Part shown: one piece after another, positions 1-33,364 of the stretch
How positions within the stretch are numbered: the stretch's first letter is position 1
How the letters are laid out: every line of letters begins with the position of its first letter
Assembly (NCBI GenBank): GCA_049964835.1
Contig: JBMFWW010000006.1
Span: 1 to 33,364, forward strand
Origin: Candidatus Micrarchaeia archaeon
Lineage (GTDB): Archaea > Micrarchaeota > Micrarchaeia > Micrarchaeales > CABMGC01
Length of the DNA: 33,364 nucleotides
Direction: 5' to 3'
Notes under the pieces: model-generated
Database searches by the model: none
What the model saw: the letters and a program-made list of their open reading frames with translations, nothing else
Told to the model about the DNA's origin: nothing
Position numbers and translations under genes: made by a program

Positions 1-777
1 TATGTTTATTTTTATTACTTTAAATGGTCTTGATTTTATTTTTTCAAAAGTATATGTATTTGTTTTTGTATCATATATAAAAAAACCTTTATCTTCTTGC
101 TCTACACCTTTTAGTTGGGTAAGAACTGTACTTCCAGGTATAAGGAAGTCCTTCCCATGACACTTTAACTCTACTTTATTGTGTATATGGCCATTTATGT
201 ACAAATCAAAACCTTTTGGTAGTTCTTCTATGTGAGTAAACTCTTCACTAAAAGGCAATAATTCATAAAGTGTTTGGTGTATCATGAATATGTTAAAATC
301 ATTTGGATTGAGATCGAGATTTAATTGATTTATTGAGTCTTTGAATCGCTCGTCTGGAACTCCTCCTAAACCAAATACTGCTACTCTCTCGCCATCTTTT
401 TCGATTACTGCCTTTGATTTGTTAACCTCAACTAGTAATCCGGCTAGATGCAAAACGTCTACAGAGTCTATCGCATCTTCAGCTCTGCGTTCATGTGTTC
501 CTGGTATTGCTATTATTGGTTTTGAAGTATATGCTGCTTTGCCCGTATACTCAACTACTTTTGCTGCAAAATTCTTTTTTGAAATGTCTCTGAAGAGCTC
601 TACTGCTTGAGCCATGACCTCAGGTTCTGGTTTTCTATAATCAAAAATGTCTCCGGGAATTATTAGCATATCGGATAACTCTGATGCTTTTTCAAGTGCT
701 TCTCTGGCTTGAATGTAAGCGTCTTCAAAAAAGCGTTCGTAACCTAAATGAAAATCACTAAGTATTCCTATTTTCAT
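1..777 (-). CDS. mre11: Mre11/SbcD-family DNA repair metallophosphoesterase (3' end runs off the window)
   Basis: Manual translation from ATG at 777: MKIGILSDFHLGYERF...IPGDIFD...IPGTHERR...MIHQ...INGHIH. All metallophosphoesterase motifs present; missing from the ORF track because it is truncated by the window edge. Confidence 0.8.
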   Translation of the reverse strand, partial: MKIGILSDFHLGYERFFEDAYIQAREALEKASELSDMLIIPGDIFDYRKPEPEVMAQAVELFRDISKKNFAAKVVEYTGKAAYTSKPIIAIPGTHERRAEDAIDSVDVLHLAGLLVEVNKSKAVIEKDGERVAVFGLGGVPDERFKDSINQLNLDLNPNDFNIFMIHQTLYELLPFSEEFTHIEELPKGFDLYINGHIHNKVELKCHGKDFLIPGSTVLTQLKGVEQEDKGFFIYDTKTNTYTFEKIKSRPFKVIKINI

Positions 778-862
778 ATTACACAACTTTTATCTAAATA
801 TGATTTACTTGTAAAAATAGTTATATTTTATGGTAAATAACTCAATGCAAGGATATATCTAT

Positions 863-1735
863 CTAATTGAAATTTGATACCATCGAAACTAGTGCGGTAA
901 TGTTGAGTGTTGCATTTTCTGTACTGTTATAATTACTTATTGTAAAAGTAAAATCATAAACGTTGTTGTTTTTTACACCTAGAAAAGTAATTCTATTAGT
1001 TGAGTATGAATCTCCTACAGAACCATTAATTTGAGGTTCATACAAATTCTGTATTGAGTACTCCATGCCATTATAGGTTTTATTATCTATAAATGGAGCC
1101 AGATATTTAAAACTTTGAGAAAAGAATGAAGAGTATATGTAAATAGGTTTGGAAGTTTCGTAAGTAGTACCAAAAGCTCCGATTACATCTGCAATCTTAT
1201 TTGATTTTGTAGTTATATTTTCTTGATTAATATAAAATATTTCTTCAGTAATATTGTTAATAATAAAAGTATATGGAGAAGTATTAAGCGCAATACTTAA
1301 TGAGTCCCCATAGGTTGTATTTGTTATTTTAGTAAGTTCACTATATGAGTTATTGTAAAAGAAAATGACGTGGTTATAAAGTTTAACATTTAAATTGTTA
1401 GTATTAAACAAAGAACTAAACTCTTGAGAATTAAGATATGGGCCATTAATTTGTTGAGAGCCAGAATTGATTGTGAAGTTTGTATGTAAAAAATTTAGGT
1501 TTATTTTTAAGATTGTAAATGGAAGTATAATTAAAAGTATAAGAAATACAATAAGCATCCAATACTTTGATAAGAAACTTTGCTTCAATGCTTTTTTCTC
1601 GGCTTCATTTTCTTCCCATGGAAGAACGGGATCTTGCTCAAAAGATGATAAAAGTGGTCCTTTCTTATTAGTATTTTTACCTTTTTCTACATCTTCATCT
1701 GTATTTTGTTTATTGCTATATTTGTATTCTTCCAT
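863..1735 (-). CDS. Hypothetical single-pass membrane protein with Asn/Ser/Thr-rich external domain
   Basis: 290-aa ORF; charged N-terminus, one hydrophobic helix (YWMLIVFLILLIILPF), many N-x-S/T sequons. Confidence 0.7.
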   Translation of the reverse strand: MEEYKYSNKQNTDEDVEKGKNTNKKGPLLSSFEQDPVLPWEENEAEKKALKQSFLSKYWMLIVFLILLIILPFTILKINLNFLHTNFTINSGSQQINGPYLNSQEFSSLFNTNNLNVKLYNHVIFFYNNSYSELTKITNTTYGDSLSIALNTSPYTFIINNITEEIFYINQENITTKSNKIADVIGAFGTTYETSKPIYIYSSFFSQSFKYLAPFIDNKTYNGMEYSIQNLYEPQINGSVGDSYSTNRITFLGVKNNNVYDFTFTISNYNSTENATLNITALVSMVSNFN

Positions 1736-1761
1736 TGAAATTACTCTAATTTTTTATATAA

Positions 1762-2622
1762 TTAAATTATTAAAAGTATTATGTTTCCCAAAAGAAGAGA
1801 AAGTATAATTCCTATTAGTATAAAAGCGGCAAGAGGAGCAGCATTTCTATATACAGGTATTTTACGCCTGACATCTTTAATATCTGAAATAAGTTTTTTT
1901 GTTGCTAGCCTACCAAAAAACTTTGATTTTTTTTTGAAGTATGCTATCTCTGATTTTGTCATTAGATTAATTGCTATCATATCTTCTGGAACCAGCTCGT
2001 TTGGATTTAATTCGGTTACCATTCTGTAATTTATAAGTTTTTCATAGATAATTAGAATAGACGAGAGTATAGCTATTAGTAAAAGGAGTATTACACCTAT
2101 AATTGAAACTTTCAATATAACCAAAAGCATTACTGCTAAAATTATATAAGTAATAATCATTAATAATGATTTCTTTATGTTTTGTTTTTCTATTTTGAAC
2201 TTCTTTTCTATTTTTGTTCTCTTTGCAAAGATTAGATAATAGATTAGTATTATTACTACTGAAGAATATCCAGACGCAATAAATACTGAAAAAATAAATG
2301 GCAAACCTAATTGAGGTATATTTTTTATAAGATAAGGAGTTGTTTGAATTGGTATTAAAAGAGTTATGGCTACAAACTCAAAGATATCTCCACCACCAAC
2401 AAAACCTTTTTCATAAGATATATAACCTAAAAATGCTATTAACGCCGCTAAAAATAAAATGTAGTAAGGATCTCCGCCTAAAAGCACTACCGCTACTAAA
2501 GAAATTACTATACTTAAATATGCAAAAATGTTTGGTATTTCTCTTTTATTAAAAAGATCAAAGTAAGCGTACATTCCAGCTATTAAAATTAATATTATTA
2601 TTCGAATAATTTCTCCATACAT
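1762..2622 (-). CDS. Prepilin/preflagellin peptidase (A24 family, FlaK/PibD-like)
   Basis: Polytopic membrane protein with YAYFDLFNKREIPN (first Asp), GGGD motif and C-terminal P-LAAFILIG. Confidence 0.85.
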   Translation of the reverse strand: MYGEIIRIIILILIAGMYAYFDLFNKREIPNIFAYLSIVISLVAVVLLGGDPYYILFLAALIAFLGYISYEKGFVGGGDIFEFVAITLLIPIQTTPYLIKNIPQLGLPFIFSVFIASGYSSVVIILIYYLIFAKRTKIEKKFKIEKQNIKKSLLMIITYIILAVMLLVILKVSIIGVILLLLIAILSSILIIYEKLINYRMVTELNPNELVPEDMIAINLMTKSEIAYFKKKSKFFGRLATKKLISDIKDVRRKIPVYRNAAPLAAFILIGIILSLLLGNIILLII

Positions 2623-2671
2623 AAAAATCTAAATTAGAAGTTTACCTTATATGCATATACCGATTTGTAGA

Positions 2672-2686
2672 AAAGATTTAAATATT
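2672..2686 (+). promoter_or_regulatory. Putative BRE/TATA box for the leader-wHTH transcript
   Basis: AAAGA-TTTAAATA about 25 nt upstream of 2710; AT-rich background limits certainty. Confidence 0.4.
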
Positions 2687-2709
2687 AATGCTTTATTAAT
2701 TTGTAAATA

Positions 2710-2879
2710 TAGAAAGAAAGTTGTTGCAAATGAAAAATGCTATCAGGTGTTTAGTTGGTTTCGTACACACATCACCAGTAGCTATAGCAACAAACTTTTG
2801 CAAGTACAATATAATGTTGTACTGGCTTGTTGCATAAGGGCTCTTTCTAAAATCTTTTTATCATGGTGCTCTTATGCAA
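2710..2879 (+). ncRNA. Putative structured cis-regulatory leader RNA (riboswitch-like translational switch)
   Basis: Nested helices 2710-2717/2842-2849, 2718-2727/2787-2797 and 2803-2809/2817-2823, plus an alternative 12-bp helix 2830-2841/2868-2879 covering the ATG. Confidence 0.55.
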
Positions 2880-3206
2880 ATAACTAGTGTTATATTTAAA
2901 AGTGCGGAAGATGTTAAAAGACTTAAAGAAAAGGAAGTTCTACTTCTATCTGAGATAGGTCTTGATCAGATACCAGCTGCAACAAACTTTGTAGAATTTT
3001 TCGCTCAGAGTTATAGTATGTCTCAGAGCGGAGTATGGTACACGCTTAAGAAGCTTAAAAAAGAGAGGGTGGTGGATTTTACCGAAAAGGGCGAGGCCTA
3101 CAGGCCTCTTGCCCTTACGGATAATGGTTTAAAGATTCTTAGAAGTATAATGCTTGATGAAAAAAGAAAAATTATGAGCAGACCTTCAGTAGTCGGGGGT
3201 AGATAA
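2874..3206 (+). CDS. Winged helix-turn-helix protein (putative regulator)
   Basis: 110 aa; SQSGVWYTLKKLKKERVVDF...LALTDNG fits a wHTH recognition helix and wing; SD GGTG at 2865-2868. Confidence 0.7.
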   Translation: MQITSVIFKSAEDVKRLKEKEVLLLSEIGLDQIPAATNFVEFFAQSYSMSQSGVWYTLKKLKKERVVDFTEKGEAYRPLALTDNGLKILRSIMLDEKRKIMSRPSVVGGR

Positions 3207-3207
3207 G

Positions 3208-3522
3208 TTGAAAAGAAGAAATTGTGCAGATACTTTTAGAACGTTAAATAAAAGGGATTTGTAGCTTTTTGAGATAAAAGTGCTAATGAAAAAATTAAAA
3301 ATACGTAAAGGAAGTGATATTACATATAGTGATTTGGCTAGAAGGATAGGAAATCCAAAATCATGTAGAGCTGTAGGAAACGCATTGAAGAAAAATTCTC
3401 TCCATTAATAATACCATGCCATAGAGTATTAAAAAATCTGGCGAGTTAGGTAATTATGCTTTTGGAGAAACAAAGATGAAAGGGCAATTTTGGAGAATGA
3501 AGGTGCGCTTTCAAGTTATTGA
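3208..3522 (+). pseudogene. ogt: Methylated-DNA-protein-cysteine methyltransferase pseudogene
   Basis: Fragments FEIKV...IRKGSDITYSDLARRIGNPKSCRAVGNALKKN / PLIIPCHRV / SGELGNYAFG / LENEG in changing frames; TAG at 3262-3264 and several frameshifts. Confidence 0.88.
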
Positions 3523-4088
3523 GAATCTTTGCGGATATTTTTTAATACCATGAATAAGTTTTTCTCTAACTCTTCAATTGTACTTGAGTTATCTATTATA
3601 TAATCTGCATTTTCTATAGCTTTGTCTATTCCTACCTTCGTTTCGTTTTCTTCTCTATACTTTAGAAACTCATTCATGTCTTTAGAATCATCATATCTGT
3701 TTCTATTACTAAGCCGCCTAAAACGCTCTTCTTGAGATGAAACCAACGCAATAGTATATATTTTTTTGAGGTTGTTTTTGAAAAATTCCTGCTCGTCAAT
3801 ACTGCGTATGCCTATGATTGCTATATCCGAATTTTTATTATCTGCCTTTGTGCTTTTTATTTTTTCTAATGTTTTCTTTGCAACTATATCTTTGCCGTAT
3901 TTTTCCCTGAACTTTAACATGAACTCTTTTGTATTCTTGTTTGTTAATTGAACATTGCTTTTTGCCATTTCTTCTCTTATTATTGAACCCATTTCTATTA
4001 ACACAAATCCAAATTTTTTAAGTATTCGTGATGATTCGGTCTTTCCAGATCCCGGTCTTCCAGTTAAGCATATTATCGTTTTATTCAC
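3516..4088 (-). CDS. P-loop nucleotide kinase (UPF0200/dephospho-CoA kinase-like)
   Basis: ICLTGRPGSGKT Walker A; GIRSIDE; ERFRRLSNRNRYDD; ADYIIDN. Confidence 0.8.
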   Translation of the reverse strand: MNKTIICLTGRPGSGKTESSRILKKFGFVLIEMGSIIREEMAKSNVQLTNKNTKEFMLKFREKYGKDIVAKKTLEKIKSTKADNKNSDIAIIGIRSIDEQEFFKNNLKKIYTIALVSSQEERFRRLSNRNRYDDSKDMNEFLKYREENETKVGIDKAIENADYIIDNSSTIEELEKNLFMVLKNIRKDSQ

Positions 4089-4414
4089 CTTACAATAGAA
4101 CCTGGACTTACTGCCTTTTCAGGAGTAAGCAAAGATATTATACTATTTTCTTCTGTTGCTAGTATCATTCCTTCGGACATTACATTAGCTATTCTTTTCG
4201 GTTCTAAATTTATTATACATACTACTAATCTGTCTTTTAAATCGTCTTTTGTGTAAGTATTTTTTATACCTGCAATTATTGTACGCATGCCTATTTCATC
4301 CCCAAGATAAATGGTAAGTTTATAGACAGGACTTCTTGCACCTTCTATATCTTCAGCTAGAAGCACCTTTCCAATCCTTATATCTAATTTTGATAAATCC
4401 ATTATAGTTGCCAA
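4085..4414 (-). CDS. Stand-alone tRNA-binding OB-fold protein (Trbp111/CsaA/MetRS C-terminal-like)
   Basis: LDIRIGKV...RTIIAGI...INLEPKRIANVMSEGMILA. Probable start TTG at 4414 (GGTGC + 4 nt), giving MATIMDLSKLDIRIG. Confidence 0.85.
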   Translation of the reverse strand: MATIMDLSKLDIRIGKVLLAEDIEGARSPVYKLTIYLGDEIGMRTIIAGIKNTYTKDDLKDRLVVCIINLEPKRIANVMSEGMILATEENSIISLLTPEKAVSPGSIVR

Positions 4415-4464
4415 AAAAGCACCGAAATTATTTAAATAAAGTATTATAAAAAGATATTGAGTAA

Positions 4465-5001
4465 ATGAGATGCTTTTTGGCAATAGATATTCCGGAGAAT
4501 ATTAAAAACAATATAAATATTATACAAGATAAGCTTTACAAAAAAGATTTAGTATTGGTTAATAAAGATCTTCTTCACATTACTATTAAATTTTTCCGAA
4601 ATATCGATATTAAAGTTGCAGATGAAATTTTTAGAAATTTGCAAGATTTTGACTTTAAAATCTTTGATATTTCATTGAATGGTTTCGATTATTTTAGATT
4701 CAATAATGATTCAGGGATTCTTTTTATTAATATAAATAAAAACTCGGAAAACTTAAGTTTATTATATGAAGAATTGGAAAGGAGATGTTTCTTTGATTAT
4801 TCTAACTCTCATGAAAAGTTTATACCTCATCTAACTGTAGCAAGAATTAAAAAGTTTAATTTACAACTTGTGGAACAAATTAAAGAGTTTAATAATTTTG
4901 AATTTGGTTCTTTTCAAATTAAAAGATTATCATTTAAAAAAAGTACACTTACAAACAAAGAACCGATATATGAAGAACTTAGGTCTTTTGATTTGGAATA
5001 A
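4465..5001 (+). CDS. thpR: RNA 2',3'-cyclic phosphodiesterase (2'-5' RNA ligase, 2H family)
   Basis: MRCFLAID, two HxT motifs (LHITIKF, PHLTVAR) and C-terminal S-L...PIYE. Confidence 0.88.
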   Translation: MRCFLAIDIPENIKNNINIIQDKLYKKDLVLVNKDLLHITIKFFRNIDIKVADEIFRNLQDFDFKIFDISLNGFDYFRFNNDSGILFININKNSENLSLLYEELERRCFFDYSNSHEKFIPHLTVARIKKFNLQLVEQIKEFNNFEFGSFQIKRLSFKKSTLTNKEPIYEELRSFDLE

Positions 5002-5578
5002 GTTTTGTACTATTTGCGCTTTCAAAATCTTCAAAAGCGATTTTGTTTATTAATTCTCCAGGCCGGTATATTCTGTTTTCTAGAAGAAGATTATAAAGCA
5101 TTCCTGTTTTTGTATCGATAAGTATATTTCGGAGTTCTTTTCCAAATAAGTCGACTTCTGCTACCTTACAATTTATTTTGCTGTGAAGCGTATTTATAAA
5201 GCGAGTTATTTCTAAGTGATTATTTTGCAGTCCTATTAAGCGTAATTCTAAATTATTTTCATTCATTTTTTTAATATCTTTTAACATATCAGAAAACTCC
5301 TTTTTACTCGGAACTTTGCTTATTCTTGATACAAAAATATCGCAAGTATTTACATCGAATATTGTTATAAGTAAATCATAGGATATCCCTATGCAACGAA
5401 TATATCTTTTGTCGTAAGAGTACTGCTTTATCATAAAGGCATTTGGTTTTAGTTCTATGCCGCGATCAAAGTATCTTTTCAGAGAACTATTATGCCTATC
5501 TCCAGTATTTAAAATTATTTGTGAGGTGCCAAAATCATTCTCCGAAGCTTCCTTTAAATAAGAGTCCCATAGATCCAT
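4979..5578 (-). CDS. Hypothetical protein
   Basis: 199-aa ORF with ATG start; no motif recognised. Confidence 0.65.
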   Translation of the reverse strand: MDLWDSYLKEASENDFGTSQIILNTGDRHNSSLKRYFDRGIELKPNAFMIKQYSYDKRYIRCIGISYDLLITIFDVNTCDIFVSRISKVPSKKEFSDMLKDIKKMNENNLELRLIGLQNNHLEITRFINTLHSKINCKVAEVDLFGKELRNILIDTKTGMLYNLLLENRIYRPGELINKIAFEDFESANSTKLIPNQKT

Positions 5579-5725
5579 GTTTATTTAATAGATATAAATA
5601 AATTAAAATCTTTGCAAACGGTGAAAATAAGGTGTGAGAGAAATATAGAAGTGGCTTGCAAAAGGATTAAATATATTACCATATATAAATTATAAAGTCT
5701 AGATGCCTATTTTTGGCTGGTTTTT

Positions 5726-6298
5726 ATGAAAGTGGAATTTATTGAGAATACCCCAACTTCAATAAGATTTAAACTTAAAGGAGCGGGATTTAACTTTGCG
5801 AATGCATTGCGGAGGATACTTATGAATAGTGTACAGTGTTTTGCAATAGATACTGTTACATTTTACGAAAACTCTACAGCTATGTTTGATGAATACATAG
5901 CGCACAGATTAGGTCTTATACCAATATTGTCGCCAAAAGGCTATAATAAAGAGGATGAGATATTATTTAAATTAAATGCTGAAGGCCCAACAGTCATATA
6001 TTCAAAGGATATAATAGGAAGTGATAAATACGTAAAAGTGGCAAATGACAATATACCAATAATGAAACTTGCAAACGGTCAGAAATTAAGAGTAGATGCA
6101 AAAGCGGTTATGAATACCGGTGCAAAAAGCTCAAAGTTTCAGCCAGGATTAGCTACATATAAAGCTAACGACACTGGAGATGAATTTGAGTTTTATATTG
6201 AGTCTTTTGGACAGATGCAAGCCATTGAAATGCTTACCCGCGCTTTAGATTTAATAAAAAATGAAGCAAAGGATATAAACAAAGAGCTTAAAAAATAA
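5726..6298 (+). CDS. rpoD: RNA polymerase subunit D (Rpo3)
   Basis: FANALRRIL, ENST.MFDEYIAHRLGLIP, IPIMKL..GQKL, F.IESFGQM. Confidence 0.96.
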   Translation: MKVEFIENTPTSIRFKLKGAGFNFANALRRILMNSVQCFAIDTVTFYENSTAMFDEYIAHRLGLIPILSPKGYNKEDEILFKLNAEGPTVIYSKDIIGSDKYVKVANDNIPIMKLANGQKLRVDAKAVMNTGAKSSKFQPGLATYKANDTGDEFEFYIESFGQMQAIEMLTRALDLIKNEAKDINKELKK

Positions 6299-6305
6299 TA
6301 AGCAA

Positions 6306-6392
6306 GCGGGGGTGGCAGAGTATGGTCAAATGCGCAGGACCGAGGCTCCTGTAGTTTTAGAGCTTGCGTGAGTTCAAATCTCACCCCCCGCA
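6306..6392 (+). tRNA. tRNA-Leu(GAG)
   Basis: GCGGGGG/CCCCCGC acceptor stem, CAGGA-CCGAGGC-TCCTG anticodon arm, long variable arm, GTGAG-TTCAAAT-CTCAC T arm. Confidence 0.93.
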
Positions 6393-6410
6393 AATAAATT
6401 ATGTGATAAT

Positions 6411-6755
6411 ATGAAAATTGAAAAGGATGCAACTAAAAAATGGATAGAAAGCCTAGAAAGAGTAAAGGTTAGCAGCAAGAATCCAGGTTTATCTGAAATG
6501 GCTATATTCAAAGCAAGCAAACCTAAAAGACAGAGAGTAAAGGTAACATTGATGAAGCTTGAAAAGTATGCAAATGAAAATGATAACATAATAGTACCAG
6601 GAAAGATTTTGGGAACAGGAAAAATTAATAAAAAGTTCAATATATCTGCAATTGAGTATTCAAAAGGAGCATTAGAAACTTTAAAGAGCGCAGGTTGCAA
6701 GATAACTGATGTTGAAAGTATAATGAAAAATAGTAATGTAAGAATTATAGTGTGA
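6411..6755 (+). CDS. rpl18e: 50S ribosomal protein L18e
   Basis: IIVPGKILGTG...FNISAIEYSKGA; conserved position after rpoD. Confidence 0.93.
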   Translation: MKIEKDATKKWIESLERVKVSSKNPGLSEMAIFKASKPKRQRVKVTLMKLEKYANENDNIIVPGKILGTGKINKKFNISAIEYSKGALETLKSAGCKITDVESIMKNSNVRIIV

Positions 6756-6760
6756 TTTTG

Positions 6761-7183
6761 ATGGCAGAGTATTCAATAAATGGCGAAGGCATCGTATTAG
6801 GCAGGCTTGCTAGTAAATCAGCAAAACTTCTTTTAGAGGGCAATGAGGTAAAAATTTTTAATGCAGAAAAGGTAGTTATAAGCGGTCATTTAAAAGATAT
6901 TATTTCAAAGTATAAAGTAAAGGTTGAGTTGAAAGATAAAGCAAACCCTGAAAATTCGCCTTACGTGTCTAGAAGGCCAGATCTTTTTGTAAAAAGAGTT
7001 GTAAGAGGTATGTTGCCATACAGACAGCCAAAAGGCAAAACAGCATTCAAAAATTTAAAGGTATATATTGGTACACCAGAGGGTATTAAAGAAACAAAAA
7101 ATCTTGAATTAAAGAAAGGTACTGATCTTTATGAAAACTTCATAACAATAAAAACACTTTCTGAAAAGTTAGGTTATAGATGA
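6761..7183 (+). CDS. rpl13: 50S ribosomal protein L13
   Basis: LGRLASKSAK, NAEKVVISG, RRPD.FVKRVVRGMLP; ATG at 6761 preferred over GTG at 6752. Confidence 0.96.
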   Translation: MAEYSINGEGIVLGRLASKSAKLLLEGNEVKIFNAEKVVISGHLKDIISKYKVKVELKDKANPENSPYVSRRPDLFVKRVVRGMLPYRQPKGKTAFKNLKVYIGTPEGIKETKNLELKKGTDLYENFITIKTLSEKLGYR

Positions 7184-7773
7184 AGATGATTATCATGGCT
7201 GAAAACGCAATAAAAACAAATATTGAACCAAAAGGAGTAAAAGAGTTAGATAAAGAGCTAAGTGCATTTAATCAAGGAGCTGAACAAAGTGCTGATCAAA
7301 CAAAAACAGGAAGAAGAAGTGCTGCAAAAAAAACAACTTCGAACAAAAAGACAAAGACGCAGATAAAAGTATTTTTAGAAAAAGGTAAAAGAAAGGAAGC
7401 AATAGCAAGAGCAAGCATCTACAGCAAAGGCAGTGGAGAGATATTCATAAATGGAGTTAATATAAATTATATAAAACCTTTAGAGATAAAGTACATAGTA
7501 ACGGAGCCTTTGAATATTTCACCTATTGCAATGGATATTGCAACTAAATCAAGAATAAGAATTAATGTTCATGGAGGAGGAGTTAGTGGAAGGGCTCAAG
7601 CAGCAAGAAATGCTTTGGCTAAGGCTTTGGTAAAAGCTTCTGGAAGCGAAGAACTAAAGGCAGCATTTATGAAATATGATAGAAATATACTAGTAGATGA
7701 CTACAGAAGAGTAGAACCTAAGAAGTACAAAGGACCTAAGGCAAGAGCAAGATTCCAGACTTCATACAGATAG
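7180..7773 (+). CDS. rps9: 30S ribosomal protein S9 with N-terminal extension
   Basis: GKRKEAIARA, VHGGG.SG.AQAAR, RRVEPKKYKGPKARARFQTSYR; start may be ATG 7195. Confidence 0.96.
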   Translation: MKMIIMAENAIKTNIEPKGVKELDKELSAFNQGAEQSADQTKTGRRSAAKKTTSNKKTKTQIKVFLEKGKRKEAIARASIYSKGSGEIFINGVNINYIKPLEIKYIVTEPLNISPIAMDIATKSRIRINVHGGGVSGRAQAARNALAKALVKASGSEELKAAFMKYDRNILVDDYRRVEPKKYKGPKARARFQTSYR

Positions 7774-7791
7774 ATAATTATTAGTGAGAAT

Positions 7792-7992
7792 ATGATGATA
7801 CCAGTAAGATGTTTTTCATGTGGTCAAGTAATTGCAGATAAATGGGAAGAGTACGATAGAAGAGTTAATAAGAACAAAGAAGATTCAGGAAAGGTTCTTG
7901 ATGATATGAAAATAACTAGATACTGTTGCAGAAGAATGCTTGTAAGTCACGTCGATTTGATAGATGACATAATGAATTACAGCAGAAAGTAA
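7792..7992 (+). CDS. rpoN: RNA polymerase subunit N (Rpo10)
   Basis: [11 protein letters not shown]...RYCCRRML. Confidence 0.98.
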
Positions 7993-8036
7993 TTGAAAAC
8001 ATATAAATAACATGGTGAATAATAATTAAAAACTAT

Positions 8037-8123
8037 GGGGTCGTCTGCTAGTTTGGTTAGGCTTTGTGCTTAGGGAGCATAAGACCCGAGTTCAAAAAGA
8101 AATTGAAAATCTCGGCGACCCCA
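8037..8123 (+). tRNA. tRNA-Pro(AGG) with 13-nt intron at 59/60 (8097-8109)
   Basis: GGGGTCG/CGACCCC acceptor; TGTGC-TTAGGGA-GCATA anticodon arm; CCGAG/CTCGG T stem enclosing 20 nt with TTCA/TGAA helix and 3-nt bulge. Confidence 0.88.
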
Positions 8124-8150
8124 TATGTATAAAAAGGATTGGTGAATTAA

Positions 8151-8765
8151 ATGGTTGAAGAAATGCTTGTTGATCAGAATGAATATCTAGAGGTAGGTAT
8201 ACACATAGGTACTAAGGTTAGAACTCCGGGAATGACCAGATATATTTACAAGGTAAGAGAGGATGGATTATACCTACTTGATCTTGCAACTATAGATAAA
8301 AGAATAAAGATGGCAGCGAAGATGCTAGCCAAATATGATCCTTCAGATATTGTTGTAACTGCTTCTAGAATATACTCAATAACAGCTGCAAGCAAGTTTG
8401 CAGAGATAACAAAAACAAAGCTTATAACTGGAAGAGTAATGCCAGGTCTTTTCACAAATCCAAACAGAGACGATTTTATAGAACCAGAAATTGTACTTAT
8501 AAGCGATAATAGAAATGAGAGACAGGCTATAAAAGAGGCAAGCAAGACAAATGTGCCTACAATAGCATTATGCGACACGGACAACTGGCTTAAGTTCGTA
8601 GACTTTGTTATACCTTGTAATAATAAAGGAAGGCGCTCTCTTTCATTAATATATTTCTTGTTGGCAAGAGAGTTCTTAAAAGAGAAAGGAATAATAAAGA
8701 GTAATGAAGAGTTTAATTATAAAGTCTCTGACTTTGAAGCAAAGGTAGAGATGAAGGCGAAGTAA
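8151..8765 (+). CDS. rps2: 30S ribosomal protein S2
   Basis: YLEVGIHIGTK, GRVMPGLFTNP, IALCDTDN, IPCNNKGRRSL. Confidence 0.97.
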   Translation: MVEEMLVDQNEYLEVGIHIGTKVRTPGMTRYIYKVREDGLYLLDLATIDKRIKMAAKMLAKYDPSDIVVTASRIYSITAASKFAEITKTKLITGRVMPGLFTNPNRDDFIEPEIVLISDNRNERQAIKEASKTNVPTIALCDTDNWLKFVDFVIPCNNKGRRSLSLIYFLLAREFLKEKGIIKSNEEFNYKVSDFEAKVEMKAK

Positions 8766-9320
8766 TTGAGCTTGCATAAGAAAAAAAATAATTTTATGAA
8801 GGGCCAAGCGGCCATGGACTTTATGGCTTCTTATGGTCTTGCTTTAATAATAATTATATTTGCAGTAGCAACAATATACCTTATAGGAAACTCGAATAAC
8901 AACGTATTTCAAAATTCATGTACCGGATACTCTGGTTTTTCTTGTTCTACACTGTTCTTAAATGATAGTGGAATTTTGAATATAACAATATCGCAGGATA
9001 CTGGAGCGGATATTTTAGTAAAAGGAATAGCTTGTTCTACTGCGCAATCAAGCGTTGGTGTAGGGCCGGCTTATGGGAATTATGGTGTTTATAATAGTTT
9101 TTATTACTATCCAAATAGTGAGATGGCAAATGGAATAAACATAAACACAGGTAATTCTGCGTCTTTTGATCTTTATTGTTATAACTCAGTAGGAGTTTCT
9201 ACAGAACAGGTTCAAGGGAATGATTTTTCTGGCTATGTTTGGATAAATTATACAGTCATAAATACTGACATTAATGAAACTGAACTTATGGCCGCATTTA
9301 CAACAACATACACAAAATAG
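8766..9320 (+). CDS. Class III signal peptide (archaeal type IV pilin-like) protein
   Basis: KGQ-AAMDFMASYG followed by a hydrophobic helix; start TTG 8766 or ATG 8796. Confidence 0.75.
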   Translation: MSLHKKKNNFMKGQAAMDFMASYGLALIIIIFAVATIYLIGNSNNNVFQNSCTGYSGFSCSTLFLNDSGILNITISQDTGADILVKGIACSTAQSSVGVGPAYGNYGVYNSFYYYPNSEMANGININTGNSASFDLYCYNSVGVSTEQVQGNDFSGYVWINYTVINTDINETELMAAFTTTYTK

Positions 9321-9372
9321 TAATGTATATAAATTTAATTAAACAATAATAGAGCATTTATTTGGTGAAGCA

Positions 9373-9606
9373 ATGAACATGAACCACGAAAGACCTTTTG
9401 ATTTACTAAACAAGGCAATAGGTCAACAAGTATTGATAAGACTTAAGAACGGGAGTGACATAAGAGGTAAGGTACAGTCTTTTGATGTACATATGAACAT
9501 AGTACTTGAAGGAGCTGAAGAACTTGATGATGGTGGAAGCACTAAAACCAAGTTAGGCGTTATTTTGCTTAGAGGAGGCAATATACTATTTATATCTCCT
9601 GCTTAA
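9373..9606 (+). CDS. Sm/LSm-like RNA-binding protein (SmAP1)
   Basis: ERPFDLL, GKVQSFDVHMNIVL, LLRGGNILFISP. Confidence 0.95.
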   Translation: MNMNHERPFDLLNKAIGQQVLIRLKNGSDIRGKVQSFDVHMNIVLEGAEELDDGGSTKTKLGVILLRGGNILFISPA

Positions 9607-9621
9607 TTATATACTGTTAAT

Positions 9622-9732
9622 GGGCTCCTAGCGCAACGGTAGCGCGCCTGCATGGCATGCAGGAGGTTGCGGGTTCGAATCAAACTCTCGTTTTTAATAT
9701 AAACTAGATTTGTGAAATTCCCGCGGAGTCCA
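9622..9732 (+). tRNA. tRNA-Ala(GGC) with 39-nt intron at 59/60 (9680-9718)
   Basis: GGGCTCC/GGAGTCC acceptor with G3:U70; CCTGC-ATGGCAT-GCAGG anticodon arm; strict BHB (TTCG/TGAA helix, AAT and ATT bulges, CAAA/TTTG helix). Confidence 0.93.
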
Positions 9733-9767
9733 TTATACTTGTTTTTCTAATTGACTTGATTTTTCTT

Positions 9768-10463
9768 TTATTTATTTAGGTCTTCAGATATATATTTTAA
9801 GGTTAGATTTACGGATAAATTATCAAAATAAGAAGTAAAAACTGCCAGTGTATTAGAGTGCCTTGCTATTAAAGTCATTAGCTTTGAAGAGGTATTTGTG
9901 TTCTGTATTATATAAAAATACTGTGCACTGTTCTCAGTACCATTCGAGTATAATATGTTTTCTGTCTTTCTTTCATTATTCATATCGTTGCTAACAGAAG
10001 AGAATATTTTTGATGCGTTTGTTCTATTAATTATGAACTCTTGTAAAAATTGATTACCTGAAGAGAACTCAGTAGCGTATACTGTCGCATTGCCCATAAT
10101 AATAGAGATTATAGAGCCTGCAGACGCATTTAGTTGAAGAGCATTGGTAGAAAAAGATGAAAAAGAACCTTCACCTAAAAGCGCAGTTACCTGTGAATCA
10201 TTAATTAAAAATTTATTAGAAAGGTTTGATGAAGAATTCAAAAGTATATAAGTTATTAAAACAATAAGAACTACAAAAAGTATTATTGAAAATAAAACAG
10301 AATAAATATGCTTTTTCAACTGAGATCTTTTATATTCTAAGTTTGCTCCTTGTATTGTGTCTCGTCCTTGTGCTTGTCCTTGTATATTAGTAGCTTGCAC
10401 GTTGTTATCTTCTATATCATAAGGAACGCTTTGATCTCCTTGTGCCTCTCCGAGAACGGTCAA
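9768..10463 (-). CDS. Hypothetical single-pass membrane protein
   Basis: 231 aa; Gln-rich N-terminus, one TM helix, Ser/Asn-rich domain; TTG start after GGAG. Confidence 0.65.
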   Translation of the reverse strand: MTVLGEAQGDQSVPYDIEDNNVQATNIQGQAQGRDTIQGANLEYKRSQLKKHIYSVLFSIILFVVLIVLITYILLNSSSNLSNKFLINDSQVTALLGEGSFSSFSTNALQLNASAGSIISIIMGNATVYATEFSSGNQFLQEFIINRTNASKIFSSVSNDMNNERKTENILYSNGTENSAQYFYIIQNTNTSSKLMTLIARHSNTLAVFTSYFDNLSVNLTLKYISEDLNK

Positions 10464-10491
10464 GCGTAACTCCTTTTTTACTTAAACTTGC

Positions 10492-10803
10492 TTAGTGCTT
10501 TGCAGAAATGTCCTTTGACATTTCAAGATACTGCTTCTTTGTTATTTCTCCTCGTGCATATCTGCTTTTTAATATCTGAATTGGATCTGCATATGAGTCG
10601 TGATATCCTGTTTTAGACATAAGTATTAACAAAAGACCCCACATTACTATTAAGAGAATTATCATTACCAAAGTTATATATGGTATATTTTGATAGGCTA
10701 ATGTTGTAGGCACATACAAAAATGTAAGTACCGCTATAAATCCTACTATGATAAATGCCACTACAATTATGCTACTTAAAACTTTATTATGCGCATGTTT
10801 CAT
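10492..10803 (-). CDS. Two-TM membrane protein with SHOCT domain
   Basis: C-terminal DPIQILKSRYARGEITKKQYLEM. Confidence 0.8.
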   Translation of the reverse strand: MKHAHNKVLSSIIVVAFIIVGFIAVLTFLYVPTTLAYQNIPYITLVMIILLIVMWGLLLILMSKTGYHDSYADPIQILKSRYARGEITKKQYLEMSKDISAKH

Positions 10804-10953
10804 AAAACAACCTCATTATTAAATTCCAAAAGAAATATATAATAATGTATCTTTTATATCGCTTTACATTATTTTTCAATAAAAATTAAAAGATTTCAAC
10901 TTTTTGTTAAAAAAAACAAAGATTTATATATTTGTTTTAACATAATATTAAAC

Positions 10954-11385
10954 ATGGGAAACATAGAAAGAATCGCCATAAGAGTTGTCGGAAGACCTCA
11001 AAAGGATGATTTAGATCATTTATCAACGTGGTTCTGTGAGGTTTTTGATTTAAGTGATAAAGATAATAATATCGAACCGCTCATGTTAAAGAAATTAATA
11101 ATGAAGAGTATTTCAGGAGATGGAATTACAAGTAAGGAACTAAAAAAGGATCTTGACACGCCTAGAAGTACAGTTATTTATCACTTGAATAGATTTATAT
11201 ATGCTGGATTAATTATCAGAAAAGGTAGGAAGTATTATTTAAGATCAGATGATCTTACAAGTACTATAGAGGATATACAAGCCGAGATGGTAAGAGAGTT
11301 TGATAGAGTAATAAACCTTGCTCAGAAAATGGATAGTATTTTAGAGGTAGGTAAAAATGGTCGAAGAAAAGATAGATACAAATAA
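10954..11385 (+). CDS. wHTH transcriptional regulator (ArsR-like) heading the dnaK operon
   Basis: TSKELKKDLDTPRSTVIYHLNRFIYAGLI HTH; overlaps grpE by 29 nt. Confidence 0.8.
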   Translation: MGNIERIAIRVVGRPQKDDLDHLSTWFCEVFDLSDKDNNIEPLMLKKLIMKSISGDGITSKELKKDLDTPRSTVIYHLNRFIYAGLIIRKGRKYYLRSDDLTSTIEDIQAEMVREFDRVINLAQKMDSILEVGKNGRRKDRYK

Positions 11386-11878
11386 AATCGAAAAGGGACA
11401 GGTTGAAGAAGAAAAGGATAAGAAAGAAGAAAATAAGGATGAAGCTGTAGAATTAAAAGATAGATTGCTTAGACTAGCGGCTGAATTTGATAACTACAAA
11501 AAAAGAAGCAACAGAGAGTTAGAAAATTCAAAATTGTTGGGAAAGGTAGAGTTTGCAAAAAAGATACTTCCAGTAATTGATGAATTTGAACTTGCCATAG
11601 AAGCATTGAAGATGAGCTCTGAAGGTGAAAAAGGTGTTGCGATGGTTTTTTCCAACTTTATTGAAATATTAAAAAAAGAAGGATTAAGAGAGATAGAAAC
11701 AAAGGGCAAGTTCGATCCATACAGACATGAAATAATGTTATCAAAAGACAGCGACAAACCAGAAGGAACTGTGATACAAATAGTAAGGAAGGGTTATATG
11801 CTGAATGATATTATGTTAAGACCCGCTTCGATAATAGTTTCGAACGGTAAAATAGAAAAAAAGAATGAAGAAAAATAA
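11357..11878 (+). CDS. grpE: Nucleotide exchange factor GrpE
   Basis: RLAAEFDNYKKR, FDPYRHE, KGYML...LRPA. Confidence 0.96.
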   Translation: MVEEKIDTNKIEKGQVEEEKDKKEENKDEAVELKDRLLRLAAEFDNYKKRSNRELENSKLLGKVEFAKKILPVIDEFELAIEALKMSSEGEKGVAMVFSNFIEILKKEGLREIETKGKFDPYRHEIMLSKDSDKPEGTVIQIVRKGYMLNDIMLRPASIIVSNGKIEKKNEEK

Positions 11879-11890
11879 ATGGTGATATAT

Positions 11891-13726
11891 ATGAAAATAA
11901 TAGGAATAGATTTAGGTACATCCAACTCAGCTGCTGCTGTTTTGGAAGGAGGAAGACCAGTACTTATACCAAGTGCGGAGGGAACATCTCTTTATGGAAA
12001 GTCATTTCCAAGCTATGTTGCATTTACAAAAGATGGACAGAGATTGATTGGAGAACCAGCAAAGAGACAGGCGGTAGCCAATTCTGATGGAACTGTGAAT
12101 GCTTTCAAGAGAAAGATGGGAACAGACTTCAAGTACAAAATATATGGAAAGGAGTATACACCGCAAGAGCTTTCTGCAATGGTACTGCAGAAAATAAAAA
12201 CTGATGCCGAAGCTTTTTTGGGAGAAGAGGTAAAGAAAGCAGTTATAACGGTTCCTGCATACTTTGATGATAATCAGAGGCAAGCTACAAAGGATGCTGG
12301 AGAAATAGCAGGCTTAGAGGTAGTTAGATTAGTTAATGAACCTACAGCTGCTGCGCTAGCATATGGATTAGACAAAGCAGGAAAGGATATGAAGATTATA
12401 GTATACGATTTCGGAGGTGGAACTCTTGATGTAACTATAATGGACTTTGGAAAAGGTGTATTTGAGGTAAAATCAACTAGCGGAGACACGCAGCTAGGAG
12501 GAACAGATATGGATAATGCTATAACAAAGTTCCTAGCGGATGAGGTAAAGAAAAAAGGGGTTGATATAACAAATGATAGCCAGGCTATGCAAAGAGTAAG
12601 AGAAGCTGCTGAAAAAGCAAAGATAGAGCTTTCAACAACATTAAACTCTGAGATAAATCTTCCGTTCTTGACTATGGGACCTGGAAACGCACCTATACAC
12701 TTTACTTATACTATGACAAGAGCTAAGCTTGAAGAGATAGTTTTACCAATAGTAGAAAGGACTACAAAACCGGTTATGCAAGCACTTAAGGATGCAAAGC
12801 TAGAACCCAAGGATATAGACAAGGTAATATTAGTAGGAGGGCCAACAAGAATGCCAATAGTGCAAAGATATGTAGAACAGCTTCTAGGAAAAAAGATAGA
12901 AAGAGGTGTAGATCCTATGGAAGCTGTTGCTTTTGGAGCAGCTGTTCAAGCTGGTGTTCTAACTGGAGAGGTTAAGGATATCGTTCTTCTTGATGTTACT
13001 CCTTTGAGTTTAGGTCTTGAAACTTATGGTGGAGTTACAACAACACTAATAGAAAGAAACACCACCATACCAATAAGAAAATCACAAGTATTTACAACTG
13101 CAGAAGACAATCAAACTACAGTAGATGTACATATATTACAAGGAGAAAGAAAAATGGCAAAGGACAATATAGAACTTGGAAGATTCCAATTGACAGGAAT
13201 ACCTCCTGCGCCTAGAGGTGTACCTCAAATAGAGGTGACCTTTGATATCGATGCAAACGGAATAATACATGTAACTGCTAAAGATAAAGCCAGTGGAAAA
13301 GAACAAAAGATGCAGGTAGTTGCAAAGAACAAGATGAGTAGGGAGGATATTGAAAAGAAGGTAAAGGAGGCCGAACAGTATGCTGAACAGGATAAAGAAC
13401 TGTTTGAAAAGGTAGAAATAAAAAATAATGCGGAGTCACTTTCTTATACAACCGAAAAAACACTAAAAGAATATAAAGATAAAATACCAAATGAACTTTA
13501 CAGCAAGATAGAAAAGGCCAATAACGACCTTAAAGATGCAATCAAAGGGGATAATGCAAATGATATCAAATCAAAGTCTGATGCCCTTAATGAGATGTTG
13601 CAGAAGATTGGAGAGAGCATGTATAAAGGAGGAGCAGAGCAAGGTCCAGGAGGTTCAACGGGCCAAGGCGGCGAAGGACCTAATCCGGATGGAACTGTGA
13701 ATGCAGATTACAAGGTAGAAAAATGA
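11891..13726 (+). CDS. dnaK: Chaperone DnaK (Hsp70)
   Basis: [45 protein letters not shown] 11891 follows GGTGA. Confidence 0.99.
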
Positions 13727-14814
13727 GTGAAGATTTTTATAACATACTTGGTGTCAAAAAAGATGCGACTCAAGATGAAATTAAAAAAGCATATAGAGAG
13801 TTAGCTCTCAAATACCATCCGGACAGAAATAGCAGCAAAGAGGCAGAAGAAAAATTTAAGTTGATAAATGAAGCGTATGCAGTGTTAAGCAACGAAGAGA
13901 AAAGAAAACAGTATGACACATACGGGCATGAACAGTTTAACCAGCACTATACCGAGCAGGATATATTCCGTGACTTCAATATCAATGATATCTTCAAGGA
14001 CTTTGGTTTCAATATAGACTTCGGAGGAGGAAGATTTACGTATAACTCTGATGATGATAGTAATGGAAATATACTCTATAGAATGAAGATTTCTTTTATG
14101 GAGGCTGCAAAGGGTGCCAACAAAACAATAGAGGTAAAACACATTGCAAAATGTAGCCATTGTTCTGGAACTGGAGGAGAACCCGGTTCAAAGATAGTGA
14201 AATGTAATGTTTGCAGAGGTTCTGGGAGAGTGAAAAGGGTAGTAAATACATTCTTTGGAGCAATGCAGACTGTAATGGTGTGTAATGAGTGCGGAGGTTC
14301 TGGAAGTTTTTACGAAAAAAAATGTAAGGAGTGTAGAGGAAAAGGAGGTTTAACAAAAACAGAAAAGATAGATGTAAAAATACCAGAAGGCGTAAGAGAC
14401 GGAATGAGATTAAAACTTGATGGCATGGGTGATTTTAGTAAGAATGGATCTGGTAGTATATTCTTAGAACTGTCTGTTTCTAATGATAAAACCTTTGAAC
14501 GTCAAGGCGATGATATAATAACAACTGTAAAAATACCTTTTTACAAAGCGATAATAGGAGGAGATGTTGTAGTTCCAACATTGAATGAGCCTAAGAGCAT
14601 AAAAATTAATCCCGGTACCCAAGAAGGCACGGAGATCAGATTAAAAGGAAGTGGAATTAAAAGAATAGGAACGCAATACTATGGTGATGAAATAGTAATA
14701 TTAAGTATAGACATACCCAAATCATTGACAAAAGATGAAGAGCGAATAATAAAAGAGTTTGCAACACTCAGAGAAAATAAGGAAAGTGACAAAAAGAAGT
14801 TTGGTTTCTTCTAA
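13723..14814 (+). CDS. dnaJ: Chaperone DnaJ
   Basis: J domain with HPD and four CxxCxGxG repeats. Confidence 0.98.
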
Positions 14815-14950
14815 ACTAATTATATAATAAGGAATGTATATATTTTGCACAAATAGAAAAGTTATTCAAATATTTTCAATATTTTTTATTATATAGTAAG
14901 TTAAAATTACAAAACAAAGTAATAATAATTTTAATATTAAACAACTTAGT

Positions 14951-15904
14951 ATGGAATTTAAAAGTGCTGTGGGGCAACAATCAAATTCTGAAAACCATTC
15001 TTTTAGAGAGTTACACAAACAAAAAACTGCGGATGAATCATACTTAAATATTGTTAAAAAAATACTTTCAGAAGGTGAATTGAAGGATAATAGAACCGGA
15101 GTTAAGACTCTGGCTATAGCTGGCGCTGTTTTTGAACATGATATGAAATTAGGTTTTCCATTATTAACTACAAAAAAGATGCCATTTAAATCAATTGCAT
15201 CAGAATTAGAATTTTTTATAAAAGGAATTACAGATAAAAAGTGGCTTCAGGAAAGAAACAATCATATATGGGATGAATGGGCAAATCCTACTAAAACACC
15301 ATACGGGCATACACCAGAAGCTAAGAAAGAGATGTTTAAAGAAAGAGATTTAGGTCCGATATATGGCTTTCAATGGAGACATTTTAACGCTAAATATGAA
15401 GGATACGATACTGATTATGAAAATAAAGGCGTAGACCAGCTAGGTACTATTGTTAAAAGACTTAAAGAAAGTCCTAATGATAGAAGAATGATAGTTTCTG
15501 CTTGGAATCCACAGCAAATAAATGAGATGGCTCTGCCGCCATGCCATTATTCGTTTCAGGTTACTGTTATCAATGACAAATTAAATTTGTTATGGAATCA
15601 AAGATCGGTAGATACAATGCTTGGACTTCCTTTCAATATTGCAAGTTATGCACTTTTACTACACCTACTAGCAAAAGAATCGAATTTGAAAGAAGGAAAA
15701 CTCGTAGGATTTTTAGCCGATGTACACATTTATGAAAATCATATTGAAGGAGCTAATGAGCAAGTAAAAAGAGATCCTAATACATACAAATCTCCAAGCA
15801 TAAAAACAGAGGAATTTGATAGCATTTTTAACTGGAAGTATGATACTACAAAATTAGAAGGATATGAAAGTTATCCTCCAATAAAATTTGATATTGCTGT
15901 CTAA
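14951..15904 (+). CDS. thyA: Thymidylate synthase (bacterial/eukaryal-type)
   Basis: FPLLTTKK, IWDEWA, LGPIYGFQWR, MALPPCH, QRSVD..LGLPFNIASY. Confidence 0.97.
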   Translation: MEFKSAVGQQSNSENHSFRELHKQKTADESYLNIVKKILSEGELKDNRTGVKTLAIAGAVFEHDMKLGFPLLTTKKMPFKSIASELEFFIKGITDKKWLQERNNHIWDEWANPTKTPYGHTPEAKKEMFKERDLGPIYGFQWRHFNAKYEGYDTDYENKGVDQLGTIVKRLKESPNDRRMIVSAWNPQQINEMALPPCHYSFQVTVINDKLNLLWNQRSVDTMLGLPFNIASYALLLHLLAKESNLKEGKLVGFLADVHIYENHIEGANEQVKRDPNTYKSPSIKTEEFDSIFNWKYDTTKLEGYESYPPIKFDIAV

Positions 15905-15929
15905 AAACAACAATAACTAGTGAGTATTT

Positions 15930-16424
15930 ATGGAAATTGGAATTATAGTAGCTATGACAAGAAACAGAGTAATTGGTAAGGATGGGAAAATTCCTTGGAA
16001 AATAAAAGAAGATATATTGCTCTTTAAAGGATTGACTATGAATAGAACTGTAATAATGGGAAGAAAAACTTGGTTCTCTCTGCTTTCTGTTTTTAGGCCA
16101 TTGCCTAATAGAAATAATATAATAATAAGCAACACTCTTGAACCGCAGTCCGGAGCGTTTGTATGTAAAAGTATAGATGAGGCAGTAGCTATTGCAAGAC
16201 GATTTGAATGTGATGCATATTGCATAGGAGGTGCACAACTTTATTCACAAATGCTTCCTATCTCAAGTATACTACATATTTCACTCGTAAAAGGAGCATA
16301 TGAAGGAGATACTTATTTTCCTGAAATAAATTATGAAGAGTGGGAACTTCAAGAGACTGTGGAGTTTGAAGAGTTTACTTATAAAAGATACAAAAGGAAA
16401 ACACCAAACAACATAAATATCTAA
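15930..16424 (+). CDS. folA: Dihydrofolate reductase
   Basis: VIGKDGKIPW, VIMGRKTW.S, PLPNRNNI, IGGAQLY, GDTYFP. Confidence 0.96.
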   Translation: MEIGIIVAMTRNRVIGKDGKIPWKIKEDILLFKGLTMNRTVIMGRKTWFSLLSVFRPLPNRNNIIISNTLEPQSGAFVCKSIDEAVAIARRFECDAYCIGGAQLYSQMLPISSILHISLVKGAYEGDTYFPEINYEEWELQETVEFEEFTYKRYKRKTPNNINI

Positions 16425-16464
16425 AAAGTATAATATAAAAACAGTAATTTATTTAGGTAATTAC

Positions 16465-17244
16465 ATAGGATTTAATTATAAAAATAGTAACCATATTAAT
16501 AACAATAACGGCTATTCAGATGGTATTATTAATAGTAATAAAAATAGTAATGACAATATTAATAACCACAATACTTTACTTTTAGGAAAAAGAGTTTGGC
16601 TATTTGATTTTGATGGTGTTCTAGTTCCGGCTCCAAACGAAGATGACCATACAAGATTTGTTTCAAACGCTATAAAATTAATCGTGGAATTAAAAGGTAT
16701 CAGTAGAAAGGATAGCACAAAAATGTACAATGACATAACTAAAAAAAATAAGGTTAATTTGCATGAATTCTTTAAAAACAACTTTCCAGAGATGGATGGA
16801 AAGTTAATTATGAAGAAAATATTTGGAGAATATAATAAAAAATATGAAAGTATGAAACCCGATTCAAATATTATAGAAATTATCAAAAGTCTTTCAGAAA
16901 ATGGAATTAGAATCGGGATTTTTACAAATAACACACAGGATACAGTATGTAGAACTGTTAAAAGACTTGGATACCTTAAGCATTTTGAGCGAATAATTGC
17001 TTATGAACAGTTATTTCCGTTTCTTAAACCTGAAGAATTTTCCTATAAAATAGCTGCAGAACACTTTAATGCTTCTTCAAAAGAGATAGTTTTTGTAGAT
17101 GACTCTGAAGAAAATGTAAGGGTTTCTAAAAGACTAGGTATTGTTTCTATACATGTATCTGAAACAGACGCAGATGACAAAGTAACTGATTTTAATGTTA
17201 GAAACTCTGAAGAACTTTTAAAGTTAATAAGAACAAAAACATAA
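16465..17244 (+). CDS. HAD-superfamily hydrolase (probable ATA start)
   Basis: Motif I WLFDFDGVL (about 16597-16623) is in frame upstream of the track's GTG 16684; FTN, KP and FVDDS motifs follow. Start position inferred. Confidence 0.8.
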   Translation: MGFNYKNSNHINNNNGYSDGIINSNKNSNDNINNHNTLLLGKRVWLFDFDGVLVPAPNEDDHTRFVSNAIKLIVELKGISRKDSTKMYNDITKKNKVNLHEFFKNNFPEMDGKLIMKKIFGEYNKKYESMKPDSNIIEIIKSLSENGIRIGIFTNNTQDTVCRTVKRLGYLKHFERIIAYEQLFPFLKPEEFSYKIAAEHFNASSKEIVFVDDSEENVRVSKRLGIVSIHVSETDADDKVTDFNVRNSEELLKLIRTKT

Positions 17245-17282
17245 TTATTTGTCCATTGTGTAATTACTTTTTTATTAAAGTA

Positions 17283-17321
17283 GGCGTAAAACCACATGCT
17301 TTAGCGGTGGGAGTATGTCAC
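17283..17321 (+). mobile_element. Solo IS200/IS605-type end (minimal hairpin element)
   Basis: GGCGTAAAACCACATGCTTTAGCGGTGGGAGTATGTCAC; 23 of the last 31 nt match the tnpB element right end at 32625-32655. Confidence 0.75.
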
Positions 17322-17328
17322 TTGATAC

Positions 17329-18678
17329 TTACTCATTCATTTCGGGATATAATGGGAATGAGTTTGCAAGAGACGCTACTTCAGAACGTATGCTTAACAA
17401 TGAGTTGTTGTTTTTGATATCTTCCTTGAATTTTTTAATATAAGTTAAACGCTCCTCCTTTGTATCAGGAAGTCTGCTATCTTTTATTATCTCCAATATA
17501 TTTGAAATATATTCTGAAATTTGTTTCATTTGTGTTTCTTTCATTCCGCGAGAGGTTACAGCCGGAGTTCCCATTCTTATTCCGCTTGGATAAAATGCTG
17601 AAGAGCGCTCTCCAGGTACTGTATTCTTATTCAAAGTTATTCCAGAAATATCAAGTGCTTCTTGAGCAAAAATGCCTAGCCCTGGTGCTATGTCAGTTAA
17701 ATCTGCAAGTATCATATGATTATCAGTACCGTTAGTAACAAGTTTTATTCCATGATCCATCAATGAACGTGCGAGAGTCTTTGCATTAAAAACGATTTGG
17801 TTTGCATAAACCTTAAACTCTTGAGTAGATGCTTGTTTTAATGCTATTGCTATAGCAGCTACTACATTGTCATGAGGACCGCCTTGCATTCCTGGAAAAA
17901 CAGATTTATCTAGCTTTGAAGGAAGGTCGGGATCTTTTTCTAAACCCTTTTTTGTAGCCATTATTATTGCTCCTCTGGGACCGCGTAAGGTCTTATGTGT
18001 TGTAGTTGTTATTACATCTACATACTTTTCTGGACTCTCGTGAACCCCCGCTATTACAAGACCAGAAATATGAGAAATATCTGCTGCAAGATATGCACCT
18101 ATAGATTCTGCTATTTCACTAAACTCTTTAAATGGCAACTTTCTTACATAAGCAGTAGAGCCAACCCATATTAATTTTGGTTTATTCTCCTCTGCTAATC
18201 TTCTTACTTCATCTATATTTATGTATCCATCTTCCGTAACACCATATTGAACACTTTTGAACAACTGACCGGTAGCGCTTGAGTTCCATCCGTGTGTTAA
18301 ATGACCTCCAGAGGTAAGACTCTGCCCCATTATTGTGTCGCCAGGTTTGCATAGTGCAAGATAAACCTCCATATTTGCTGGAGAACCAGAGTATGGTTGC
18401 ACATTTGCGTATTCTACATTAAATAATTTTTTAGCTCGATTTTCAGCAATTATCTCTATTTGATCTATAAACTCGTTTCCGCCATAATATCTTTTTTTAG
18501 GATAACCTTCTGAGTATTTGTTTGTGAGTATGCTGCCCATCGCCTGCATCACTGCTTCGCTGGTGAAGTTTTCAGAGGGTATTAATTCTATTGAAGATCT
18601 TTGTCTCTCAAGCTCTTTTTCCATAAGCACAAGTAACTCTTCATCACACTCCCTTATTCTTGAAAACCAACTCACCAT
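17329..18678 (-). CDS. glyA: Serine hydroxymethyltransferase
   Basis: ELIPSENF, NKYSEGYP, GGHLTHG, TTTHKTLRGPRG, SGIRMGTPA. Confidence 0.98.
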   Translation of the reverse strand: MVSWFSRIRECDEELLVLMEKELERQRSSIELIPSENFTSEAVMQAMGSILTNKYSEGYPKKRYYGGNEFIDQIEIIAENRAKKLFNVEYANVQPYSGSPANMEVYLALCKPGDTIMGQSLTSGGHLTHGWNSSATGQLFKSVQYGVTEDGYINIDEVRRLAEENKPKLIWVGSTAYVRKLPFKEFSEIAESIGAYLAADISHISGLVIAGVHESPEKYVDVITTTTHKTLRGPRGAIIMATKKGLEKDPDLPSKLDKSVFPGMQGGPHDNVVAAIAIALKQASTQEFKVYANQIVFNAKTLARSLMDHGIKLVTNGTDNHMILADLTDIAPGLGIFAQEALDISGITLNKNTVPGERSSAFYPSGIRMGTPAVTSRGMKETQMKQISEYISNILEIIKDSRLPDTKEERLTYIKKFKEDIKNNNSLLSIRSEVASLANSFPLYPEMNE

Positions 18679-18692
18679 TTACCACACCAATT

Positions 18693-19757
18693 TTATTTTT
18701 TTAACTTTCTTTTAAGTGTTAATAGTAGTGCCGACATAAAAGCCACAGATGCTACTAAAAATATTATTATATAAAATACTTGAGAGGGATCTTCTAGTAT
18801 AAAAAATATTGCGAATGCAAGACTTATGAAGGAAAATATTGGAGGAATTGCTGGAAGTCCAACCTTATATTTACGCAGTATGAACATTGTTGCCAGAACG
18901 CCCATACCTGAAAAAACTATTATCAAAAATGATAAAAATAGATTTGCTGTTGCTGCATAAGAGCCAGTTGCAACAGCGGCAGGTAACATTATGTCACCAT
19001 TACCTAACATTATACTTGACAATAAAGGAACCTCGCCTCTTTTTATTACTTCAGAAAGATGTTCAGAAAAATTTTTATTATGCTTTACTGCTTTGTTGAA
19101 TGCTGCTCTTTCTTTTTTGCTAACCTCTTTTTTAGGCACAGACTCCATATCAGAAGATACAATCATAAATGATAGATCCATTTTCATAGCTTGTTTTGCA
19201 AGAGGTATCATAAATTTTAATACAAAAACCGCAATATAGTCGTAAACTGCAAATGCAGCAATTAATAGGTAAAGAAAAAGTACATTGCCAAAACCTACTC
19301 CGATAAGTATGCCAACACCTATGCTGCTAACCAATGTTGTAACATTTCTTATTCTAAAGTTTGATCGTTTCTTAGATTTTATTATGAGCAAAGAAAATGA
19401 CAGTGTAAATGATATTATAAGAACATATAAAAATGATATATAATTAGAAAATATAGAGTCAATTAGAAGAAAGAAAACAGTACCTGAACCAAGTACTACG
19501 ATATATGCTTCAAGTATCTTAAATATCAACTCATTTTTAAATCGCTTGAGTATTATTTCTATTATCAAAAATATTACTACAACATCTATTATGAAAGAAA
19601 GAATTGTGCTGAGCGTATTTGCTCGATTTAATATTATATTCTCGAGATTTAATGCTTGAGGAAGACCTATTACTATTAAAAAAAGTGCTATAAGCTGAGC
19701 CAATAGAAATAATGAAAATATACTAAGTATTTGACGATTATCTATTCTACGCTCTAT
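18693..19757 (-). CDS. Presenilin/SPP-family intramembrane aspartyl protease (probable ATA start)
   Basis: AVYDYIAVF (YD), LGNGD (GxGD), LPAIPP (PAL-like). Frame stays open 18 codons upstream of TTG 19703 to ATA 19757. Confidence 0.88.
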   Translation of the reverse strand: MERRIDNRQILSIFSLFLLAQLIALFLIVIGLPQALNLENIILNRANTLSTILSFIIDVVVIFLIIEIILKRFKNELIFKILEAYIVVLGSGTVFFLLIDSIFSNYISFLYVLIISFTLSFSLLIIKSKKRSNFRIRNVTTLVSSIGVGILIGVGFGNVLFLYLLIAAFAVYDYIAVFVLKFMIPLAKQAMKMDLSFMIVSSDMESVPKKEVSKKERAAFNKAVKHNKNFSEHLSEVIKRGEVPLLSSIMLGNGDIMLPAAVATGSYAATANLFLSFLIIVFSGMGVLATMFILRKYKVGLPAIPPIFSFISLAFAIFFILEDPSQVFYIIIFLVASVAFMSALLLTLKRKLKK

Positions 19758-19765
19758 TTCAACAC

Positions 19766-21832
19766 CTAAAGACTTTCTTCGCTCCTCTTTACTAATTTTA
19801 TTACGCCCTGTCTTGGACTGAATACGTCTCCGCTTCTTTCAAGATCAAAAATATACTTGCTCGTTGTATTTCTGTCTATTCCTTGCTTTTCTGCTTCTTC
19901 TAAAATTCTTGCTATTTTTGCACTCTCTTCATCTTTTTCAAGCTGTTTTATTATCGAAAGTATTGTATTTATTCTATCTACCTTTTCTCTAGGCATACCT
20001 GTTAAAAGCATATCTATATCCTTTCTTCCACCACGATCTACTGCAAGACTACTTAACATATAATCAAAAAGTGATGTAGCGAGTTCCGCATCTTTCTTCT
20101 CTATTGTGCTTGATAGCCTGGACTTTGCACTGCCTTCCGCAAGCCTGATCAAACCTTCAATTTGACGAGGTGTTATAGGAACTGCACCTTTTTTAATTCC
20201 AAGTTTTCTTAATTCAACATAATATGTTTGTATCACATCTGCAGACTCCTTTGTAAGCCTTGGCTTAATGTTTTTTCTTGCATAGGCCACGTACTTTCTT
20301 AACAACTCTTTTTCTATAGGCTGTTTTTCAACCTGCTCAAAATCTTTTTGATCAGCTATCTGGGCTCCAGCGGCTTTATGTTGTATCATTATGTGACTAG
20401 CTATCTCTTTGTCTCTTTCTTCGTCTAATACATCAGTAATCGGGAATATCAAATCAAATCTTGAAAGCAGTGCTGGAGGAATATCGAACTGCTCTGCTGG
20501 AAACTCATTTTTATCAAATCTTCCATATTTTGGATTTGCAGCTGCCAATACAGATGTTTTTGCATTGAACTTAGCAACAATTCCTGCCTTTGCGACGCTT
20601 ATGGTCTGTGATTCTAAAGCTTCAAGGAGCGCTGATTTATCTTCATCGCCTATTTTATCAAATTCGTCTATACTTACCTCTCCTCCCGAACCTAGTACTA
20701 ATGCTCCTGCTTTTAATGTCCAGCCTCCCTCTGAAAATTCATCTCTTTCTGCAGCGGCTGTGAGTCCTGCTCCGCTAGTTGATTTTCCGCTTACGTATAT
20801 TCCCTTCGGAACAAGTTCGGTAACAGCTTGAAGCAATCTTGTTTTTGCGCTACCAGGGTCTCCTATCAATAGCATATGTATATCACTTCTTATGAGTGCT
20901 CCATCTACAAGTTTTTTGTCTGGAGTTCCTCCAAAAAGTTGAAGCACTAGTGCTTTTTTAATCTCATTATGGCCATAAATAGAAGGTGCAATTGATTTTG
21001 ATATCTTATCAAATATTGATGGATCTTTAGATAAATCTAATATCACCGATTTATCTTCTTCTGATATCTCTAACTCAGCAAACTCCTTTTGTTTTGGCTT
21101 TACAGAAACCGTCTCAAAAAACATTGTAAATAGTACTTTGTCTTCTTTGCCTCGCGCGTTTCTTCTGGGTTTTATTCTTAGTATTCCGGTAATGTCTATT
21201 CTATCTCCAGGAATTACCTTATTAACTAGATCGTCTTCTACCCATACCTCTAATTGCCAAGTAGGAGTACTCCCCTTTAATCTTTCGAGAGGGTCTTGCA
21301 CTGCTAATCTTTGCAAATTAGAAAAACGCGAACGTTCAGGATCCTGCTTTAATGACTTTCTTTTACATTGTGGACATATCTCTACAACTGTATCTCGCTC
21401 CATTTTTGTTTCTATGACACTGCCGCAGAAAATACATTTAAAATAGCCTATGTTTACCTTTGGTGTTATCTCCGATCTTTTAACAACTAACGAGTCAAGC
21501 GTAAGAAGCTGTCCTATATACTCTGAACCTACATCCTGTATCATTGGTGATTGTGTAGTTGCACCAAAAAATCTTGCATGTGTAGGTTCTTTTGCTTCGG
21601 GATCTGGATTCATCTTGAAAAGAGCGGTATTTGCTAGTGGTAGTATTTCATCTGGCTTGTGTATTAGTTGCAATGTTAAATCTGTATCAAACCTTTCAAG
21701 ATCTCTAATATCTATATTTAAACTTCTTACCTTAGGGTAACCTATATACATATCCTTTATGTGCTCTGAATAATAATTATTGAAAAACTCTGTGAATTTA
21801 TCCTCTATCTCTGAACTTGCTATTTCATCCAC
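19766..21832 (-). CDS. mcm: MCM replicative helicase
   Basis: Zn finger CxxC...CxxC, GDPGSAKT, IDEFDK, AAANP, LLSRFD, PRQIEGLIRL; GTG start after GGTGA. Confidence 0.98.
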   Translation of the reverse strand: MDEIASSEIEDKFTEFFNNYYSEHIKDMYIGYPKVRSLNIDIRDLERFDTDLTLQLIHKPDEILPLANTALFKMNPDPEAKEPTHARFFGATTQSPMIQDVGSEYIGQLLTLDSLVVKRSEITPKVNIGYFKCIFCGSVIETKMERDTVVEICPQCKRKSLKQDPERSRFSNLQRLAVQDPLERLKGSTPTWQLEVWVEDDLVNKVIPGDRIDITGILRIKPRRNARGKEDKVLFTMFFETVSVKPKQKEFAELEISEEDKSVILDLSKDPSIFDKISKSIAPSIYGHNEIKKALVLQLFGGTPDKKLVDGALIRSDIHMLLIGDPGSAKTRLLQAVTELVPKGIYVSGKSTSGAGLTAAAERDEFSEGGWTLKAGALVLGSGGEVSIDEFDKIGDEDKSALLEALESQTISVAKAGIVAKFNAKTSVLAAANPKYGRFDKNEFPAEQFDIPPALLSRFDLIFPITDVLDEERDKEIASHIMIQHKAAGAQIADQKDFEQVEKQPIEKELLRKYVAYARKNIKPRLTKESADVIQTYYVELRKLGIKKGAVPITPRQIEGLIRLAEGSAKSRLSSTIEKKDAELATSLFDYMLSSLAVDRGGRKDIDMLLTGMPREKVDRINTILSIIKQLEKDEESAKIARILEEAEKQGIDRNTTSKYIFDLERSGDVFSPRQGVIKLVKRSEESL

Positions 21833-21918
21833 AGTATCACCCCTTTACATAGTGTTTATATTTCTAAAGGAATAAAAGAGTGTATCATAAAAGGTTATAT
21901 TTAAAGTTAGGTGGTTAA

Positions 21919-23373
21919 ATAAAATATTATGTTACAACGCCGATATATTACGTTACTGCAAAACCACATATAGGTACTGCCTATGCTACTACAATTGCAG
22001 ATATTATAGCGCGCTGGCATAGACTTTGTGATGATGAGGTATTTTTTCTTACTGGTAGTGATGAACATGGAGAAAAGATAGAGGGGGCTTCGAAAGCGTT
22101 AGGGCAAACGCCAAAAGAAATGGTAGATGAGTTAGCTGAAAAATATAAAAGTACTTGGAAGGAGTTAGACATTTCATATGATAAATTCATAAGAACAACA
22201 GATGAACATCATGAAAAAGTTGTTAAAGAATTCTTTAAAGTCCTATATAATAAAGGGGATATATACAAGGGGTATTATGAAGGATGGTACTGCGTACCAG
22301 ATGAAATGTTCATAACAGAGCTTCAGCTTGTTAATGGTAAATGTCCAGAATGTGGAAGAGAAGTGAAACGCGTAAAGGAGGAGACATATTTTTTTAGATT
22401 AAGTAAATATCAAAATAAATTATTAGAATTTTACGATAAGAATAGTGCATTTCTTATGCCAAAGAAAAGATCACAAGAAATAATAAATAGAGTAAAGGCA
22501 GGGATAAATGATATAAGCATATCTAGAGAAAAGGTAAAATGGGGTGTGAAGCTGCCAATAGATGAAAAACACACGGCTTACGTATGGTTTGATGCTTTAT
22601 TGAATTATTTGAGCGCAGTTGAATGGCCTTCTGAAAAATATAAAAAAATTTGGCCGCCAGATGTCCATATAGTTGGTAAGGAAATTAATTGGTTCCATAC
22701 AGTAATATGGCCATCAATACTTTTTTCTGCAGGAATTGAACCTCCAAAAACTGTATTTGCACATGGATGGTGGACTGTAGACGGTAAAAAAATGAGCAAG
22801 TCTTTAGGCAATTACATAGACCCAATAGAAATTAAAAATAAGTATGGAGTTGATGCACTCAGATACTTTTTTGTAAGAGAGATGCCCTTGGGAGATGATG
22901 CTGATTTCTCTGAAGCTGCATTGATTTCAAGAATAAATGGCGAACTTGTAGATGATCTTGGAAATCTCGTATATAGAACATTGACATTGGCAGAAAGATT
23001 TGATGGTAAAATAGAGGGAAAACCGGAACTTGATAAAAATATAGATATTGAAAAGTTAAAGGAATTAATGAATAAGTTTGATACATTTAGCACAATAAAT
23101 GAGATTTGGAACATTGTAAGAGCTACTAATAAATATATAAATGATAATGAAGCTTGGAAACTTGATGGAGAAAAAATCGGCCATGTCCTTTATAATTTAC
23201 TAGAATCATTAAGGGTTATATCGATACTTTTAATTCCTTTCATGCCAGAAACTGCAGAAAAGATAAGAGTTCAATTAGGAACTGATAAACAAAAAATAGA
23301 TAAATGTAAGTTCTTGCCGTATGATGGGAAAATTAAAAAAGGGAAACATCTTTTTGAAAAGGTAAAGAAGTAA
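21919..23373 (+). CDS. metG: Methionine--tRNA ligase (short form; probable ATA start)
   Basis: In-frame upstream of the track ORF: IKYYVTTPIYYVTAKPHIGTAY...FLTGSDEHG; later YVWFDAL and KMSKS. In-frame TAA at 21916-21918 bounds the frame. Confidence 0.95.
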   Translation: MKYYVTTPIYYVTAKPHIGTAYATTIADIIARWHRLCDDEVFFLTGSDEHGEKIEGASKALGQTPKEMVDELAEKYKSTWKELDISYDKFIRTTDEHHEKVVKEFFKVLYNKGDIYKGYYEGWYCVPDEMFITELQLVNGKCPECGREVKRVKEETYFFRLSKYQNKLLEFYDKNSAFLMPKKRSQEIINRVKAGINDISISREKVKWGVKLPIDEKHTAYVWFDALLNYLSAVEWPSEKYKKIWPPDVHIVGKEINWFHTVIWPSILFSAGIEPPKTVFAHGWWTVDGKKMSKSLGNYIDPIEIKNKYGVDALRYFFVREMPLGDDADFSEAALISRINGELVDDLGNLVYRTLTLAERFDGKIEGKPELDKNIDIEKLKELMNKFDTFSTINEIWNIVRATNKYINDNEAWKLDGEKIGHVLYNLLESLRVISILLIPFMPETAEKIRVQLGTDKQKIDKCKFLPYDGKIKKGKHLFEKVKK

Positions 23374-23913
23374 TTATACATTAGCATTTTTCTTTAGAGA
23401 TATAGAAGCAATTTCTTGCCAATCATAAATCTTTCCGGTTGTCTTGTATAACTTTACCTTGCTTATATGTATTTTATCTATATTTAATGACAGATTTGAT
23501 GCTTCTTCTACACGTTTTTCCATAGGTATATTTGAGTATAAAAGGCTTAGATGTGGGTTGTAATGAACCTCTTCGAACTTCAAGAATTTTTCTGTTCTTT
23601 TCCTAAGCAAATCAAGCTCCTTTGTCTTTTCTATTTTTAAGAATATGCATTTAAAGAAGTCTGTGTCAACTCCTATTCCATTTGATTTCAAATAAAAATC
23701 ATTTTCATTGGAAAAAAACTTTTTGAAAAGTTCTGGAAGATCGTTTTTGAATGGTATTTTTTTAAGAAGCGTTATATGAGGTTCAAAGATTAGAGAGCTA
23801 TATTTTAATGAAAGACCAGATATTATCGGGGTTATTTTCTTTGATGAGTCTTTATCCGGAATGAGCCAAATAGAATAGCCTTCCGCACTCTCTTCTGAAG
23901 AAATATTACTCAT
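23374..23913 (-). CDS. 2H phosphoesterase, cyclic phosphodiesterase (CPDase)-like
   Basis: YSIWLIP, FEPHITL, YNPHLSLLY. Confidence 0.82.
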   Translation of the reverse strand: MSNISSEESAEGYSIWLIPDKDSSKKITPIISGLSLKYSSLIFEPHITLLKKIPFKNDLPELFKKFFSNENDFYLKSNGIGVDTDFFKCIFLKIEKTKELDLLRKRTEKFLKFEEVHYNPHLSLLYSNIPMEKRVEEASNLSLNIDKIHISKVKLYKTTGKIYDWQEIASISLKKNANV

Positions 23914-24044
23914 AATTTAATATATTTAGAATTACTATAAAAAGGTTTTGTAAGAAAAGTTGCTAAGAAGTCGAATTTTAATTAGACATAGCCTAACCAA
24001 AAAATCTTAAAAATAAAGTTAAAAAGTAAAAATAATTAATTAAA

Positions 24045-25100
24045 TTATTTTGATTTCTTTGGCTGTGTTTTTATCTTTTGCATATCTTCTTTCTTTATGG
24101 CCAATCTTACTGAACCTGTACCTATCGGTATTTGTTTTCCTACAAGTATGTTTTCAGTAACACCACGCATGTTGTCTACTTCACTGAATGCTGCTGCGTT
24201 TACTAGGTGTTTGACAGTTTCTTCATAAGCAGCCTTTGCAAATACAGAGTCCTTCTGACCGCTTAATCCATGCCTGCCTATGCCTTTTATGCTTCCTGAA
24301 TAACACATAGCGTCTGCTATTAACATAAGATGTCTTAAATCGACCCCTATCTTTTGCTCATCAAGTGTATTTTTGAGCTCTCTTACAATGGTATTCCTTG
24401 CAGCTTCTATTCCAAAAAGACCATACATTGCAAAGACATCATTAGTGTATAATTTTGATTTGTCTACACCATCAACTTCTATTATGTCACGTATGTTGCT
24501 TCCTGCAGAGATTAAATAAAACTCTCCGGTCTTGTTATTTTGTTGTATTATTGTTTTTCCTGCGTCTGGTATTCCTTGAATTACATCCTTCATTATTTTT
24601 ACACTCATTGTTCTTATTTCAGCTACGTTCTTTGTCTTTAACTTTAGTATAATATTTTTATCCTTTTCAACATTTGCAGATACATTGAACTTTTTAGAGA
24701 TCTTCTGTGCAACCTGACTAGGAGTTAAATTATTTGCATTTAATGCCTGCTCATCTACTATTAGTTTTATCATTCCTTTTGGAAAGTTTTCAAGAACTCT
24801 TTTTATTATTGTTACCATCTTTACCTCGCTTATCTTTTTCATTATTGCTTCAGCTTTATCAAAATTTTTTCTTGCTTCGCTATTTAGATATATGTAAGTT
24901 ATAGGTGTGGCCGGCTTCTTCCTTGCATCAACAAGCTCAACAATTCTTGGCAAACCAGAAGTTGCTATAGTTGATTCAATACCTGCAAAGTGAAATGCTC
25001 TCAAAATCATCTGTGTTCCAGGTTCACCTAAAGACTGCGCAGCTACCATCCCTACGGGTTCACCATAATCTACAACATATTTTTGTTTTTTATCAGCCAT
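24045..25100 (-). CDS. rpoA2: RNA polymerase subunit A'' (Rpo1C)
   Basis: GEPVGMVAAQSLGEPGTQM, GIEAAR, VDLRHLMLIAD, GVTENILVG..IPIGTG. Confidence 0.97.
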   Translation of the reverse strand: MADKKQKYVVDYGEPVGMVAAQSLGEPGTQMILRAFHFAGIESTIATSGLPRIVELVDARKKPATPITYIYLNSEARKNFDKAEAIMKKISEVKMVTIIKRVLENFPKGMIKLIVDEQALNANNLTPSQVAQKISKKFNVSANVEKDKNIILKLKTKNVAEIRTMSVKIMKDVIQGIPDAGKTIIQQNNKTGEFYLISAGSNIRDIIEVDGVDKSKLYTNDVFAMYGLFGIEAARNTIVRELKNTLDEQKIGVDLRHLMLIADAMCYSGSIKGIGRHGLSGQKDSVFAKAAYEETVKHLVNAAAFSEVDNMRGVTENILVGKQIPIGTGSVRLAIKKEDMQKIKTQPKKSK

Positions 25101-25104
25101 AAAA

Positions 25105-27687
25105 TCAACTCTTTTCTACCCTTTCGAATCTCGATTCGGTAGGATTGACACCGTCTGCACCATAAATAGTTTGTATGATATTATTGTTAACGTCTCTTAC
25201 TGTAAGATCATTCTTAACATAATAATCTTGAAGTGCATTGGATAATCTCCTATATAGATACCCGCTTCTTCCTGTCAAAAGCGCCTTGTATACTTCTGAA
25301 CCTCTTGAACCTACCGCATGCATGAATAGTTCAATTGGACTCATACCTGCAAAATAGCTTTTTGTTATGAAGCCGTGAGCAACAGGACCCACATCATTAG
25401 GTGCAATATGGGGCAAAACTCTATTTGAGTAGTAACCTCTTTTTATTCTTCCTCCACTTAAGGTTGCTTGCTGCCCTAGAAACATGCTCATTTGTTCTAG
25501 GTTAAGTACATTACCTCTTGATCCTGCTTTTGTCATCTCTACTGCGCTATTTCCTTCTCCTTCATGCATTACAAGCATATTTCCAGCTTTGTTTCTTGCC
25601 ATGTTTAGCTCTGTTATTATAAGCCTTTCGAGAGACTCTCTTGTTGTATAACCTATAAGTGGCTCTAATTTTTTGGTTTTATATTCACTTATTAATTTGT
25701 TAACTTTTTCAAATGTTTCTTTTATTATTTGATTCTTTTCTGACTGCATTTTCTGATCTATTTCGTATTCTTTTACTCCTACTGTAACACCTGCAAGAGT
25801 TACATAAGCATCAGCAAGTTTTGCTGATTGGAATATGAAATCTCTTAATGCATCAAATCCGTAATTTATTGCTATTTTTATGAATAGATTATTTCCTTTT
25901 CCATAGGTATCATTTGTTACTGTACCTTCGATAAGTCTTCCATTCTTTATCTTAAACATGCCTGTTGATGTTTTTTCCTCAAAAGATAAATCCTTTGGTA
26001 GAAGCATAGAAAAAATATCCTTTCCACTAAATAAGCCATTTTTCTGAGCTTCTGGCAACTCGTAGATACCTGCAAGACCAAGCATATATTCTGTTTCATC
26101 TCTTGATAGATAAAGACCGTCTCTTGTTAAACTATAAAGACCGGTTATTCCGTCCTCTCCGTTAGCTATAATTGCTCCACCATTTTTAGGTGAGAATATC
26201 TGGTATTTTACATCCATCAGTATTCTTGCTTCGGCCTGTGCTTCTAATGTTTGAGGCACGTGAAGGTTCATTTCGTCTCCGTCGAAGTCCGCATTGTATG
26301 GAGATGCAGTACAGTAATTTATTCTGAAGGTTTTTCCTGGAAGTACCTTCACCTTATGTGCCATTATAGATATTCTGTGCAGGGTTGGTTGTCTGTTAAA
26401 CAGTACTATATCTCCATCGATTAGTTGTCTTTCTAATATATCTCCTGCTTTTATTTCTTTTGCTATTTCTTCTTTGTTTGCATCAAGAACTCTCTTTCTT
26501 TTTCCTTCTTTTGATATAAAGTTTAATATCGTAGGATAACTTTTGTTTAATATAAACTCTCTTGCTTTTTCAATGTTCCATTCAGTAACATAAAAAGGTA
26601 CCGTTAATCTCTCCGCTATTGACTGTGGTACACCCACCTCATCTATATTGACATAAGGATCTACACTTATTACAGTTCTTGCAGAATAGTTTACTCTCTT
26701 TCCGCTAAGGTTGTATCTGAAACGACCCTCTTTTCCCTTTAGTCTTTGAGCTAATGTTTTAAGAGCTCTTCCGCTTCTGTGCCTTGCCGGAGGTATTCCT
26801 GATGTTTCATTGTTGAAATATGCAGTTAAATGATACTGTAAAAGTTCCCAGAGATCATCAATTATTATTTGTGGTGCACCAGCATTTATGTTCTGCTCAA
26901 GCCTTTGATTAATTCTCATTATATCTACTAGCTTGTGAGTCAAATCGTCTTCGCTTCTTTCACCAGATTCTAGAGTTATTGATGGCCTCACATTTACTGG
27001 AGGCACTAAAAGCGTATTTAATATAAGCCAAGAGGGATTGCTTGTTTCCTTTTCTATACCAATTATTTTAAGATCTTCAGCACTTATTTTAGATAACATC
27101 TCTCTTATTTCATCTGGTTTTAATTTTCTATCTCCTACTGTGAAGTAAGTTGGCTGTGAAAATCTTATTTTTGGCTGTACTGCACCACAATATGGACATT
27201 TTTTGCTTGTTTTAATTTTTTTATGTTGCATTGCTGAAGCTCTGTTCTTATGTTCTTCTTCATCCTTTACTGCTTGTTCGCTTTCTGTTATTGGTTCTTT
27301 TACTTCTCCTGGAACCTCAACATCATTCTTTAGTACATCCTCTTTTATTTTTTGAATGTGTTTCTCATCTATTAAAATTCTATGACACTCATAACATACT
27401 GATTGAAGTATATTGTATACTACTTTAGAAAATTCAGAATGAATTACTGGTCTTACTAAATCTATATGACCAAAATGGCCCGGACATGTTTTTGCTCTCC
27501 CTCCACATGTTTTACATATAAGTCCAGGATCTATTACTCCTAATCTTTGATCTAATAAACCGCCATCAATAGGATAGCCGTCTTCGTTGTATGTATCTGG
27601 CACTGTAAGTTTTGCAACGCTTAATTTTTTAGATTCCTCTGGTGATATTATTCCAAATTTTATATAATTTATCGCTTCAGCTTGCAT
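25105..27687 (-). CDS. rpoA1: RNA polymerase subunit A' (Rpo1N)
   Basis: CPGHFGHI, LKGKEGRFR, FNRQPTLH, YNADFDGDEMN. Confidence 0.99.
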   Translation of the reverse strand: MQAEAINYIKFGIISPEESKKLSVAKLTVPDTYNEDGYPIDGGLLDQRLGVIDPGLICKTCGGRAKTCPGHFGHIDLVRPVIHSEFSKVVYNILQSVCYECHRILIDEKHIQKIKEDVLKNDVEVPGEVKEPITESEQAVKDEEEHKNRASAMQHKKIKTSKKCPYCGAVQPKIRFSQPTYFTVGDRKLKPDEIREMLSKISAEDLKIIGIEKETSNPSWLILNTLLVPPVNVRPSITLESGERSEDDLTHKLVDIMRINQRLEQNINAGAPQIIIDDLWELLQYHLTAYFNNETSGIPPARHRSGRALKTLAQRLKGKEGRFRYNLSGKRVNYSARTVISVDPYVNIDEVGVPQSIAERLTVPFYVTEWNIEKAREFILNKSYPTILNFISKEGKRKRVLDANKEEIAKEIKAGDILERQLIDGDIVLFNRQPTLHRISIMAHKVKVLPGKTFRINYCTASPYNADFDGDEMNLHVPQTLEAQAEARILMDVKYQIFSPKNGGAIIANGEDGITGLYSLTRDGLYLSRDETEYMLGLAGIYELPEAQKNGLFSGKDIFSMLLPKDLSFEEKTSTGMFKIKNGRLIEGTVTNDTYGKGNNLFIKIAINYGFDALRDFIFQSAKLADAYVTLAGVTVGVKEYEIDQKMQSEKNQIIKETFEKVNKLISEYKTKKLEPLIGYTTRESLERLIITELNMARNKAGNMLVMHEGEGNSAVEMTKAGSRGNVLNLEQMSMFLGQQATLSGGRIKRGYYSNRVLPHIAPNDVGPVAHGFITKSYFAGMSPIELFMHAVGSRGSEVYKALLTGRSGYLYRRLSNALQDYYVKNDLTVRDVNNNIIQTIYGADGVNPTESRFERVEKS

Positions 27688-27691
27688 ATAC

Positions 27692-29512
27692 TCACTCTTT
27701 TAATTTTACCTTTGGCATTATGTGCATTGACTTTATTTCATCTAACAACACCTTAAAGGCATAACTTATTTCTACAGGTGTTAGAGATGTATTTCCACAT
27801 AATGGACAGATATTTGTCCTCTTAATATAATCATAAAAACCCATTGCACCGCACTGCCCGCATATCAATACGGTTGTTTTGTCGCTTTGGTCAAGCATTC
27901 TTTCTTTTAGTAGAAGACTTGCTCCGTGACCTATAAGCGCATCACGTTCCATCTCTCCGAACTTCAATGCTCCTTGTCTTGCTTTACCCTCAGTAGGCTG
28001 ATGTGTTAAGATCTGGACCTTTCCTCTACTTCTGACTTGTATTTTGTTGCTTACCATATGGTATAATCTGTTATAGTATGCAACACCTACAAATATCTCT
28101 GCTCTGAATGGCCTTCCTGTCATACCATCATACATTATTTCGTCTCCGTATTTATCAAAGCCATACTTTTGAAGTAGTTCACTATAACTTGTAAGCTTTT
28201 CTTCTCCTGTTTTTGTAAATGAAGTGCCATCTATTTTTTGACCTGCAACGGCTCCTGCCTTTCCTGCTATCTCTTCTAAAAGATGACCGAATGTAAGTCT
28301 TGTGGGTATACTGTGTGGATTAAGCAAAAGATCTGGAATTATGCCACTTTCTGTAAATGGCATATCTTCGGGATTAGCTATCAGTGCTACGACTCCTTTC
28401 TGACCGTGTCTGCTTGCAAATTTGTCCCCTCTCTCTGGTACTCTTATGCCTCTTATCCTTATCTTTACAGTTCTTGTAGCTCCAGGGGTTTCTGTAAATA
28501 TTACACTGTCTACAACGCCGCTTTCTCCAGCCTTTAATGTTACTGAATCGTCTCTTGTTCTTTCTTCTAATGAACCTGCACCTATATTTTCTTCCAAGAA
28601 TCTGGGTGGTGCAACCTTTCCTATTAGTACATCGCCCTCTTCTACATTCACTTCAGGTTCTATTATTCCGTCTTCACTAAGCTTAGAATAAGCGTGTTCG
28701 CCCATATAACCTTCTGAAGTTGGTGAAGGTATCTTGAACTTATCTCTTTGTCCTCCCGGATATCTTCTCTCCTCGTCAGCGTATGATTTGTAGAACATGC
28801 TCCTTCCTACACCCCTATCTACAGCTGCGCGATTAAGAACCAGTGCATCAGACATGTTATAGCCATAATAAGTTGATAATGCAACAACAAGATTTTGTCC
28901 GCTTGGATGTTTTTTGAGCTCTAAAGCTTCGTATGGAACTGTTGTGACTAAAGGCGCTTGTGGATAGAATAATATATAAGATCTAGAATCAAATCTTTGG
29001 TTGAAATTAGAAACATATAAACCTTCAGACTGCTTCATGTAGTTTGCGCTCATTGCCTGCCTAGATATAGCGTTATGCTCTGCATATGGGGCTACATTTG
29101 CAGACAGACCGAAGATTGCTGCCATATCAAATTCTAGATGTGTATGTTTTTCTGTAATTTCGCTCTCAGATAATGCCACTAGTGTGTTCTCTTCCTCTTC
29201 GGCATCTAAATACTCTATTACTCCATTCCTAACAAGGTAATTGAAATTAATCTCTTTGTTTTTTAGTTTTTGAGCCAACTCTTCTGTAAACTTTGACTTC
29301 CCGTTTTCTAATATTATATATGGCTTTCTTAGTCTACCTCTGTCTGTGTTTATGTTTATACTATTTAACTTTTCAGAATAAGCTATATTTATCTCTCCTG
29401 AAATTTGTCCTTTTCTTCTTGTTAATCTTACTTCATCAACAAACTTTTTAGGGTCAACTATAAATCCTATTACCTTTCCGTTTATATAAATAAATGTTTT
29501 TTTGTCTTCCAA
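27692..29512 (-). CDS. rpoB1: RNA polymerase subunit B' (Rpo2C)
   Basis: GDKFASRHGQKG, PDLLLNPH, FGEMERD, C-terminal Zn finger; TTG start. Confidence 0.98.
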   Translation of the reverse strand: MEDKKTFIYINGKVIGFIVDPKKFVDEVRLTRRKGQISGEINIAYSEKLNSININTDRGRLRKPYIILENGKSKFTEELAQKLKNKEINFNYLVRNGVIEYLDAEEEENTLVALSESEITEKHTHLEFDMAAIFGLSANVAPYAEHNAISRQAMSANYMKQSEGLYVSNFNQRFDSRSYILFYPQAPLVTTVPYEALELKKHPSGQNLVVALSTYYGYNMSDALVLNRAAVDRGVGRSMFYKSYADEERRYPGGQRDKFKIPSPTSEGYMGEHAYSKLSEDGIIEPEVNVEEGDVLIGKVAPPRFLEENIGAGSLEERTRDDSVTLKAGESGVVDSVIFTETPGATRTVKIRIRGIRVPERGDKFASRHGQKGVVALIANPEDMPFTESGIIPDLLLNPHSIPTRLTFGHLLEEIAGKAGAVAGQKIDGTSFTKTGEEKLTSYSELLQKYGFDKYGDEIMYDGMTGRPFRAEIFVGVAYYNRLYHMVSNKIQVRSRGKVQILTHQPTEGKARQGALKFGEMERDALIGHGASLLLKERMLDQSDKTTVLICGQCGAMGFYDYIKRTNICPLCGNTSLTPVEISYAFKVLLDEIKSMHIMPKVKLKE

Positions 29513-29521
29513 GAAATCAAC

Positions 29522-31021
29522 CTATAAAGATTTTATATCTGTAAGCTTTCTCAGCTCTTTTTCAGTAATTGTTTCATCAGCACCAATAGTTACCTTTGAC
29601 ATTAAAGCAAGATACTTTGTTAGTCCTACTTCTTGACCTTCAGGACTTTCTGCAGGACATATTTTACCCCATTGAGTACCATGAACATCACGCGCTCTGA
29701 AGTGTGGATGCTTTTTAGCAAGTGGTGATTTTACTCTTCTTAAATGAGCATAAGTGCTTATGAGATTTGTTCTATCTAAAACCTGTGATACTCCAGTTTG
29801 ACCAGCAACCCAAGTTCCGGTACCCATGGCATAAGCTATTTTTTCTGTTAATGTATCTGGACTTATTATTGACTGCATGCTTAATCTTCTTCCTCTTGCG
29901 CTCATTCTTTCTATTTGATACTTTACCTCTTTTAAGAAAAACCTGAATGCATATGCAAATAACTCTTCCATTAACTCTCCTGCAAATCTTGTTCTTTTAT
30001 TTGCATAATGATCCTTGTCGTCTTGTCTTACTATTTTATTTGCTATAGCTGTTGATTTTTTCGCCATCTCTAAAAGATATCTTGCCTTTACAGATCTTGA
30101 TTTTTCATCATTTCCTAAGTGTGGCAATAAATAATTATCAATTTGTGTCTCTGCTCTTTTTATCTGGTAGTCCTTTGCCTGACCTGGAGCTGCCATTTTG
30201 CCTAATTCTAGCAAGGCTTCTTGTTTTGTAAGTATTCCTGTTTCTGGTTTTTCTTTATTAACAGAACTTAACTCAATATTAAGAAGGATATCATTTCTGA
30301 ACGGAAGTAAAACTGATGAGTACTCCTTTATTTCATCTAAATCCATACCCATTGCTTTTAGAAGCATAATTAACTCAATACTTCTGCTTATTGTAGGAAA
30401 GTCTACTGTAAATAAGCCGTTTTGAGTTCTTTTTACAACACATCTTGCTCTAAAACCAGGGGTTGATGAAAAAACTCTACTTTTAATTTCTGTACCTTTC
30501 TTTTCTCTTGTTGTAATTATTTTGTTTGAAGCTACATCGTCAAGGCCTATAAGAACTCTTTCGACTCCTTTTATTATAAAGTAACCACCAGGATCATCTG
30601 GATCCTCTCCGTTTTCTATTAATTGTGATCTACTCATGTTTTTCATGTGACACGAATTACTTCTTATCATTATAGGGATATCTCCAACATAAACTTCTCC
30701 GTAAGAAGCGGTTTTTTCGATACCTCTTATTACAGGAACCACTTCCATATAAAGAGGTGCTCCGTAAGTTATACTTCTTAAACGCGCTTCATTTGGCATT
30801 ATGTTTCTTCTAGAACTATCTGATTCTATTATAGATGGACTACCTATTCTTACGTTTCCTAACTTGAGTGCAAATCCCTCTACATTTGGTTCTATTATGT
30901 TTTGATTTCCCATGGCCTTTTGTATACCATTATCTAAAAAACGATTAAAACTGTCAATTTGGTGCTGCACTAAGGACGAGTTATTCAAATACGATGCTAA
31001 CAATAGATTTTTCTCTTCCAT
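29522..31021 (-). CDS. rpoB2: RNA polymerase subunit B'' (Rpo2N)
   Basis: HQIDSFNRF, DPGGYFIIKG.ERV, DDKDHYANKR, CPAESPEG. Confidence 0.98.
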   Translation of the reverse strand: MEEKNLLLASYLNNSSLVQHQIDSFNRFLDNGIQKAMGNQNIIEPNVEGFALKLGNVRIGSPSIIESDSSRRNIMPNEARLRSITYGAPLYMEVVPVIRGIEKTASYGEVYVGDIPIMIRSNSCHMKNMSRSQLIENGEDPDDPGGYFIIKGVERVLIGLDDVASNKIITTREKKGTEIKSRVFSSTPGFRARCVVKRTQNGLFTVDFPTISRSIELIMLLKAMGMDLDEIKEYSSVLLPFRNDILLNIELSSVNKEKPETGILTKQEALLELGKMAAPGQAKDYQIKRAETQIDNYLLPHLGNDEKSRSVKARYLLEMAKKSTAIANKIVRQDDKDHYANKRTRFAGELMEELFAYAFRFFLKEVKYQIERMSARGRRLSMQSIISPDTLTEKIAYAMGTGTWVAGQTGVSQVLDRTNLISTYAHLRRVKSPLAKKHPHFRARDVHGTQWGKICPAESPEGQEVGLTKYLALMSKVTIGADETITEKELRKLTDIKSL

Positions 31022-31043
31022 TTTATCAACTTATAAGAGGCTT

Positions 31044-31274
31044 TTAACCCTCTATAATAAATCTGTAATACAAATACTCTTTGCCGCCGTCATTTCTTTT
31101 TATCTCCACAACGTCACCAGGCTTTGCATTTATGTAAACTGCCTGTGGATCAGAGCTAAGAAGTTTAGGTAAATTTTCTGTCTTTAAATTTAATTTCTCA
31201 AGAATTTTTTTGGACTGCTCTTGCGTAAGCAACGTGTGAACTGGAACATTTTCATTAATGCTTTCTTTAACCAT
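31044..31274 (-). CDS. rpoH: RNA polymerase subunit H (Rpo5)
   Basis: VPVHTLL, NLPKL..SDP, AKPGDVVEIKR, YYRFI. Confidence 0.96.
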   Translation of the reverse strand: MVKESINENVPVHTLLTQEQSKKILEKLNLKTENLPKLLSSDPQAVYINAKPGDVVEIKRNDGGKEYLYYRFIIEG

Positions 31275-31505
31275 TAAAACACCTATAAGTAAAATAAGTA
31301 CTAAGACTAGAGTCTACTGCAAGCATCTAATATATTATGTCAAAAAGGTTTATATAACTATCTTAAAAAATAGTATATTAAATACCTTATTTTAAAGTTT
31401 ATTTTAGAAGATAGATTTTGCAGGAAATATTTATAACATTTTGCTTTTTTCCACTAATAAGAAAGGTATAAAAACGAGGAATATTATTACTTAATTGGTG
31501 GTGGT

Positions 31506-31964
31506 GTGGAGTTAAGTTCCAAAATAGATAAAGTTGAGAATAATATAAAGGAGTGTCTCATTACTCAGAAAGCATTATTTGAAGCTAGAAGAAAGGATAT
31601 TAAAAAGACCATATACACAGGTGCGATTGCAATCGGCTTATCGGTACCGGTAATTGTAGTTAATTATATACCTATTATAGAGAACTTTATCAAAAACAAG
31701 GATCTAAATCCTAGAACTTTAGGAGAAATGGGATTTTTTATAGGAACTAATATTTTAGTAAATGGAGTTGTAAGAAGTATAGAGTATTTAAGAATTGATA
31801 ATGAAATTGAAAAAAAACGAAATGAACTTGAGTCTTTCATGAGAGACCAAAAAGTTGAAACAACTCAAAACAATAACGTAAATAAAGGTGCAGAAAAGAG
31901 AAGAAATAAAAATAAAATGAGATTTAAGAAGAGCACAGATAATCCCAAATTTAGGAAGAATTAA
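31506..31964 (+). CDS. Hypothetical membrane protein (two hydrophobic segments, basic tail)
   Basis: 152-aa ORF; GTG start preceded by GGTGG. Confidence 0.6.
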   Translation: MELSSKIDKVENNIKECLITQKALFEARRKDIKKTIYTGAIAIGLSVPVIVVNYIPIIENFIKNKDLNPRTLGEMGFFIGTNILVNGVVRSIEYLRIDNEIEKKRNELESFMRDQKVETTQNNNVNKGAEKRRNKNKMRFKKSTDNPKFRKN

Positions 31965-32083
31965 GAAATTACTGAACATAAAGTAAAACTATCTCATTAA
32001 TTTGCTGGGGGTTCCAGACAGAAACTATCACTCTTCTATCATTAGGGTTTTCCTTAAGTTTTTTTACAAACTTAAAAAGTTGA

Positions 32084-32624
32084 TCAGTGCATATATCCCA
32101 TATTTTTCCCATTTATTGGAGTCTCAAGCCTGTTTTCCTTACCATTTACCTCTTTTATAAAGTATCTATCATGAAGTGTCTGCAAACTGGTCTCTGTAAG
32201 TAGCTCGTCTCTTTTTGGTACCATGAACTCGCTTATCTTCTTAAGGTCAAACTCTAGTATGCGTTCTGATAAAAGAGGCTTTGTTTAAAAACTCCAAATC
32301 TGTCCAAAAACTCAATGGTTTGTTCATAAACTCACAGTTTTTAAACAAGGCTGATAAAAACCTTTTGAGACTTCGCTCTTTGCTTCCCTTAACTGCCTAT
32401 GTCTTTCCCTATATAATATGTAAGCTTTTGCAACATCATATAATCCTAAACACATCAAGCTTTCTTCAACAAGGTCTTGTATTTCTTCTACCATCGGCAT
32501 TCCTTTCCCTATGTATCTCTCTTACCTTATCTTGACTACCGTTTCTGCTATGTTCTTTGATTTTTCTAAATCTACTTTGCCCTTTACTGCAAATGTAGCA
32601 TTAGATATGGCATTTATTACTTTT
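32084..32624 (-). pseudogene. Ribonucleotide reductase large-subunit N-terminal fragment (ATP cone), IS-interrupted
   Basis: KVINAISNA...*...PMVEEIQDLVEESLM..GLYDVAKAYILYRERHRQLRE, then a shifted frame FDLKKISEFMVPKRDELL...LQTLHDRYF...RLETP; TAA at 32522-32524; truncated. Confidence 0.8.
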
Positions 32625-33364
32625 GTGACATCCTCCCACCCGTAAACGGCGTGGGCTTCCTTTACATTCATGCAACCACTGCATCCTGCAAAGGATGTAT
32701 TTTATCGGTTCTCAGTTCCTTGAGAACAGCCTCCTGTTGAGGTCTTACACTCTCTCCCTGAGCGTAACTTCCCCTCTGCCCGAGGGTAGTTGCTCTATGC
32801 AATATGTTTATTGACGCGTTTATGTCCCTATCTATTGTCAGTCCACAGACGTTGCAGTGATATACTCTGTCTTCAGGCCACAGCCTTTCGTTTCCTGTTT
32901 TTATGTTATGGCACTTGCTGCATTCCTGCGTTGTGTCTTTAGGGTCTACTTTTATTACTTTCATACCAGCACTTTCAGCCTTGTATGAAAGAAATTGAAT
33001 AAATTTATTCCACGAAGCGTTATATATCGCCTGCGCAAGTCTATGGTTCTTTACCATGTTGTTTATGCTGAGTTTTTCCACTGCAAACGATGTATATCCT
33101 GAATTTACGAGTTTATCCGACAGTTTATGCGCAAAGTCGTTGGATTGGTTCGTTGTGTACTCCCATTCCCTTTGAAGCGCGAGTTTTGCCCTCTGCCTTC
33201 TTCGTGAACCGTTATGCCTTCTTGCAATAATCCTCTGCCACTTTGCGATATGTTTTGCGTTCTTCTTGACGAACTTCGGCTTTTCTATCTTTGTTCCATC
33301 TGATACTGCAATAAAAGAGTTGAGCCCCATGTCTATACCAACAGGATTTAGGTTCTCCACTTCT
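32625..33364 (-). mobile_element. IS200/IS605-family element, right part (tnpB plus right end)
   Basis: Right end GGAAG-CCCAC-GCCGTTTACGG-GTGGG-AGGATGTCAC (32660 to 32625); visibly higher GC than the flanks. Confidence 0.9.
32668..33364 (-). CDS. tnpB: RNA-guided endonuclease TnpB (5' end outside the window)
   Basis: RuvC I VGIDMG, RuvC II FAVEKL, zinc finger TTQECSKC...CNVC, RuvC III DRDINASINI. Confidence 0.95.
   Translation of the reverse strand, partial: EVENLNPVGIDMGLNSFIAVSDGTKIEKPKFVKKNAKHIAKWQRIIARRHNGSRRRQRAKLALQREWEYTTNQSNDFAHKLSDKLVNSGYTSFAVEKLSINNMVKNHRLAQAIYNASWNKFIQFLSYKAESAGMKVIKVDPKDTTQECSKCHNIKTGNERLWPEDRVYHCNVCGLTIDRDINASINILHRATTLGQRGSYAQGESVRPQQEAVLKELRTDKIHPLQDAVVA

Follow-up and report, generated by a model that had tools for sequence, protein, structure and literature searches.

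Translation attenuators such as those of ermC and cat, and the leader-peptide coupling of the plasmid systems tap-repA (R1) and repY-repZ (ColIb-P9), put a short leader ORF and the main gene on one mRNA, with a hairpin over the Shine-Dalgarno sequence (SD) or start codon of the latter, and the position of the leader ribosome sets access to it. Their control works through stalling induced by a drug together with alternative hairpins, or through a pseudoknot. Archaeal post-transcriptional control is poorly charted and few cis-acting RNA regulators are known. Two genes can also be tied by RNA-unfolding coupling, as in Escherichia coli rpmI-rplT and the coat and lysis genes of phage MS2, in which an inhibitory helix joins the downstream start region with a segment of the upstream ORF and is opened by upstream translation (PMC12548453). 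Translational coupling in Archaea is presented in that article as hardly studied mechanistically (PMC12548453). In Haloferax volcanii, ribosome profiling detected short ORFs in 5′ UTRs, a few nt from the next gene or running into it, which were termed "reminiscent of" uORFs or leader-peptide genes (PMC10117724); going by that report, control by leader ORFs or uORFs in Archaea is suggested only by such ribosome-profiling hints (PMC10117724).

The leader described here belongs to a Candidatus Micrarchaeia archaeon and lies in a stretch of 33,364 nt that was analyzed as a whole (the window). Like rpmI-rplT and MS2, it has a putatively inhibitory helix (H3) that joins the start region of the downstream gene, here encoding a winged-helix (wHTH) protein, with a segment of the upstream ORF, and we propose that upstream translation opens it; the distance from stop to start is also in the tens of nt, +52 nt in rpmI-rplT and 18–44 nt here (PMC12548453). 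Unlike in those two systems, the upstream cistron spans 28–50 codons, its peptide is almost unconstrained and the host is a DPANN archaeon; because the peptide is almost unconstrained, the cistron would be a dedicated leader and not a real gene. The layout of a short leader ORF and a hairpin over the SD or start of the main gene is shared with ermC/cat and with tap-repA/repY-repZ, but here the sequestering arm has no alternative partner, no stalling motif is evident, and the stop codon falls within that arm in 61 of 72 loci. As in riboswitch platforms that sequester the RBS, the helix covers the start codon of the regulated gene and the edge of its SD; unlike them, the leader has no conserved aptamer, Rfam class or competing helix, and its anti-start strand lies inside an ORF. 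Finally, whereas the H. volcanii ORFs were detected experimentally, and are reported without a conserved RNA structure or mechanism (PMC10117724), the present case combines strong comparative sequence evidence for an ORF and for a helix. We consider it rather probable that the wHTH mRNA has this region as its 5′ leader and that translation of the leader ORF would melt H3 and unmask the start codon, i.e., that it works by RNA-unfolding translational coupling.

The regulated gene (2874..3206, plus strand) encodes a winged-helix DNA-binding protein of 110 aa with a MarR/ArsR-like fold, as indicated by profile, AF2, and Foldseek analyses. A profile made from 37 homologues matched PDB 2qvo (AF_1382, an uncharacterised wHTH protein; E-value 5.9e-8), and the AF2 model (pLDDT 79.5) had MarR, MexR, RosR, SmtB, and CggR as top Foldseek matches (TMq 0.54–0.67, E-values 7e-4 to 4e-3). 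No Pfam family scored above cutoff, the best being HVO_A0114 (14.4 bits, cutoff 27.6) and HTH_24 (9.5 bits), and neither did any NCBIfam family (ArsR/SmtB, 12.5 bits, cutoff 55). The product is therefore described as a predicted small MarR/ArsR-like wHTH regulator without curated family membership. On the other side of the leader, the minus strand encodes a divergent prepilin peptidase-family membrane protein of 286 aa (1762..2622; Pfam PF01478, Peptidase_A24, E-value 3.9e-6, 27.7 bits for a cutoff of 26.5). The nearest upstream ORF belongs to the type IV prepilin (leader) peptidase family in 57 of the 72 related loci (E-value at most 1e-3), and this gene is a conserved neighbour of the leader that stands outside its mechanism. 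The 268 nt of intergenic DNA around the leader are single-copy in the 806-kb genome, other matches being short and AT-rich or promoter-like; for lack of a second copy, a repeat or mobile element was rejected.

A BRE-like element, TTTGTAGAAAAG, and a TATA box, TTTAAATA (2678–2685), make up a segment of the plus strand (2664..2685) that, judging from its sequence and conservation, probably acts as the promoter of the leader transcript. The BRE/TATA consensus occupies 2670–2685, upstream of a 35-codon ORF, and the whole segment is free of any change across the five closest genomes. The original prediction had noted a TATA-like box about 25 nt before 2710, and relatives bear this out: most of the 75 loci carry the consensus box AAAAGATTTAAATA, with 0–2 mismatches, at 160–250 nt 5′ of the wHTH start. 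Because the same consensus also precedes another gene of this genome (L002), we regard the leader promoter as a generic strong one; the 21-mer was accordingly rejected as a locus-specific signal. Archaeal transcription usually starts ~26 nt from the center of the TATA box, which places the predicted start at 2706..2712 (plus strand).

The 5′ arm of H3, TTGCATAAGGGC (2830..2841), contains the last sense codon and TAA of the leader ORF, and its 3′ arm, GCTCTTATGCAA (2868..2879), contains the wHTH ATG (2874–2876); both lie on the plus strand and are supported by the MFE structure and by covariation, the former also by the sequence itself. The position profile places an A-run (2849–2852), a T-run (2855–2859), and the wHTH SD, GGTG (2865–2868), in or at the edge of the loop (2842..2867), within which the MFE structure forms an inner A:U mini-helix. 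All the helices listed in the original prediction do exist at the coordinates given there, including this one of 12 bp over the ATG at 2874, and its proposal that the latter hides the wHTH start codon is well supported. The 12 pairs (one of them G-U here) are 84.3% paired across the 75 loci, against 27.6–56% in slid controls, pairing being counted on an alignment that was not fitted to the structure. Double-changed cells number 71, compared with 19.1 in shuffles (none of 500 reaching the observed value), and covariation scores 0.292 versus 0.184. In the sister family, where H3 has 18 pairs, 82.7% are paired (34–55% when slid) and covariation is 0.221 versus 0.146 (0 of 500). Core pairs show G-U/U-G 76 times and A-C/C-A 16 times, and this large excess of G-U indicates that H3 acts as plus-strand RNA. 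The segment folds with a z score of −6.76 here and of −4.36 on average over the 75 loci, 73 of which are below −1.5; its free energy is −18.0 kcal/mol (53 nt, 37 °C). In MFE structures of the full leader, the AUG is paired with the arm holding the leader ORF stop in 61 of 72 loci (median P(paired) 1.0). Of the 72 loci, 61 also have the first base of that stop within the 5′ arm, and the remaining 11 have it 2–9 nt 3′ of the arm, the spacer from stop to wHTH start being 18–44 nt (median 33, 72 loci). On this comparative evidence H3 is a real RNA structure that buries the wHTH AUG and part of its SD, and it would thereby inhibit initiation.

The arrangement of H3 and leader ORF is kept in two Micrarchaeota families of an uncultivated DPANN order. 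A covariance model of H3 matches 52 of 60 genomes of the own family, with one copy per wHTH gene, and supports the helix at a single site of the own genome; a second candidate (C1:135684–135774, 26.6 bits) was judged a chance match, as it lies inside a long ORF resembling a class-I aminoacyl-tRNA synthetase. As the related loci are kin, their counts overstate the independent support.

The original prediction described the region as a long non-coding stretch, which is wrong: it contains a conserved ORF of 35 codons plus TAA (2835–2837) at 2730..2837 of the plus strand, recognized by conservation of its frame and encoding MKNAIRCLVGFVHTSPVAIATNFCKYNIMLYWLVA (the ORF list gives it with TTG 2721 as start). 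The frame is kept in the five closest genomes, and in 72 of the 75 related loci this position is taken by an ORF that opens with an ATG downstream of the TATA box, has 28 codons or more, and closes 9–80 nt before the wHTH start, compared with 10.8 expected from dinucleotide shuffles. Its length ranges from 28 to 50 codons. Read by eye, two of the three exceptions (L082 and L085) have a GTG-start ORF of 33 codons that ends within the arm, and L060, left out of the locus set, has a normal 33-codon ORF and H3. Among close pairs, 38 of 40 indels in the ORF are of 3 or 6 nt. The translation-initiation region of the ORF (AAGTTGTTGCAA, 2718..2729, plus strand) is designated from SD-like GTG/GGTG in relatives: GTG is found at −14..−4 of the ATG in 40 of 72 own-family loci (0.08 of background windows), and GGTG in 10 of 18 sister-family loci (0.01 of background). 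In the own genome the SD is poor (GTTGTTG, neither GTG nor GGTG), the start context ATGCA, common to the leader ORF and the wHTH gene in many relatives, is not shared by the two, and the leader ORF stops 36 nt ahead of the wHTH ATG. At the level of the peptide, mismatch rates at the three codon positions are 0.198, 0.193, and 0.201, with no excess at the third, and pN/pS from nucleotide alignments is 0.77, against 0.95 and 0.97 in shifted frames. A protein-guided dN/dS (0.58 versus 1.01 and 0.94) was discarded as biased because the pairs had been selected and aligned by peptide similarity. The sequence of the peptide thus seems to matter little and, selection on it being weak, it is from the open frame, the indels in multiples of three, the start context, and the position of the stop that we infer translation of the leader ORF.

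These features can be assembled into a scheme in which the leader ORF and the wHTH gene probably share one transcript. Transcription would begin ~25 nt past the BRE/TATA box, near 2708, and ribosomes would start at ATG 2730 and read the 35-codon ORF. In the resting state, the last codons of the ORF and its UAA (2830–2841) would be paired with the wHTH start region (2868–2879), H3 burying the AUG together with part of the SD. A ribosome about to complete the leader ORF would hold the 5′ arm in its mRNA channel, and H3 would therefore be melted during elongation and termination there. With H3 open, a second ribosome could use the wHTH start, or the same one could re-initiate there, 33 nt downstream, and output of the regulator would thereby depend on the ribosome traffic over its leader. 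Against coupling, the spacer of 18–44 nt is long for re-initiation, and coupling efficiency is described as usually dropping as distance grows (PMC12548453).

A related explanation, which we find unlikely, is leader-peptide attenuation, in which the leader ORF would be a sensor and the position of a ribosome paused by a signal (such as the supply of particular amino acids, a drug, or an interaction between nascent peptide and ligand) would decide whether H3 stays closed. A short ORF, hairpins, and a sequestered start are indeed the layout of bacterial translation attenuators. Compared with neighboring proteins, Cys, Trp, and His are enriched in the leader peptides (9.5×, 3.5×, and 2.8×), Cys being present in 68, Trp in 58, and Pro in 70 of the 72, and a loose central motif is visible by eye in both families ([MST]P..V/I.A in the own family, IGS.S...TP..HLAA in the sister family). 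However, with Glu at 0.21× and Leu at 0.53× the overall composition is near random, and codon use close to random would be expected to enrich these very residues; tandem sensor codons are absent from the strongly divergent peptides of the 72 loci, and their weak constraint (pN/pS 0.77, mismatch rates equal at all three codon positions) also speaks against sensing through the peptide. The 5′ arm of H3 has, moreover, no conserved alternative pairing. The original prediction had another helix compete for this arm, but its best duplex with upstream sequence, the leader ORF start ATGCAG included, has a mean z of −0.03, as in shuffled leaders, with 7 of 75 loci below −1.5; in the absence of a conserved alternative pairing, the leader is not a classical two-state switch. 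A possible pause site is offered by a second hairpin, H2 (2800..2826, plus strand; AGTACAAT/GTTGTACT, closed by GC/GC), seen in the MFE structure. H2 sits within the 3′ part of the leader ORF and is 92% paired in seven leaders of the same genus, among which a single double change and several G-U changes are seen. Hairpins with z below −1.5, unrelated in sequence, occur at the equivalent position in 30 of the 75 loci and in 8 of 75 control segments; H2 is not universal. Its presence in only 30 of the 75 loci, with no role assigned to it in the coupling model, counts against that model.

It is quite improbable that the leader ORF encodes a functional micro-protein, for example a small membrane peptide or one that partners or modulates the wHTH protein, with H3 merely setting the ratio of the two products. 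The ORF is maintained across two families, its pN/pS of 0.77 is somewhat under the values of shifted frames, and the sister-family peptides look better conserved (MQ..L..W....IGS.S......TP..HLAA). Nevertheless, third-position changes are not in excess, the composition (Glu 0.21×, Leu 0.53×, Cys 9.5×) is unlike that of real proteins of these genomes, and the peptide matches no family in Pfam or NCBIfam. The best-kept residues, the C-terminal ..A or HLAA, are those encoded by the H3 arm, so that RNA pairing accounts for their conservation. The peptide was also considered as a substrate of the neighboring prepilin peptidase, on account of a stretch, SPVAIAT, which we take to resemble the N-termini of archaeal pilins; this candidate was rejected, as no hydrophobic helix follows SPVAIAT, the motif is not kept, and no pilin family of Pfam is matched.

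The H3 loop raises an alternative at the level of transcription, which we hold to be highly unlikely: its T-run would be an oligo-T terminator, with a short leader transcript, perhaps an sRNA, as its product and the level of wHTH depending on read-through, or the loop would contain a promoter, sense or antisense. In the profile of the 75 loci, the region is A-rich at −27..−21, has T in up to 61 of 75 at −20..−12 and a G/T-rich GGTG at −11..−6, the A- and T-rich parts keeping a fixed distance to the wHTH ATG. Read on the minus strand, the loop is similar to the BRE half of the promoter consensus (AAAAAGATTT), and 20 of 75 loci show at most four mismatches to the 14-mer there, compared with 4.6 expected. 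On the other hand, the TATA half of the motif is conserved on neither strand, and the A-run and T-run can simply lengthen H3 as an A:U helix. The covariation between the end of the leader ORF and the start of the wHTH gene requires both to be on one RNA, and the conserved wHTH SD, GGTG, would be needless for a leaderless mRNA. Taken separately, both runs also weigh against the coupling model: the T-run could, as an archaeal oligo-T terminator, stop many transcripts short of the wHTH gene, and the A-rich box could act as a weak promoter within the leader, whose leaderless wHTH mRNA would bypass H3.

MarR/ArsR-like regulators often bind palindromes near their own genes. The gene product has such a fold and H3 is a 12-bp inverted repeat, which suggests an element operated by a protein, with the wHTH protein (autoregulation) or another factor binding H3 as RNA or the inverted repeat as DNA; we regard this as very improbable. 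The spacing of the half-sites varies widely (stop-to-start spacer of 18–44 nt), the arm sequences change by compensatory pairs, and the ratio of G-U to A-C (76 vs. 16) fits plus-strand RNA pairing and not a symmetric DNA site; as for H3 bound as RNA, RNA binding is not the norm for the wHTH fold.

The original prediction itself had read the region as a riboswitch, with a nested aptamer closed by the 8-bp stem TAGAAAGA (2710–2717)/TCTTTCTA (2842–2849) and including P2, AAGTTGTTGC (2718–2727)/GCAAC-A-AACTT (2787–2797), an inner GGTG/CACC helix, and a hairpin with arms AGTACAA (2803–2809) and TTGTACT (2817–2823). Its expectation of folding beyond shuffled controls was right for the 170 nt as a whole (2710–2879; the plus strand has an MFE of −46.6 kcal/mol and a z of −3.58, which none of 200 shuffles equals, and the signal on the minus strand is smaller, with a z of −2.29 equalled by 4 of 200), but the signal comes from two hairpins only, H2 (2800–2826) and H3 (2830–2879), and the 5′ part behaves like shuffles. 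Positions 2710–2849 alone give a z of −1.76 (equalled by 10 of 200 shuffles); for the 5′ 79 nt, the supposed ordered domain, z is +0.76 here, and for the 5′ part of the leader it averages −0.51 over the 75 loci. The closing stem is not in the 170-nt MFE structure and, in the seven same-genus leaders, it is 53% paired, P2 64%, and GGTG/CACC 46%; the anticipated covariation upstream of homologues was found for H3, in two families, and the aptamer helices are not conserved. In agreement with the remark that no known riboswitch class was recognizable, Rfam has no family match in the region: at gathering score the whole window yields one tRNA and nothing else, and at an E-value of at most 10 positions 2500–3000 yield four snoRNA/miRNA matches only (12.7–19.4 bits, far below cutoffs). 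ARAGORN found no tRNA in the leader region. Although the helices exist in the own genome and the platform helix H3 is real, a ligand riboswitch or thermosensor with a platform competing for 2830–2834 is thus extremely improbable and already largely refuted by lack of conservation, its supposed aptamer being an ORF kept in frame, the H3 5′ arm having no competing partner, and a stability of −18.0 kcal/mol making a thermosensor unlikely.

With translational coupling as the preferred reading, it appears more likely that the leader mini-gene is a bacterial-style tie between the translation of two genes, conserved across an order of tiny symbiotic archaea. We would only tentatively extend this to an ancestral, order-wide, ribosome-gated Micrarchaeota leader through which the regulator reports translation status or, in the boldest form, in which the speed of reading Cys, Trp, and His codons senses the amino-acid supply from the host and tunes a regulator of surface or attachment genes in an obligate symbiont; such a scenario is doubtful. 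The locus offers a sharply defined, covariation-backed case, with one promoter, one leader ORF, and one stop-to-start helix around a core regulator, and makes RNA-unfolding coupling with archaeal ribosomes directly testable. More generally, before a structured, seemingly non-coding leader of a compact archaeal genome is labeled a riboswitch, conserved short ORFs should be looked for in it. If the order-wide scenario were true, this leader would be the first leader-ORF control element defined by comparative genomics in Archaea.

The gene at 2874-3206 (+) encodes a winged-helix (wHTH) protein of 110 aa that matches no curated family above cutoff. A profile built from 37 of its homologues hits AF_1382 (2qvo; E-value 5.9e-8), an uncharacterised member of the wHTH fold, and the AF2 model of the 110-aa protein (pLDDT 79.5) resembles the MarR, MexR, RosR, SmtB, and CggR regulators (TMq 0.54-0.67). 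We identified this protein (E <= 1e-5) in 73 of the 81 genomes of the family, a tally that counts genome G060, whose row was excluded from the loci examined. These amount to 76 (L009, L016-L045, and L046-L090), of which 75 were analysed, the wHTH start of L060 not being placed by the script; all are kin, so that counts over them overstate independent support. The intergenic DNA preceding the gene is single-copy in the 806-kb genome and was found at 70-73% identity in four of the ten same-genus genomes searched (G001, G002, G004, and G008), in the same gene order, with a membrane protein of 285-289 aa on the left (minus strand) and a protein of about 110 aa on the right. Aligned with MAFFT, the five regions are invariant in the promoter TTTGTAGAAAAG(A/G)TTTAAATA, in the block TCACCAGTAGCTATAGCAACA, and in both arms of H3, a hairpin at 2830-2879 whose 3' arm (2868-2879) contains the wHTH ATG. 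The consensus AAAAGATTTAAATA, which most of the 75 loci carry with 0-2 mismatches 160-250 nt 5' of the wHTH start, appears to be a generic strong promoter, since it also precedes another gene of this genome. Downstream of the wHTH gene (3207-3515) lies a 42-aa ORF (3280-3408) whose match to the MGMT DNA-binding domain (PF01035, E 3.6e-10) is confined to positions 12-46 of 81. It has the appearance of what remains of a truncated Ogt/MGMT-like gene, and relatives L010 and L012 carry a gene of 103-108 aa at its place.

The leader had been described as non-coding, yet comparison with relatives reveals an in-frame ORF from the ATG at 2730. In the five aligned regions it spans 34-35 codons and ends at a TAA inside TTGCATAAG, and every gap within 2730-2837 is of 3 nt; in this genome (35 codons, 2730-2837, +) its peptide is MKNAIRCLVGFVHTSPVAIATNFCKYNIMLYWLVA. 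Counting ORFs that start at least 8 nt past the TATA box and stop 9-80 nt before the wHTH start, we found 72 of 75 loci to have an ATG ORF of 28 codons or more, versus 10.8 expected from dinucleotide-preserving shuffles of the same stretches (28-50 codons, median 36). By eye, two of the exceptions, L082 and L085, have a GTG-start ORF of 33 codons ending in the H3 arm, and in L090, the second paralogue of G063, the ORF is broken into 11 + 9 codons, a short ORF still ending in the arm. Genus g12 (G021, G063, and G078) carries two paralogous leader-wHTH units per genome, each with its own H3 (L090, L054, L089, and their partners). In L060 (G091:C6) a normal 33-codon ORF and H3 were seen by eye; the wHTH frame of this locus reads ATG CAA GTG GGT CAC TAG and stops at codon 6, seemingly through a one-base insertion compared with its relatives, so that either the assembly is wrong there or the regulator is broken. 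An SD-like GTG stands at -14..-4 of the leader ATG in 40/72 loci versus 0.08 of background windows, and in a sister family of Micrarchaeota GGTG does so in 10/18 versus 0.01. The leader ORF begins with ATGCA(A/G) in many relatives (residue 2 is Gln in 28/72), resembling the wHTH ATGCAA, and with ATGAAA in this genome. Inspection by eye also revealed an in-frame (T)ATAG(C/G) motif in mid-ORF in both families (GTAGCTATAGCAAC here, at 2779-2791, and TTATAGGCAGCG in the sister family), and, in several sister-family loci, a GCAGCGC that could pair with GCGCTGC near the ORF start.

The helix over the wHTH start codon, part of the original prediction, is well borne out. When the 75 loci are aligned by MAFFT over -72..+12, without any fit to structure, 84.3% of cells are paired over the 12 H3 pairs, versus 27.6-56% when the partner is slid by 1-3 columns; cells changed on both sides number 71 versus 19.1 in shuffles (0/500), and the covariation score is 0.292 versus 0.184 (0/500). 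The alignment of seven same-genus leaders, used for helix-by-helix pairing percentages, gives 93% for H3. The H3 segment has a mean z of -4.36, below -1.5 in 73/75 loci (-18.0 kcal/mol and z -6.76 in this genome), and in the MFE structures of whole leaders, taken from the predicted TSS as far as +30, the wHTH AUG pairs with the stop-bearing arm in 61/72 loci, with a median P(paired) of 1.0 for the AUG and 0.67 for the SD. The first base of the leader stop falls inside the 5' arm (2830-2841) in 61/72 loci, 59 of them in the same column, and 2-9 nt past the arm in 11; this stop precedes the wHTH start by 18-44 nt (median 33).

What is observed in the leader is the ORF, the helix, and the way they are arranged, and the best-supported reading of them, which we hold to be probable from comparative sequence evidence, is translational coupling by RNA unfolding, driven by a dedicated leader ORF. 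On a transcript that would carry both cistrons, the wHTH AUG would at rest be buried in H3, which would inhibit initiation, and a ribosome completing the leader ORF would sit on the H3 5' arm and thereby free the wHTH start site. Examples of this model include rpmI-rplT (+52 nt) and MS2 coat-lysis, and coupling in archaea is described as little studied (both from excerpts of PMC12548453). In Haloferax, a ribosome profiling study describes sORFs located in 5' UTRs, which it calls "reminiscent of" uORFs or leader peptides (PMC10117724). Our full-text search of a limited literature collection returned no paper that describes either a leader ORF or any RNA element for Micrarchaeota. Comparisons can also be drawn with ermC/cat and tap-repA.

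Two other readings assign the role to the leader ORF itself: a stalling sensor, which we consider unlikely, and a functional micro-protein, which seems less likely still. As to whether the ORF is coding, 35 nucleotide-aligned pairs (65-97% identity) have 40 internal gaps, of which 38 measure 3 or 6 nt, and they mismatch about equally at the three codon positions (0.198, 0.193, and 0.201 for positions 1, 2, and 3). In 14 pairs, one from each clade, the ORF frame gives a pN/pS of 0.77, versus 0.95 and 0.97 in shifted frames (a protein-guided version, biased by pair choice, gave 0.58). Relative to neighbouring proteins, the peptides are rich in Cys (9.5x), Trp (3.5x), and His (2.8x) and poor in Glu (0.21x), a composition close to that of unselected codons; the final residue is Ala in 56/72 and the stop TAA in 65/72 because both are dictated by the GCATAA of the H3 arm. 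Together with the start context, these data favour translation and not a conserved protein: frame, start, and stop appear to be maintained with the peptide almost free, as one would expect if the leader ORF is regulatory.

Other readings place the function in H3. A terminator or internal promoter in its A/T-rich loop (2842-2867) is rather improbable. The loop contains a conserved T-run at -20..-12, and its reverse complement, reading (A)AAAAAGATTT, resembles the consensus promoter in its BRE half; the minus-strand loop lies within <= 4 mismatches of AAAAGATTTAAATA in 20/75 loci versus 4.6 expected from shuffles, which could reflect an antisense promoter or merely the A-run/T-run of the hairpin. 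Protein binding at H3 has a still smaller chance of being correct, and a symmetric DNA site is disfavoured, as the nine core pairs include 76 G-U/U-G versus 16 A-C/C-A, indicating that H3 pairs as plus-strand RNA.

A riboswitch, the original prediction, is hardly credible. Its helices, the ATG at 2874, and the box TTTAAATA at 2678-2685 are all present in the sequence, and the plus strand of 2710-2879 does fold better than shuffles (-46.6 versus a mean of -33.9 kcal/mol; z -3.58; 0/200 as good); the minus strand folds less well (z -2.29, 4/200), and 2710-2849 alone gives z -1.76 (10/200). The MFE structure, however, consists of three hairpins in series, 2716-2799, H2 (2800-2826), and H3, and lacks the proposed 8-bp closing stem (2710-2717/2842-2849), which pairs in 53% of cells in the seven leaders. 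P2 (2718-2727/2787-2797) fares little better at 64%, its outer half failing, and GGTG/CACC reaches 46%; GCTA/TAGC is kept (89%) but scarcely varies. The 5' part of the leader, between the TSS and the H2 region, averages z -0.51 across the 75 loci (+0.76 in this genome), and the z of upstream duplexes that could compete for the H3 5' arm averages -0.03, below -1.5 in 7/75. With neither the folding of the 5' part nor the upstream partners better than chance, we therefore see neither an aptamer nor a two-state switch. The only Rfam match at gathering score, outside the leader, is the tRNA-Leu (GAG) at 6306-6392, besides which ARAGORN and Rfam identified no RNA gene in the window; at E <= 10 Rfam added nothing in 2500-3000 beyond four weak snoRNA/miRNA matches, and ARAGORN gave no tRNA at 2710-2879. 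H2 is real, yet not universal: 92% of its cells pair in the seven leaders, and a strong hairpin (z < -1.5) lies directly 5' of H3 in 30/75 loci versus 8/75 control segments inside the wHTH gene, with sequences unrelated from clade to clade.

In its own genome, the H3 covariance model found only 2801-2885 (54.5 bits), a second match of 26.6 bits inside a long ORF being taken as chance. In the order sample it matched 52/60 genomes of the family, 0/1 of a second family, and, weakly, 1/59 of the sister family, in which 53/59 genomes have the wHTH gene. All 20 sister-family loci fetched share the layout, with the promoter 170-280 nt upstream, and 18 have an ATG ORF of 33-43 codons (L165 apparently has a GTG start, by eye, and L170 a 60-codon ORF). 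The last letters of this ORF, ..GCATAA, fall in the 5' arm of a helix that is longer, CCATTTGGCTGCATAAAC / GTTTATGTGGGCCAAATGG, and covers wHTH codons 1-5; aligned over 19 of the 20 loci and two genus-g2 loci, its 18 pairs are 82.7% paired versus 34-55% when slid, with covariation of 0.221 versus 0.146 (0/500). In the phylum sample, the wHTH protein was present in 44/46 and 59/65 genomes of the two families and, with a single-protein query, in 0/139 genomes of 26 other families; the tallies over the order, the sister family, and the phylum count genomes G060 and/or G038. At 1762-2622 the divergent neighbour encodes a homologue of type IV prepilin peptidases (PF01478), as in 57/72 related loci, and this pairing with the leader-wHTH unit across the family suggests pilus or surface-structure genes as possible targets of the regulator.
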